Positions 1 through 60,904 of a stretch of 60,904 nt of DNA are shown here, piece after piece. The translations under genes were made by a program, and so were the position numbers. The stretch comes from an uncultured Candidatus Bathyarchaeia archaeon (GTDB taxonomy: Archaea > Thermoproteota > CALKCG01 > B24), in NCBI GenBank assembly GCA_964568845.1, contig CAZMSC010000008.1, positions 1 through 60,904 of the forward strand, given 5' to 3'. The notes under the pieces are model-generated. The model saw only the letters and a list, made by a program, of their open reading frames with translations, made no database searches and was not told the DNA's origin. Positions within the stretch are counted from its first letter, which is position 1; every line of letters begins with the position of its first letter.

Positions 1-1
1 A

Positions 2-751
2 ATGGGTAGTGAATTTGAAGAGTTTAGGATTAGGCCTTCTCTAATAGTTCCACTGATTATCCTAGCGGCGCTGCTGAGCTTCATAGGTACTGTGGAGATC
101 GCTTTAAACGGTTCGGTAGGCGGTGCATTCATGTGCCGCTACGCGTGGGGCACAGTCTCAAAAACCATGGGAATACCAGTGATATCCCTACTAGTCCTCC
201 TACTAGCATACCCGTTTAGATTTTTAAAAAGTTAAGATGTCGGCTTCGACGCTCGTTCTACTCTATACGGTCGGCGCAACAGTCGGTATGTATGGTATTG
301 GACATTACGAGACTTTCGCATCTTTCCCAGTAGGCTTCAGCAGAACTATACTGCAAACGCAGCCTGAGTTTCTACCTGTGGCTCAGAGCTGGTGATGGAT
401 GCCTCCGCTTGAAGTAGTCCGACGTATAACAGTCGGCGGTGCTGCCACGGATTGGGGTGCTTGGGCTTTATAATAACTATGGTGCTTTTCCTCATAAGAG
501 CTAGATTCCTATGGTGGCCTATACACCCAGTAGGCTTTATAATAGCTACAAGTATAGCTCCCAACCATATGAAGGAGTGGACTACCTTCCTAGTTGCTTG
601 GATAGCTAAGTGGCTTACTCTTAGAATAGGAGGAAGCAAGGCGTATGAAAAGTATGCCATACCGTTTATGAGCGGTGGAGTAGCTGGATATGCTCTTGCA
701 AATCTGGTAGCATACCTGATAGGAACTGTGAGATTCTTCATACCATTCTAA
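2..751 (+). pseudogene. Decayed OPT-like (DUF6785/DUF6784-type) membrane protein: frameshift, nonsense codon and large internal deletion
   Basis: The N-terminal ORF 2-235 continues after a frameshift in the A-run near 226-230 as VKMSASTLVLLYTVG...AQSW*WMPPLEVVRRITVGGAATDWGAW, with in-frame TGA at 393-395. Near 465 it jumps to the C-terminal block GFIITMVLFLIRARFLWWPIHPVG...AWIAKWLTLRIGG...RFFIPF, which matches the C-terminus of 23122..25050. Confidence 0.75.
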
Positions 752-776
752 ACATCTCCATTTTTTTATTTTTTAA
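752..776 (+). terminator. Oligo-T terminator
   Basis: ACATCTCCATTTTTTTATTTTTT follows the stop codon; a near-identical sequence follows the paralog stop at 35104. Confidence 0.55.
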
Positions 777-852
777 TGTGATTCCTAGTATGTTTAGGAG
801 CATCTTAGACCTCGATAATAATTTATCTATTGTTTAACTTTGAGACCTTTAC

Positions 853-2250
853 TCATCTGTAATGTTGCTTCATGTCCTGATTGAATGGCAGGTTCATTAT
901 CGCCTCTACGACTTCTCTCGCTTGGTCGTTTGATCGGGTTCTCGGGTCTCTTATGAGAGCATCTATAAGTAGTTCTCTACTTCCAGCTGTAAACGATTCT
1001 AAAGCCCATTCAAGCACTTCTATTCTGGGGTAGAATACTCGGGTGTACATAGTTTTCGGTATAGGTTTCAACGGTTCTGGCTTAAGATTCTCACCGGAAA
1101 CGTAGACTGGTACTTCAACAACTACGTCGTCGGATAGTCTTGGAAAAGCGTTGAGCTCGTTTGGAATGTTTAAAACAATCCTCCTCTCCACCTTGTTCAC
1201 CACGCTATCTATGAAATCTACGATGTGCTCACCACTCTTCCGAGGTGGAAAAACATCTGTAGCTCTAATACTGGGGTTGAAAGCAGCTTTATTCAGCCTT
1301 TCCTCACTCTGTTGGTTCATCAGCAACCTCATAGCCCAGCCAATTTCAGAGTCCACTCCACCTAAGGGACCGTACCAGTACTGTTTAGTCTTAAGATCCC
1401 TATGATACTTCCACGTACCACTTCTCGCAGTGTCACCAACCGGATAGAGCCCATAAAGCTTATACATATCCGCAGCCGCTCGACTCAACGCCTCCTGCCA
1501 TGGTGCCAATACATACGTCTTCCAGAAGTCCTCAGATTTCTCTTCGATCCAACCGTCTATAAGATGATAGACGTTTTCACCCCTATACTTAAGCTCCGTT
1601 AAAAATACCACGTGGTTTAGACCAGCTGCCTGCCATTCGACATCGTCGAAGTTCAGCCCTAAAAGAGTCGTTGTTAAGAGTTCTACACCGCCTTCAGCGC
1701 CATGGCAGTAGCCTACGATCTTAAGCTTTGGATGAAGCTTATGTATGAGCGTAGACATCTCGAGTACTGGGTTAGATATCTGTATTAGCCATGCGTCTGG
1801 AGATAGGCTCTCCACGAGGTTGGCTACTTCAGATGCAACGACGTACTGCTTGTATGCCGTGAGCGTTGGGTAAGTGTTGACCATGTTCCAGACCGTTGCA
1901 TCTATACCCCTGTAGTATCCATACCTCTCAGCAGCCTCGATGGCCATGCCTAGATTTGTATACCCCATGGCAAAGGCGATGTTCAAGACGAATGAAGAGC
2001 CCTTTATGCATTCAGACGCATTCATGGTCTTCTCAACTTTTACATTGGCGTCTGTTTCAGAGAAGTACTTCTTCGCCAATAGATATGACCTCTCTAAACG
2101 CTGAGGGTTGACATCCATTAAGCTGAGGGTTATTCCATGTAAACTCTCAGTTAACGCAAGGTCACGCAGTATGCTTGCTATGAACGTCATACTTCCAGCT
2201 CCGATTACAGCCACCTTCACATCTTTAATGTCTGGATTGATTGATGGCAT
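853..2250 (-). CDS. Family 4 glycoside hydrolase (NAD+/Mn2+-dependent alpha-glucosidase/galactosidase/glucuronidase type)
   Basis: KVAVIGAGS Rossmann start, SNPV and the GYCHG metal-binding motif, AGLNH. Confidence 0.9.
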   Translation of the reverse strand: MPSINPDIKDVKVAVIGAGSMTFIASILRDLALTESLHGITLSLMDVNPQRLERSYLLAKKYFSETDANVKVEKTMNASECIKGSSFVLNIAFAMGYTNLGMAIEAAERYGYYRGIDATVWNMVNTYPTLTAYKQYVVASEVANLVESLSPDAWLIQISNPVLEMSTLIHKLHPKLKIVGYCHGAEGGVELLTTTLLGLNFDDVEWQAAGLNHVVFLTELKYRGENVYHLIDGWIEEKSEDFWKTYVLAPWQEALSRAAADMYKLYGLYPVGDTARSGTWKYHRDLKTKQYWYGPLGGVDSEIGWAMRLLMNQQSEERLNKAAFNPSIRATDVFPPRKSGEHIVDFIDSVVNKVERRIVLNIPNELNAFPRLSDDVVVEVPVYVSGENLKPEPLKPIPKTMYTRVFYPRIEVLEWALESFTAGSRELLIDALIRDPRTRSNDQAREVVEAIMNLPFNQDMKQHYR

Positions 2251-2272
2251 TCTTCACACCTCTTAACGATTG

Positions 2273-4012
2273 TTACATCTTACCGAATAGTGTTAAAAGC
2301 ATTGCCGCGGACATTTTTGGTTGCCTATCTCTCGTGAATATACCCTTCCTATTCAGTACTGTTCTACCCGGATTCTGAGGTGTTCTGAAGTCTGCGAAAT
2401 TCCATATGTGAAGACCCATAATATACCCCCTCCTAGATATATTCTCTATATACTTTTTAATGAGCTCTGTCTGATATTCTTCAGACCACATCTGCGGCGG
2501 GTCGCTGTGTAATCCTACTATCGCATCGGCACCGAACTCCGATATAATTATTGGCTTACCCAAGTGTCTCATGTGAACTTCCTCTAGTTCAGCTAGCGCA
2601 TTTTTTATTCCCCTGTCTATATCGCCCCACTCAGAGTACCATCCGCGATAGAAGTTTAACGATATGACATCTACATAGTCTAAAGCTAGATCTTTAACGC
2701 TTTTGTGAGATGCGAAGGTTATCAGTCTCGTCGGATCGATTTCTTTAAAGTATGCGGAGAGCAACCTGATGAATTCCGCAACCTCCGGTATGTCGCTTGG
2801 CGGTTCATTTATAACACTATACATGATGATTGATGGCCTATTCTTATGCTCCTCAACCATTTCGGCAATAACTTTCTTAGCCTTAGCCAAGTATTCGCTG
2901 TCGCAGAATAGCCTCTTTATACCTTCTCTATCAAGTATTCGCTCGATACCTGAATAGCACAACGGCGGCTCCAAGATAACCAAAAATCCAAATTCATCAG
3001 CCATATCTAAATGTTCATCAGAGTACGGATAATGAGATGTCCTGAAAGAGTTCGCCCCCATCTTCTTCATGATGTAGAAGTCTCTTACAAGTACGGCGCC
3101 GGGCAGACTTCTACCTAAAACCGGGAAGTCTTCATGTCTACAGAAGCCTTTGAGGAAAAATGGTTTATTGTTCACGTATATCCTGCCGTCGCCAACTCTA
3201 ACGCTTCTGAAACCTATACGTTCATATACGGAATCTCTTACCACATTGTTGGAGTGAATCTCCACGACTAAATTGTAGAGGTTCGGCTCTTCAGGACTCC
3301 ACTGTTTAATTCCATCAAACCTCTCCTCATAGATATACCTACCCGACTTTACATTGGTTATCAAATCTTCATGTATTGTTGAAGATAGATCTTTATTGAC
3401 TAATGAGATTTTTAAATCGAATATTCCTTCGCAGACACTATCGATTAATGCCTTTAAATATCCACTACTATCAGTGCGTACGGTTAAATTCTCAACGTAA
3501 CATTTGTCTGTGAACTCCAGGTATACTGGTCTATGTATGCCTCCATAATGGAAGAAGTCGAAGGCTGCGACATTAAGATTGACCGCCGGAGGCAGATTAT
3601 ATATAGATGGTGAATTGTCTACCCTCACTACAATCCTATTCAATCCACCTACCTTTAACTCATCCACCCTATGCTTAAAAGATGTAAATGGTCCCTCATG
3701 CTCCACCACAAATCTCCCATTAACCCATACTTTGACCCTATACCCTGCGCCTTTAAACGCAACCCACGCAATCTTTCCATTCAGATACTCTCCCACATAG
3801 AAGTCCTTCTGATACCACGCTACACCACTGAATTGGTCCCACTCTGGGTTCTGCTCATTCCAAGACGATGGAACGTAAACTAAGTCTTCTGATTCAAAGC
3901 CTTTAAACCACTCCCCTTCATCACCAACCAAGTCACTATCGATCCTGAATCTCCAGAAGCCCTCCAGGGATATTTTCGGTCTAAACCATGATTTCAAATC
4001 TAAACACCTCAA
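2273..4012 (-). CDS. uidA: GH2 beta-glucuronidase
   Basis: DFFHYGGIHRPV, GFCRHED, NSFRTSHYPY, NEP acid/base, SEFGAD nucleophile, WNFADF and the glucuronidase N-x-K motif (NRKGIFTRDRQPK). Confidence 0.85.
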   Translation of the reverse strand: MRCLDLKSWFRPKISLEGFWRFRIDSDLVGDEGEWFKGFESEDLVYVPSSWNEQNPEWDQFSGVAWYQKDFYVGEYLNGKIAWVAFKGAGYRVKVWVNGRFVVEHEGPFTSFKHRVDELKVGGLNRIVVRVDNSPSIYNLPPAVNLNVAAFDFFHYGGIHRPVYLEFTDKCYVENLTVRTDSSGYLKALIDSVCEGIFDLKISLVNKDLSSTIHEDLITNVKSGRYIYEERFDGIKQWSPEEPNLYNLVVEIHSNNVVRDSVYERIGFRSVRVGDGRIYVNNKPFFLKGFCRHEDFPVLGRSLPGAVLVRDFYIMKKMGANSFRTSHYPYSDEHLDMADEFGFLVILEPPLCYSGIERILDREGIKRLFCDSEYLAKAKKVIAEMVEEHKNRPSIIMYSVINEPPSDIPEVAEFIRLLSAYFKEIDPTRLITFASHKSVKDLALDYVDVISLNFYRGWYSEWGDIDRGIKNALAELEEVHMRHLGKPIIISEFGADAIVGLHSDPPQMWSEEYQTELIKKYIENISRRGYIMGLHIWNFADFRTPQNPGRTVLNRKGIFTRDRQPKMSAAMLLTLFGKM

Positions 4013-4155
4013 ATCCTATATCTAGGAGGTGGGTTTAAGCTTGATGTATGTTTAACGTATCTATACACGGATGTTATAGAGCGGTATAGCCGTTCTCCAC
4101 CATGGATAACCGAGCACCTAGCTTTAAAAGCTCTTTCCAACACAGTTTTTCTATA

Positions 4156-4908
4156 ATGGGCTGTGTAAAAGTCGGATGTTGCGGCTTCCCATTTAAAGGC
4201 GGCATGAAGACTTACTTTGAAAAATTCAACCTCGTAGAACTTCAGTCAACCTTCTACAGACTACCCAAGTTGAGCACTGCTGAAAACTGGAGACTTCAGG
4301 CTCCGGAAGGGTTTGAATTTACCATGAAGGGCTTCCAAGGTTTAACCCATCCGACCAGTAGCCCTACTTGGAGGAGGAGCGGTTTAAAACTGAACCCTGA
4401 AGAGGCTAGAGAAGTTGGCCTCCTAAGACCGACTGAGGTCAACTACGATTTTTGGGAAAAGACGAGGGAAGTAGCTGAGGTCTTAAAGGCTAGGATCGTA
4501 GTTCTACAATGCCCGCCGTCGTTCACATGTACAAATGAAAACGTTAAATCTATGAGGGTGTTTCTTAAGACCATTAACCGTGGAGGCCTTATACTGGCAT
4601 GGGAGCCTAGACACGATTCTTGGAAGCCTGATACAGTAAGGGAGCTCTGTATGGAGCTTAACCTTATACACGTAGTCGACCCGTTTAAATCGGAAACGCA
4701 GACCTACGACGTAAACCCAGTATACTACAGGCTACATGGTTTAGGCTCCAAAATGTACCGCTACAAGTATACGGATGATGATTTAAAGACGCTCTACGAG
4801 CGGTACGTTAAGCCGGTTCAAATCCGTGGACTAGAAGTCTACATACTCTGGAACAACATATACATGGGGGAGGATGCTCTAAGATTTAAACAGATGTATT
4901 CAGTTTAA
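4156..4908 (+). CDS. DUF72 family TIM-barrel protein
   Basis: VKVGCCGF, VELQSTFY, LQCPPSF, WEPRH, YYRLHG. Likely start is ATG 4156, not 4102. Confidence 0.85.
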   Translation: MGCVKVGCCGFPFKGGMKTYFEKFNLVELQSTFYRLPKLSTAENWRLQAPEGFEFTMKGFQGLTHPTSSPTWRRSGLKLNPEEAREVGLLRPTEVNYDFWEKTREVAEVLKARIVVLQCPPSFTCTNENVKSMRVFLKTINRGGLILAWEPRHDSWKPDTVRELCMELNLIHVVDPFKSETQTYDVNPVYYRLHGLGSKMYRYKYTDDDLKTLYERYVKPVQIRGLEVYILWNNIYMGEDALRFKQMYSV

Positions 4909-6387
4909 CCCTATGCATTTAAACCAAGGTTTAATCAAATTCTCGTCAGCGTTTAGACGTGTAAGGAATTCTAGGAAACGCTTTCGCAGGTATTCGGCGA
5001 TATCTCTATTTTCAGCTATTACATTTTCTTCTTGTTTTGGATCGGATTTTATGTTGTAAAGCTCACTTGTTATCTTGCCGAAGGGTTTAAGTATTCTAGG
5101 TTCTCCATCGACTATTAATGTAACCTCAGCCTTCTCTGTTTCTTTTCCGACGCTTGCCTCCGGTGCTATTATGAGCGCCCAGTCATCTGCGGTTACAGTC
5201 GCTCTAAGCCCCGCCCATACGCTTCTTATCAACGATGGGGTTGAGACGGCTATATCTCTTATCTTAGACTTTTCGCCTTTAACGAGCGGTATAATGGAGC
5301 TACCTTGGATATTCACTCCATTAGGTTCTCCTACGCCTGCAAGTTCAAGTATGGTAGCGGTTATATCGGGCGTTTGAATGAGGGCGTCCGTCTTAACACC
5401 TTTTTCCAAGCCAAGCTTATCCGCAAACCTTACAATGAGCGGTATATGAGCTACCTCCTCGTACAAGGCTGCTAAACCATGATGCTCCCCCATGATTATG
5501 GATTTCCCAACAAGCCCATGCTCACCCAAGTAGAAGCCATGGTCACTCGTAAACATGATGGTAGTGTTCTCCAAGAGGCCGAGCTCATCCACTTTCTCGA
5601 GTAGAAAACCTATCCACTTATCCACCAACGTCGCCTCACCCGCATACATAGCTCTAATGTGTGACAGTTCATCTCTGGTGAGGTAGCTACAGGGTCCATA
5701 AGCCGGGTATACAACCTCCTCACCTTCATAGCCGGGGTCGTACATGTCTACATACCATCTGGGCGGATCCCAAGGCTCATGGGGATCGAAGAAGTCTGCG
5801 TATAGGAGGAACTTTTCCCCATGGTTCTCCTCAAGCCAGTGCGATGCTTCTAAAGCGGTCTTGGCAGGTATCCAATCCTCCTCACTCCTCCTATAGTAGT
5901 TGTTCCTCATATGCTGTACGGTGGTTTCTACGCTTCTCAACTTCCATGGACTACACGGGAGCTTAACATTCAGCGGACTAGTCCTATACCGGTCGTTTTC
6001 CTGACCTCTAATCCAAACCCAACCGTTAAACCCACGGTCGAAGTGGTATCCGTCTTTTAGAATATGTGGGGTATCTGCCACCATCATGCAGACGTATCCA
6101 GCCTTCCTGAGAATCGTCGGAAGAGTGACCCAGTCTCTAGGCATGGGAGACCAATCGTAGTATGTGAATGTAAACCTGCCTGTGAGCAGATCAGCCCTAT
6201 TGGGTACTGTTGGAAAAGATGCATGATATGCTCTAGTAAATTCAACAGAGTCTGAGCAAAACCCTTCCAGGGTTTTCAGCTTCGCTTTAACGCCATTCTT
6301 AACGTAGAATCTTCCGTGAAGTAGATCGTATCTAAAAGTATCGGATACTATGAGCAGTATGTTGCAATTCATCAATATAGGATTCAT
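4900..6387 (-). CDS. Sulfatase-like alkaline phosphatase superfamily hydrolase with Thr at the nucleophile position
   Basis: NILLIVSDT, FPTVPNRADLLTGR (aligns with C/S-x-P-x-R-x-x-x-L-TG), DPHEPW, FTSDHG, ELYNIKSDP. Confidence 0.85.
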   Translation of the reverse strand: MNPILMNCNILLIVSDTFRYDLLHGRFYVKNGVKAKLKTLEGFCSDSVEFTRAYHASFPTVPNRADLLTGRFTFTYYDWSPMPRDWVTLPTILRKAGYVCMMVADTPHILKDGYHFDRGFNGWVWIRGQENDRYRTSPLNVKLPCSPWKLRSVETTVQHMRNNYYRRSEEDWIPAKTALEASHWLEENHGEKFLLYADFFDPHEPWDPPRWYVDMYDPGYEGEEVVYPAYGPCSYLTRDELSHIRAMYAGEATLVDKWIGFLLEKVDELGLLENTTIMFTSDHGFYLGEHGLVGKSIIMGEHHGLAALYEEVAHIPLIVRFADKLGLEKGVKTDALIQTPDITATILELAGVGEPNGVNIQGSSIIPLVKGEKSKIRDIAVSTPSLIRSVWAGLRATVTADDWALIIAPEASVGKETEKAEVTLIVDGEPRILKPFGKITSELYNIKSDPKQEENVIAENRDIAEYLRKRFLEFLTRLNADENLIKPWFKCIGLN

Positions 6388-6474
6388 GGGAAGCCTTAAA
6401 AATATTGCCGGTATGGTTTATGTACAACATGAGACTAAATGTTTGAAAAATTAGAGTAGTATTTAACGTAGAGT

Positions 6475-9159
6475 TTAAGTCGATTCTTCTCTTACTGAGA
6501 ACGTGTAGGAGCCTGATCCGACGTTAAAGACTACATAGCTGTCTTCCATCCTTCCAGATTCTACTCCCGGAACGCCTTCAATAAAGCATCCATTCCTCCA
6601 AACAACTCTTCCACTTTCCTCGATTACGGGATTCTTTAAACCCATCGTCGGCATGTGAACCTCACCCTTACTATTGACCGGTATTACTACCTCCAAAGCT
6701 AATGCTTCACCTCCTCTCCTCCACCATCTTGAGACTATCAACCCCCTTATTGTTTTTAATGAGGCACCAGCATACGTAAGGTCTTCGACAATATGCGGCT
6801 TAATTATAACCTTTTCAAAACCAGGCTGCGAAAAGTCCGCGTTTATACCAGCTAGAGCCTTATAAAACCATGAACCTACGCTGCCGAACATTATATGGTT
6901 GTGTGAGTTCATCCCCGAGCTCGCCAGATACTCCCACCTCTCCCAAACAGTTGTCGCGCCCTCTCTGATCATGTATCCCCAGCTTGGGTACGTTGTTTGA
7001 GAAGCTACCCTATAGGCTATATTGGCATAGCCACTTTTAGTTAAAGCGTCGAACAGATACCTCGTTCCAACGATTCCAGTGTTTAGGTGGCAGTCGTGAG
7101 CGGCTACAAGATCATCCAGCAACTTCTTCATTATCGTTTCCCTTTTATCCTGGGGAGCCATGTCTAAGCATAGTGGAATACAGTTTGCCGTTTGACTGTA
7201 GCCGCCTCCCGGGGGTGCATAATGGTCCGTCTTCAAGTAATTTTCATTAAACGCATTTTTAATATTCTCAGCCAGTTCGGCGTATTTCTCAGCGTCCTCA
7301 AACTTCCCAATTATACGTGCAATTCTAGACAGCAACATCACATCCTCATAGTAGCATAGTGTTGATACAAGCTCGCCTGGAGTGTTTAAGGATGCTATTT
7401 GTCCCGGTGGACACCAATCTCCATACTTGCTAAACTTCAGGATGTGGTTTTCCGTCTTACTTGTTAAGAATTCAACCCAGTTCTTCATAAGCTCATAGTT
7501 CTCCTCGAGAATCCTCTTATCGCCGTAGTAGAGGTACATATACCATGGTATGATCACGCAGGCAGTCCCCCAAGCCGGGTCGGCTGGGTAGAGGCTCCAA
7601 TACGGTGGGACGACATCCGGTACACTACCATCCTCCCTTTGAGAGAATTTTATATCTCGAATCCACTTAGTGTAGAAAGCCGCCATGTCGAAGTTGTAAA
7701 TAGCCTCTTCAGCTGAAAGTTGCGCATCACCCATCCATCCCATACGTTCATCTCTCTGCGGACAGTCAGTCGGTATGCTCATTAAATTGCTTAGCTGACC
7801 CCACAGTATATTCCTATGGATGTCGTTGATGAGCTGGTTTGAACAGGAGAAGCCGCCCACTGGCTTGACATCTGTATGTACGACAACGCCTTGAAGGTTG
7901 CCGATGCTGGGCACTCCCGGAAAACCAGTAACCTCTACGTATCTGAAGCCGTGGTAGGTAAACCTCGGCTCGTAGACTTCAACGCCGTCACCCTTGAGAA
8001 TGTATACGTCTGTAGCCCTAGCACCTCTTAAATTTGCAACGTTTACAGTCCCATCTGGGTTTAACAGCTCAGCGTATCTGAGCCTAACCTCAGCACCCCT
8101 CGGACCGCTAACGGTTAATCTGACCCAGCCGGTGAAATTCTGGCCGAAATCGTAAACGTACACGTTGGGCTTTGGATTAAGTATGTGTACTGGCTGTAGT
8201 AGTTTGACGGCTCTTATGGGTGGAAACGTTGCCTGCGAAACCAATCTACCACCTGGCGGTTCTGCTATTTTAGCATTCTCCCAAGAAGAGTCGTCGTAGC
8301 CGGGGGAATCCCAACCTTCTTTTTCAAGTCTAGCATCGTAGACCTCTCCATCGTATATGTCGTTTTCTACTACCGGGCCCTTAGAGGCTTTCCAGTTTTC
8401 ATCTGTCACTATCAGTTCAGAAGACCCATCTTCAAACTCTATCTTCAACTGCATTATCGCCCTCGGATCGCCATAGTGCTTGTGAAAACCCCTCCTCTCC
8501 GGTTTAACGTTGAAGCGTCCATTGCCGAGCATTATTCCGACGACATTCTCCCCTTCTCTTAGGAGGCCTGTAACATCGTAGGTCGAGTAGAGCACTAGTC
8601 TTTCGTAGTCTGTCCACCCAGGGTCGAGCAACCTATCTCCAACCCTATATCCGTTTATCCTCAGCTCATAATAGCCTAAACCTGTTGCATAAGCTCTAGC
8701 AGACTTAACCTTTCTACTCAAGATGAACCTTCTCCTGAGTAAGTCTCCACCAGTAATCCACTTAGCCTTCCAATCTTCAGGCTTTAATAATCCCATTTCA
8801 AATTTGGCGGTTCTACTCCACGGGCTGACATACCCTTTGTCATCCCACCATCTAACCTTCCAGTAGTACGTTTTACCGCTCTCTAACGGTTTCCCAGCAT
8901 ACTCCACGTTCACTGATTGGCTTGAGTAGACTTTCCCACTATCCCACACATCACCGATATCTTCGTCTAAGCACTCCAGCGTGGAGGCTACAAGTACCTG
9001 GTAGGCAGACTGCACACGTCCACGCTCAACATGAACTGGTGTCCAGGAAAACCTAGGTTTAACTACATCCAATCCAATTGGATCGACGGAGTATTCGCAG
9101 AGTAGATTGATCGGAGCTTCCGGATAGCTTCCAGCTAAAACCTCCCCGCGATCATGCAT
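6475..9159 (-). CDS. GH78 alpha-L-rhamnosidase
   Basis: YDFGQNFTGW, PRFTYHGFRY, IPTDCPQRDERMGWMGD, GATTVWERW, SHNHIMFG. Confidence 0.92.
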   Translation of the reverse strand: MHDRGEVLAGSYPEAPINLLCEYSVDPIGLDVVKPRFSWTPVHVERGRVQSAYQVLVASTLECLDEDIGDVWDSGKVYSSQSVNVEYAGKPLESGKTYYWKVRWWDDKGYVSPWSRTAKFEMGLLKPEDWKAKWITGGDLLRRRFILSRKVKSARAYATGLGYYELRINGYRVGDRLLDPGWTDYERLVLYSTYDVTGLLREGENVVGIMLGNGRFNVKPERRGFHKHYGDPRAIMQLKIEFEDGSSELIVTDENWKASKGPVVENDIYDGEVYDARLEKEGWDSPGYDDSSWENAKIAEPPGGRLVSQATFPPIRAVKLLQPVHILNPKPNVYVYDFGQNFTGWVRLTVSGPRGAEVRLRYAELLNPDGTVNVANLRGARATDVYILKGDGVEVYEPRFTYHGFRYVEVTGFPGVPSIGNLQGVVVHTDVKPVGGFSCSNQLINDIHRNILWGQLSNLMSIPTDCPQRDERMGWMGDAQLSAEEAIYNFDMAAFYTKWIRDIKFSQREDGSVPDVVPPYWSLYPADPAWGTACVIIPWYMYLYYGDKRILEENYELMKNWVEFLTSKTENHILKFSKYGDWCPPGQIASLNTPGELVSTLCYYEDVMLLSRIARIIGKFEDAEKYAELAENIKNAFNENYLKTDHYAPPGGGYSQTANCIPLCLDMAPQDKRETIMKKLLDDLVAAHDCHLNTGIVGTRYLFDALTKSGYANIAYRVASQTTYPSWGYMIREGATTVWERWEYLASSGMNSHNHIMFGSVGSWFYKALAGINADFSQPGFEKVIIKPHIVEDLTYAGASLKTIRGLIVSRWWRRGGEALALEVVIPVNSKGEVHMPTMGLKNPVIEESGRVVWRNGCFIEGVPGVESGRMEDSYVVFNVGSGSYTFSVREEST

Positions 9160-9341
9160 CTCATAATACCTCCCATTCCTCTTCTAGCAGAAGAAGATAA
9201 TTTATAGCTTTCCTATAGATACGTAGACTTACGATGGAATTACTTAAGAGGCGCCTATGCACATCAGAGCCTAAAGCATTGGAAGAGGCTTCACTGGAAT
9301 TTTGAGGAAACTATTTATTACCCCTGGCGTTATTTAAATTT

Positions 9342-10475
9342 GTGGGTTTTCAACGGGTTGGAGTCGCAGACCTTATCCTCCACGGTGGTAAGGCACCCCC
9401 TTGGTTGACTAGACGGATGATCAGATTGGGCAGTGTTATGGTTAAGCTTATTGTAGACGAGTATGGCTGTCGGGAGTTTCTACGAAGGCTTTCCAACCCC
9501 GTTTGGTTTCAAGCCCTATCATGCGTATTAGCGTATGATTGGGATAGTAGCGGCACAACTACCGTGCTCTGCGGAGTTTTAAAAAATATACTCAGCGGGC
9601 AGGATTTAGGCGTTAAAGCCGTTGGAGGGAAGGGGAGGCTTTCAAAACTAAGCCTTAACGAGATAGATGAGTTAAGTAGAGTCTACGACTTCTCGGAAGA
9701 GGAAAGTGAACGGTTTAAATATGCGAGTAGAATGACTGCAAAAATAGATAACGTAGCTGTTCAAGCGGGCTACAGGCTTTACCACCACATGATGTTCATA
9801 GCAGAAGATAGGAGTTGGGCTGTCGTCCAGCAAGGTATGAACCCGAATTTTAAGACTGCTAGAAGGTTCCACTGGCTTTCAGGAAGCTTCAAAAGCTTTG
9901 TCGTTGAACCGCATAGCGGAATAATAGGCAGTATGAAACATGACACTGTACTCAACACCGTAGCTAAAGATGCCGAGGAATTTAGAAAGCTAACAGTAGA
10001 CCTTGTTAAAGATGGAACTGAGAAGCTTAGAAAGACGCTTCTATCAATTCGTGTTGAAGGACAGGAGACGCTTTCAAAGTGGATGGGCAGAGCCGCTGAG
10101 GCGCAAATAGTAAAATCGTATAAGGTAGACCCTAGAACTGTAAACTGGGATTCGCTTAAAAAAGCTTATGAAAATTCTCCAAACAACTACGAAGAGCTCT
10201 TAGCAGTCAGAGGAGTTGGACCATCAACTGTTAAAGCCCTCGCCTTGATCTCAGAGCTTGTCTACGGCGTTGAACCCAGCTGGAAAGACCCCATCAAGTA
10301 CACTTTTGCATTTGGGGGGAAAGATGGTATTCCATTCCCCGTAAAGCGACGGGAATATGATGAAGCTATAGGTTTTCTCGAAGACGCAGTATCTAAAGCT
10401 AATATAGGTGATAAGGATAAGATTGAAGCTCTTAAAAGGCTTAAAAACTATGCTTCAAAAATCCAACTCACATGA
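9342..10475 (+). CDS. DUF763 family protein
   Basis: LHGGKAPPWL, DWDSSGTTT, VVQQGMN, HhH-like GVGPSTVKAL, FAFGGKDGIPFPV. Confidence 0.88.
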   Translation: MGFQRVGVADLILHGGKAPPWLTRRMIRLGSVMVKLIVDEYGCREFLRRLSNPVWFQALSCVLAYDWDSSGTTTVLCGVLKNILSGQDLGVKAVGGKGRLSKLSLNEIDELSRVYDFSEEESERFKYASRMTAKIDNVAVQAGYRLYHHMMFIAEDRSWAVVQQGMNPNFKTARRFHWLSGSFKSFVVEPHSGIIGSMKHDTVLNTVAKDAEEFRKLTVDLVKDGTEKLRKTLLSIRVEGQETLSKWMGRAAEAQIVKSYKVDPRTVNWDSLKKAYENSPNNYEELLAVRGVGPSTVKALALISELVYGVEPSWKDPIKYTFAFGGKDGIPFPVKRREYDEAIGFLEDAVSKANIGDKDKIEALKRLKNYASKIQLT

Positions 10476-10478
10476 GTA

Positions 10479-10502
10479 ATATGGACTATATATAGTCCAT
10501 AT
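10479..10502. repeat. Perfect 24-bp palindrome
   Basis: ATATGGACTATATATAGTCCATAT is its own reverse complement; it lies between convergent genes. Confidence 0.9.
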
Positions 10503-10561
10503 CCTCCAATTCTGTGGAGAGGAGGCTTATATTTAACAGTTGAAGCGTAATCTGTTTCGAC

Positions 10562-11314
10562 CTATTGAAACTGTTTGATTGTAAGCTTATCTAAGACGTC
10601 GGATACGTTTAGTCCTCTATCTTCAGCTATCATCGTCAGGTGGCGCACGGTTCTAGGCTCCACTCCTAGAAATCTACAGACGGCTATATCTACCGTGAAT
10701 GGGTCTAAGCCCAGTAGGACTCTACCGTTTACTTCAGCTACGTGCAATCCACCTGGGACTACTTTAACAAGGTCTGCTAAGACTTTATCAACGCCTTTCG
10801 CATGGTAGCTTAGAAACTTGGATTTAACCATTAAAAGTCCAAACATGTTTTTAACGCAACACGTTAACCTTGTTGTTGGATGGCTTCCGGCTCTGGCGAG
10901 GTTGATGAATAGTTTCGCCTCCATTAAAATCGATGGAAGAGGGAGAGAAGGGCATGCCCTACGCTTCGTAACATTGATGTTAACCTTACCATAATCGGAG
11001 AAATTTACAAGTTTAACGCCTTTCATACCACTCAATTTTCCATAAATGGATAAGCTTCTAAACCTCTCTTCGGGAGAGTGCATGGTGCTGGCCGTGTCGC
11101 CCACGTAAACGGTTTCCGCATAGTTCCCAGCATACACTACCGTAGCCTTTAACAGCTCGACGTCTGGAGGGTAAAACCCGCAGATGTTAGGCTTAACCAC
11201 CGCTATATTGCATAGGCTTGGTTTAAACCCGGCTTCTTCAGCCAATCTGTCGAAGGACTTTATGGCTGAAGCAACATCCGCAACGACCACCGTGAAGGCT
11301 CCACTAGACATCAA
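10562..11314 (-). CDS. DUF362 family protein (short)
   Basis: VVKPN, LTCCVKNMFG and DPFTVD motifs of DUF362. Confidence 0.75.
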   Translation of the reverse strand: MMSSGAFTVVVADVASAIKSFDRLAEEAGFKPSLCNIAVVKPNICGFYPPDVELLKATVVYAGNYAETVYVGDTASTMHSPEERFRSLSIYGKLSGMKGVKLVNFSDYGKVNINVTKRRACPSLPLPSILMEAKLFINLARAGSHPTTRLTCCVKNMFGLLMVKSKFLSYHAKGVDKVLADLVKVVPGGLHVAEVNGRVLLGLDPFTVDIAVCRFLGVEPRTVRHLTMIAEDRGLNVSDVLDKLTIKQFQ

Positions 11315-11386
11315 CTATTTAATTAGGTTTATGTCTTTTTAAGCTTCCTAGGAGTAAACTTGGCTTAAGGCTGGTTTAAGAAGGCG

Positions 11387-12313
11387 ATGGATATGGATAA
11401 AGGTAAGCCTATAGTAGCGGTATCTAGAGGATCTAGCAGGTATGAGGCTGTTAAGAAGGCTTTAGAGCTCATACATGACGATATTGCCAGAAGCATTAAA
11501 GGTAAACGTAGGATCCTTATAAAGCCTAACTTCGTATCGGATAGTGTTCAGCTAGCCGCTACGCACGTAGACGCGGTCAAAGCTTTACTAGATATCATTG
11601 TACCCTTAGCTACAGGGGAGATTATAATAGGAGAAGGTTCTTACGGAGATACTTTTAAAGGTTATAGGAACTTCGGCTATATGGACCTTAAAAGTGAGTA
11701 CGGCGTTGAACTCTTAGATTTAAACAGCGACGAATACGTCGAAGTTAACGTTTTCGACGGAAGGTTTAGAGAATTTCCGATAAGGGTTTCCAAAACAGTC
11801 TATGAGAGCGATTATAGAATATCAGCCGCCGTCATGAAAACACACGACTTCGTTATTGCAACATTATCCATAAAAAACATGGTTGTTGGAAGCATAGTTA
11901 AGCCGTACAAGGGTAGAATCCATCAAGGTTATCCCGCTATAAACTTGAACATCTACAAGATAGCTAAGTTCATACCAGTGCACTTAGCGGTTGTAGACGC
12001 CTTTAAAGCTATGGAGGGGGATGGGCCTGTTTGGGGCAGTGAGGTTTCAATGGGTGTAGCGTTAGCCGGCTTAGATCCCGTAGCTGTGGACGCTGTGGCT
12101 GCCTACATGATGGGTTTTAACCCTATGGATATAGGCTACATATATTACTGTTACAGGTTTGGACTTGGAGAGGCAGACATTGGAAACGTAAGAGTAGTCG
12201 GTGAAGACATTGAAGCTTTGAAGAGGAAGTTTAAGCCTCATAGAACCGTCAACAGACAGCTTAATTGGAGGATTCCTCAGGGACTGCTATCTCGGTTGAA
12301 TTTAGACCCGTAG
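11387..12313 (+). CDS. DUF362 family protein
   Basis: ILIKPN, IGEGS, MKTH...TLSIKN, MEGDGP, DPVAVD. Confidence 0.85.
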   Translation: MDMDKGKPIVAVSRGSSRYEAVKKALELIHDDIARSIKGKRRILIKPNFVSDSVQLAATHVDAVKALLDIIVPLATGEIIIGEGSYGDTFKGYRNFGYMDLKSEYGVELLDLNSDEYVEVNVFDGRFREFPIRVSKTVYESDYRISAAVMKTHDFVIATLSIKNMVVGSIVKPYKGRIHQGYPAINLNIYKIAKFIPVHLAVVDAFKAMEGDGPVWGSEVSMGVALAGLDPVAVDAVAAYMMGFNPMDIGYIYYCYRFGLGEADIGNVRVVGEDIEALKRKFKPHRTVNRQLNWRIPQGLLSRLNLDP

Positions 12314-12317
12314 TATC

Positions 12318-13022
12318 CTACTTTGAATTCTTCCATTTATAATCCCAGGGGTTTATACTCCACTCTACAAGCCTCCTCTTAAGAGTTTTAGAGCTTACGC
12401 CTAGAATTTTAGCTATAGCTGACATCGTCAATCCCTTCTCTAAATAGCTTATAACAGTCTTTTTATCGATGGCTTTCATAGGTCTACCGATTGGTTTCCC
12501 TTCAAGTTTAACCCTCCTCATCCCTTCTTTAGTCCTCTGGCTTAACAGCTCCCTCTCCCTTTCAGCAACCCAGCTGAATATGGCGAGCACAAGCTTACGG
12601 ATCGATGGGTCTAACGTCTGGAGGAAGCTTTCTTTAGGGCTTATGCTGACGAGAGGGGTTTCAAGTGTTTCAAGTGCCTTTACAGCTTCAAGGGTTTCGT
12701 AGAAGCTTCTACCTATCCTCGAAAGCTCATATACGATCGTTACGATGGGCCTGGGTTTTAAGCCTACGATCTCCTCTATAAGCCTCCTAAACCCTTGTCT
12801 TCTGAGAGGAGGAATCTTACCGCTTATGGCTTCATCCTCGTAGTATTTAAGGATGAGATAGCTGTTGTTACGCGCCCACTCCTCAATAGCTATTTTCTGA
12901 TTTTCGACAGTCTGTTCCCCTGTGCTGACACGGACATATGCGACTGCCGGTTTAAAATCAGTAGACAAAATCCGCACACCCCTTAGTTCCATAAAAGTTG
13001 GACATATAAATTGTTTGAGCAC
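12318..13022 (-). CDS. Small serine recombinase (resolvase/invertase) with C-terminal HTH
   Basis: AYVRVSTGEQ (catalytic Ser), ISG, LSRIGR, ERERELLSQRTKEG, GRP and a C-terminal HTH (TMSAIAKILGVSSKTL). The true start is probably downstream, about 12970-12992. Confidence 0.92.
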   Translation of the reverse strand: MLKQFICPTFMELRGVRILSTDFKPAVAYVRVSTGEQTVENQKIAIEEWARNNSYLILKYYEDEAISGKIPPLRRQGFRRLIEEIVGLKPRPIVTIVYELSRIGRSFYETLEAVKALETLETPLVSISPKESFLQTLDPSIRKLVLAIFSWVAERERELLSQRTKEGMRRVKLEGKPIGRPMKAIDKKTVISYLEKGLTMSAIAKILGVSSKTLKRRLVEWSINPWDYKWKNSK

Positions 13023-13183
13023 TTTTTGCCGTTAATTTCTCAAGGGCTCCTTTATGTCCATAAACTTATCCGTGACAATCGGGGACGTCGAGCTAATCTG
13101 TTCAAAGCCACATCTATGACCGTTAATCGCCCTGATGTGATGGAAATCTAAGATCCACGTTTACAGTCGAAGACAATAATTTT

Positions 13184-13846
13184 TCAAATATTTAAATTCG
13201 TAAGGGTTAAGTATAGACCTGCTATTATGGCGACTGCTGCTTCGATTTTTCCAATATGGGGTAGTATGCGTTTGAACTTTTTAATCAATATGCTTCCGAT
13301 AAATGATGAGAAAACTGTTAATAGAAATATGGGGGTGATCATGCCTGTTGAAAAGGCTATGAAAAGTATTAGAGGCTCTCCGCCAATCAGAGGGGCTGAA
13401 AGAACCATGAATAGAATCGGTAGAGAGCAGGTTAAAGAGTTAAAGGCGTAGATTAATCCGTAGAAGAATTGTTTGACGTAAAGGTTTTCTATATTCTTCA
13501 AACCTTTAAACCATACTTGAATTGACATTGATGTCTTACCACTTAAATTGACTATTCCGAAAACTATTAGAAATATTCCGAGAGCCGTACTTATAGCCGG
13601 AATAATCGATATGGCTTTTTCAATTAGATAGATGGGAATCAATACGAAGATGATCAGTACTGTTTCAAGCCCCATGGAAACGGTTAAACCGCTTTTTAAG
13701 CCTACAGTTAACGATTTCTTCATCCGTTTTTCGCCGATCCAGTTTACTATGTATACTGGGAGTAATGGGAAGGCGCACGGTGAGAGAAAGGCTGAGAAGC
13801 CTCCTAGGAAGGCTAGGATTGCTAAAGTTAGGTTCAAACGGTTCAT
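13184..13846 (-). CDS. ccdA: CcdA/DsbD-type thiol:disulfide transmembrane electron transporter
   Basis: FLSPCAFPLLP and a second Cys in SLTCSLP; about 6 TM segments; overlaps the upstream redoxin gene. Confidence 0.85.
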   Translation of the reverse strand: MNRLNLTLAILAFLGGFSAFLSPCAFPLLPVYIVNWIGEKRMKKSLTVGLKSGLTVSMGLETVLIIFVLIPIYLIEKAISIIPAISTALGIFLIVFGIVNLSGKTSMSIQVWFKGLKNIENLYVKQFFYGLIYAFNSLTCSLPILFMVLSAPLIGGEPLILFIAFSTGMITPIFLLTVFSSFIGSILIKKFKRILPHIGKIEAAVAIIAGLYLTLTNLNI

Positions 13847-14349
13847 CCCTTAAGTTCATTTAATAGTTGGGAAATTTCATCTATCAGTTTTGAGGCTTCT
13901 ACGACACCTTCGTGTCGAAACCTTATCCTACCACCATGATCTATGACGACAGTTGTCGGAAGCACTTTAACACTATAGTTTAAACCGACTTCATGGCTTT
14001 GAGCAAATATCCAGGTGGCTTCAAGGTTGTCCCTATATTCTGCGAGCGTTTTAGGGTCGTCCGAGGGTTCGATGCTTATGGAAACTATTACGATGGGCGT
14101 ATCCCTGAAACGTCCATAGACTAGTTTAAGCTCTTCAGTTTGAGCTTTACAGTATCTACACCATGTAGCCATAAACTCCACTATAACGATTTTCCCCTTT
14201 TGATCATCCAGTTTAAAGACAATACCATCCACATCTGTTATTGTGAACAGGGGTGCTTCAGTATTGCTCCTCATATTGAAGAAGACTATCAGTAGAACTG
14301 CTCCAGCGACTATTGGCAAAGCCATTAAGACTATTAATCTAGTGTTCAA
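13843..14349 (-). CDS. Membrane-anchored TlpA/ResA-like thioredoxin
   Basis: N-terminal TM segment, APLFTITDVDG, FMATWCRYC (CxxC), LPTTVVID. Confidence 0.88.
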   Translation of the reverse strand: MNTRLIVLMALPIVAGAVLLIVFFNMRSNTEAPLFTITDVDGIVFKLDDQKGKIVIVEFMATWCRYCKAQTEELKLVYGRFRDTPIVIVSISIEPSDDPKTLAEYRDNLEATWIFAQSHEVGLNYSVKVLPTTVVIDHGGRIRFRHEGVVEASKLIDEISQLLNELKG

Positions 14350-14395
14350 TCCAAATACTGCAAAGAACCGTTCAAACTCTTAAAAGTTTTCTGAC

Positions 14396-14423
14396 CCTAG
14401 TTAAGCAATCAGGCTTAACTAGG
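14396..14423. promoter_or_regulatory. 11-bp perfect inverted repeat (operator or hairpin) upstream of the tlpA-ccdA promoter
   Basis: CCTAGTTAAGC-aatcag-GCTTAACTAGG, next to the minus-strand TATA-like box at about 14378-14388. Confidence 0.5.
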
Positions 14424-14490
14424 ATCTAAGTCTTAAGAGGCACGTTTGGATATGTAATTTTGTGATTTTTCCTTTGAAAGGCATCGGGTA

Positions 14491-15864
14491 CTATTCTAGT
14501 TTCTCTCTCGCTGGTTCTATGTGGACTGTGACTATGGTTTCGGTAAGCTTCTTCCTTATAGCGTTTTCAATCTCCGATGCGATCTTATGGGCTTCCTCTA
14601 TGGGGATTCGCCCTTTGAAGTAGCAATCCAAGTTTATGTGGCGTTTCCCCTCGATAACGTATGTAGTTAATCCTTTCAGGCTTAAAACGTTCTGGAAGCT
14701 CTTTACAACTTCATTTACCGTCCGCCAGATTTCCATATCCTCAACAACGGGGCCTCTTGCTTTATCCTCTAGCGGCTCTACGTGGACGGTTATATGCTCG
14801 ATTACGTCTACAGTGTTTCTCAACTTTCTCTCTATCGTTTCTGCTATATCGTGGGCCTCTTGAACTGATAGTGCTGGATTTACACGTGCATGTAGTATTA
14901 CGTAGAGTTTGCCGTTGGAGTGGGCGATACTTACCTCATGTACATCTTTCACGCCTTCAACTTCTCTCGCCAGTTTCTCTATACGCTTCTCCATCGCTAT
15001 TCCATGCTCTAGCGGTTCAACGTGGACTACCACTTCGGGAGATTCAAAGCACTGTTTCAGCTTTTCCTCTATCTTGGATGCTAGTGCGTGGGATTCTTCA
15101 AAGCTGAAGTAATCTGGGGCTTGAACTGTTGCTTCTACGAATACTCTATTTCCAACTCTTCTAACTCTGATGCTTCTAACGTTAGATACCTCTTTGATTG
15201 AAGCTATTTCTCTTCTGACCTTCTCTACGATATCTCGCGATACGGCGTCGCTAAGCTCCATTCCACTCGTCCAAGCCAATTTAACGCTGAGGTAGCCTAA
15301 TGTGGCACTTAGGACAAGAGATGCTAAAGCATCTGAGGTTGGGAAGCCTAATACGGCAAATCCGAAGCCGAAAAGTGCTAGTAGGGTTGAACTTAAATCA
15401 GCCATCGCATGGTAGAGGTCTGCCTTAACGGTAATACCTTCCTTTTCGGCTTTATGGAGCATCGTAACCCTTAATACGTCTACGCATATTGTGTAGGCTA
15501 TTGCTATAAAACCTGCGAACCTCCATTCCTGGATAAGATATAGTTCATTATTCACAATCCTCAATATGGATTCGAATGCGAGAAGGAAAGCCGTTCCAAG
15601 GAGAATTACTCCACCGATGAAGCCGCCCAATGGTTCGATTTTTCCATGACCATAAGTATGATCTTCATCTGGAGGCTTCATGGAGGCCCTCGCCGCCAGT
15701 AGTAGGATGAACGTTGCCATGACGTCTAGAAGCGCGTGAGCACCATCGCTCAGTATCGCTAGACTGCCTACAAGTAGCCCTAGAAACATCTCTACAAAGA
15801 CGACACTAGCTATTGCGATTGCGGATATTTTCAATGTTCTAAGCTTTTCCCCTCCATAACGCAT
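14491..15864 (-). CDS. Cation diffusion facilitator with three tandem cytoplasmic metal-binding domains
   Basis: SLAILSDGAH, PPDEDHTYGHGKIE, HAMAD, then three repeats ending VHVEP, VHVEP and VHIEP. Confidence 0.9.
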   Translation of the reverse strand: MRYGGEKLRTLKISAIAIASVVFVEMFLGLLVGSLAILSDGAHALLDVMATFILLLAARASMKPPDEDHTYGHGKIEPLGGFIGGVILLGTAFLLAFESILRIVNNELYLIQEWRFAGFIAIAYTICVDVLRVTMLHKAEKEGITVKADLYHAMADLSSTLLALFGFGFAVLGFPTSDALASLVLSATLGYLSVKLAWTSGMELSDAVSRDIVEKVRREIASIKEVSNVRSIRVRRVGNRVFVEATVQAPDYFSFEESHALASKIEEKLKQCFESPEVVVHVEPLEHGIAMEKRIEKLAREVEGVKDVHEVSIAHSNGKLYVILHARVNPALSVQEAHDIAETIERKLRNTVDVIEHITVHVEPLEDKARGPVVEDMEIWRTVNEVVKSFQNVLSLKGLTTYVIEGKRHINLDCYFKGRIPIEEAHKIASEIENAIRKKLTETIVTVHIEPAREKLE

Positions 15865-15954
15865 TATCTTATCAACAGAATGCTCTTTAACGCGCGATTT
15901 AAGAATTACTAACAGACAGAGCTATAAGCGATAAGGTTTAAAAGCTGTAGATCA

Positions 15955-16113
15955 TATGCTCCTTTACAATGGAGACGCACCTACCGGAGCGGTAACACAT
16001 CCCTTGCTTCTAAGGTGGAATAAGATAAAGTGGGAACCCAAAGGACGTGGATCAGCCAATTAATGAATTACTTAGAGGCGGCATCCCCTAGCTTCAGTCG
16101 TGGAGAGTGTTAA
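15955..16113 (+). ncRNA. Orphan IS200/IS605 right end / TnpB omegaRNA-scaffold homolog
   Basis: Colinear with the reverse complement of 25074-25230. Identical blocks CCCTTGCTTCTAAGGTGG (16001-16018 vs 25171-25188) and CGTGGAGAGTGT; ends GTGTTAA vs GTGTCAA. Residual frame GAVTHPLLLRWNKIKWEPK vs TnpB GVVAHPLLLRWDGMRWEPK. Homology is clear; transcription is not shown. Confidence 0.7.
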
Positions 16114-16771
16114 CTTCTTACTACTTCACCATAGCTCTGTATGCTTATTCCATACTCTTTTTCCAACACCTCTCTTTCGGATAGGATCAGTGAATCTTTG
16201 GTGATTAGTTTCTCTCTCAATGCGACCGCAGTGGCCACTATGACGCAGTCCAAATAGTCAGGTATAAGCTTTCTAACCTTGAAAGAAGCTGCAATTATCT
16301 CGGGCTTGTAGAAGAGCTCAACTTTGAAAGTTCTAAAAATTGCTTCAATAGCTTCAGAAACGGAGTTAGCTGGAATCTTAAGTTTTGCGTCCTTCGCTTG
16401 AAGCTCAAAAATGGAAATTAAGCTGACTGTTATTTCCTCAAGCTTCCAATCAATCTTCCCGTCAGTAACCGCCTTTAACAAACCCGTATCGATTTTGATT
16501 CTTGCGAGGGTTAGAAGATAGGTCGTATTTAAGATCGTGGTTCTAACCTCCGTGATAACTCCTGCGAAACTTCTCAAAATCCTTAGCGGAGGTTTTTGCG
16601 ACTTTTCTGAGTATATTAAACGCATTATATCGTCTCCTCTCATCGACTCCCTTAATAGCTCGTTTAAAGCTTTCAAGAAGTCCTTAACTGTTCCATATCT
16701 CTTTAAAACTCCTCTTCAACAAGCTTTTTGCAGACATATCCTTCCAGCAAGACACTTGTACGTTTAGCCAT
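16110..16771 (-). pseudogene. Decayed VapBC-type toxin-antitoxin pair fused by frameshifts
   Basis: The antitoxin starts at ATG 16771 (MAKRTSVLLE...) and is broken by frameshifts. The ORF 16110..16676 joins an antitoxin part to a PIN domain whose first acidic residue is lost (ILNTTYLL vs LDT); DYLDCVIVATA and LITKD remain. Confidence 0.7.
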
Positions 16772-16955
16772 ATAAACGCTCAAACATTTAAATGCTTAAA
16801 TACAAATATAAAGTATTGCTTAAGATCGTCTTCATATGCTTTACAAACTGCTATACGATGAAGACCATGTTTACAGTGGTCAGAGGTATATGGTGGAATA
16901 GATATAAAAATTTATAAAGAATAGCTTTTTCCATTAGCTTTCAGAGATTTTACGT

Positions 16956-19900
16956 ATGAAATCGATAAGGTCTAAAGCCCTTTTAGAGATAGTGATGTTG
17001 ATACTGACCGCTACTTTTACTCTAGAGTTGAAAACACTGAGTGAGCCTGTTCAAGAACCGTGGAAAAGCTTAACGTCTATCAACATGGAGAGCGTAATGA
17101 AGCATGTTGAATTCTTCTCTTCGTTTGAAAGCCGGATGACTGGCTACCCCGGTTTCTACAAGGCCTATGAATACATAGTTGATGAACTCAATAGGACATT
17201 GGGAAATGTTGCTATCGAAGAGTTTGAGGTAACGGTTCCGATTCAACATTTCGCAGAAATCACCGTAGAATCCCCTGAACACAAAGTTTTAAATGCTTAC
17301 GCCTTCTGGCCTAATCTAGCCGAGTCGTGCTCTACACCAGAAGATGGATTGAGAGGACCATTATACTATGTGGGTTATGGGACTCTACCTGAAATGGATG
17401 GGAAGCCGATAGACGGGTCAATAGTTCTAATGGAGTTGAACAATAGGTGGTTTTGGAGGATAGCTCTTAACATAGGTGCTAAAGCTGCGATATTTGTAGA
17501 GCCTGAAGACTCTTTTAGAGGTGATTTTTGGGCGAAGGCTCTACAAATACCGATAAATTTCCCCAGGCTTTACGTGAAGAAAGAAGATGGAGATTACTTG
17601 AAGAAGCTCATCGAGAAGTATGGAAATTTAACTGTAACGTTGAAATCTTCCATAACTTGGGATAAGGTTAAGGCCTACAACGTATTGGCTGAGCTTAAAG
17701 GTACAGACCCGGAGCTTTCTAAAGAGTGCATCGTGCTTGCGGCTTACTACGACTCACTTTCAATAGTTCCAACTTCAGCTCCCGGAGCATCCGAGTCCTT
17801 GGGAATATCGCTTTTACTAGAATTGGCTAGAGTTTTCAAAGAGAACCCTCCTAAGAGAAGCATATTGTTTGTGGCTTTGGGAGGTCATGGATTGGGATTG
17901 GCTGGGGCTAGAGAATTTGTATGGAAGCATTTTCAAGAAATTGGTGGAAAATATAAGCTGTTGATAAGCTTAGACCTTTCCACTGAGAGTTCAGACCTAG
18001 CTGTACAATTCTACGGAGGCTTTTACGCACTTCATGGAACTGTCCCAGGATACGAGACGAAGTTTCAATGGCTGAGAGATAAAATCTTTAATGAATATCT
18101 CAAGCTTTATAGAACCTATGGTGGGCAGATCAGGCTTTTCGACTCACTCTCCTTAACGAACATTTACTATGAGCCAACTCCATTATACGTCGATAGTGAA
18201 CCGTTTGTGCTGGCTGGAGGAATCGGCTTCACATTCAGGACATTCAACGTATTTAGAAGACATCTCTTTACGCCTTTAGATAGACTAGAAGACATAGAAA
18301 TAGATAGACTTAAGCCACAAGCTGAGTACATAGCCTTAACTCTTAGAATGCTTTGCGAAGAACCTAAACTAGCGGTATATTCTAAGCCTACAGTTATAGG
18401 AGTAGGTTATGGATTTGTCACTTTAAGCGGTTACGTTCAAGAGTATAATTTAACGAGAGGCTGGTATCAGAAGGTTCCCAACGCCCTCGTACAGTTACCT
18501 TTCTGGCCTACATTGATAGTTGAAAAAACGGATGAAAACGGCTATTTTCAGATTAAAGGACTTAGAGCAGGGGCATACTACTGGTTTAACGGCTTCATAG
18601 TTGACAGATATGGACATGTGTTGGGTACAAACGAGTACGGAGGCTTTGCACCCCCACTGCCGAACTTATTCGGCATAACGATATATAGACCAGACGCTTT
18701 CGTAAACATTAAAGTATTCCGATGCGGAAGCATACACATATCATACGTAGTAGATCCGAGAACCTTCTACACACCTTACGGTTCATATACTGTTTTAAAC
18801 AACTTCAAAACACACGTGACTTTAATTACCTATGGACCTGTTTATACTGACGGTTACGACTTTCAGATATTCATACCCCCTGACACTCCAGTGGAAGTAT
18901 TCCTAAGGACTGGTGGATCTCAAGAAAACTATGCAATCTTACTTAACATAACAGAGTCCAACATAGATGGCACTGGATATTTGGTTCAACCTGGAGAAAT
19001 TCTCAGAATTAAAAACCTAGTGTTAGAGGCCCCTAAAAGCTTCTACATTTTAAATAAAGAGAGGCTGGATAACCTCCATAGTTTTTACGCCTTTAGCATA
19101 AGACCTGAAGAATACCATAGACAGGCTGAAGATATGTTGCAAGAAGCTTATGAGGCGTTTAACAACATGCGTTATAGCGAGGCTTACTGTAAGGCCGTAC
19201 ATGCTTGGTGTTTGGAAGCTTATGCCTACAGTGCCATAAAAGATTTTATCGTAGATCTAGCCTACAATTCGTCTCTAACGTACATTTTCACGCTACCTCT
19301 GATCATAGTGGTGACTATGGGGTTTTTGAGGAGGAGAGGCGGGGGATTGAAAACTTTAGCAGTTCAATTGGCGTTTTCGCTATTCTTCATGGCGGTTCTA
19401 TACTTGTACAGCCCCGGCTTCCACGTTGCAACAAACATCTACGTGATGCTGGGCTCTCTTTTCATAATTGCCCTCGTAGTTCTCGTCTTGATAATTCTAT
19501 GGAGGGAGTTCTCGACAGCTTTAAGCTTCATCAGGAGGAGGTTTCTGAGGATTCCCTACGATGAGAGCGACGCTAGATTAGGCGTTAAAGAGCTGACGTT
19601 TAGAATAAAAAGATTTCTTGAAGAGGATAAGGCTAGATTCTTAGCAATAGTGCTCATTTCTTCTCTGGCTACGTGTACTTTTCTATTAACATCATTCTGT
19701 TCAAGTTACACTTACGTCTTTGAATCTTCTAAGATTTTTGAAGCAGAAGAAGGCAGAATTCTCCTCAGAAAATGGCCTTGGGACGTCTTCGCTGAAAGGC
19801 ACGTAGATCTTTTAAAGATAGAGCTTGCAGAAAACGCCTTGGTATCTAGCAGGGTTTGGACGTACCCTTCCTATCAAGAGCTCAGGATAAATTTAAATTC

Positions 19901-21221
19901 CACTGTTAAAGGGTTTCTAGGACTATCTTATGAGGAATTCCTCATAACGCAGGTAAATGGCACTATAGAGCAGGGTGGGTGGTTTGAGAAAAGCGACCTG
20001 TTCGCATGTATACTGAGCGACGAAATCGCAAGGGCTTTAAACGCTAAACCCGGGGATCTAGTTGAAATCTGGGGTATACCTCTAAAGGTCAGAGGAATAT
20101 TCAACAGTTCTAAAATGGACTCTCTGAGAGACTTAGACGGAGAACCTATCACGCCTAAAGACTTATTTGCCCCCTATGGTGAAGAGCGGGCGGTTCATCT
20201 GCCAGCTTCTTCAGTCGTCATAGTTCCCTACGAGTTAGCTATGAAGATGGGAGGTACAATATATAGCGTGACGATAAAACCGTATGATATAGAATCTATA
20301 GATTACATAGCAAGATCTTTAGCCTATAGGTCTCTAGGGGTTTACGCGTATGCTTCCAAGGCCGGGTCTGTAAAGCTATATTGGTCTAGAATGAGCTATA
20401 AAATTGTACTCTTAGATGAGCCCTTAACGATTTTCCTAAATTTGAGTTTTATGATCGTAGGGTTTTACATAAGTTATAGGTCTAGGTCTCAATATACGGG
20501 GGTTAAGTTTAAAACCATATTTGTCAAAGCGGTCTTACTAGGGCTTACGTCTTATCCAATAGGCTTATTCCTCGGACAGCTGCTCTCTATACTATTCTAT
20601 AGAATCGGAATCTTACCTGAGGAGGTGAAACCAAACTTTTCAACGTTTTCTCTAATAGTAGCTTTCCTGCCAGCTATAGCAGGTTCTCTCTCATGTTATG
20701 GAAGCCCCTTCCTCTCCATCATGGAAAAAGCATTGTTAGAAACGTTGAGAATGAGGGAGGTTTTAAGACACGGTAGAGAGTATCGGTTGAGTAGAAAAGT
20801 CTTGGAGGGTTTAGACGAGAAAACCGTTATGGGACTTATTGCCTTTACGGGTGAACACTTCAAGCTATATATGGAAGAACGTTATGAGGGTATACAAACT
20901 TTAGACATGGGCTTCTTCAACGTAGAAGGTTTGAAAAGGCTTAGATTGGTCGTGCAGATGGCTCCATGGGAGTTCGGTATAATTGCAAATGCAACACTTG
21001 AAGCAGTTAGAGGTGAAAATGGACTATATGATTTGACAGTTTCTGTAAGATGTAGAGGTGGTCTGGAGGATAGGCATTTGGGAGGGATGTTTAACAAAAT
21101 CTTAACTACGTTGAATCAGTGGAACCGTTTAGATAAGTCTTCGCAAGAATACTATGTTGAAAACGTCTTAACGATTTTAGGAGAATACGCCATAAAGAGG
21201 GATCTGCATGAGAGGCTTTAG
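16956..21221 (+). CDS. Large membrane protein: degenerate M28-peptidase/PA ectodomain + Ig-like domain + TM helices + MacB/FtsX-like region
   Basis: N-terminal signal or TM segment; SRMTGYPG; PA insert (GPLYYVGYG...IDGSIVLM); NVLAELKG...LAAYYDS...PGASE...LLELAR...RSILFVA; TDENGYF beta-sandwich; TM cluster; MacB-like GGWF...CILSDEIARALNAKPGDLV...LKVRGI; C-terminal TMs. Confidence 0.8.
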   Translation: MKSIRSKALLEIVMLILTATFTLELKTLSEPVQEPWKSLTSINMESVMKHVEFFSSFESRMTGYPGFYKAYEYIVDELNRTLGNVAIEEFEVTVPIQHFAEITVESPEHKVLNAYAFWPNLAESCSTPEDGLRGPLYYVGYGTLPEMDGKPIDGSIVLMELNNRWFWRIALNIGAKAAIFVEPEDSFRGDFWAKALQIPINFPRLYVKKEDGDYLKKLIEKYGNLTVTLKSSITWDKVKAYNVLAELKGTDPELSKECIVLAAYYDSLSIVPTSAPGASESLGISLLLELARVFKENPPKRSILFVALGGHGLGLAGAREFVWKHFQEIGGKYKLLISLDLSTESSDLAVQFYGGFYALHGTVPGYETKFQWLRDKIFNEYLKLYRTYGGQIRLFDSLSLTNIYYEPTPLYVDSEPFVLAGGIGFTFRTFNVFRRHLFTPLDRLEDIEIDRLKPQAEYIALTLRMLCEEPKLAVYSKPTVIGVGYGFVTLSGYVQEYNLTRGWYQKVPNALVQLPFWPTLIVEKTDENGYFQIKGLRAGAYYWFNGFIVDRYGHVLGTNEYGGFAPPLPNLFGITIYRPDAFVNIKVFRCGSIHISYVVDPRTFYTPYGSYTVLNNFKTHVTLITYGPVYTDGYDFQIFIPPDTPVEVFLRTGGSQENYAILLNITESNIDGTGYLVQPGEILRIKNLVLEAPKSFYILNKERLDNLHSFYAFSIRPEEYHRQAEDMLQEAYEAFNNMRYSEAYCKAVHAWCLEAYAYSAIKDFIVDLAYNSSLTYIFTLPLIIVVTMGFLRRRGGGLKTLAVQLAFSLFFMAVLYLYSPGFHVATNIYVMLGSLFIIALVVLVLIILWREFSTALSFIRRRFLRIPYDESDARLGVKELTFRIKRFLEEDKARFLAIVLISSLATCTFLLTSFCSSYTYVFESSKIFEAEEGRILLRKWPWDVFAERHVDLLKIELAENALVSSRVWTYPSYQELRINLNSTVKGFLGLSYEEFLITQVNGTIEQGGWFEKSDLFACILSDEIARALNAKPGDLVEIWGIPLKVRGIFNSSKMDSLRDLDGEPITPKDLFAPYGEERAVHLPASSVVIVPYELAMKMGGTIYSVTIKPYDIESIDYIARSLAYRSLGVYAYASKAGSVKLYWSRMSYKIVLLDEPLTIFLNLSFMIVGFYISYRSRSQYTGVKFKTIFVKAVLLGLTSYPIGLFLGQLLSILFYRIGILPEEVKPNFSTFSLIVAFLPAIAGSLSCYGSPFLSIMEKALLETLRMREVLRHGREYRLSRKVLEGLDEKTVMGLIAFTGEHFKLYMEERYEGIQTLDMGFFNVEGLKRLRLVVQMAPWEFGIIANATLEAVRGENGLYDLTVSVRCRGGLEDRHLGGMFNKILTTLNQWNRLDKSSQEYYVENVLTILGEYAIKRDLHERL

Positions 21222-23109
21222 TGGCCTCAGTCTTAGAGTGCTGATTATAATGCTTTTCATAGCCTTTGTAGTAGAGCCTATAGTAATATACAATTATCTG
21301 ATAGGCGGCTCATTCGGAGGCTTAGAGGCTTGGCTTATAATAATACTCCTCGTCGAAATAACAAGTATAACTGGTAGAGCGTTGACTATGCAAGAAGCAT
21401 TTATGATAAATACGGTTGTAGGGTTAATATTGGCTAGGTCTCTACTATTTCCGACAACTTTACTATACGATATGTTCTACGCCTTTCATCAGGTGACAAG
21501 AGATTTTGGATATGCTATTCAATTGCCCTACTGGTTTACAGTCCCCCCGGAGTCCTTAGTTGCGAAGGGACTTCTTAGGACATTTTTCACTGTTGATTGG
21601 GCTATTCCATTAACAGTGCTGCTGACTCAAATTACAATAAACTTGGTAATAGCATTATCTATGGGAATTATATGTTACGAGATATACGTTGTCGTTGAAA
21701 AATTGGAGTTCCCACTTCAAGCGGCAGCGGCTGAAGGTATAATTACAGTCACCGGAGGAGACCCTGAGAGAAGTAGAGTGTTCGCAATATCGGCTTTCAT
21801 AGGAGGGGTGTATGCGATTTTAAGCTGGTTCATTCCGGTTGTTGTAAACTGGCAGATCCCATCTCTAGTATACATATTCGACTGGGAATTCACTAATCTA
21901 TTGGAGTATTGGCGTGATATACCCATTCTCCCAGGTGCATCACTTGCCGTAAACGTAAATCTTCTAACGTTTGCATCGGGGCTTGTGATCCCTCTGGACG
22001 CTTGCATCTGGATGTTCATAGGTTCCCATATGCTATACTTCATAGGGAACGCTCTCTTAGTCAGATGGAACCTCTGGACTCAGGTCGATGTTGGAGCGTG
22101 GTATCAAGGAGCAGGAGTGTACTATAACGTTAGATGGTCTCAGTTCAACTATTGGGCCGCATTAAGCCTGGGCTTTGCATTGGCAGGTTCCATTGTCCCA
22201 ATCATACTAAGACCTAGCGGAGTGGTTAAGGCATTTAAATTGCTATATAAGTTGGTTGAGTCTGAACGAGCCGGAGATATAGTATCGCTATGGGTAGTTT
22301 TAACGATGTTCATTTCAGCGTCTGTAGCCTACATCATTCTACTCATATTACTCCTTCCAAAAATAGCCTATGGGCAGCTGCTACTCTTAGCATCAACATT
22401 TATAGGTGGAAGCTTTTTCATAACGCTCATATCTGCTACTACGACTGGTGTGACAAGCTATGGGTTTAACATTCCATACTTGAGGGAGGGTATAATTCTG
22501 ACAGCTAGGTATCCCGGTCTTGAAATATGGTTTTCGCCAGTGGGAATAAACATTGATGGTGCGGGTATAGCTGCTTCCATGAAGACTGCCACGATGACTG
22601 GTGTAAAGTTGAAAGAGTTTCTAACGGCATATGTCACATCTACTGTGTTAGGCATTTTATCAAGTTTCATATTCACACAGGTATACTGGAGTTTAAATCC
22701 AATACCGTCATGGGCATACCCGAACACAGCTTATGGATGGCACTTCTCAGTCTACGACCGAAACTTAAACCTTAAATGGTTTATGTCAGGCCAAATACTT
22801 AAACCGCCCCTAATACTCGGTGGTTTTATAGCTGGATCCGGACTTTACCTTCTGTTTAATCTTCTAGGTGTTACAAACTGGTTTTTTGCGATGCTCTCCG
22901 GCTTTGTCACATATCCTAATGTAGCTTTATCGATAATGCTAAGTGCTCTAATCAGTAAATATGTTTTTGCTAGAATCTTCGGATTGGAAACTTGGAGAAA
23001 ATACGCGCCAAACGTTACAGTAGGATTATCAGCAGGGTGGGGAATAGTAATTACGTTGGGTGGAATAATAAATCTAATTTCAAGAAGCGCATGGATACTA
23101 CCATACTAG
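21208..23109 (+). CDS. OPT/YSL-like polytopic membrane transporter
   Basis: More than 12 hydrophobic segments, LTMQE, EKLEFP motif, PIPSWAYP; overlaps the upstream gene. Confidence 0.7.
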   Translation: MRGFSGLSLRVLIIMLFIAFVVEPIVIYNYLIGGSFGGLEAWLIIILLVEITSITGRALTMQEAFMINTVVGLILARSLLFPTTLLYDMFYAFHQVTRDFGYAIQLPYWFTVPPESLVAKGLLRTFFTVDWAIPLTVLLTQITINLVIALSMGIICYEIYVVVEKLEFPLQAAAAEGIITVTGGDPERSRVFAISAFIGGVYAILSWFIPVVVNWQIPSLVYIFDWEFTNLLEYWRDIPILPGASLAVNVNLLTFASGLVIPLDACIWMFIGSHMLYFIGNALLVRWNLWTQVDVGAWYQGAGVYYNVRWSQFNYWAALSLGFALAGSIVPIILRPSGVVKAFKLLYKLVESERAGDIVSLWVVLTMFISASVAYIILLILLLPKIAYGQLLLLASTFIGGSFFITLISATTTGVTSYGFNIPYLREGIILTARYPGLEIWFSPVGINIDGAGIAASMKTATMTGVKLKEFLTAYVTSTVLGILSSFIFTQVYWSLNPIPSWAYPNTAYGWHFSVYDRNLNLKWFMSGQILKPPLILGGFIAGSGLYLLFNLLGVTNWFFAMLSGFVTYPNVALSIMLSALISKYVFARIFGLETWRKYAPNVTVGLSAGWGIVITLGGIINLISRSAWILPY

Positions 23110-23121
23110 GAGGGGCTGGCG

Positions 23122-25050
23122 TTGAAGGGGGGACGAGTGCAATTAAATACCTCGAGAATACTACTAGCATTAACGTTAACGACGGTTTGGAGTATTTTTG
23201 GAGCCATTTTAACTATAGTATTGGGGAGCGTGCATGGATACACTTCTTACGATGGATTCGCCCTCGCCAGTACTACAACGCTACTGGCATTATACGTAAT
23301 AGGTTCTTATAAGAGGCCCGTTAGTGTTGAAACATATGCTTCAGTTTTAATAGCACTATCATCTTCTACAATCACATGCGGTTTCTGGAGCTTCAGTAGC
23401 ACATTCATAAGAAGCTGGTACATTAGAATCATGGAACCGTATAGAACAATCTTTGGAACGTACATGCCGTACTTCTGGGCTCCTGAGGTTGAGACTATAA
23501 ATTCTATTTTACTTGGAGGAAAGGCCTTTCCGATTATGGAGTTAGCACCATCTATGGTTTTCTGGATCTGTTTAACATTTTTCTCCTACGCCTTCTTCGT
23601 AGGCTCTGCCTTAATGTTTAGAGAAGCCTTCCTAGAAGTTGAAAAACTTCCATTCCCCCAAACTCAAGTTTATCTAGAATTGACTCCGTACTCTTCCATG
23701 AGGCGTTTTTCGAGGGGGCCATTTAAAGCAGGACTAGTATTCATACTTGTTCTACAGATACCCTACGTTATTAGACAAGCCGTACCTTGGTTTCCAGTCG
23801 TACCGATAAATTGGGGACAGTTTTTCCCCTTTACCGTAGACTTTTCAGATGTAAGAGAGATTAGAGAGATCTATTTACCCAATTCCGTTTTAATATTTGG
23901 ATACAATCCATGGCATATCGCCCTAGCCTATTTAGCTCCTATGGATACTACTCTATCCGTATGGTTTTCATTTCTATTGCTTCAAATAGTTTACCCGGCT
24001 TTAGCCACGTGGATGGGGATAATACCTATGAATACTTCAAGGGTTACTTTTCAATCTGCTAGGAATTGGCGTTGGATCAACCTTATGTACGGACCGCTTA
24101 AACCTTACATAACTATAGGTGTGGGTGGACTTATAGGTATAGGTGTATGGCCGATAATACTCGACTTAACATTCAGAGAGAGGCGGAGGGTTTTCCTAGA
24201 GAGAACCGGACTACTTTCGATATTACTGGGCGCCGCTGGCTTAGCATACTTAACCTATTTAAGCAATTCTCCCCTACTTCAAACGTTAATGGGTCTTCTG
24301 ATTCTACAGGGTATTGGTTTAGGCTTAGCGAGAGTTAGAGGTGAACTGGGGCTTTTAATACCGCCACTTTCCAAACCTCTAAATACAGCATTCTGGTATA
24401 GGATATATCCTTGGAAAACTATGGATCCAGAGTATTTTGCATACTTGCACATTTTTGGAGGAGTCTATAGTTCTGAAGCTGGAGTTAGCTTTACGTCAAT
24501 ACCATCATTATCGCTGGAAACGATTAAAACGATGAAAAGCTGGAAGATGGAAGACATAGAGGGATTTTATATCCTTTCCCTGGCGTCGATAGCGGTGGCT
24601 TCCGCTGTATACTTTCTGGCTTCTCTAGAACTTTTCAACGTATATGGGGTTTCAGCATTCCCAGGGTCGAAAAGACTATTCTATGAAACAGTGAAAGACG
24701 AATCCGATTTCCTGATAACAGCGGTTTCGACTTACCCGCCTTGGCCGTGGTGGCAAAACATAATATACGGCTTACTGGGTATGGGCATGGTCATGGTTTT
24801 AGGATTCACATTCCCATGGTTCCCCATAACTCCTGAGGGACTGGTTATATCGGCTACGGAAGTCGCAATGCAGGGCTTCTGGAGCAGTTGTTTAATAGCT
24901 TGGATTCTGAAGAAGCTGACTTTTGCCATAGGAGGGGCTTACCTTTACGAACGTGATGGAAAATCTATGGCTTTAGGAGTAATACTCGGCTATATCCTGA
25001 CAACGGTATTAAGCATACTGGTATCTTTGATATTAGTAATCTACCACTGA
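23122..25050 (+). CDS. OPT-like (DUF6785/DUF6784-type) polytopic membrane protein
   Basis: EKLPFP, AYLAP.D...S.W, RVRGELG, WFPITPEG, AWILK...IGG..LYE C-terminal signature. Confidence 0.7.
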   Translation: MKGGRVQLNTSRILLALTLTTVWSIFGAILTIVLGSVHGYTSYDGFALASTTTLLALYVIGSYKRPVSVETYASVLIALSSSTITCGFWSFSSTFIRSWYIRIMEPYRTIFGTYMPYFWAPEVETINSILLGGKAFPIMELAPSMVFWICLTFFSYAFFVGSALMFREAFLEVEKLPFPQTQVYLELTPYSSMRRFSRGPFKAGLVFILVLQIPYVIRQAVPWFPVVPINWGQFFPFTVDFSDVREIREIYLPNSVLIFGYNPWHIALAYLAPMDTTLSVWFSFLLLQIVYPALATWMGIIPMNTSRVTFQSARNWRWINLMYGPLKPYITIGVGGLIGIGVWPIILDLTFRERRRVFLERTGLLSILLGAAGLAYLTYLSNSPLLQTLMGLLILQGIGLGLARVRGELGLLIPPLSKPLNTAFWYRIYPWKTMDPEYFAYLHIFGGVYSSEAGVSFTSIPSLSLETIKTMKSWKMEDIEGFYILSLASIAVASAVYFLASLELFNVYGVSAFPGSKRLFYETVKDESDFLITAVSTYPPWPWWQNIIYGLLGMGMVMVLGFTFPWFPITPEGLVISATEVAMQGFWSSCLIAWILKKLTFAIGGAYLYERDGKSMALGVILGYILTTVLSILVSLILVIYH

Positions 25051-25089
25051 TTTCACGGCTTTACCTTGAATCATTGACACTCTCCACGG

Positions 25090-26319
25090 CTAAAGCCGGG
25101 AGATTCTTGCTTCTAAGGCTCTCATCAGTTGGCTGTTCACAGCCCTTTTAGGCTCCCACCTCATCCCGTCCCACCTTAGAAGCAAGGGGTGTGCCACCAC
25201 CCCGTTAATGCTACCTCCGTGGAGGTAGCCTATATTTAAGACGCCTACGGCATCCCTATGTGCCTCTAACCCGCAGTCTAGACATTTGAAAAGTCTTCCT
25301 TTGGTTGTTATGTTTTTAGAGTGGCAGAGTGGACATTTGCTTGACGTTCCGTATTCGCTTTTCTCCTCTACTTTTATGCCGTACTCTTCGGCTTTTTCTC
25401 TGAACCTTCTAACTATGTAGTTGAAGCTCCAGAAGTTGTTTATCATGGCATTTGTTTTACTGCCATACTTGTTGTTTCTTATGTCCTTCAACCTTCCAAG
25501 CACTATCTTTGAAATGCCGAGTCGATAGGCATCTTCAACTATGGTTCTTATCATGGTGTTTATCGTATGCCTGAACCTTCTCTGACGGATTCTGTATAGT
25601 TTCCTAAGCTTCCTTGACGTTTTAGCCTCGTTGATTCTTGCTAGATTGCTCCGCTCCTTCGCTATCCGTCTTGTCCAGTACCACCAGTCTGATAGAACGG
25701 CTCTACTTGAGAAGGCTATGGGTTGCCTCAAACCTTCAAACCATACTGTGGCAAGGTTTATTACGCCAAGGTCTATGTAGAGGGGCTTGTTGCCTCCCTT
25801 AGGCGGAGGCTTCTCGACTTTAACGCTCATAAAGCCCCTCCACACCCCACCCACTCCATCGTAGATTATCTCAAGTCTCCCTTGCTCGCCCTTCCACTTC
25901 AGCTCACCTTTATATTTCAGCTTGAATCCTTTTGGAAGATAGAGGTATTTCTCGTCAATCTTGTAGCAGTCGTTTCTTACAACCATTCTCAGCTCTCTTC
26001 TACCGTTCCTTTTCCAGTATCTAGGCATTGAAACTCTGGTTATATGCTCTGGAAGTTTGCCCTTAGACTCAAGTTCTTTAAGTTTAAGGAAGCTTCTCCA
26101 AGCCTCATTATTCTTGTTTATTATCTGCTGGGCTGTTGCTGATCCTATTAGCGGAGCGTATTTAGCGTAGAGATGCTTAGGATACCATTCAAACTTCTTG
26201 TACCTTATGTAGGCTTGTCTCTTCTCAAAGTTCACTTCATTGTAGAGTCTAGCGCAATTGTCTGCAAGCTCCCATAGAGCTGGATGATCCTCAACTATGA
26301 AGGTGTTTGTTCGCTCCAT
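25090..26319 (-). CDS. tnpB: RNA-guided endonuclease TnpB (409 aa from MERTNTF)
   Basis: RuvC-I YIDLGV, zinc ribbon CPLC...CLDC, RuvC-III HRDAVGVLNI; N-terminal LYNEVNF and SATAQQII. Confidence 0.92.
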   Translation of the reverse strand: MERTNTFIVEDHPALWELADNCARLYNEVNFEKRQAYIRYKKFEWYPKHLYAKYAPLIGSATAQQIINKNNEAWRSFLKLKELESKGKLPEHITRVSMPRYWKRNGRRELRMVVRNDCYKIDEKYLYLPKGFKLKYKGELKWKGEQGRLEIIYDGVGGVWRGFMSVKVEKPPPKGGNKPLYIDLGVINLATVWFEGLRQPIAFSSRAVLSDWWYWTRRIAKERSNLARINEAKTSRKLRKLYRIRQRRFRHTINTMIRTIVEDAYRLGISKIVLGRLKDIRNNKYGSKTNAMINNFWSFNYIVRRFREKAEEYGIKVEEKSEYGTSSKCPLCHSKNITTKGRLFKCLDCGLEAHRDAVGVLNIGYLHGGSINGVVAHPLLLRWDGMRWEPKRAVNSQLMRALEARISRL

Positions 26320-26545
26320 TTTAGACGCCTTTTTTTGGGCTTCAATGTATTTTTCAATGGTCTCTTTAGAGACCGCTCCTATTGTCGAAACGTAGTAGCT
26401 GTGTGTCCATAGGGATGGCAACTTAAGCAGTTCGGGGAACTCCTTTCTAAGGATGTTCGAACTCCTGCCCTTGATTCTCCTCACGATCTTGTGAACAGGT
26501 ATCGTTGGATGGGCCGATATGAACAGATGGACGTGATCAGGGTTT
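26320..26545 (-). pseudogene. tnpA: 5'-truncated IS200-type Y1 transposase
   Basis: HUH motif PDHVHLF, IKGRSS, LWTHSYYVSTIG, catalytic YIEAQ; the N-terminal part is missing. Confidence 0.88.
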
Positions 26546-26722
26546 ATGGTAATCTGTAAAATACTGTTTAATTCCATGTTTTAATGCAAACGCTTTAACG
26601 TGGTTAAGGGTTGGAGAGGCTACGGCGATTATTTCACAATCGCCACATCTTCTAAATGCGTTGGCATGAATATCCGCTACGAAGCCGCTGCCAATTACTC
26701 CAACACCGACTCTTCTACTCAT
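26537..26722 (-). pseudogene. N-terminal fragment of a Gfo/Idh/MocA oxidoreductase
   Basis: VGVGVIGSGFVADIH...YFTDY, cut off by the junction with tnpA. Confidence 0.8.
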
Positions 26723-26907
26723 AGCAATCTAACTGAACTATTTGGAAAGTTGAACATTTAAAAATTTGCTAAAACCTCAGTAGCCAACATCTTTCAAAGA
26801 TTAAGATTATGAGATCAGGAATCTTTTACAACACCATATTAAAAAGATGAAAATTTTTAAACCTAAGCTTAAGTAGCGTTAACTGAAGATTAAACGTCGA
26901 AGGGGTC

Positions 26908-27180
26908 TTGGTGAACCGCGAACGATTGAAGAGGGTCTTTGACGGAGTAATATTGATGGCGATTTCCACTTTGGCAGTCATATCAGCCGTAGCCTCCTAT
27001 GCATCCACTACTGAAGAGAGCTTTGCAACAGTTTTTACATATTCACTATTATTGACAGTAGGGTTGGCATTTTTGCTTCTACTTTTGAATAGAGATAAGC
27101 TTAAAGAACTGTCGGATTTGAAAAAGACGGTTTTAAAAATAATATTATGGATTAAGAGGAAGACTCCTAAAATATTGTGA
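26908..27180 (+). CDS. Small 2-TM hypothetical membrane protein
   Basis: GGGG SD-like site upstream; two hydrophobic helices and a basic tail. Confidence 0.5.
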   Translation: MVNRERLKRVFDGVILMAISTLAVISAVASYASTTEESFATVFTYSLLLTVGLAFLLLLLNRDKLKELSDLKKTVLKIILWIKRKTPKIL

Positions 27181-27236
27181 TAACTCATGATATTGTGTTG
27201 GTTGATGCTTTATTCATCTCCATAGTCATTTCATTC

Positions 27237-28064
27237 CTATGGAGTTAACTCTGTATTTAGATTCAGCCAACACCTATCCCTGTACTTTTTAAAACCGACC
27301 TTCATGTATACATGCTTCGCAGGAATATTGTCGCTACGGACTCCCAATCCTACGTATTTCACGCTCTCACATTTAAAAGCCTCTTCTACGGCTTTTGAAA
27401 CCAGAGATGTGGCGAAACCTCTACTCCTATACTTCCGACTTGTGAACACCCTTCCTATCCAGCATACTTCAGGTATATGAGGCAGTAGTTTTTTCAGCTG
27501 AACCACTGAGGCGAGCCTTCCGTCTGTGAAAATTCCATAGATATCGCTTCTTTTCAACTCACCCATAGTCTTTTCGACCTCCTCTGTTATATCGTTGGGT
27601 ACTGGGCGCCATTCACGCATTAGCCTAAGAAAATCCACTGCATGATCTTCATTTAATAGTTTCACGTCATGCTTGATGTAAAGTGTTTCTTCACCTTTTC
27701 TGAGGCTCATAATTTCAGTCGTATACTCACTTTTAATGGGGAATTTGTTTTTCACGATGTCGCTGAGCGTAGGGCTTAAATGGAACGTAGCTTCGTCTAT
27801 CTTCACGATGTCCAGTAGATGTGTTATCACATCTCTATCTCCATCAAGGATTATAGATGGGGGTGTTTCCCCACGGTAGATTAGGAGGAAGCCAGCTAGA
27901 TGGTCGTTTTTAAAACCAATATGCCACAACGTTTTCCTATGAGAGACCGCATCGTATAGGTCGTAAAGTGGGTAGAAGTTGTAGATGGGGTCTACTCTCA
28001 AGTAGGAGCCGAGTTCTCCGGTAAACTCTTCGCTGAGCTTTCTCAGTTTAATTGACGTATCCAT
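27237..28064 (-). CDS. GNAT acetyltransferase
   Basis: VFT...YRSRGFA acetyl-CoA motif; V...NIPA...Y.KVGF. Confidence 0.85.
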   Translation of the reverse strand: MDTSIKLRKLSEEFTGELGSYLRVDPIYNFYPLYDLYDAVSHRKTLWHIGFKNDHLAGFLLIYRGETPPSIILDGDRDVITHLLDIVKIDEATFHLSPTLSDIVKNKFPIKSEYTTEIMSLRKGEETLYIKHDVKLLNEDHAVDFLRLMREWRPVPNDITEEVEKTMGELKRSDIYGIFTDGRLASVVQLKKLLPHIPEVCWIGRVFTSRKYRSRGFATSLVSKAVEEAFKCESVKYVGLGVRSDNIPAKHVYMKVGFKKYRDRCWLNLNTELTP

Positions 28065-28227
28065 TTAACAACTGTCACATAGATGCGTTAACGTAGTAGC
28101 GTAAAAGTTTAACCCTTACAGTTGGTCACAAACAGGCAACAAACGGCTACAGCAATACCCACTTACGCTTAGACCATAGATTGAAACAAAATTTTAGAAA
28201 CTTAAGAGTATTTGTTCAATGATGTTT

Positions 28228-28650
28228 TCAAGGAAGAAATCGCTGTATCTTTCTTTTTGCTTCTAAATCTCGCTGCATTTTTTCACATCGCTCATACCAT
28301 AATGTTTCATATTCATTTTGTGGTATAACTCTGTTTCTGAGGTCAGCTATTGTCCTTTCTCCTTCACTCTTACACAATTCTACACAGATTTTATAGGCAT
28401 CCCAGTCAAGCTCTTCATCTTCCCAGTATACTGGGATTTCTGAAAAACCATAGAGAAAAGCCGCGAAGGCTCTTGTATGTCCATCCACAAAGATGATGTC
28501 TTCATCGAGTTTCTTAATTGGTATAGGTTCTATTGATTCAAGTTTATTGATGTTAAATGTTTTCATCACTTCAGATAATTTTTCAGAGCAAATGTACAGC
28601 TGGCTTGGCTGTATCTCGCTTAATTTCATCATGAAAATCTTTTTGTCCAT
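28228..28650 (-). CDS. ParB/Srx-like domain small protein
   Basis: LSEIQPSQ...PIPI...FVDGHTRAFAA matches the ParB/Srx DGHxR motif. Confidence 0.65.
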   Translation of the reverse strand: MDKKIFMMKLSEIQPSQLYICSEKLSEVMKTFNINKLESIEPIPIKKLDEDIIFVDGHTRAFAAFLYGFSEIPVYWEDEELDWDAYKICVELCKSEGERTIADLRNRVIPQNEYETLWYERCEKMQRDLEAKRKIQRFLP

Positions 28651-28845
28651 AAAAACCCTGCAAGCTAAACTATAAAATCTTCCACCTTATTAACATTTTA
28701 TCTCCAAATCCACACATCCGCCTATTTTCCCCCCTAAGCCTCAACGTACTCTATAGGCGGTGCCCGTACTTCCTTTGGCTTTCATCCCTTAGAAAGCCTC
28801 TGCAACTCTTAAATCTTAGAAGTGGAGACTAATATTTAGAGCATT

Positions 28846-29181
28846 ATGGAGATAGACTGGGAGGAGTTTAAGAAGAAGTTTCCAAACTTGGCTAGAGAAA
28901 TGGGAAATAACGTTCAAAGAGTCAGCATCGGAGGAGTTAGAACGTATAACGCGGAAGATTTTGATGAGCTTAAAATGCCGGACGCTATATCATATCTTAG
29001 ACGCTGTGAGACTGAAGAGCAAGCAATTGAGGTGATAGACTACTTGGAGCGTAAGGGTGAGATAACCAAGGAGTATGCGGATACGCTTAGAAAACAGCTT
29101 AAAGAGAAGGGTGTTAGAAGCTTCGGTTCTCTTAAAAAGCCAGACTACTACCTGAGAAAATACTACTATGGAGACCTGTAA
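28846..29181 (+). CDS. DUF2095 family archaeal protein
   Basis: EFKKKFPNLARE, YLRRCETEEQA.EVIDYLERKGEI, GVRSFG..K..YY. Confidence 0.8.
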   Translation: MEIDWEEFKKKFPNLAREMGNNVQRVSIGGVRTYNAEDFDELKMPDAISYLRRCETEEQAIEVIDYLERKGEITKEYADTLRKQLKEKGVRSFGSLKKPDYYLRKYYYGDL

Positions 29182-29318
29182 CTCTTCAATCGACGTAAAA
29201 CTCTGAAGCTCTTCGCGTGTGTTGGAGAGCCGTCTACGTTCTGTATAGGTATATTCCAAAAAGCAAATATATGAGAGGTGTTGTATCTACTGTAGTTTTT
29301 CGTTTGGGAGGATCGACG

Positions 29319-30239
29319 ATGAGCGAGGTGTATTTAGTTAAAGCTGTTAGACCCAGATATGATAGGTCTGAAAGCCTTGTGGTTAAGATCCCGGAGCTTT
29401 TAGAGAAAGCTGGTGTTAGAAGCGTTGTTAAAGATGGAGATATAGTGGCTATTAAGATCCACTTTGGAGTCACCGGGGGGTATAGAAGTATTAGACCTCA
29501 GTTCATCCGCGCAGTCGTAGACGTAGTTAAAGGACTGGGCGGTAGACCTTTCATAACGGATACCTGGGGTTTAAACCACCTCAACGATGCCTACTACGAT
29601 GGGATAAGCCACGCAACGGTTGGGGCGCCCGTACTACCGGCCAACGGTATTAAGGAGAACGACTTCAGGGTTGTTAAGCTCGATAAGTATTACCGTTTAA
29701 GCGAGGTTGAAGTCGCAGGCAACATATACGACGCGGATGCTCTGATAAACTTCGCACATGCTAAGGGTCACGGTGGAGCTGGATACGGCGGCGCTATTAA
29801 AAACCTAGCCTTAGGCGGGGTTACGGGGAGGATGAGGGGGGCTGAACACTCTAAGGAAAGAGAGGGGGGTGTGGTAGCATTCCACGAAGCTATGGCAGAC
29901 GTGGTTAAAGCAGTTCTATCGAATAAGAAAGACAAGGTTTTACACTTGCTCTGGATAATGGACGTTGTGGAGCACTGCGACTGCGCGCCCTTCGGCATGA
30001 TACCGCTAGTTCCAGACATAGGGATAGCCGCGTCTAAGGACATAGTAGCCATAGATAAGGCAGGTTTAGACCTTATAAACCAAGCACCGCCAATACCAGG
30101 CTCTGTGGCGGACAGTTATGGGCTTAAGCCTGGGGAGAACAAGTTTCTACGTATACACGGCGTAGACCCGTATACTCAAGTCACGGTGGCTGAAAGAGCC
30201 GGTCTTGGAACTACACAGTACAGGCTTATAGAATTCTAA
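29319..30239 (+). CDS. DUF362 family protein
   Basis: VAIKIHFG, PFITDT, HAKGH...GGAIKNLALG, CDC...DIGI.AS.DIVAID; SD GGGAGG before ATG 29319. Confidence 0.85.
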   Translation: MSEVYLVKAVRPRYDRSESLVVKIPELLEKAGVRSVVKDGDIVAIKIHFGVTGGYRSIRPQFIRAVVDVVKGLGGRPFITDTWGLNHLNDAYYDGISHATVGAPVLPANGIKENDFRVVKLDKYYRLSEVEVAGNIYDADALINFAHAKGHGGAGYGGAIKNLALGGVTGRMRGAEHSKEREGGVVAFHEAMADVVKAVLSNKKDKVLHLLWIMDVVEHCDCAPFGMIPLVPDIGIAASKDIVAIDKAGLDLINQAPPIPGSVADSYGLKPGENKFLRIHGVDPYTQVTVAERAGLGTTQYRLIEF

Positions 30240-30260
30240 CATACTGTAGACGGTGAAGAC

Positions 30261-31166
30261 TTGAAAAAACTAGTGGTCTGTTTAGACGTAAGCGAAAGCA
30301 TGAGGTATGGGACGCCGCAGAAGCTGAGGCAGGCCGTGGACGTAGTCGTTGAAGCGGTTAAACCCTTAGAAGGTATAACGCCGGTGGGGCTTGTCATATT
30401 TGACTCTGAGCCGGAAGTCCTGTTAGAACCTAGAGTGGTAAACTTATCAGAGGTTCTAGAACTGCTTGAAAAGCTTAAACCTAGAGGTGTAAGCCGTTTA
30501 GCCGCCGGCTTGGAGAAGTCGATTTCACTAGCCGTGAATGGTGGAGAGGTCTTAGCCGTATCGGATGGACGTGCCAATTTAACCTTAGATAGGTCGGTGA
30601 GTTTTGAGGGTAAAGTGGAGATTGAACAGGAACTTGTGAAGATCGCACGTAGTGCCACTGAGCAAAACGTGAAAATCCATACTGTAGCCGTCGGTGAAGA
30701 CGCGTTTATAAATACGCTTAAGGCTCTGTCTGAGGGATCTAATGGATCATTCAGCTTAGCTGAAGCTTTCCAAGGTTTAAACGTCAACCCTAGAAGACTT
30801 CATACAGTAATTGCTGTTGAAAGTTTAACGGTCTACCCGGCTCCGGCTGAACTACCTCAAGCCCAGCCTACCTGGACTAGGGAGTCTCAGCTAACTCACG
30901 TAGCGGTTGTATCAGACATGCTTTATAAGAAGTACCGGGAGAGCCCCATAGCGTTTCTACGGAATCCTAGGAACGGTAGAGAGGCTAGGATAGCTATGCT
31001 TACGGTGGAAGACCCTATTCTAGATGCTTATAGGAAGCGTATGGTTAAAACCGTTCAGAGTATTCGCGAAGAAAAAGCCATTCTCTTAGATAGGTCTTAT
31101 AGAGACTTCCTCCTCCTGGAATCCAAGGAGACGGTAGAGCTTAGACTATGTAGGGTGGAAAAATAA
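30261..31166 (+). CDS. von Willebrand factor A domain protein with unknown C-terminal domain
   Basis: MIDAS motif LDVSESM, VSDGRAN, IHTVAVG. Confidence 0.8.
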   Translation: MKKLVVCLDVSESMRYGTPQKLRQAVDVVVEAVKPLEGITPVGLVIFDSEPEVLLEPRVVNLSEVLELLEKLKPRGVSRLAAGLEKSISLAVNGGEVLAVSDGRANLTLDRSVSFEGKVEIEQELVKIARSATEQNVKIHTVAVGEDAFINTLKALSEGSNGSFSLAEAFQGLNVNPRRLHTVIAVESLTVYPAPAELPQAQPTWTRESQLTHVAVVSDMLYKKYRESPIAFLRNPRNGREARIAMLTVEDPILDAYRKRMVKTVQSIREEKAILLDRSYRDFLLLESKETVELRLCRVEK

Positions 31167-31182
31167 AGGGGTAGAGTCTGCC

Positions 31183-32289
31183 TCATAAGGCTGTGAAGCT
31201 TTCTACGGTCTTCCAATCCAGTCTCTTAACCATCTCTAAGACGAGTTTAACAGCGTTTTCGAGGTCTTCTAAATAGAACATTCCAACGTGGGTATGTATG
31301 TGCCTCGTAGGTACGCCTATTACTATGCTTGGGCATCCGGCTCTTGAAATATGTATCCTACCGGCGTCCGTCCCACCTCTGGCGACTTGGCTGAGCTGGT
31401 ATGGTATTTTAGCCTCCTCAGCCACTTTTATCGTAAACTCTTTAAGAGGCTGGTTTGGGATCATAGTGGCGTCGTAGGTTATTATCGAAGGGCCTTTACC
31501 TATTTTAGCGGGGGCTTCTGTAGCCTTTATACCTGGTACATCCCCGGCAATATCGACTTCTAAAACAACAGCCACATCTGGGTCTACCACGTGGGCTACT
31601 GTTCCGGCGCCTCTAAGTCCAACCTCTTCTTGAACTGTAGCTGCACCGTAAACCGTGTTTGGATGTTCCAGCCCTTCGGTCTTAAGCCTCCTGACAACAT
31701 CCATGGCTATGAAGGCTCCGAGCCGATCGTCGAAGGCTTTACCAGTGGCTATTTTACCGTTTCTGATCAGCATGAAGGGTGAGTAGGGTACTATCGGGTC
31801 TCCTATTTTAATACCCATTTCCTCAGCCTCTTTACGGCTTGTAGCTCCAACGTCTATGAACATGCTAGTCTTCTCAACAACCTTTTTAGCTTCTTCAGGT
31901 GTAAGCAGGTGGGGGGGCTTGGCAGCTATAACCCCGTAGACATCTCCTTTAGCCGTCCTTATGACTACTCTCTGAGATAGTAGGACTTGGTCGAACCAGC
32001 CTCCCAGCGGGTTGAACGCTACATAGCCTAAGTCGTCTATGCCGGATACTACGAAGCCAACTTCATCTATATGTCCAGCTAGCAGTACTCTAGGCTTCTC
32101 GGAAGAGCCTTTTTTGACGAATATCACGGAGCCGAGCTTGTCAGTGAGTATTTCATCGGCATACTGCTCCACATACCGTTTAATCTTCTGAGCAGCTTCT
32201 CTTTCAAAACCGGCTGGTCCGAAGGCTTCGAAAAGCTCTTTTAAAACGTTTAAACTCCAATCATCTAACAATATCTCAACTCCTAACAA
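31183..32289 (-). CDS. M42 (TET) aminopeptidase
   Basis: GHIDEVG, KAFDDRLG, TVQEEVGLRGA, GGTDAG, RHIH. Confidence 0.92.
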   Translation of the reverse strand: MLGVEILLDDWSLNVLKELFEAFGPAGFEREAAQKIKRYVEQYADEILTDKLGSVIFVKKGSSEKPRVLLAGHIDEVGFVVSGIDDLGYVAFNPLGGWFDQVLLSQRVVIRTAKGDVYGVIAAKPPHLLTPEEAKKVVEKTSMFIDVGATSRKEAEEMGIKIGDPIVPYSPFMLIRNGKIATGKAFDDRLGAFIAMDVVRRLKTEGLEHPNTVYGAATVQEEVGLRGAGTVAHVVDPDVAVVLEVDIAGDVPGIKATEAPAKIGKGPSIITYDATMIPNQPLKEFTIKVAEEAKIPYQLSQVARGGTDAGRIHISRAGCPSIVIGVPTRHIHTHVGMFYLEDLENAVKLVLEMVKRLDWKTVESFTAL

Positions 32290-32330
32290 GAGAAGAACGG
32301 CTTCAGACTTTATAAATCCTTATGCCGCTG

Positions 32331-33515
32331 TTACTCTTTATCATGGTTTTTCAAACGTATAGGTATTAACGGGGCTATTCCGGTCAGGGAGAGTAGTGAA
32401 AGCATTGTGAACGTCTCCGTAAGCCCCATGTAGCTGGATACTAGTCCAGCCACTATGGGGCCTAAAACTACGCCGACCTGTTGTGCAAGTCCGTAGTATC
32501 CTGTAACCGTAGCAGAGCCTCTGCTTAAACGCCCTATTAACGCTAGGCTGGCGGCGAAGTATAGGGCGAAGGACATCCCCCTTAAGGCTTGAGCGAAGGC
32601 GAAATCCGTGAAAGCTTGAGCGCTGGTGAACCTGTAGTAGGCTAGTGCGAACCCGGCTGCTCCTAAAACCATGACTATTCTATCGCCGAGTCTATCGGTT
32701 AAAACGCCTGAAATGAGCATGAAAGGTATTTCGACGAGGGAGCCTAAAGCCGTTATAGAGCCTATTGCACTCTTTGAGAGGTTTTTATCGACTGCTAGTA
32801 GAGGTATGAACCTGTTATCGGCGCTGGCTACCATGTCCATTATTCCGAGCGACGTTAAGAATAAGGCCAATTCATAGGATACTCTGCCTCTACTTTTCGC
32901 GGTACGCTGTAGCTGGCCACTGTCTGGGACTGTGATAGAGGTTAACACCGTCGCCGTGGAGAATCCGAACGAGTAGAGCAGTATCGTTTTAGAGCCGTAT
33001 AGGTCTGCTAGTACTCCGAACATGATGTTTCCAACGGTCCATCCGATGGACCTGCTTATCCTGTACGTGCTCATAACCCTACCCATGACTCTGCTTGAAG
33101 TAGCCTCAGAGATTATGGCTAGAGATATTGTGACTATTATAGGTGTGCTGAGACCTACGGATAGGCTTATCAGTACGTACGTTGGGAGGCCGCTTGCGAT
33201 ATAGGATGTGAGGAATGCCGAAGATAGGAAGACGGTTGAAGACGCTATTAGAAGCCTCCTGTTTAAGCCTCTATCGCTCGCGATGCCTGCTAGAAGCTGG
33301 GCTAAGCCGCCGCCGAGCCCGGTTAACGCTCCAACGAGCCCTATTAGGCTGTAGCTTAAGTTTTCCTCTTTCATAAGCAAAGGTAGGAAGATGGAGTTGG
33401 CCGCTCCGACGACGCCTAGTATGAGGGATACTATGAATAGCGCGGCAAATACCTTAGCAAACCTCTTATCTTTCAACGCTCCACCGACGTCTATACCGAA
33501 GGCAATAGGAGGCAA
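32331..33515 (-). CDS. MFS transporter
   Basis: 12-TM pattern with motif A copies GIASDRG and GVLTDRLG. Confidence 0.85.
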   Translation of the reverse strand: MPPIAFGIDVGGALKDKRFAKVFAALFIVSLILGVVGAANSIFLPLLMKEENLSYSLIGLVGALTGLGGGLAQLLAGIASDRGLNRRLLIASSTVFLSSAFLTSYIASGLPTYVLISLSVGLSTPIIVTISLAIISEATSSRVMGRVMSTYRISRSIGWTVGNIMFGVLADLYGSKTILLYSFGFSTATVLTSITVPDSGQLQRTAKSRGRVSYELALFLTSLGIMDMVASADNRFIPLLAVDKNLSKSAIGSITALGSLVEIPFMLISGVLTDRLGDRIVMVLGAAGFALAYYRFTSAQAFTDFAFAQALRGMSFALYFAASLALIGRLSRGSATVTGYYGLAQQVGVVLGPIVAGLVSSYMGLTETFTMLSLLSLTGIAPLIPIRLKNHDKE

Positions 33516-33567
33516 ATACTCTGAGGAGTTTTATAAAACTTCATTTCCTCGACGTTTGCCTATATGG

Positions 33568-34077
33568 TTAGACCTTGCATTCTAGGCTGAACTTTCTAGT
33601 TTTAATCTTAGCCTCAGAAAGTAGCTTTTTAGCCAACTCATCTGGATAGTCGCTGGCGTATACGATTTCAGATATTTCAGCGTTTATCAGCATCTTAGCG
33701 CATATACTGCAGGGGAAGTGCGTAGTATACAGTGTAGCTCCTTTAACGCTGACGCCGAATACGGCTGCTTGAATTATGCAGTTAGCCTCAGCGTGGAGGC
33801 CGCGGCAGAGCTCAGCCCTCTCGCCTTCGGGAACCGCCAGCTCCTTCCTTAAGCATCCAGTCTCGTAGCAGTGGGGGAGGCCTTTAGGAGCCCCGTTGTA
33901 ACCCGTGCTTATTATCCGCATGTCTTTAACCAGGACGGCTCCGACCTTTCGCCTAATGCAGGTAGACCTCTTAGAAACAAGGTAGGCCATGCTCATGAAG
34001 TACTCGTCCCAAGAGGGTCTTCTAAAAGCCTCTCCACTAGACCCAGTTTTAACGCTTTCTTCTGAAAAACCAGCCAT
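33568..34077 (-). CDS. dCMP deaminase
   Basis: [28 protein letters not shown]. Confidence 0.92.
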
Positions 34078-34251
34078 ACACGTACCTCCAAACGGTAAAC
34101 ACTGACTCTATGGGGTAGAGTGGGCTTTTTAAAGGTTTTTAGACCGCATATATTCAGCATGAGGTTAAATCAGCCGGATTATCGACAGAAAAGTGCAACT
34201 GCTCCCTGAAGAATGCTGATTACTACTGCAGTAGTTTCTGGGAAAAATATT

Positions 34252-34365
34252 TCAACTGTAGTAATATGGGGGCCTAGATAGGTCATCTAACTCGTTCCAT
34301 CCTATCGCGACATATCCACCTTTTCCTGCATACTCAGCATATTTGCCTCCATCCATTCGTAATAC
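34252..34365 (-). pseudogene. Short fragment resembling the N-terminal domain of Mrr-like restriction system proteins
   Basis: Minus-strand frame VLRMDGGKYAEYAGKGGYVAIGWNELDDLS resembles the W.VR.G.GG...VAIGW.ELGDLS pattern; no intact gene. Confidence 0.45.
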
Positions 34366-34471
34366 ACTACTGGTTTCGAGATTTAATTAGATTTGGAGGT
34401 GATTGATGGCTTGCATAAATATGACTTTGAGCATAAAAATGTTTAACTTTTACTTTATTGGTGATAATTAA

Positions 34472-35104
34472 ATGGGAGCCGTATTGGGCGACGATTACTG
34501 GCTCATTTTAAAGGATAGGGTTAGGGAGATTTTGGAAAATGGCTCCGTTAAGGGAGGCGGCTTCGCGCCGAGGATTACGAGGCTTGACGAGTATATAAAT
34601 GATGTTGAAATTGAGGAGGACGGCTTAGATGAGGCGTCGTTAGGCACTTTAGCCGCGATATTGGGGTTCTTCCAAGCGGCGTACACGTTCGGATTGACGA
34701 GGATACCTGGAAGCTGGGCTATTCAGGGCTGCAACAGCTTAGTAGAGAGAGGTGTAAGGCCTAGTGATTGGATCAGATACCCAGCGTCAGGCTTTTGGTA
34801 TCCGCAATTCCTAGCAGGATTCATCATGATATTAATCCTAGGCTTCCTCCACGCACGGTACATATGGTTCCCATTGGAGCCTATAGGCTTCATCACTGGT
34901 GTAGGCGTCGGCTTCGGATGGTGGGGCTTCTGGACTTATGGGCTTGTAGCTTGGATACTTAAGACGATAACGCTTAGAGTTGGAGGTAGCAAGCTCTACG
35001 AGGAGTGGGGTGCACCCATAGCGTCAGGCTTCATAGCCGGACACATGCTGGCACTAATACCGGGAACCATAATATCGAAGGTAAGGTTCTTCATACCGTT
35101 CTAA
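34472..35104 (+). pseudogene. Chimeric ORF: unrelated hydrophilic N-terminus fused near 34640 to the C-terminal part of an OPT-like (DUF6784-type) protein
   Basis: An acidic soluble segment of about 55 aa switches abruptly to hydrophobic sequence with WFPLEPIGF...AWILKTITLRVGGSKLYE...RFFIPF. Confidence 0.7.
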
Positions 35105-35155
35105 ACATCCCATTTTTATTTTTTCTAATACTTATTGGAGGTGTTATCTGTTTAG

Positions 35156-35314
35156 GTCGTCGTCCAGCCCAGCACGGGCATATGTGAAGGCTTCACAGAC
35201 AGCAACGGCGACCGTAGGCGCAGGTCCATAGTGTTAGCTCCTATAAATGTTAGGGTTGAGGGTGGAAGCTTCACACTGACTTGGACCTGTAAACTGGTTG
35301 AGAGCTTGGCATAG
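35156..35314 (+). pseudogene. Possible decayed small protein gene
   Basis: SD GGAGGT at about 35137, then a TAG at 35153-35155 ahead of a 52-codon open frame (VVVQPSTGICEGFTDS...LAPINVRVEGGSFTLTWTCK). Confidence 0.3.
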
Positions 35315-35440
35315 AAGCGCTCTTTATCGTAGTAGCTCTCTGTTAGCCTGCAGGTTCATGCTAGCGTGTGCTCTGAGATATGTATTCATCGGAACAGGAT
35401 AAGCTTCTACACTTTCGCTAAGGAGGGAAAGTTGCCGTAA

Positions 35441-36436
35441 TTATTTCAGTTGCTCAAATCTAAGCATGTCCTCAAGCTGTGTAACCTTGAAGCCCACTTT
35501 CTCATAAAGCCGCACGGCGGGAATGTTGGCACCATCTACGGATAATCCTATACCTTTAGCACCTTTGTTCGCGAGGAGAGCTATCGCTTTCCTCAGCATA
35601 ATGGTTCCATATCCTCTTCTTCTATACTTTGGGATGACTCCTATAAGCCAGATGAAGCCGAGGGGAAGCCACGGTCCGTTAACTTGATAACGCTTGACTG
35701 TTCTTTCAGGCACGTATGCTGATATGATAGATCCCACAGGGTCGCCATTCTTGTAGGCCACAAGCCACATTGAGGGGGTCGAATTCGCCATACTTGTAAT
35801 CATCTCCATGTTCAGTCCATTTTGGCATCTCTTGACGAAGCCACTCAGCAGTAAATATCCTTTCCAAGGTATCTGAGCAAGCTTCTACGGAAACGTTTAC
35901 CACAAATTCCAACCCGACTTCATTCAGGTCGCGGAAAACCAAATCCGATTTAAAGCACCTATCATCTCCCCCTACTTCCTTCCACATACTCTGCCTACGC
36001 CAACTCTAAGTGAAAACTCTCTCTAAGAAACTGGAGACTATCCGCTCATATTCCTCAGCGTCCCCTCTCTCGAGAACGGTTCCCATTATGTAAACGCCTT
36101 TATACTTGCATCTACTGGCTTCTTCAGCTATGTAACTGGCCAAAGCCTTCTCTACTCCTAGTTCCCTGAACTCAGGGACCACGACGGGAGAATATCCTCT
36201 GCAGAGCACAAGAGCTATGCTATCTTTACCTTCAGGCCTTATCCAGAAGAGGGCGCCTACAAGTTTACCGTCTTTTTCAGCCACGACCATCGTATGCTCG
36301 TAATCTTGAGCCTTGAAGATGTCCTTGTAAAATGTCTTTTAAAATACTCTAACATTCCTGTTCTCTTACACATTTCAAGAAACGCGTCTAACATGCTCTT
36401 ATGAAGAAAACCAACATTCAGCTCCGACTTCCCCAT
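35441..36436 (-). pseudogene. Frameshifted tandem-GNAT acetyltransferase
   Basis: Four consecutive same-strand pieces in different frames (start ATG 36436; 36006-36290; 35706-35987; 35441-35809). The last has IGVIPKYRRRGYG and NIPAVRLYEKVGF. Confidence 0.8.
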
Positions 36437-36663
36437 TTTGTTCCTGCCTCTGCTATCTATGGTTATACACTCTTATTAAGTTTTTAACGCTTCTGGGATT
36501 AGCATAGAGGAAAGGAGGAATCTGTTAGAATCGTTAGGTCTATTAGGGACACGTTTGAGGATAAAAGCTCTATTTTACAAATTCAATCAATTGATAAAAA
36601 AGTATTTATCTTGTCGGAATCAGACGGAAAATCAATCGAAGATATTAAAAAGTAGAAAGCTGG

Positions 36664-36876
36664 CTGAAGTACAGGGTTGTCGGCGAGCCTGTCTTCAATG
36701 GTCTTTGTGAGCTATGCAGTAAACCCGTCGCCGAAGTCGTCTTCAAGTTTGAAGGGCCGCCTAGACAACACTATGCTCATAGAAGATGCCTTGAAGACGG
36801 CATGCTTGTAAAACGTTTCACTACTCAGCTTAGGGAGATGGAAAAGAGGCTAGAAGACGGTTTCTCCTACAGTTGA
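36664..36876 (+). CDS. Small putative zinc-finger protein absent from the ORF track (possible CTG start)
   Basis: 70-codon frame LKYRVVGEPVFNGLCELCSKPVAEVVFKFEGPPRQHYAHRRCLEDG... with CxxC-x20-HxxC. Confidence 0.45.
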   Translation: MKYRVVGEPVFNGLCELCSKPVAEVVFKFEGPPRQHYAHRRCLEDGMLVKRFTTQLREMEKRLEDGFSYS

Positions 36877-37112
36877 AAAACAGCATCATAACCGATGATG
36901 TAAAAGAAGCCATAGAGGAGAGTTTTAGGAAAAACGGGGGAGAACATGGAAAATCCCCATAGAAATATAATGGGAAAAACTGGGGGGTCTAGAGTTGAAG
37001 GTTCTGATTAGAATCGAGCTCCCAATATATGTGCCGAAGGAGCGTGAAGGTCTCTACAGAGCATTAAAGTCATTTAGAAAAAGTTAACGTTATCGACAAT
37101 AATTTGGCAAGA

Positions 37113-37862
37113 CTACGGCTTTTTAGAAACCTTCTCCTCCTTCTGTTTGAATGAGTTAAGGCTTGGATATGCTTTAAAGAACACTTTGAGGGCTGGTGGC
37201 ACTATCGCTGTTAGGAAGGGTATTTCCGTGATAAACGTCCATATGAACCATATCAAAGCGGCTTGAACTGGAAGGTTCATTTCACCTGAGGGGAGGACTA
37301 GAAACTGGCTGAAGCCCCAAACCCCAACACCTATTATCCCGCTTCCTAAGGCTAAACCGGCTACAGAGGCAATACCGTAGCTTGAAAGCTCAGGATAGAA
37401 CCTGTAAACCGCGGCTATGGATACCATGCTCACTACACAGGCCGATATGAAAGCGGCAACCGTGATGGAGTCAGATATTATATTTAAACCATATAGGGCT
37501 GATGTTAAAACCACTATCAGCGTAAGAAAGGCGATTGAACCGTAAACGTACAGTCTGCCAGCTCTCCTCCTAGCTAGAAGACCCATTACGTAAAAACCTA
37601 AGAAGTTTGCAGGTACACCTACCGATAGGCTTAAAAGAGCATTCCCATGTATCGCTAGGTCGCTTATGAATATTCCTATGGCTGCTCCCAGCCCACCCAC
37701 CATAGGACCATAGACTACTGAGAAAAACCCTGGCACTATGACTGAAGGCCAAAACCTGACAACACCTATCACAGGCGTGAACAAGCCTAGATACGTCAAA
37801 TATCCCAGAGATGCATATAGAGCCGCGTTCACCACAGCGGCGCTGAGGTCTCTAAGCTTCAC
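37113..37862 (-). CDS. ECF transporter S-component-like membrane protein
   Basis: AALYA, VRFWP, YGPMVGGLGAAIGIFISDL pattern; multiple TM segments. Confidence 0.75.
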   Translation of the reverse strand: MKLRDLSAAVVNAALYASLGYLTYLGLFTPVIGVVRFWPSVIVPGFFSVVYGPMVGGLGAAIGIFISDLAIHGNALLSLSVGVPANFLGFYVMGLLARRRAGRLYVYGSIAFLTLIVVLTSALYGLNIISDSITVAAFISACVVSMVSIAAVYRFYPELSSYGIASVAGLALGSGIIGVGVWGFSQFLVLPSGEMNLPVQAALIWFIWTFITEIPFLTAIVPPALKVFFKAYPSLNSFKQKEEKVSKKP

Positions 37863-37981
37863 AGTTATTCGGGTTAGACCTCGAAGTAATTAAATGTTTT
37901 TTAAGAAAACTTTAATGACTTTAAAGATATTAAAGTAATCTGTTATGAGGGTTTCCTGACAATTCAACGGGATGATATAGC

Positions 37982-38818
37982 TTGATAATGGGTGTCGACG
38001 TAGGCGGAAGCTTCACAAAAGCCGTGGCTTTAAAAGGCTCCAACATAATCGGACTATGTACAGTCTTAACGACAGAGCCTGTTGCAGCCGTTTCAGGAGC
38101 GCTGGGTAAACTGCTTTCACAGATAGATAGACCGCTTAAAGAAGTCGAAGTCTTAGCGGTTTCAGGAGCTGGAGCCAGATTCCTAGGAAACAGTATACTA
38201 GACGTCCCGATATTTGAAGTAGATGAGATCGAAGCAATAGGTATAGGCGGGTTAACCCTATCGGGTAAGGACAGGGCGTTGGTCGCAAGCCTAGGAACTG
38301 GTACGGCTTTAGTCGTAGCCAACAGCGATGGCAGAATACAGCACATCGGGGGGACTGGCGTAGGCGGTGGAACGATCAGAGGCCTAGCACAGCTGATACT
38401 TAGAAGGCAGAACTTCGAAGTTTTAGAGGAGCTGGCCTCTAAGGGGAATTTACGCAAGGTCGATTTAACAGTCGGAGACATAGCCGGTAGGTCCGTAGGC
38501 ATAATCCCAGCTGAAGCCACAGCATCAAACTTCGGCAATGTAAGCGAAGACGCCGATGAAAAAGACTTATCGGCCGGCATCTTCAACCTCGTTGGAGAAG
38601 TGATAGGGGTCGTTGTCAGCCTAGCGGCTAAAGCATACGGTTTAGAGAGAGACGTCGTACTCATAGGTAGACTTGCCGGAAGCAAACTGATATCTGAACG
38701 TATAAACGAAGTATGCAAACTCTTCAAAGTATCTACAATGATCCCGGAAAACTACGACTACTGCGTAGCCATTGGAGCTGCAGAATACATCAGACGTAGA
38801 AGGCTAAAACCCAGTTAA
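37982..38818 (+). CDS. Type II pantothenate kinase
   Basis: GVDVGGSFTK, SGAGA, E..A...G, SLGTGT, GGTGVGGGTI.GL, VDLTVGDI, ASNFG, AIGA. Confidence 0.82.
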   Translation: MIMGVDVGGSFTKAVALKGSNIIGLCTVLTTEPVAAVSGALGKLLSQIDRPLKEVEVLAVSGAGARFLGNSILDVPIFEVDEIEAIGIGGLTLSGKDRALVASLGTGTALVVANSDGRIQHIGGTGVGGGTIRGLAQLILRRQNFEVLEELASKGNLRKVDLTVGDIAGRSVGIIPAEATASNFGNVSEDADEKDLSAGIFNLVGEVIGVVVSLAAKAYGLERDVVLIGRLAGSKLISERINEVCKLFKVSTMIPENYDYCVAIGAAEYIRRRRLKPS

Positions 38819-38850
38819 CGTTATATGCCATAATATTTTAAATTCAAAAG

Positions 38851-39657
38851 GTGAAAGCTTTGGAGAACCTACGGAGAATATTTAGGGGAAGCCTATTCCT
38901 ATCATCTATGATGGGGATTACCAATGGAGAGTTCTGCGCGGAGAGGGGTTTAGGCACGGCTATGGTTCAACTCGGAGCCTATTTAGCCGAGCCGCCCATG
39001 CATGGTGTTTTAGAGCCGGGCTTAATCCTTCCACCTGAGAGGAAAGACTGCGTAGAGTTTCTATCTAAAGAGGTTGAGGAGGTCAAGAAGAGACTGAACG
39101 TATCCGTATGTTTAAACCTAGCGACTCTAAAACTTGAATGGGGGCTCGAAGCCTCTGAATGTTTCAGAGAAGCTGGTGGGGATTTCGTAGAGCTTAACGT
39201 TCACGGAGGCTACAAGCGCTACTTAGAGCAGGGCAAGCTTAGAGCCATGGTTCTACCTGAGAATAGAAACGAATTGTTCAACTGGCTTGAAGGATTCTCA
39301 AAGCTCGATATCCCAGTAATTGTAAAGTTCAGAATGGGTGTAACACCGGATTACAGCCCCATACTTGATAGAATAACTGGGATGAACATTTTCGGAGTAC
39401 ATTTTAACGTGAGAGACGAAACCTCTAAACGTCCAAATGTAGAATTCGTAAGGAAGGTTAAAAACCGATACAGTGATATTTTCCTACTGGTAAGCGGCTA
39501 TGTTAGATCCGTTGAAGACGCCATAACGCTTTTCAACGCAGGTGCAGATATGGTCGGTATAGCCGAGCCTACCATAAACGATCCAAGCTACATAGCAAAC
39601 ATAGCCGATGGGTTGAAGACTTATAAACTCAAGGGAGGATTTCAAGCACTTCCCTAG
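38851..39657 (+). CDS. Dihydrouridine synthase-like FMN TIM-barrel protein
   Basis: LSSMMGITNGEF, VELNVH, PVIVKFR, SGYVRS.EDA...GADMVGIA. Confidence 0.7.
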   Translation: MKALENLRRIFRGSLFLSSMMGITNGEFCAERGLGTAMVQLGAYLAEPPMHGVLEPGLILPPERKDCVEFLSKEVEEVKKRLNVSVCLNLATLKLEWGLEASECFREAGGDFVELNVHGGYKRYLEQGKLRAMVLPENRNELFNWLEGFSKLDIPVIVKFRMGVTPDYSPILDRITGMNIFGVHFNVRDETSKRPNVEFVRKVKNRYSDIFLLVSGYVRSVEDAITLFNAGADMVGIAEPTINDPSYIANIADGLKTYKLKGGFQALP

Positions 39658-40462
39658 CCCTCTCAACCAGCAGATTCGCATCCTTCTCAGGTAGACCAGC
39701 CTCTAGGAGCCTGGAAGCCGTTGAATCGGCCAACTGTTTAACGGTCACATAGCCCATATCGATAACCCTGTACAGAGCATTCAATTCAAACCCCCTTAAA
39801 ATAGTAACCGGATACAGTTTAAATTCCACTATGAGCTTTTCAAGATCCATAGCATCTACAGCACCCCAGCCTAGCAGACCGATACCTCTACACTTAGCAT
39901 ACCTATAGGCGTGGTTTGTAAATTTAGTATTCGTCGCCACCAAAGGCTTTGAAATATCCAGCTTATTCAAACCCTTCTCATAACCCTCTCTAATATCCAG
40001 CATCGTAGCCCACACCTTCTCAACCACCTCTAAATCAACATACTTATGCGGGTTCATATGATGCTTAACCTCAACGTATATAAACCCATCGCCTCTGGAG
40101 GCGAGCACATCTACCTCATGCTCTATACAGAAACCCTGTACGATAATGTTCCGCTCAACATCATAGCCGAGGTTTCTGAAGATCTGAGAGATGAAGTTTT
40201 CGAAATCCGGTTTAGACCTTAGCAGACTTAGACTAGTCCTCAGGTCAACCCTATACGCCATAGCTGGCTTATACTCAGCCATTATCCTGAAAACTGTACT
40301 CAGTACTTCACGCGTGGATATACCATCGTAAACCTGCTCTTCAACCCTCTTAGAGACTTTTTCAGCAAGCTCTACGGAGCCGCACAGCTTAAGACATGTT
40401 TTGAAAACCTTCCCCCTGTTAAACGGCTCGCTAGCTCCATCCGCTTTAACAACCATAACCAC
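39629..40462 (-). CDS. ATP-cone + Mrr-like PD-(D/E)xK nuclease domain protein
   Basis: VVKADG..EPF ATP cone, FENFISQIF, HEVDVLA, VEVKHH, TNTKFT. Confidence 0.85.
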   Translation of the reverse strand: MVMVVKADGASEPFNRGKVFKTCLKLCGSVELAEKVSKRVEEQVYDGISTREVLSTVFRIMAEYKPAMAYRVDLRTSLSLLRSKPDFENFISQIFRNLGYDVERNIIVQGFCIEHEVDVLASRGDGFIYVEVKHHMNPHKYVDLEVVEKVWATMLDIREGYEKGLNKLDISKPLVATNTKFTNHAYRYAKCRGIGLLGWGAVDAMDLEKLIVEFKLYPVTILRGFELNALYRVIDMGYVTVKQLADSTASRLLEAGLPEKDANLLVERAREVLEILP

Positions 40463-41385
40463 TACTTTCCACCCCTCTTAGACCTCACATACTCGAATGC
40501 TGAAACGGCCGCAACATAGCCTTCACCTACCGCTTTAGCGAGGCTTAAAGGCGGTCCACATAAATCTCCACATGCAAAAACACCCTCCACATCCGTCGCC
40601 TGGCCTCTATCAACCTTCAAATAGCCGGAGGAATCTGGAAGCAAACCTATGCTAGACGTAAGCTCTAAAACGCCTCTTGAGCCGAGCTCTATAAACACCC
40701 CTTGAACGCTCACCACGCTTTCATCATCCAGCAGAACGCCCTCGACCCTCTGCTCACCCAATATTTCAACAACCCTCCTACCTTCAACTACGACCACACC
40801 TCTGCTTTTAAGCTCTTCAAACAGACGGCTTGAGAATCCTATCCTCCTCGCTATGAGAGAGACCTTAGAGGCGTAATTCGCCATGAGTAAAGTAGCGTAA
40901 GCAGCAGCACTACCATCCCCAACCACGGCCACGTCTAACCCTTTAAAGAAAACACAGTCACACTCTGCACAATAGCTCACCCCTCTACCTATAAGCCTGT
41001 CTTCACCTTTAACGTTCAACCTGTTCCTCCTAGCACCCATAGCAAGTATTACGGCGTCTGCTAAAACCTCAACTCCACTCTCAGTCTTCAGCTTGAAGAG
41101 AGCCCCATCCCTATGCAACTCAACAACATCCTCCTCAATCATCTCCACGTTTTTAGACTTAACCTGTTCTAAACCGGTTTCGAGAAGTTTAACACCTTCA
41201 ATAGGGCCCAATACGCCGAAGTAGTCGTCTATACGCGCATACCTTAGAGAGCTACCGCTCGGCTTACCGATTAGGAGAACATTCATCTTACGCTTAGCAG
41301 CCGTTATCGCAGCCTGCACTCCCGCAGGTCCACATCCAACAACCGCAACGTCTACTCTTCTAACAGAGCCCACAGACTCTATCAT
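40462..41385 (-). CDS. trxB: Thioredoxin reductase-like flavoprotein
   Basis: VVGCGPAG, GRGVSYCAECD (CxxC), VVGDGSAA, GVFACGD. Confidence 0.85.
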   Translation of the reverse strand: MIESVGSVRRVDVAVVGCGPAGVQAAITAAKRKMNVLLIGKPSGSSLRYARIDDYFGVLGPIEGVKLLETGLEQVKSKNVEMIEEDVVELHRDGALFKLKTESGVEVLADAVILAMGARRNRLNVKGEDRLIGRGVSYCAECDCVFFKGLDVAVVGDGSAAAYATLLMANYASKVSLIARRIGFSSRLFEELKSRGVVVVEGRRVVEILGEQRVEGVLLDDESVVSVQGVFIELGSRGVLELTSSIGLLPDSSGYLKVDRGQATDVEGVFACGDLCGPPLSLAKAVGEGYVAAVSAFEYVRSKRGGK

Positions 41386-41455
41386 ACAATTCTTCTAAAT
41401 GTAGGGTGAGGGTATAAATCTATTCTAGAAAAGCTTTATTTTATCGCGTATTGAG

Positions 41456-42379
41456 TTATGGATACTTCGTGTAGCTTGTTATCTTACGTTGCCTCGTATC
41501 ATCCCGTAGACTTATTACATATTTTATAAGATCCTCAACGCTGTTAAAACTAAGCCTTAAAAGGGTTCTGAAATACCAATCCCGGCATTTGAGGCCAGCA
41601 AGTATGGAACCTGAAACAACGGCTTTATTCAAATCTTTAGTGAGCATGTAGCCTGCTAGAAATCCTCCACACCATACATCTCCGGCACCAGTCACATCAA
41701 CTGTTTCACCGGGTAGTTTTGTTAACGCAGGTATGAGCATTATATCACCATCCCTCTTAACTACAGCTCCGAGCTCTCCCAAAGTCACTATTAGTGTTTC
41801 CGTTTCGAGTTTCGCCACCGCTCTAGGTAGATTTCTCAAACCAGTTAAAGCGTAGGCTTCAGACTCATTTAATACGAAGAAGTCTGCTTTCCTAGCTACC
41901 TCCCTTAAAGTGTTTAAAGTGCTTTTACGGATGTATCCAATCCACGTGTTGACGGATATCAGCGTTTTTGGACTCACCCTCCTAATAAAGTCTATTGTTT
42001 TGAGGACTTTTTGAGGAGACATGGGTGCTAGGTGGAGAATTGTCTCATCTCCAAGCCAACTGACTGGTATCTGAGAATGCTTTATGTACACTCCAGTCCC
42101 TATCTTAACCTCTAAGTAGTCTGCCTTCCAATCTTCATCGTATTTTATCGTGAAGCTTGTCGACGGTTTAGATGAGACCTTTATGCCTTTAAGGTTGAAA
42201 CATCGTAGAACATCCATATGCGCGTAGTCTTTACCTATGCATGTCACCAGGTCTACGTTTCTAACCAGGGTTTTAGCAGCTATGGCAGTGTAGAGGGCAG
42301 CCCCTCCGGGCTGACGGCTTTCACCTTTAACCGTTATAACTTTGTCCGCTGAAACATGTCCCATGACTACGATCCTCAA
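41456..42379 (-). CDS. PfkB family carbohydrate/nucleoside kinase
   Basis: PGGAA, NESEA, VTLGELG, VDVTGAGDVWCGGF. Confidence 0.9.
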   Translation of the reverse strand: MRIVVMGHVSADKVITVKGESRQPGGAALYTAIAAKTLVRNVDLVTCIGKDYAHMDVLRCFNLKGIKVSSKPSTSFTIKYDEDWKADYLEVKIGTGVYIKHSQIPVSWLGDETILHLAPMSPQKVLKTIDFIRRVSPKTLISVNTWIGYIRKSTLNTLREVARKADFFVLNESEAYALTGLRNLPRAVAKLETETLIVTLGELGAVVKRDGDIMLIPALTKLPGETVDVTGAGDVWCGGFLAGYMLTKDLNKAVVSGSILAGLKCRDWYFRTLLRLSFNSVEDLIKYVISLRDDTRQRKITSYTKYP

Positions 42380-42481
42380 ATACTTCCGTCTCCTGAGACT
42401 TACTACATTAAACCTTATCCTCAGATATTCTTAAACAGGATTACTACAGATAAACGTATTTTTAAGTGCCATCGCATTTAA

Positions 42482-43150
42482 ATGGGTACTGTGATTGGTA
42501 TGAAAGTGTTTAATGTAGAATGTAGAGTTGTAGATTTAAGCCTTAAACTGTATCCCGGTAAGGAGAAGCGTAGGCTTGAAATCAGAAGGTTCAGCTATAC
42601 TGCTGGAGAATACATGTATGATATAGATACTATGAGCCACATAGGTACGCACGTTGAGTGCCCATCCCACTACGTAAATGCCAGGTACGGGGTTAACGGT
42701 GCGGATCTATCAGAAATCCCGGTTGAAGTGTTTCTAGGTGAGGCCGTTTTTGTAGACTTATCTCATAAGTCTGCCCGTGAGCCTGTAACGGTCGAAGACC
42801 TTGAAAGAGCCGGCGTACGAGAAGGGGATATAGTTCTCATAGGTAACAGCCGTTTTACAGGTGAAGACAGCCCTTATATTTCACCTGAAGCCGCTAAATG
42901 GCTTGCCGAGAATAGGGTTAAAATGGTCGGCGTAGACGACTCCGTTCAGGTTGAAGCTCCTGGAAGCACAAGCTCTCTTGAACTTATGGCAACACATGAC
43001 TACCTACTCTCGAACAACATCCCCATAATAGAGAGGTTGTGCAACTTAGATAGGCTTAGAAAACGTAGATTCCTATTCATAGGTCTACCCGTAAACATAG
43101 TCGGATTGGATTCATTTCCAATAAGAGCCGTTGCGTTAGAGCCTGTATGA
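42482..43150 (+). CDS. Cyclase / kynurenine formamidase family metal hydrolase
   Basis: HIGTHVECP.H, VGVD, H..LL...IPIIE.L.NL, PIRAVA. Confidence 0.88.
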   Translation: MGTVIGMKVFNVECRVVDLSLKLYPGKEKRRLEIRRFSYTAGEYMYDIDTMSHIGTHVECPSHYVNARYGVNGADLSEIPVEVFLGEAVFVDLSHKSAREPVTVEDLERAGVREGDIVLIGNSRFTGEDSPYISPEAAKWLAENRVKMVGVDDSVQVEAPGSTSSLELMATHDYLLSNNIPIIERLCNLDRLRKRRFLFIGLPVNIVGLDSFPIRAVALEPV

Positions 43151-43203
43151 AAACCCAGTTAGGCTTATTAGCACACCTGTATGTTCTATGGGTGGGTTTA
43201 AAC

Positions 43204-44310
43204 TTGACTCCACGTGAGAGGATACTGGCCGTTTTTGAAAGGAAGCCCAGAGATAAGATACCTTGGAATATTAGACCGGAGTTCTGGTATGTGTACAATA
43301 AGGCTAAGGGCACTCTCCCGGTTAAGTATATGGATAAAGACATAGCGGAGATATGTGAAGAGTGGGGTGCGAGCTGGAGGTGCTACTCCGGGTATTTCGT
43401 AGAAAGCTTTGTAAAAGTATGGTATGAGGGGGATGTAGAGTTTAAAACAAGACGCAACGGCAACCTGATAATGACCGAGGTTGAAACACCTAAGGGTGTG
43501 CTTAGAGAAGTATCTATGCTTGGAGAGCTCGGACTGTCCTCTAGACTCGTCGAATACCCGGTTAAAAGCTTAGAGGATTTTAAGCCCCTACGTTATATTC
43601 TCGAAAACGTCAGGGTGGAATTTGATAGGAAGGTATATGATAATATGAAGCTTAAGCTTAGAGACCGCGGCGTACTTTGGTGTTTCTTCCCCCGCTCACC
43701 TCTGCAGGCATTATTCATAAACTACATGGGTGTTGAAAGGTCTATACGATTTCTATTCAGGTACAGGTGTGAAGTTGAAAGTTTGATGGGGGATATTAAA
43801 GCATCCAACGACAGGTTTTACGAAGTTTTAGCCCGATCTCCAGTTGAAATATTAAACTTGGGTGAGAATATAGACTCCCGAATAACGTCGCCCAAACTTT
43901 TTGAGAAATACTGTGTACCCTATTATCAGGAGAGGAGCGACTACCTACATAAGCACGGTAAGTACGTCCACATCCACGTAGATGGATGGGCTAAACCTAT
44001 TCTACCGCTTCTAAGGGAAACCGGACTAGACGGTGTGGAGGCTTTGACAGTTGAACCAGTAGGAGACATGACACTTGAAGACATCAAAAACGCCCTTGGA
44101 GATGAAATGGTTCTACTAGATGGGATACCCTTCATATTCTTCATACCAGAGGCAATAAGCTTGGAGAAGTTCGACAAATTCGTCGAGAAGATAATATCGA
44201 TGTTCCCAGACAACTTGGTATTGGGTATTTCCGATGAGTTGCCTCCACCGTCGGATGAAAGCAGGGTGAAAAGGGTCTCCGAGATCATCGATCGAACCTT
44301 TAAACGTTGA
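43204..44310 (+). CDS. Uroporphyrinogen decarboxylase / MtaA-CmuA superfamily protein
   Basis: MTPRERILAVFE...DKIP start (TTG 43204), SPKLFEKY, HIHVDG, LLDGIP, DELPP. Confidence 0.8.
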   Translation: MTPRERILAVFERKPRDKIPWNIRPEFWYVYNKAKGTLPVKYMDKDIAEICEEWGASWRCYSGYFVESFVKVWYEGDVEFKTRRNGNLIMTEVETPKGVLREVSMLGELGLSSRLVEYPVKSLEDFKPLRYILENVRVEFDRKVYDNMKLKLRDRGVLWCFFPRSPLQALFINYMGVERSIRFLFRYRCEVESLMGDIKASNDRFYEVLARSPVEILNLGENIDSRITSPKLFEKYCVPYYQERSDYLHKHGKYVHIHVDGWAKPILPLLRETGLDGVEALTVEPVGDMTLEDIKNALGDEMVLLDGIPFIFFIPEAISLEKFDKFVEKIISMFPDNLVLGISDELPPPSDESRVKRVSEIIDRTFKR

Positions 44311-44354
44311 GACTTTCTCAAGCACGATAAGCCTTTAAATAGGGAAATGGAGTA

Positions 44355-45632
44355 TTGCAGTATGTGAGCTATCCTATGAGTGGGGAGGAGTTAGCCCTTT
44401 ATGGAGGTAAGCCTGTACGCGACAAACCCCTACCTCCGATGTTCCCGGGAGCAACGTTCATAGATGTTGAAGAGGAGGAGGAGGTTTTAGAGGTTTTAAA
44501 AGCCCAATCCCTGTTTAGATATTATGGACCTAGGTTTCTAGGTAAAACTGAGAAGTTTGAGAAAGCCTTCGCAGACTACATAGGTGTTAAACATACGTTA
44601 GCTGTAAGCTCGGGTACCGGAGCGTTATGTACAGCTCTAGCCGCAGTAGGCGTCGGTCCAGGGGATGAAGTGATAATACCTGGCTTCTCCTGGATAATGG
44701 ACGCTATGGCTGTGCTGTTTTTGAGAGCAATACCCGTGATAGCTGAGATTGATGAGACACTATCAGTAGACCCTGAAGACCTTGAGAGAAAAATATCTGA
44801 TAAGACGAAGGCTTTAATAGCCGTACATATGAGGGGCTTCCAATGCGACATGGACCGTATAAGGAAAGTGGCTGTGGAATATGGAGTTAAAGTGGTGGAA
44901 GACGTGGCTCAAGCATGCGGCGGCTCGTATAGAGGTAGAAGACTTGGGTCCATAGGAGACGTAGCAGCATTCAGCTTTCAGCTTAACAAAGCCATAACTG
45001 CTGGTGAGGGGGGAGCCGTTACCACAAACGACGATGACGCATACATTAAAGCCGCCGTCTTCCACGACGCCCCATTCTACTTAAGGTTTGGAGCTGAGCC
45101 TAGCCTAGGGCTCAATTTTAGGCTTAATGAGGTTTCAGCGGCAATACTATTAGCTCAGCTTCGCAAAATAGACAGCATAATCTCTAGAATGAGGAAGCGT
45201 AAAGCCAACATAGTTAAAGCATTATCCGGACTGGACGGGATAGAGGTTCATAAGCCTGTAGATCCTCAGGGCGATATAGCCGTAGCCGTTGTGATTTTCC
45301 TAGAAAGCTTTGAAAAAGCCGAGCTTTTCGCCAGGGCCTTAAACGCCGAGAACATAGGTGCTTGGCACTTATTCAACCCGAACAGGAAGGACCTTCACGT
45401 ATACTACCACTGGGATACGGTCATGAATAAGGTCTCCTTCGCCTCTAAAGGTTGCCCATATACGTGTCCACTCTACGGCAAATCCATAGAGTATACTAGG
45501 GAGATGTGTCCAAAGACTTTAAAAATCCTAAGCAGAGCCGTCAACATAGATGTGAGCCCTCTTCTCACGGATGAAGATGAAGCCACGATAATAGAGGGTG
45601 TTGAGAAAGTAGCTAAGTCGATCCTACGATAA
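44355..45632 (+). CDS. DegT/DnrJ/EryC1/StrS PLP-dependent aminotransferase
   Basis: SSGTGAL, GPGDEVI, VHMRG, EDVAQA, FSFQLNKAITAGEGG (PLP Lys). Confidence 0.92.
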   Translation: MQYVSYPMSGEELALYGGKPVRDKPLPPMFPGATFIDVEEEEEVLEVLKAQSLFRYYGPRFLGKTEKFEKAFADYIGVKHTLAVSSGTGALCTALAAVGVGPGDEVIIPGFSWIMDAMAVLFLRAIPVIAEIDETLSVDPEDLERKISDKTKALIAVHMRGFQCDMDRIRKVAVEYGVKVVEDVAQACGGSYRGRRLGSIGDVAAFSFQLNKAITAGEGGAVTTNDDDAYIKAAVFHDAPFYLRFGAEPSLGLNFRLNEVSAAILLAQLRKIDSIISRMRKRKANIVKALSGLDGIEVHKPVDPQGDIAVAVVIFLESFEKAELFARALNAENIGAWHLFNPNRKDLHVYYHWDTVMNKVSFASKGCPYTCPLYGKSIEYTREMCPKTLKILSRAVNIDVSPLLTDEDEATIIEGVEKVAKSILR

Positions 45633-46895
45633 ACCAATATAGTCTCTGTTTTCTGCGTAGACAACCCGCCCTCTGACAACCGTCAAAAGCACTCTAAGCT
45701 TTTTATCTAAAACCACAAGGTCTCCATCAAAGCCAGACGCTATAAAACCCTTCCTATTTGAAACACCTAAGAGTTTGGCCGGTATACTGCTAGCCATGAG
45801 CAAGACTTCCTTCATTGGATACTCTATGTTTCTCATAAATCTAACGGCGTCAACCATAGATATTGTCGTACTGGCGAAGGAACGCATATCACGCGTATAG
45901 GATATACCGTCTTTAACCACAGCCTCGGAGCCGTATGCATTTGAACCCAGCTTATATATTCCATCAGGCATACCCGCAGCCCTCATGGCATCGGTGACAA
46001 GGCATAGCCTTCTAAAACCCTTGGTTTTCACGGCCAAACGTATGAGGATCGGGTGGACATGCCTCCCATCAGCTATAATCTCAGCCATCACACCACCTAA
46101 CGCTAAAACGGATTCTAAAGCCCCCGGTATCCTATATGGCCCACGTTTAAACGAAACACCTAGAGCATTATACAAATGAGTCGTATGCCTCAATCCCACG
46201 TCGTAAGCTTTAACCACGACGTCATATGGAGCGTTTGAATGCCCTATGCTAACTACAACGTTCCTGCTGGAGAAGGCTTTAACGGCTTTAACCCCACCTG
46301 AAACCTCCGGCGCTATCGTGACCCTCCTGATGACGTCTGCATGCTCTAAAAGCGGCTTTACGAGTTCTTCACTAGGTGTCTGCAGAAGCTCTGCTGGATG
46401 TGCTCCACGCATATCAGGGTTTAGAAACGGCCCTTCTAGATGTAGTCCAAGTGTTTCAGCCCCATTTGTAGAAACGTTTGAGAATTTCCTAAAAGTCTCC
46501 AGAATCTTAAACGTATAATCTACAGGTGAAGATAATATTGTAGCTAGGAGTGAGGTGGTTCCACCGCGTACGTGGTATTTACAAACTTCATTAAAGGCCT
46601 CAAAGCTTCCATCTGCGAAATCGTAGCCTCCACCTCCATGAACGTGAACATCTATAAAACCCGGTACGCATACCCCGTCGTTGAATCTGAGGACTGTTGC
46701 ATCTTTAACCTTTTCAAAGTCATCGCCCACGTAGTCTATCTTACCATTTTTTAAAACCACAACACCATTTCTAATCAGAGTGTTCGGAGTGTAGATTCTC
46801 CCAGCTCTTATCGCTAAGACCACGTAGCTTAGGAAATACTCATCACCTTTAAAAATTTTCGGAATACCGCAAGTCTTTGAGGGTAAAAGCTTCAA
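45624..46895 (-). CDS. nagA: N-acetylglucosamine-6-phosphate deacetylase
   Basis: PGFIDVHVHG, HLEGPF, GAH, TIAPE, GHS, THLYN, DGRHVHP, TDAM. The start is probably near 46823. Confidence 0.92.
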   Translation of the reverse strand: MKLLPSKTCGIPKIFKGDEYFLSYVVLAIRAGRIYTPNTLIRNGVVVLKNGKIDYVGDDFEKVKDATVLRFNDGVCVPGFIDVHVHGGGGYDFADGSFEAFNEVCKYHVRGGTTSLLATILSSPVDYTFKILETFRKFSNVSTNGAETLGLHLEGPFLNPDMRGAHPAELLQTPSEELVKPLLEHADVIRRVTIAPEVSGGVKAVKAFSSRNVVVSIGHSNAPYDVVVKAYDVGLRHTTHLYNALGVSFKRGPYRIPGALESVLALGGVMAEIIADGRHVHPILIRLAVKTKGFRRLCLVTDAMRAAGMPDGIYKLGSNAYGSEAVVKDGISYTRDMRSFASTTISMVDAVRFMRNIEYPMKEVLLMASSIPAKLLGVSNRKGFIASGFDGDLVVLDKKLRVLLTVVRGRVVYAENRDYIGLS

Positions 46896-47065
46896 ATTTA
46901 GATGCGGGTTTAAACTTTACCAGACTCTTGAAGATTTTCTATCTTATAAATGTGCATACCCTTCTCATTAAATGATCGAATTAAGTTAAAAACACGTATC
47001 TTTGAAGTCTTTTTAAACTAGCCTCCACCTCCAAACTTCTATATCGTAGAAAGCGCCCATAAAAG

Positions 47066-47254
47066 GTGATGATACACAGCGAAGCCGAAGCCCTATCTAA
47101 ATGTCATGGGGAGCTGGTGTTTAAGAGAACCATCATTTTCATAGACAAGCCTTATAGAGAATACAGGTGTAGTAAATGTGATAAATGGGTCTACCTACCA
47201 GATGCATCGGACACAGATGAGAAGTTCTGCTTTGAAACACAGATAAGAATATGA
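47066..47254 (+). CDS. Small zinc-ribbon-like protein
   Basis: KCHGEL...YRCSKCDKW; SD-like AGGTGA at the start. Confidence 0.45.
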   Translation: MMIHSEAEALSKCHGELVFKRTIIFIDKPYREYRCSKCDKWVYLPDASDTDEKFCFETQIRI

Positions 47255-47298
47255 GCTCGGGATAACTGTTAAAAAGGCTTAAAGGGTGAAGCTAAACG

Positions 47299-50295
47299 CT
47301 ATAACAGCATTAAGATTCTCTCATACCCTGAATTGATCTTACCGTATTTGGTTTGAACATAGGAGCTTATTCTCCGCCAATCTTCCAACATTTTAGGTAG
47401 AAACTCTTTCACCACGTATGTTTCCACATAGTCTTCGAGTGGTTTTTCCCGTTTAATGGTTCTCTTTCTCCAGTCAAAGGTTATTAGCCCAGCCCGACGT
47501 AGGTGATTTAGACAGTTAAAGACCTGCTCTAGGCTGATAGAATAGTCTACAGTGTTTCTCAAATCTTCGATTAAGGACTCTATTGAAATTTCACCTTCAG
47601 GTCTTAGACACACAACGGCTACTGTGTTCTGAATAAGTCTCACGGTTTTACTCATGTAAATCCCAATCCTTCTAGGCGACAGTAGGAACTGCTCTAAGCG
47701 ATAGCCATACTTCTTGTAAAACAGGCTTTTGATCAGCTCCGCTAGAGCTAAGTAGGAGCCAAGGATGACAGCTAGGGCTATGAAGAATGTTGGAGGGGGC
47801 TTTACAAACCTAAAAATCGCTCCTATAGGTGTATAAGGTAACACAGACGCAAAGGCGATTATAGCTATGTTGTTTAGAAGCAGTAGTTTACTTGGGCGGC
47901 TCTTCCAGAATGGCGACTTCCTAGTTCTAATGACGAATATCACCAGTGTTTGGGAGACTAGAGACTCGATGAACCATGCTGTTTGAAACAGTTGTTCGGA
48001 AGCATTAAATACAAACAGCATTGTGAAAAATGTTAAGAAGTCAAAGAGAGAACTTACTGGACCCAAGCACATCATAAATAGCCTGATAAACTGTGTATCC
48101 AACCTCTTCGGCTTCGCGACATATTCATGGTCAACCTCATCCGTCGGTATTGCCGATTGTGAGAGATCGTAGAGAAGATTGTTAAGCAGTATCTGTATCG
48201 GAAGCATGGGTAGAAACGGTAGGAATAACGATGCGGCTGCCACGCTGAGCATGTTTCCGAAGTTTGAGCTTACACCCATCATTATATACTTCATGGTATT
48301 GCCGAATGTCTTCCTACCTTCTAGAACACCATCGTGGAGCACAGTTAAATCCGTCTTTAGAAGTATGATGTCAGCAGACTCTTTCGCAACATCAACGGCA
48401 TTATCCACAGATATTCCGACATCGGCACTTTTAAGCGATGGCGCATCGTTTATTCCATCACCTAGAAAACCTACGACATGACCATTGTTCTTTAAAGCGT
48501 TTATTATACGGTCTTTCTGCGCTGGTGTTACTCTGCAGAATATGTTCGCCTCTTCAACGACCCTTGCAAGCGCGTCATCATTCATCTGAGCTATTTCTCC
48601 CCCCGTGACGACCCCTCTAACTTCGAAGCCTAAGTATTCACAGACCTTCCTAGTCACCAGTTCATTATCACCTGTAAGTATTTTCAACTCTACACCTGCA
48701 TTCTTCAAAAGTTGAAGCGACTCCTTTGCAGTTTCCTTTGGGGGGTCGAGGAATGCTATAAAACCGAGGAAAACCATTTCGTTCTCATCGCTAGCAGAGT
48801 ATACGGCTTTCTCTACCTTCAAACGCTTATAAGCCACGGCTAAAACCCTAAAGCCCTCTGCACTCAGTTCGATGTACTTCTGCTTAATTTTCTGCTGTAT
48901 CTCATCTGTCACGTCCATTATAATGTCTTTAACTTCACAGTATGAACATATCTTCGCAACTTCTTCGGGAGCACCTTTAGTGATCATAAACCGCTGTTTT
49001 TGATAATCGACAATTATGGATAAACGTTTACGTATAAAATCAAATGGGATTTCATCCACCTTCGTATAATCCTTTACATCCATATTTCTAAACATAAGTA
49101 CAGCTTCATCAAGGGGGCTTTTCAAACCGGTTTGAAAGTAGCTGTTAAGATATGAATATAGCAATATCTTCTCGTTTTCCTCCCCATTAACGTCCACATA
49201 AAGTACAAGCTTTATCCTATTTTCAGTTAAAGTCCCAGTTTTATCTGTACATAGAACGTCCATATTTCCGAAGTTCTGTATAGAGGCTAAACGCTTTACG
49301 ATGACGCCTTTCTTAGCCATTGCGATTGCACCTTTAGAAAGGTTTACTGAAACTATCATCGGCAAAAGCTCCGGCGTCAAACCTACAGCTAAAGCCACTG
49401 CGAAGAGAAGCGATTCAAGTACACTACGCATGTAGAGGGCATTGATGAAAAAGACGAATAACACTAGGAAGAAGGTAACCTGTATTATCATATAACCGAA
49501 GCTTCTAATCCCCCTTTGAAACTCCGTTTCCGGCTCTTTCGCCGCAAGTTTAACAGCAATTCTCCCATATTCTGTCAAACTCCCGGTTTTAACTACAACT
49601 GCTGTCGCAGTTCCACTCACAACGGAAGTGCCCATGAAGAGGTGGTTGCTCCACTCTGTGATTGAAGGCTCGTAGGATTTTAAAGGCGTAGCCTTTTTCT
49701 CAACAGGGAAAGACTCACCAGTTAATGCAGACTGATCTATGAACAAGTCTTTTGCATTTATCACCCGCGCGTCTGCAGGTACTATATCCCCTGCTGAAAG
49801 ATATATTATATCGCCGGGGACTATCTCAGACAACCTCACTTCACGTTTAACACCATCTCTTAATACAGTAGCCGTAATGGCTACCCTCTGCTTCAGCATT
49901 TCAGCTGCTTTTTCAGCTTTAGATTCTTGGTAAAAGTCCAGAAGAACACTGGCAAATACTATCGAGAATACTATGGCGGCATTTACAGTTTCTCCGAAAA
50001 AGCCTGAAATCAACCCGGCGATTAATAATATGGTTAGTAAGGGGCTTCTAAAGTGGGAGAGAAACTCTATAAAAGCGGTTCGCCTCTTCCTCTTGGCAAG
50101 CTCATTGTAACCGAAGATTTTTAAACGTGCTCCAGCCTCATCGGATGAAAGCCCAGATAAAGACGTCTTTAAACGTGAGAGAAGCTCATCTATAGGTAAC
50201 GTTAAAATATCGCTTGAACTCGGCAAAGTCCAACCGGCAACTCCGCCTGTCGTAGATGCTTCTCTGTTTCGGTTGTGCATCTTCACAAACCCCAT
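47299..50295 (-). CDS. mgtA: Mg2+-importing P-type ATPase with a C-terminal extension
   Basis: TGES, AVGLTPELLP, DKTGTLT, PFDFIRKR, KGAPEE, TGDN, GDGIND, SSNFGNM, NLLYD, FQTAWFIES. Confidence 0.92.
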   Translation of the reverse strand: MGFVKMHNRNREASTTGGVAGWTLPSSSDILTLPIDELLSRLKTSLSGLSSDEAGARLKIFGYNELAKRKRRTAFIEFLSHFRSPLLTILLIAGLISGFFGETVNAAIVFSIVFASVLLDFYQESKAEKAAEMLKQRVAITATVLRDGVKREVRLSEIVPGDIIYLSAGDIVPADARVINAKDLFIDQSALTGESFPVEKKATPLKSYEPSITEWSNHLFMGTSVVSGTATAVVVKTGSLTEYGRIAVKLAAKEPETEFQRGIRSFGYMIIQVTFFLVLFVFFINALYMRSVLESLLFAVALAVGLTPELLPMIVSVNLSKGAIAMAKKGVIVKRLASIQNFGNMDVLCTDKTGTLTENRIKLVLYVDVNGEENEKILLYSYLNSYFQTGLKSPLDEAVLMFRNMDVKDYTKVDEIPFDFIRKRLSIIVDYQKQRFMITKGAPEEVAKICSYCEVKDIIMDVTDEIQQKIKQKYIELSAEGFRVLAVAYKRLKVEKAVYSASDENEMVFLGFIAFLDPPKETAKESLQLLKNAGVELKILTGDNELVTRKVCEYLGFEVRGVVTGGEIAQMNDDALARVVEEANIFCRVTPAQKDRIINALKNNGHVVGFLGDGINDAPSLKSADVGISVDNAVDVAKESADIILLKTDLTVLHDGVLEGRKTFGNTMKYIMMGVSSNFGNMLSVAAASLFLPFLPMLPIQILLNNLLYDLSQSAIPTDEVDHEYVAKPKRLDTQFIRLFMMCLGPVSSLFDFLTFFTMLFVFNASEQLFQTAWFIESLVSQTLVIFVIRTRKSPFWKSRPSKLLLLNNIAIIAFASVLPYTPIGAIFRFVKPPPTFFIALAVILGSYLALAELIKSLFYKKYGYRLEQFLLSPRRIGIYMSKTVRLIQNTVAVVCLRPEGEISIESLIEDLRNTVDYSISLEQVFNCLNHLRRAGLITFDWRKRTIKREKPLEDYVETYVVKEFLPKMLEDWRRISSYVQTKYGKINSGYERILMLL

Positions 50296-50411
50296 CTTTC
50301 TAAGTCGCCTTTAAATTGAATTTACATCTAAGCGATTGAGCACATTGCACTATTATAAGAGTTTCCACATAGCACTATAGAACGGCTTAAGGTAGGGATA
50401 ATATATTTTGA

Positions 50412-51131
50412 CTAGAAATTGGATAGAATCTTTGACGCTTTATAGATCTTAGAATAGACGCCGTTTAAGCTGAGTCCCATTTCACTCTTATAGAACTTCA
50501 ATAGGGCTTTAAGGGTTTTAACTTCAATTTTCAATCCACTTAAAAGTTTGAGGTCTCTGAACTTTTCATTGTTTTCCAAGGTTAAGCAATAGTTATAGAT
50601 GTCTTCAACTCTTTTATCTAGTGAATTTAAAAATCCTTCAATTATACGTTTTGCTGAGTGGTCGTGTATCAGAATAAGCCTTGAAGCACACGTAACTCTG
50701 CCACCATAGATTATTATTCTTTTAATTAGACTGCTAGGCGATACTATAGGTGTCCCATCGTATTCCTCATATTTAGTATGGGGGAAGAGGTATATTGAAG
50801 GAGAAAGCTTAAAACATGGGCTTCTTCTTAAAAGCCTACTGACTGCTTTCCTTACGCGTGTGTTACGCGGCAAGTCATATGCAACAAGTATTAGACTTCC
50901 AAGATCGTAAATATCTTCTTCGAAATTTATAAAGGGTTTCTGGAGCTCTCTAGCCGTTTTAAGAACAGTAATGGAATCTGAGCAACTATCTATGACAGGC
51001 TTTAAATCTAAATCTAAGCTGTTAGAACGGCTCATCCACAGCCCTTTATGAATCCTCAAGTATCCCCTTTCAAAAAGGTAGGCGATATCCTTCGGCCGTA
51101 AAGGTTTCCCCCAGACTATGTATAAGGGCAT
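50412..51131 (-). CDS. Hypothetical protein with a Cas2/PaaX-middle-domain-like segment
   Basis: LILVAYDLP...RKAVSRLLRR..CFKLSPSIYLFP resembles the ferredoxin-like Cas2/PaaX motif. Confidence 0.5.
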   Translation of the reverse strand: MPLYIVWGKPLRPKDIAYLFERGYLRIHKGLWMSRSNSLDLDLKPVIDSCSDSITVLKTARELQKPFINFEEDIYDLGSLILVAYDLPRNTRVRKAVSRLLRRSPCFKLSPSIYLFPHTKYEEYDGTPIVSPSSLIKRIIIYGGRVTCASRLILIHDHSAKRIIEGFLNSLDKRVEDIYNYCLTLENNEKFRDLKLLSGLKIEVKTLKALLKFYKSEMGLSLNGVYSKIYKASKILSNF

Positions 51132-51212
51132 CTAGACATCATGGTATAACATACGTCACATAAATAGTTTATCTCATCTGTTCTATTTATCTACAAAGAA
51201 AAAATGGGGGTT

Positions 51213-51244
51213 AAGTAGTGGAGTTAATTTTAACTCCACTACTT
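51213..51244. terminator. 15-bp perfect inverted repeat followed on the minus strand by a U-tract
   Basis: AAGTAGTGGAGTTAA-tt-TTAACTCCACTACTT; the minus strand continues AACCCCCATTTTTTC. Confidence 0.75.
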
Positions 51245-51289
51245 CTTTTTCTTCTTCTCCTTCTTCTCCTCTTTCTTCTCCGCGCTCAT
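51239..51289 (-). CDS. Putative 16-aa Lys/Glu micropeptide MSAEKKEEKKEKKKKK
   Basis: ATG at 51289 preceded by SD GGGGGTG; TAG at 51239-51241. Confidence 0.5.
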   Translation of the reverse strand: MSAEKKEEKKEKKKKK

Positions 51290-51305
51290 GGGAAAACACC
51301 CCCGA

Positions 51306-51512
51306 TTAGAATAAGTCTTCCTCCTCTTCTCCTTCTTCCAATTCTTCTCCTTCTTCCTCTTCCCCTTCGAAGACCTCTAGAATCCACTTCCGCCCTGTAC
51401 GCTTTATAACGAGAGTAGTATCGCAGTAAGGGCAGTCTATAGTAGTTTCCGGTTGAGGCTTGCTACCTATATCGACCTCTTCGTCACACACTGGACACTT
51501 TGCGTTAACCAT
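51306..51512 (-). CDS. LysW-like zinc-ribbon protein with acidic tail
   Basis: CPVC...CPYC plus a poly-Glu tail; ends EEEEDLF rather than the LysW EDWGE. Confidence 0.65.
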   Translation of the reverse strand: MVNAKCPVCDEEVDIGSKPQPETTIDCPYCDTTLVIKRTGRKWILEVFEGEEEEGEELEEGEEEEDLF

Positions 51513-51589
51513 TATTTTTCTCCAATTAGAGAGGAGGACACCAAAATGCTAAAGGATTTACTAACACTACTATATCTATAGAATAGAAT

Positions 51590-51705
51590 TGGAATAGTCA
51601 AAAAATCTTTTTTTTTAAAAAACTTTTTTAATTTCAAGCTTAATTTTTTGAATTTTTGAAATTTCAATTTTAAAAAATACTTATTTCAATTTGAATTGTA
51701 AAGAA
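51590..51705. other. Extremely AT-rich tract with ATTTCAA/TTGAA repeats
   Basis: Almost only A/T, with long T and A runs and ATTTCAA three times plus inverted TTGAA copies. Confidence 0.7.
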
Positions 51706-51858
51706 AACCGTAGAACAAATCTGTCACTAAAGACTGCAACAATCCATAGAAATTTAGCAGTTGTAAACTTCTCTAGCGATTTTTAATTTCAGTATCTCTT
51801 AATGACTTCGCATTCTAGCTTTATGGGTCTCTGCGGTAGACTGTGACTTTATAACATC

Positions 51859-52314
51859 CTAAATAACTTCTTCCGGTAGCAGGACTACGTCTCTTAACTC
51901 CATCTTTCGGATAAACTCCTTAAGCTCTTTATCTAAAGTTAATAGTTTGAGGCCTAAACTGGACGAAGTCGCATAGAGTATATTGTCTATAATGTCTCTA
52001 CTTTCCAAGGAATATAATCTTAACGCTTCTCTGAATGCTTCAGAGCTTTCTTCGACTTTAACATATCTGCCTCCCTCGATTATACTCCTTAATCCCTCGT
52101 TAAACCTCTCAACATCTAAGCTTTTATCCCTCATTAGTCTGATGGCGATCCATAAAGATTCTAAAATGCTGAAACTAGAGTAGTATAGTTCAGCCTTTTT
52201 CTCCACTAGCCTTCCAAGGCATTCCAACACCTCTCCCTTCACGTCAATACCTAATGTGGGGAGTAAAAAGGATGTATCAAGAAGAATCTTCAAAGTATTT
52301 TGCCTGCTCTTCAA
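51859..52314 (-). CDS. vapC: PIN-domain toxin
   Basis: ILLDTSFLL, SILE, DIIDNILYATS, LLTLD. The start is likely TTG 52293, overlapping the antitoxin. Confidence 0.88.
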   Translation of the reverse strand: MKSRQNTLKILLDTSFLLPTLGIDVKGEVLECLGRLVEKKAELYYSSFSILESLWIAIRLMRDKSLDVERFNEGLRSIIEGGRYVKVEESSEAFREALRLYSLESRDIIDNILYATSSSLGLKLLTLDKELKEFIRKMELRDVVLLPEEVI

Positions 52315-52531
52315 GACTTATCGCCTCAATTTGACTAGGGTTTATCGACGCAAACTTCGTACCTGAGAGGGCGAGTTGTATTGGGTCTTTAAGTACTTCC
52401 AAAACTAATACGCCACCGGAAACCCTTAAAAGCACCTTCTCCCCCTCTCTTATACCAAGAGCTTTAACGATCACCCTAGGCAAGTAAATAGCATACTTCT
52501 TTCCGACACGTGCTTCTACTGTCAGACTCAT
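52277..52531 (-). CDS. vapB: AbrB/MazE-type antitoxin
   Basis: RVGKKYAIYLP...ALGIREGEKV; start ATG 52531. Confidence 0.85.
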   Translation of the reverse strand: MSLTVEARVGKKYAIYLPRVIVKALGIREGEKVLLRVSGGVLVLEVLKDPIQLALSGTKFASINPSQIEAISLEEQAKYFEDSS

Positions 52532-52665
52532 ATTCAATATACCTGACTTATAGACGGTTAGTCGGCTATAAAAATATTCCTTTACGAGCAGGATGCTAAG
52601 CCGTGACACCTAAAATTATGTTAACCTTCATTTAGAAGAAGCGTTGTTTAAATGTTCCTGTAACT

Positions 52666-53784
52666 CTAATTTTCGACGAGTTTACGCTTCAAATCTAAGT
52701 AGTATAGGAAGTTTTCAAGCGGGACGTCTGGAGGTACTGTATGGTCGACTGTTGGGATATATCCTCCCAGTTCAACCATAGGCGCTATTTTACGGTATAC
52801 CTCTCTCTCTATTGCTTTTCTACCATTTACGAGCGCCCTCTTATCTATCCCACCGTATAGTGCTAGTTTCTCGCCATATTTTCTCCGAACTCTTACAGGA
52901 TCCATGCCTGAAGCCGCTTCTAAAGGCCAGTGTGCATTCACGCCAGCCTCTATTATTAGAGGGATGAGCGGTTCGGTGTCGCCATCACTGTCCAATTCGA
53001 TAACCTTCACCCCATGCCACCTCAAATATCTAATAATCTCTTCATAGCGTGGTAGGAGGAATTCCCGGAAGATCTTAGGCGATATCAACGGTCCACTTTT
53101 ACATGCGAAGTCCTCGTTGAAGATGAATGCGTCAACCTCAACTTCTCTTAGAGCTTTTTCAGCAACTTTCATGAAGAATTCGACCATGAAGTCGAGAATT
53201 TCATGTACTAGATCCGGCATCTTGTAGAAGGCTATGGACAGTCTAACTGTACCCATCATGTTCCTCAGATTCCAGTACAAACCTCCGAAGCCGCAGTTCT
53301 CAGTCAAATATAGCGGATAGTCTCTAATCTTCCACTTCTTCTTCAACCCCTCCCAGTTCTCAGGGTATCTTCCAGGATCGTAGGGATCGAAATACTTTTT
53401 AAACTCTCGAAAGCTTTCACGGTCTTTGACGTAGAAGTCTATGTACGTGTCCATCGAGGCTCTTGTACCGTGGGCTTCACCCTCCTTAAGAGCCCTCCTA
53501 ACGCGCCCCCACTTGTCTCTGAAAACCAGGTAACGGTCATCCTCAGCTATAACTTTTTCCTCGAAGCCTGGAATCGGCTCCAAGTTTAAGGGAATAAAGT
53601 CTCTCTTATCGAGTTTGGCGAATTTAGGCTCGCCTCTAAACCAGTCTCCCTTAAGCTCCTCTTCACTTAAACCCTCTTGAAGCCATCTATCGTACGTCTG
53701 ACCCCATATTCCAAGCTCCCAATACGGATACCTATCAACCTTCTGAAAACTAACAGTAGCTAGAAACCTCTCCAGATCGTTCAT
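52666..53784 (-). CDS. Uroporphyrinogen decarboxylase / MtaA-CmuA superfamily protein
   Basis: ERFLA...DRYP, EDFACKSGPLISP, DSDGD, GGIDK, GGYIPTVDHTVPPDVP. Confidence 0.85.
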   Translation of the reverse strand: MNDLERFLATVSFQKVDRYPYWELGIWGQTYDRWLQEGLSEEELKGDWFRGEPKFAKLDKRDFIPLNLEPIPGFEEKVIAEDDRYLVFRDKWGRVRRALKEGEAHGTRASMDTYIDFYVKDRESFREFKKYFDPYDPGRYPENWEGLKKKWKIRDYPLYLTENCGFGGLYWNLRNMMGTVRLSIAFYKMPDLVHEILDFMVEFFMKVAEKALREVEVDAFIFNEDFACKSGPLISPKIFREFLLPRYEEIIRYLRWHGVKVIELDSDGDTEPLIPLIIEAGVNAHWPLEAASGMDPVRVRRKYGEKLALYGGIDKRALVNGRKAIEREVYRKIAPMVELGGYIPTVDHTVPPDVPLENFLYYLDLKRKLVEN

Positions 53785-53864
53785 GTTAAAACTCTGTTTG
53801 ACATATTGATGTTGGAAAAGAGATATAAAGTTAGAGGCGAATCTTCAGATTTGGAGCTGATTCT

Positions 53865-55787
53865 ATGTCCGTCGTTAAACTCAGTAGGAAGACTTACTAC
53901 GATAAAGTTTATGGATGTTGGCTGGGTAAGAACGCCGGTGGAACACTGGGCACACCTCTTGAACGTATATTCGGTCAAGAAGAGATGTTCGATGTCTGGT
54001 GGTATCCGAAGCTTGTTGAAGGCGGTATTCCAAACGACGATCTCGAGATTCAACTGGTTTGGCTTCAAGCCCTCAGAGACCGAGGTGTCCATATAACCGC
54101 GCGGGATTTAGCTGAATACTGGCTTGACTGCATACTGTACAACTACGACGAGTACGGATTGCATAAGACCAATTTAAGGAAAGGGTTGCAGCCGCCGGTT
54201 TCAGGATGGTATAACAACTGGTTTAAAGACTGTATGGGTAGTCCTATACGTTCAGAAATATGGGCTTGTATAGCGCCGGGCTCCCCCCATATAGCTGCAT
54301 GGTATGCTTACCAAGACGCCGTATGCGACCATGCTGGAGGGGAGTCTGTCTACGGCGAGGTTTTCAACGCAGTGGTGGAATCCTCAGCCTTCCTGATAAG
54401 CGATAGAGTTAAACTGGTAGAGCTAGGTCTTTCAGCAATCCCGGAGAACAGTACGACTGCGAAAGCCATACATACGGCTTTAAAATCCTACCTCAGCGGG
54501 TTGGACTGGAGGAAGGCGCGTGAGAAAGTTAAAGAAGTGGCTTACAGTCCAATAGCTCAGTATTCTCCTATAAATCTAGGCTTCCAAACCATTGGACTAC
54601 TATACGGGGAGGATTTTGGAGACGCTATGTGTAAAGCCGTAAACTGTGGATGGGATACAGACTGTACTGGTGCGACGGTGGGAGCAATATGGGGCATAAT
54701 CAGCGGTATAAGCGGTCTTCCGGAGAAATGGGTTAAACCCTTAGGAGAACAAGTCCTCGTAAGCCGTGGAATAGTAAATATCCACGTGCCTAGGAACTTG
54801 CATGAACTTACGGAAGAAGTGTGTAGAATAGGTGAACGGGTTCTAAGGTCCTTCGGTTCGCCCGTAGAGCTATCTGATGAAGATGACTTTTCTAAAGCTG
54901 AAGACGCCATATTAAGCTCTTTAAGATATATGAAGAACATCTATGATATTCCCTATAATAAGGTATGTTTTGACCTGATCGCTGTGAAAGCCTCAATCAC
55001 GTATGTAGATGGGCCAGCTATTCTTCCAGATACCCCAAACCGGTTTAAAGTCTCCATAGAAAACGTTAGACTAACGCCTATATCTGGGAAACTTAACATA
55101 CATGTTCCCAGAGGTTGGAGTTTAAAACCCTCTTCAACTTGCCTTTTCGATTTGGAACCGAGGGAGAAAATTGAATTCGACTTTTCAGCGACATCAAATG
55201 TATACGGTATAGACACCGTTAATAGGGGGGCGGTTGAAATTTCAATCTATGGAAGACCAAACCTCCTATGGATTCCACTGAACTTTGTTGGAGGATTCCG
55301 TTGGCTGGTTTCAGAAGTCTTCAGAGAACCAGTTTCCCTAGAAGCTGAATTTCCACCTGATAAAGACGTAAGACTTATGGAGACTGGTGAAAGATGGAAA
55401 GCCGTCTCTTGGCCTGAAAACGCCTTAGAGGTAGAGCAGTTCTTCGAAGGTAAACCTGGAGTCATATATCTACGCCACTTCATCCACTCTTCCAGTGAAC
55501 TAAAAGTTGTGTTAGGCGTACCAAACAACAGTAGAATGCGTCTCTGGTTAAACGGTGAAAAGATAAATGAAACGAGGCAGACAGTCCCGCTGAGACCGAA
55601 TTACGGCGGTGACGGCTCCAACTACACCACCGCCACCCTTCAGAAGGGGTGGAACCATATAATGGTAAAAATACTACGGTACAATAAGCCTGTAGAAGCA
55701 CACTTTACAATAGCCGATGCTGAATGGCACGGTGGAATTACCGATCTAATCCGATGTAAATTTCCATGGGAGTGTAAGGATGTTTAA
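53865..55787 (+). CDS. ADP-ribosylglycohydrolase family protein with C-terminal beta-rich domains
   Basis: KVYGCWLGK..GGTLG.P, PNDDL, MGSPIRSEIW, GWDTDCTGATVGA; about 300-aa C-terminal extension (VPRGW; LWLNG...LQKGWNHIMVK). Confidence 0.85.
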   Translation: MSVVKLSRKTYYDKVYGCWLGKNAGGTLGTPLERIFGQEEMFDVWWYPKLVEGGIPNDDLEIQLVWLQALRDRGVHITARDLAEYWLDCILYNYDEYGLHKTNLRKGLQPPVSGWYNNWFKDCMGSPIRSEIWACIAPGSPHIAAWYAYQDAVCDHAGGESVYGEVFNAVVESSAFLISDRVKLVELGLSAIPENSTTAKAIHTALKSYLSGLDWRKAREKVKEVAYSPIAQYSPINLGFQTIGLLYGEDFGDAMCKAVNCGWDTDCTGATVGAIWGIISGISGLPEKWVKPLGEQVLVSRGIVNIHVPRNLHELTEEVCRIGERVLRSFGSPVELSDEDDFSKAEDAILSSLRYMKNIYDIPYNKVCFDLIAVKASITYVDGPAILPDTPNRFKVSIENVRLTPISGKLNIHVPRGWSLKPSSTCLFDLEPREKIEFDFSATSNVYGIDTVNRGAVEISIYGRPNLLWIPLNFVGGFRWLVSEVFREPVSLEAEFPPDKDVRLMETGERWKAVSWPENALEVEQFFEGKPGVIYLRHFIHSSSELKVVLGVPNNSRMRLWLNGEKINETRQTVPLRPNYGGDGSNYTTATLQKGWNHIMVKILRYNKPVEAHFTIADAEWHGGITDLIRCKFPWECKDV

Positions 55788-56809
55788 ACCTTTCTAAGTC
55801 TACTCGGTATTTGCTGTCCTACATCCATATAGGCCATTTCTTCAAGCTTCGTAGCTCTAAGCCCGCAGATGCCCGGTATCAAATTCTCCTCCTTCCCTAG
55901 TATTGTCCTCACAAAATTTACGTCTGGGTTTGGACTGACCCTTGGAAGTAAGCTCCGGTCGATTTTCGTCACGTTCGACTCAGAGTCTTCAACGTAAACA
56001 GCTCCATCCACTATGTGGACAGCCCCTTTCGAACACCAAACCCTGACTTCATCAGTCACACTAGTATGTGGTCTAGGATGCCCTCCAGATATCGATATTG
56101 ACGCTAAAGCGCCGTTGGACAATTCCACGGCTAAAACAGCATAGAGCTCTACGGGAGCCCCAGCCCTATCCATAAAAGCTTTAACCTTCACGGGCTCTGC
56201 ATCAGTCATCCAAAGTATTACATCTACTAGGTGTGTTCCAGATGCCTTAAGCTGACCTCCACCTGAAACTTTAGAGTCTAGATAGAATCTTCCAGCCGCT
56301 ACGAGGTTTTGAACAAGCCAGCCGACTATCATATGGGGCTCACCCAATTCACCGCTTAAAATTTTACGTCTAGCGTAAACGTACTCTGGTTGACAGTGCC
56401 GCTGGTAACCTACTGTTAATACGAGGCTACGTTTAGAAGCCTCACTAACCATTTCCTCGGCCTCTCTAACAGATAGAGCCATAGGTTTCTCCACAAGTAC
56501 GTGTAGCCCATGTTTGAAGGCCTTCATAGTATGTTCATAGTGTAGATTGTGAGGAGTGCATACGATAACCGCGTCTAGTTCCACGCCATCCAGCATATCG
56601 TCGTAGTCTTCAAAGACGACGCTTTGATCCAATTCTTCAGGGGCTATATTCCTAAAAATATTTACATATCTTCTCAAATTTTCAGCGTTGCTTTTAACGA
56701 TGTCGCACAATGCCACTATTTTAGCCTCCCCCTCTCTTAGAAGGCTAAGCCTTCTAACATGCTCCCAGCTTATACTACCGCAACCGACAATTCCAATCCC
56801 AACACTCAT
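55784..56809 (-). CDS. Gfo/Idh/MocA family oxidoreductase
   Basis: IGIVGCGSI, CTPHNLH, HVLVEKP, GGG...GTHLVD. Confidence 0.92.
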   Translation of the reverse strand: MSVGIGIVGCGSISWEHVRRLSLLREGEAKIVALCDIVKSNAENLRRYVNIFRNIAPEELDQSVVFEDYDDMLDGVELDAVIVCTPHNLHYEHTMKAFKHGLHVLVEKPMALSVREAEEMVSEASKRSLVLTVGYQRHCQPEYVYARRKILSGELGEPHMIVGWLVQNLVAAGRFYLDSKVSGGGQLKASGTHLVDVILWMTDAEPVKVKAFMDRAGAPVELYAVLAVELSNGALASISISGGHPRPHTSVTDEVRVWCSKGAVHIVDGAVYVEDSESNVTKIDRSLLPRVSPNPDVNFVRTILGKEENLIPGICGLRATKLEEMAYMDVGQQIPSRLRKV

Positions 56810-56929
56810 ATAGGTCCAAAATACTATAGGACTTCTAGCACTTTTAGCTTTTCAGCAACATGATTAAATGCAACTTTAATTAATGGAAAACTGAGAAAAG
56901 GAAGATGGATGAAAAAAGGTATTCACAGC

Positions 56930-58288
56930 CTACTTGTCCAATAGCGGTCTTATATCCAGTATGTAGCATAGATCTATCAGTTCTCTCTCGTAGTCGCCAT
57001 AACACATAGATATGTATTCGCTTCTCTGGTTTTGAATAAATTTCTCTAAATCTCCGCTCAGTTTTATGAATGCATGTGGCCAGTGTGGGAAGCCGCACTC
57101 GGCGAGAGCTACATCTACGTCCTTCGGAATAAAGGCTTCTCCCGTAGCTATGTGCATATGGTATTCTCCCTTAATTCTACATAGCCGGAGCATAGTAACA
57201 GACCCGGGTTTACATACGAATCCAACGCAAATGCCGTCAGCAACCCCTTCAGTTGGCAACCCCCTGCGTTTTAAAGTCACTCTTCCTATATCTTCAGCTA
57301 GAGATATTGGTGCCGCCCCATCAGATGCGAGTTTAACAACATTCTCCCACCTTCTAATCTGCTGTACGTCTGGGTTAAACGTGGGCTTTCCACTTAATAG
57401 ATACAGTATGTATGCGGATAACGCTGTGTTAACGTCACCTATACATGAAGTAACGACGCCTTCATCCGGTAGGAGGCTCTGCGCTAAGCAGGCTGTTGCA
57501 TAGTGGTCTCCAAGCTCTGGAAAACATTTAACCGCTACAATGTCGTATTTCCTATCCGAGATGAGGTTCTTCAACGCGATGTATAGTCTTATGGACCTCT
57601 CCATGACCTCGTCAAGTTCAGGTAATCTTCCATACTTTTCCCTCAATTCGCCATAGGTTTTCTTCACATCTCCCTCTGGAATAGCCCTAGCCAGGTTAAT
57701 AAGCTCGTACTGGTCTACATGTTCAATTTTAACGCCGAATTTTGACAGTACCTGTGCCATATCTACTGATCCTGTGACGGCGCCCATACTGTAGCCTCCT
57801 ATGAGCCCTAGCGTTGTCTTCTTAAGCCTATTAGCAGCTGCTGCCGCTCTAGTGAAAGCCACTATACTTTTCACGGTTTCCTCTTCATCTGGATAGCCGT
57901 AAACGATCTTATGCTTAACTCCAACTTCGTCTAAAGCACCGTGTAAAACCAATGCGCCACCAGTTGCCCATCCGATGGGGGTTGGCGTGCACCATATCAG
58001 CACGGGTATTGAAAGGTGGTGGACGGCTCTCCAAACTTCTGAAGCCCAAAGCCATGTAGCGACGTAGAAGATAACGCAGTCAACATTCTGCTTCTCACAC
58101 TCTTCTACGGCCTTCTCGACCTCCCAGCTTTTTGAGAGTACTCCACCAACCCTATAGACGTCTAACCCGGCTTTTCTAAGAGAGTTTAAAGAATCTTCAA
58201 TAAGTTTAACGTCGATCATAGGTCTACCTAAGACATCTTTCACTTCAGAGTGTACACCGCAAACTATAAACCCGACTTTAACGTTCAA
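56930..58288 (-). CDS. L-fucose/L-arabinose isomerase family protein
   Basis: LGLIGG.SMG, AVKCFPEL, C..DV..AL, KPG.VT.LRL, WPHAF. Confidence 0.75.
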   Translation of the reverse strand: MNVKVGFIVCGVHSEVKDVLGRPMIDVKLIEDSLNSLRKAGLDVYRVGGVLSKSWEVEKAVEECEKQNVDCVIFYVATWLWASEVWRAVHHLSIPVLIWCTPTPIGWATGGALVLHGALDEVGVKHKIVYGYPDEEETVKSIVAFTRAAAAANRLKKTTLGLIGGYSMGAVTGSVDMAQVLSKFGVKIEHVDQYELINLARAIPEGDVKKTYGELREKYGRLPELDEVMERSIRLYIALKNLISDRKYDIVAVKCFPELGDHYATACLAQSLLPDEGVVTSCIGDVNTALSAYILYLLSGKPTFNPDVQQIRRWENVVKLASDGAAPISLAEDIGRVTLKRRGLPTEGVADGICVGFVCKPGSVTMLRLCRIKGEYHMHIATGEAFIPKDVDVALAECGFPHWPHAFIKLSGDLEKFIQNQRSEYISMCYGDYERELIDLCYILDIRPLLDK

Positions 58289-58407
58289 TTTAACACCCTT
58301 CTAAAATCGATATTAAACTCTAATCTTCACATAAAACTTTCTATGCTCAGACAGCTGGAAAGTTTTTAGACTTTAGGAAATAAGCATACTTTAAACGTAT
58401 AGAATCT

Positions 58408-59166
58408 TCATGAAGATTCAAGAAATGTCTCTAGGCTTGGTAAAGTAGATGTTAGGCGAGAGCCTTTCCCACCAGTTTTAACAGTTTTAGCAGTAGGTGC
58501 TCCGACGCGTACTCCACTAGGTGAGAAAAACAGTCTATGCCAATCCAAACGGTGAGGTATCGGCGCCTTAGACACCCTCATTTCTACGACACCTTCATCG
58601 TCTCTTATCTCCAATACATAGTCGCAAATTGACTTCAAGTTTTCTTCAACCTGACGGCTTTGAACACCGCTGTCTAGAACGTATAGAACCACGCCTCGAT
58701 TTTTCTCGATCTTCTCCTTCAGCCTGTAGATTAGGTTCATAACTAAGCTCTCATCACCTACAGTCGAATAGAGCTGGGAGAAAGTATATATGACAACCCT
58801 TGTAACGCCTTCTCCAGTTTTAAAGGATATTTCCCTAAGTCCTTCAAGACCACCAGACCTACCTCTGCTCTCCGTGAGAAGGGAAGGGTAGTAGATGAAA
58901 TCCAGCTTTCCAGCGTCTAAGTAGGGCTTTAAATCCCAGTTATAGCTAATTTTTAAATGAGCCATTAGAGTATTAAAACTCAAATTGGTACTTACAAGAA
59001 GGCACTTTTCACCATTCTTTAATCCTTCATACACTATTTGGAAGGCTAAGTGGGACTTAGGAGTTATAACGGGTCCAAGGAGGATGACGCTTGACCCCTC
59101 CAAGAAACCCCCTCGGAGAACCTCATCTAAACCCCCAACCCAAGTCTTTATTTGTGAAAATGTCAT
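58408..59166 (-). CDS. KaiC/RAD55-like RecA-fold protein with degenerate P-loop
   Basis: GLDEVL.GG...GS.V.L.G start; Walker A reads GPVITPKS and Walker B reads VVIYT. Confidence 0.75.
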   Translation of the reverse strand: MTFSQIKTWVGGLDEVLRGGFLEGSSVILLGPVITPKSHLAFQIVYEGLKNGEKCLLVSTNLSFNTLMAHLKISYNWDLKPYLDAGKLDFIYYPSLLTESRGRSGGLEGLREISFKTGEGVTRVVIYTFSQLYSTVGDESLVMNLIYRLKEKIEKNRGVVLYVLDSGVQSRQVEENLKSICDYVLEIRDDEGVVEMRVSKAPIPHRLDWHRLFFSPSGVRVGAPTAKTVKTGGKGSRLTSTLPSLETFLESS

Positions 59167-59665
59167 AGTCTAACTACTATTAAAGGCAAAGTTTACATAA
59201 AAACATTATCAACAACAATTATATCAAAATACGAACGATTTCTCAAAATGTTTAACAGTATAAAATAGTACATTGTTGGGTTGCATTAGGGGTGTTTAAA
59301 ATCTATGGCAACTCTGACAGATTCGGAAACTCAGACTATTGTACTACTTCATTCAGTATTAAACGTCATGAAACCACTATAATAATCTCTTTAAGGAACC
59401 TCCTAAAGTTAAAGAACCCACATATGAAGAATTTTCCCATAAACTATCTTTGAACGATTCAAGTCTAAAATCCTTAAATGACTTTCATCGAATTTCTACT
59501 CAAGAACGATCTAGTGCTCCGAATATTGAACCATTAGACGACTCCCAAACTCCTAAAAAAGCCGAGTTTTCACAGCCTAAAACCTCGACCTTCCTCATCC
59601 TCGCTCCTACGCCTTTGTCAGCAGTTTCAGTAAGGTTTAAATAGTGTTTGCTTACTTAGGTTCTA

Positions 59666-59863
59666 TTGATGAAGGAAGATTACGAAGAGCTGTTGAAGCC
59701 GAGGGATGTGGCTAAAATCTTCAATATTACGACGAAAACGCTCTGGGAGTGGCAGAGGAAGGGGATTATCAAAGCAGTCAGGCTCCCTACTGGAAAGCTC
59801 CGCTATCCTAGAAGCGAGGTAGATAGGCTGTGGAAGCAGTTAAGAGCTACAAAATCCCAGTAG
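59666..59863 (+). CDS. MerR-like/IS607-type HTH protein without a recombinase domain
   Basis: LLKPRDVAKIFNITTKTLWEW...GIIKAVRLPTGKLRY; overlaps the tnpB start. Confidence 0.82.
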   Translation: MMKEDYEELLKPRDVAKIFNITTKTLWEWQRKGIIKAVRLPTGKLRYPRSEVDRLWKQLRATKSQ

Positions 59864-60904
59864 ATGCTCCTAAAGACCTAATAGGCTCGCATTTCAAGGC
59901 TAAGAGAAGGGCTTTAGAAGCTGTTCTTAACCACGTCAAATTTAATGGGAAAGCTCATTTAGACTTCAAAAACGATGATAGGAGGAGGCTTAGGGACGAG
60001 TTGCTGAAAAACTGGAGGTATTCGAAGCACTACGTCGATTCGGCCGTCAACTCAGTCATCGGGTTGGTTAGGGGATGGGTAACGCTCTACAATAGGGGGA
60101 GGGCTGAGAATCTTCCTGAGATGACTAAGCAGACGGTTTACGTCAAGAATACGCTCTTCAGCTTCAAGAGTGGGGTTTCTGAGGATAAGCATCGAGCCGA
60201 ACAAGAGGCATCTTGAAGTTGATTTAAGCGAGCATCCGTGGATCCCTAAAGACTTCGACGGACTTGGAGGGTTGATTTTAAAAGAGAAAGAGCTCATAAT
60301 CACGGTTAAGAAAAAAGTTGAGCCTAAAGCTGATGAATGGTCTTCATTCGACGTGAACCTGACGAACGTAACGGCGTTAATTAACGGAAGAGTAGAGAGG
60401 TATAGCTTTAAGGAGCTTTACCACATCAACAGGGTTTACGAGGTTAAGCGTCAGAGAATGCAGAAACTGTCTAAGCTTAAGCCTAAAACCTCTAAGAGAC
60501 TGATACGTAAGTATTCTAGCCGTGAGAGGAATAGGGCTGGAGACTTCATGCATAAACTGACCACTAGGATAGCTGGAAGATTTAAAGAATCTAACTCTGG
60601 AGCGATAATGGAAGGGCTCAAAGGGATAAAGCACAATGTTCTAAACCGCTCTAAGAAGCAGAACAGGAAGCTCTCGAAGTGGAGTGCTAGGACGTTCCAG
60701 TTCATGCTGGAATACAAGCTGAAGTGGCTTGAACTACCGGTTAAGTACGTTAATGCTGAGGACACTTCTAAAACCTGCCCACTCTGTTCAGGAAGCATGG
60801 CTTCCTATGAGGGCAGGCTTATGAAGTGCGGAAAATGCAGTACAGTAACGGATAGAGACGTAGTAGCAGTTTTAAACCTTCAGATGCGGGGAGCAGGGTT
60901 CCCC
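59830..60904 (+). pseudogene. tnpB: TnpB with a single extra-base frameshift near 60176-60178; runs off the window end
   Basis: After removing one base the frame continues SGVLRISIEP...SFDVNL...AIMEGLKGI...TSKTCPLC...CGKC...DRDVVAVLNLQMRGAGFP. Confidence 0.85.

Follow-up and report, generated by a model that had tools for sequence, protein, structure and literature searches.

The sequence at 15982–16113 (plus strand) of the window, by which we mean the whole 60 904-nt stretch analysed here (contig C8 of a 1.55 Mb, 88% complete assembly), is by its homology the omegaRNA-scaffold part of a TnpB element, with a right boundary that is that of its family. We regard it as probably a fossil, the decaying tail of an IS605-family element (TnpA/TnpB), and not as a sequence kept up for use as a guide RNA. 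The first-pass annotation had proposed a stand-alone omegaRNA with its own TATA-like box and offered a plain IS scar as the alternative; the latter proved the better supported reading, by neutral-like decay, altered transposase motifs, a pseudogenised cassette, lineage-specificity and the lack of a target. The leading competing explanation, which we consider unlikely, is a working stand-alone omegaRNA that would have captured a host promoter, would load the TnpB encoded 9 kb away and would target TTAC followed by CTTCTTACTACT in element-free vapC; loss of its transposase motifs would then fix the remnant in place. The DNA is present in four sequencing runs, three of them hot-spring metagenomes; no RNA run was listed as containing it, which has no bearing on expression either way.

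The remnant was identified by BLASTN, family alignment and covariance model. With BLASTN, 15982–16113 (+) aligned to 25207–25074 (−) over 134 columns at 73% identity (E 3e-14), and the family covariance model matched 15954–16113 with 81.6 bits (E ~5e-21); these scores rule out chance similarity to an IS605 end. Colinearity had been put at about 160 bp: the homology stands, but it is firm over ~134–146 nt, with 15952–15969 being a direct repeat that matches host DNA. The 18-nt (16001–16018) and 12-nt (16099–16110) blocks reported as identical between the orphan and the element at 25074 are indeed present, the longest identical run lying within chance expectation (P=0.11–0.47). The coding part comprises TnpB residues 367–391 only, just past the RuvC-III aspartate D356, in agreement with the description of a copy with no tnpB body. 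At 15968–15981 (+) a weakly aligned 5′ stub may be what decay has left of the 3′ arm of the tnpB tail's hairpin 1, or else the start of a left end joined to the tail; no left-end match was found there, TTAC and this ambiguous stub being all that the locus holds. Homology to the tnpB 3′ end and right end stops at the family's end motif, past which the flank shifts abruptly, in the orphan to vapC. The orphan is a single copy in the assembly, and its diagnostic sequence pattern was found in 1 of 401 genomes, at its own locus. Origin in a separate TTAA-ending subfamily found no support, given this pattern and a best identity of 75% among 70 members (members against their consensus, 81–100%, median 91%), in a check that took in 80 of the 191 metagenome relatives. 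Rfam gave no matches at E<=1 across the window, intact element included, the HgcC and sotRNA models thus being unmatched.

The parent family is of the IS608 type, with TAM TTAC and end TCAA, and is common among hot-spring archaea. Loci of related TnpBs were sampled from metagenomes (80 of 191) and from genomes (33), and all 87 right ends that were placed stop at one column, nearly all with TCAA and with unrelated flanks between sites; the right-end order is GAAT, hairpin, TCAA. The TAM was read from the left ends, 51 of 55 of which carry TTAC 14–22 nt upstream of AAAG (in the remaining four, it stands at 13 nt in two, as a distant copy only in one and is absent from one). Because the family ends in TCAA and the flanks diverge right after it, a guide would start at 16114, as first annotated; the family alignment and covariance model likewise bear out the view that the retained part is the omegaRNA scaffold region. 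Several members within L020–L110 (for example L040, L051, L082, L088, L108 and L109) carry a small-protein ORF or an internally deleted tnpA in place of a full tnpA between left end and tnpB.

The cognate omegaRNA/right end, that of the IS605 element at 25074–25235 (−), is intact and scored 191 bits, a value obtained on a sequence belonging to the model's training set; an intact copy in genome G002, outside that set, scored 181 bits. The window element's tnpB (25090–26319, −; 409 aa) is open, keeps the family's conserved acidic motifs and is the sole full-length copy of its family in the 88% complete assembly. Where the RuvC-II residue usually stands it has a Gly, with a conserved Glu farther along the protein; this may be a rearranged active site. 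This TnpB would be a compatible effector, in favour of a working stand-alone omegaRNA, but the state of its own element counts against one: left end and promoter region have been lost, and no promoter-grade site was found upstream of tnpB (best forward score, 1.3 bits). The element's tnpA is 5′-truncated (26332–26562, −; residues 52–128) and fused in frame to tnpB; this fragment is the sole tnpA, and no intact one was found, in the 88% complete assembly. In the fusion (25090–26577, −) the tnpA stop is bridged by an altered A-run, and the fused ORF of 495 aa begins in non-IS DNA.

A structure model was derived from a 55-row alignment and column conservation from 70 rows. Double changes were seen in 13 of the 44 pairs of the 55-row alignment, and 0 of 500 shuffles scored as high, so that the covariation is genuine. 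A five-pair pseudoknot was predicted between the hairpin 2 loop (UGGCA) and the 3′ end (UGUCA), with 99–100% of cells pairing; changes in the family rows are one-sided only, with no double-sided change, and the pseudoknot, added to the structure, is predicted on the analogy of that of ISDra2, which pairs the last scaffold bases (PMC10097598, in the available part of the article). Conservation reaches 90% or more of the 70 rows in 101 columns; the orphan is changed at 22 of these, members at 0–9, and 12 of the 22 changes are G>A or C>T. Eight of its 40 pairs are broken (0–5 in members, n=55), where random placement of the observed substitution types on the family consensus predicted 9.66 ± 1.99 (P=0.28); three double-sided pairs were kept against 1.94 expected (P=0.30), counting private changes alone gave P=0.41–0.65, and without the pseudoknot 7 of 33 pairs were broken against 7.8 expected (P 0.44). 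Family members showed 37% of the expected broken pairs and P<0.05 in 27 of 55, values that are circular because the structure was derived from them; the test does have power, since two better-kept copies outside the alignment scored P=0.001 and 0.01. Taking each member as ancestor gave median P values of 0.055 and 0.015, in a test biased towards significance because each member's own selected variation is counted. The MFE of the orphan was −26 against −43 to −64 kcal/mol, and its fold z of +1.03 was no better than that of shuffles, against −5.15 for the intact copy. Selection on the structure may exist, but no overall signal of it was obtained, and this, together with the 22 changed conserved columns, argues against a working stand-alone omegaRNA.

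Other features of the structure would point the opposite way. All five pairs that the predicted pseudoknot forms with the 3′ end are kept in the orphan, whose scaffold covers the core elements (5′ strand, UAACA against family UGGCA, 15993–15997, +; 3′ strand with the element end, 16108–16113, +). One is kept through the double change G15994A + C16111T, by which the change of the otherwise invariant TCAA to TTAA is matched in the hairpin 2 loop; in simulations an intact pseudoknot with a double change arose in 5.7% of cases (0.057, post hoc) and an intact one alone in 24.5%. Two further double changes lie in the middle stem (16022–16023 with 16060–16061), and the long stem keeps 10 of 11 pairs, hairpin 1 being largely lost. 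Population contigs revealed three haplotypes at 16036–16037 (runs X2, X3) plus a change at 15998; a stem position of the orphan is polymorphic in the population, which by itself would favour the fossil reading. The allele of run X4 restores a small hairpin by a compensatory pair and has 6 of 40 pairs broken against 8.83 expected (P=0.12). The kept pseudoknot and long stem, the further double changes and the better-paired second allele would speak for a working stand-alone omegaRNA, as would a scaffold length of ~145 nt when 116 nt suffice for ISDra2 TnpB (accessible text of PMC10097598), and it is mainly because of the pseudoknot that we give a trans-acting role any weight. Stems broken without compensation had been named beforehand as evidence against a guide RNA; in the orphan eight pairs are broken, and one pair of the predicted pseudoknot is kept by compensation.

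The right-end motifs of the transposase are altered. Guide motif G_R, a name given for IS608 (PMC5934647, part of the text), reads GCAT at 16081–16084 (+) against GAAT in the family, the A being invariant in 70 of 70 rows. The right-end hairpin (16084–16106, +) is present, as first described, but not intact: on structure comparison two of its nine pairs are broken and two turned to G-U, and as DNA it folds at −1.5 kcal/mol against −8.0 for the intact copy. The element ends in TTAA, the complement of which is the vapC stop codon. With GAAT and TCAA changed and no left end nearby, the orphan is predicted to be beyond the reach of TnpA; since the assembly's only tnpA is moreover fragmentary, mobility would have been lost.

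A genome-wide search for further orphan copies, as proposed in the first-pass annotation, was productive, with eight covariance-model matches in the present assembly, ten in G002 and matches in 6 of 17 genomes overall. These remnants vary in length and damage, which is the pattern of ordinary decay. Two species share a second remnant, at one and the same position and with a common flank (G000:C15:25585–25748, L139; G003:C9:36026–36174, L135); in G003 it begins with hairpin 1, the additional piece of tnpB that lies between two GCTACCTTCAAG copies being absent there, and the predicted pseudoknot is broken in both. The omegaRNA tail at G002:C13:1769–1930 (L138), behind an internally deleted tnpB, is well preserved (145 bits; conservation of pairs, P=0.001), and as a candidate functional omegaRNA without a protein it is preferable to the copy in the window. 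G000:C11:29334–29471 (L145) is a PATE-like mini-element with TTAC, in which a left end runs into the omegaRNA's 3′ half at a GGGATGA common to both, and G000:C13:11994 (−) is a left-end-like sequence with no genes behind it.

The orphan lies between a cation-efflux gene (14491–15864, −) and an M28 peptidase gene (16956, +), beside a PIN-domain vapC ending at 16110 (−). This vapC, called dead in the first-pass annotation, is indeed a pseudogene (16110–16538, −), full length, with ACG as start codon in the present assembly and Asn in place of Asp4, the first acidic position, which is Asp in 44 of 48 stored sequences, the four with Asn being the cluster of this very gene; an 82%-identical vapC (P0002 cluster; P0002/P0052/P0053) likewise ends in Ser. 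The vapB-like antitoxin pseudogene (16535–16771, −) carries two frameshifts in a three-frame translation against intact homologues. Remnant and vapBC make up an insert of ~880 bp bounded by direct repeats: the left copy (TCATATGCTCCTTTACAA, 15952–15969, +) matches the single copy at the G003 empty site, and the right copy (TCATATGCTTTACAA, 16832–16846, +) is 3 nt shorter. The left repeat holds a TTAC (15964–15967) that is either the original TAM or a piece of the host repeat. Neither remnant nor vapBC was found upstream of the M28 gene in any of five same-genus genomes (the G005 contig being short); G003 has the efflux and M28 genes with nothing of the insert between them, and a related contig in two metagenomes also lacks it, probably representing G003's lineage and hence not independent. 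In G001 and G004, thioredoxin-like and membrane-protein genes directly precede the M28 gene (window region 13184–16956). It would seem that the efflux gene (G000, the present genome, and G003) and then vapBC with the remnant (G000) were inserted here one after the other. The same remnant was absent beside vapC homologues at 26 homologue loci and two empty-site loci; L176 has an unrelated remnant ~190 nt downstream of a distant vapC. That the copy is lineage-specific weighs against a working stand-alone omegaRNA.

Under the fossil reading, an IS608-type element probably entered vapC at its stop codon, facing the other way, and the element end became the new stop. Such an insertion would fit the TAM, because the empty site, TTAC immediately followed by CTTCTT, also reads a stop in the same frame. 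The family does not as a rule insert at stop codons, by a comparison in which 2 of 62 flanks were open for ~100 codons compared with 2 and 1 in the other antisense frames. Loss of the left end, of tnpA and of almost the whole of tnpB would then have left the tail that now sits with dead vapBC in the 880-bp insert, between the efflux gene and the M28 peptidase operon. Direct repeats so nearly identical are hard to square with long decay at the present site; standing beside a 27%-diverged remnant, they suggest that the tail arrived already worn, with vapBC.

Upstream of the remnant lies a BRE/TATA-like box (GATAAGGTTTAAAAGC, 15930–15945, +). On a promoter matrix built from 40 tRNA upstream regions it scored 9.6 bits, which is tRNA-promoter-like (quartiles 9.0–12.8), and at the usual spacing (commonest, 32–33 nt) transcription would start near 15968–15970, the 5′ edge of the remnant; with a crude mask, ~1.4% of non-coding positions carry a comparably strong, so-placed site. 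The box is host sequence outside the element, because it lies within DNA homologous to the G003 intergenic region, which scores −2.0. The element thus does not own its TATA-like box, but the site is promoter-grade, in the present genome only, and at the right distance. The motif shared with the element at 59632 is real over 10 nt (AAGGTTTAAA) but generic, with 56 occurrences in the assembly, and the 59632 element is of another TnpB family (23.5% identity), its box preceding an HTH gene; an element-specific promoter motif was therefore rejected. That element (59632–60904, +) has the HTH gene behind a AAGGTTTAAAT box and a tnpB that is divided between two frames and truncated where the contig stops; C13 and C32 carry related copies. 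Transcription of the remnant from the host box is plausible; the orphan would then be carried as a passenger, its RNA predicted to be weakly folded. The box would favour a working stand-alone omegaRNA, against which it must be set that two of the eight other remnants are likewise preceded, at no more than 100 nt, by a site of equal strength (one at 35 nt) and that this case was picked for having one.

The would-be guide (16114–16133, +) is flanking sequence antisense to the last codons of vapC. The antisense relation pointed out earlier is correct by position but demonstrates no targeting, because the guide simply is the flank. Matches next to the common TAM, suggested as a check, did not materialise: no TTAC-adjacent target was found in the 88% complete assembly (best TAM-adjacent sites with 5–6 mismatches in 16 nt) and TTAC with 14 nt of guide gave 0 matches in viral contigs, where the 17-mer guide alone matched 17 times, never beside TTAC, which we read as chance. 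This again speaks against a working stand-alone omegaRNA, whose target one would expect to be the present vapC in an allele free of the element; on its side, protein-less omegaRNA-encoding elements are on record (PMC10055086, PMC10691335, as far as the available text of each goes). A variant that we consider quite unlikely is early domestication, in which loss of the TnpA motifs, the compensated pseudoknot and the captured promoter would together have turned the tail against incoming intact vapBC alleles, with TnpB acting in trans. The pseudoknot and middle-stem double changes, the better-paired allele and the tRNA-grade box at the 5′ edge are the signals that would tell against a fossil.

It is improbable, in our estimation, that the locus produces an antisense RNA independent of TnpB, with the promoter reading through into vapC to damp the toxin and the remnant serving as a stable 5′ structure. 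The promoter faces the vapC 3′ end, no sigma-70-type terminator was detected in 15850–16300 (by a scan not built for archaea), and a frameshifted vapB would once have made silencing of vapC useful; against this, the arrangement is not conserved in relatives, and nothing is left to silence because vapC has lost its start codon and its catalytic-type Asp. A still-mobile PATE-like mini-element of TAM, left end and right end, moved by TnpA in trans, is highly improbable: TTAC directly precedes the remnant, the next bases resemble some left-end starts and a clear PATE of the same family exists at C11:29334–29471, but the locus has neither a left-end hairpin nor an AAAG guide, GAAT and TCAA are altered and the right-end hairpin is broken, and a single copy occurs in an 88% complete assembly with no intact tnpA.

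As a decaying fossil the orphan is of small import, such tails being common in the genus. It also offers a cheap test case of whether archaeal protein-less tnpB tails still program TnpB in trans, with a natural positive control 9 kb away, two alleles differing in pairing and a defined TAM, TTAC. For the TnpB family itself, which is widespread in thermophilic archaea and had no Rfam match, a structure with pseudoknot is now predicted and a TAM given.

IS608 is described, in the part of PMC5934647 available, as having the cleavage motifs TTAC (TAM/C_L) and TCAA (C_R) and the guides AAAG and GAAT. The parent family uses the same four motifs, whereas the orphan consists of the last ~145 nt, with GCAT and TTAA and without left end or genes. 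Going by the accessible portions of the reports on PATEs and PATE-derived ncRNAs in Geobacillus (PMC10055086) and Halobacterium (VNG_R0052; PMC4615843), the orphan resembles these in being a protein-less IS200/IS605 derivative in which the omegaRNA/right-end region is retained and which proteins encoded elsewhere could serve. PATEs, in contrast, join left to right end and are predicted to be mobile; the orphan has damaged ends and lacks a recognisable left end with hairpin and AAAG, an intact right end and near-identical copies at multiple sites. Stand-alone omegaRNAs that are mobilised and have proved active in trans are on record (PMC10691335, available text), and the partial texts of PMC12558985 and PMC11043419 contain nothing on stand-alone copies. 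On this partial record, the orphan is like them a scaffold with a flank-derived guide, apart from the effector gene and with a compatible effector in the genome, but it is single, 25–27% diverged, partly unpaired and known from sequence alone. Lastly, archaeal intergenic sRNAs that resemble tnpB 3′ ends include sRK48 and sRK52 of Pyrococcus abyssi, HgcC and the sotRNAs (PMC4615843, in the sections available). Those were seen as transcripts, whereas the orphan is known as DNA and has no Rfam match; as far as those sections describe them, it shares with them an intergenic tail, a right-end hairpin with a UUCA tetraloop and an archaeal host.
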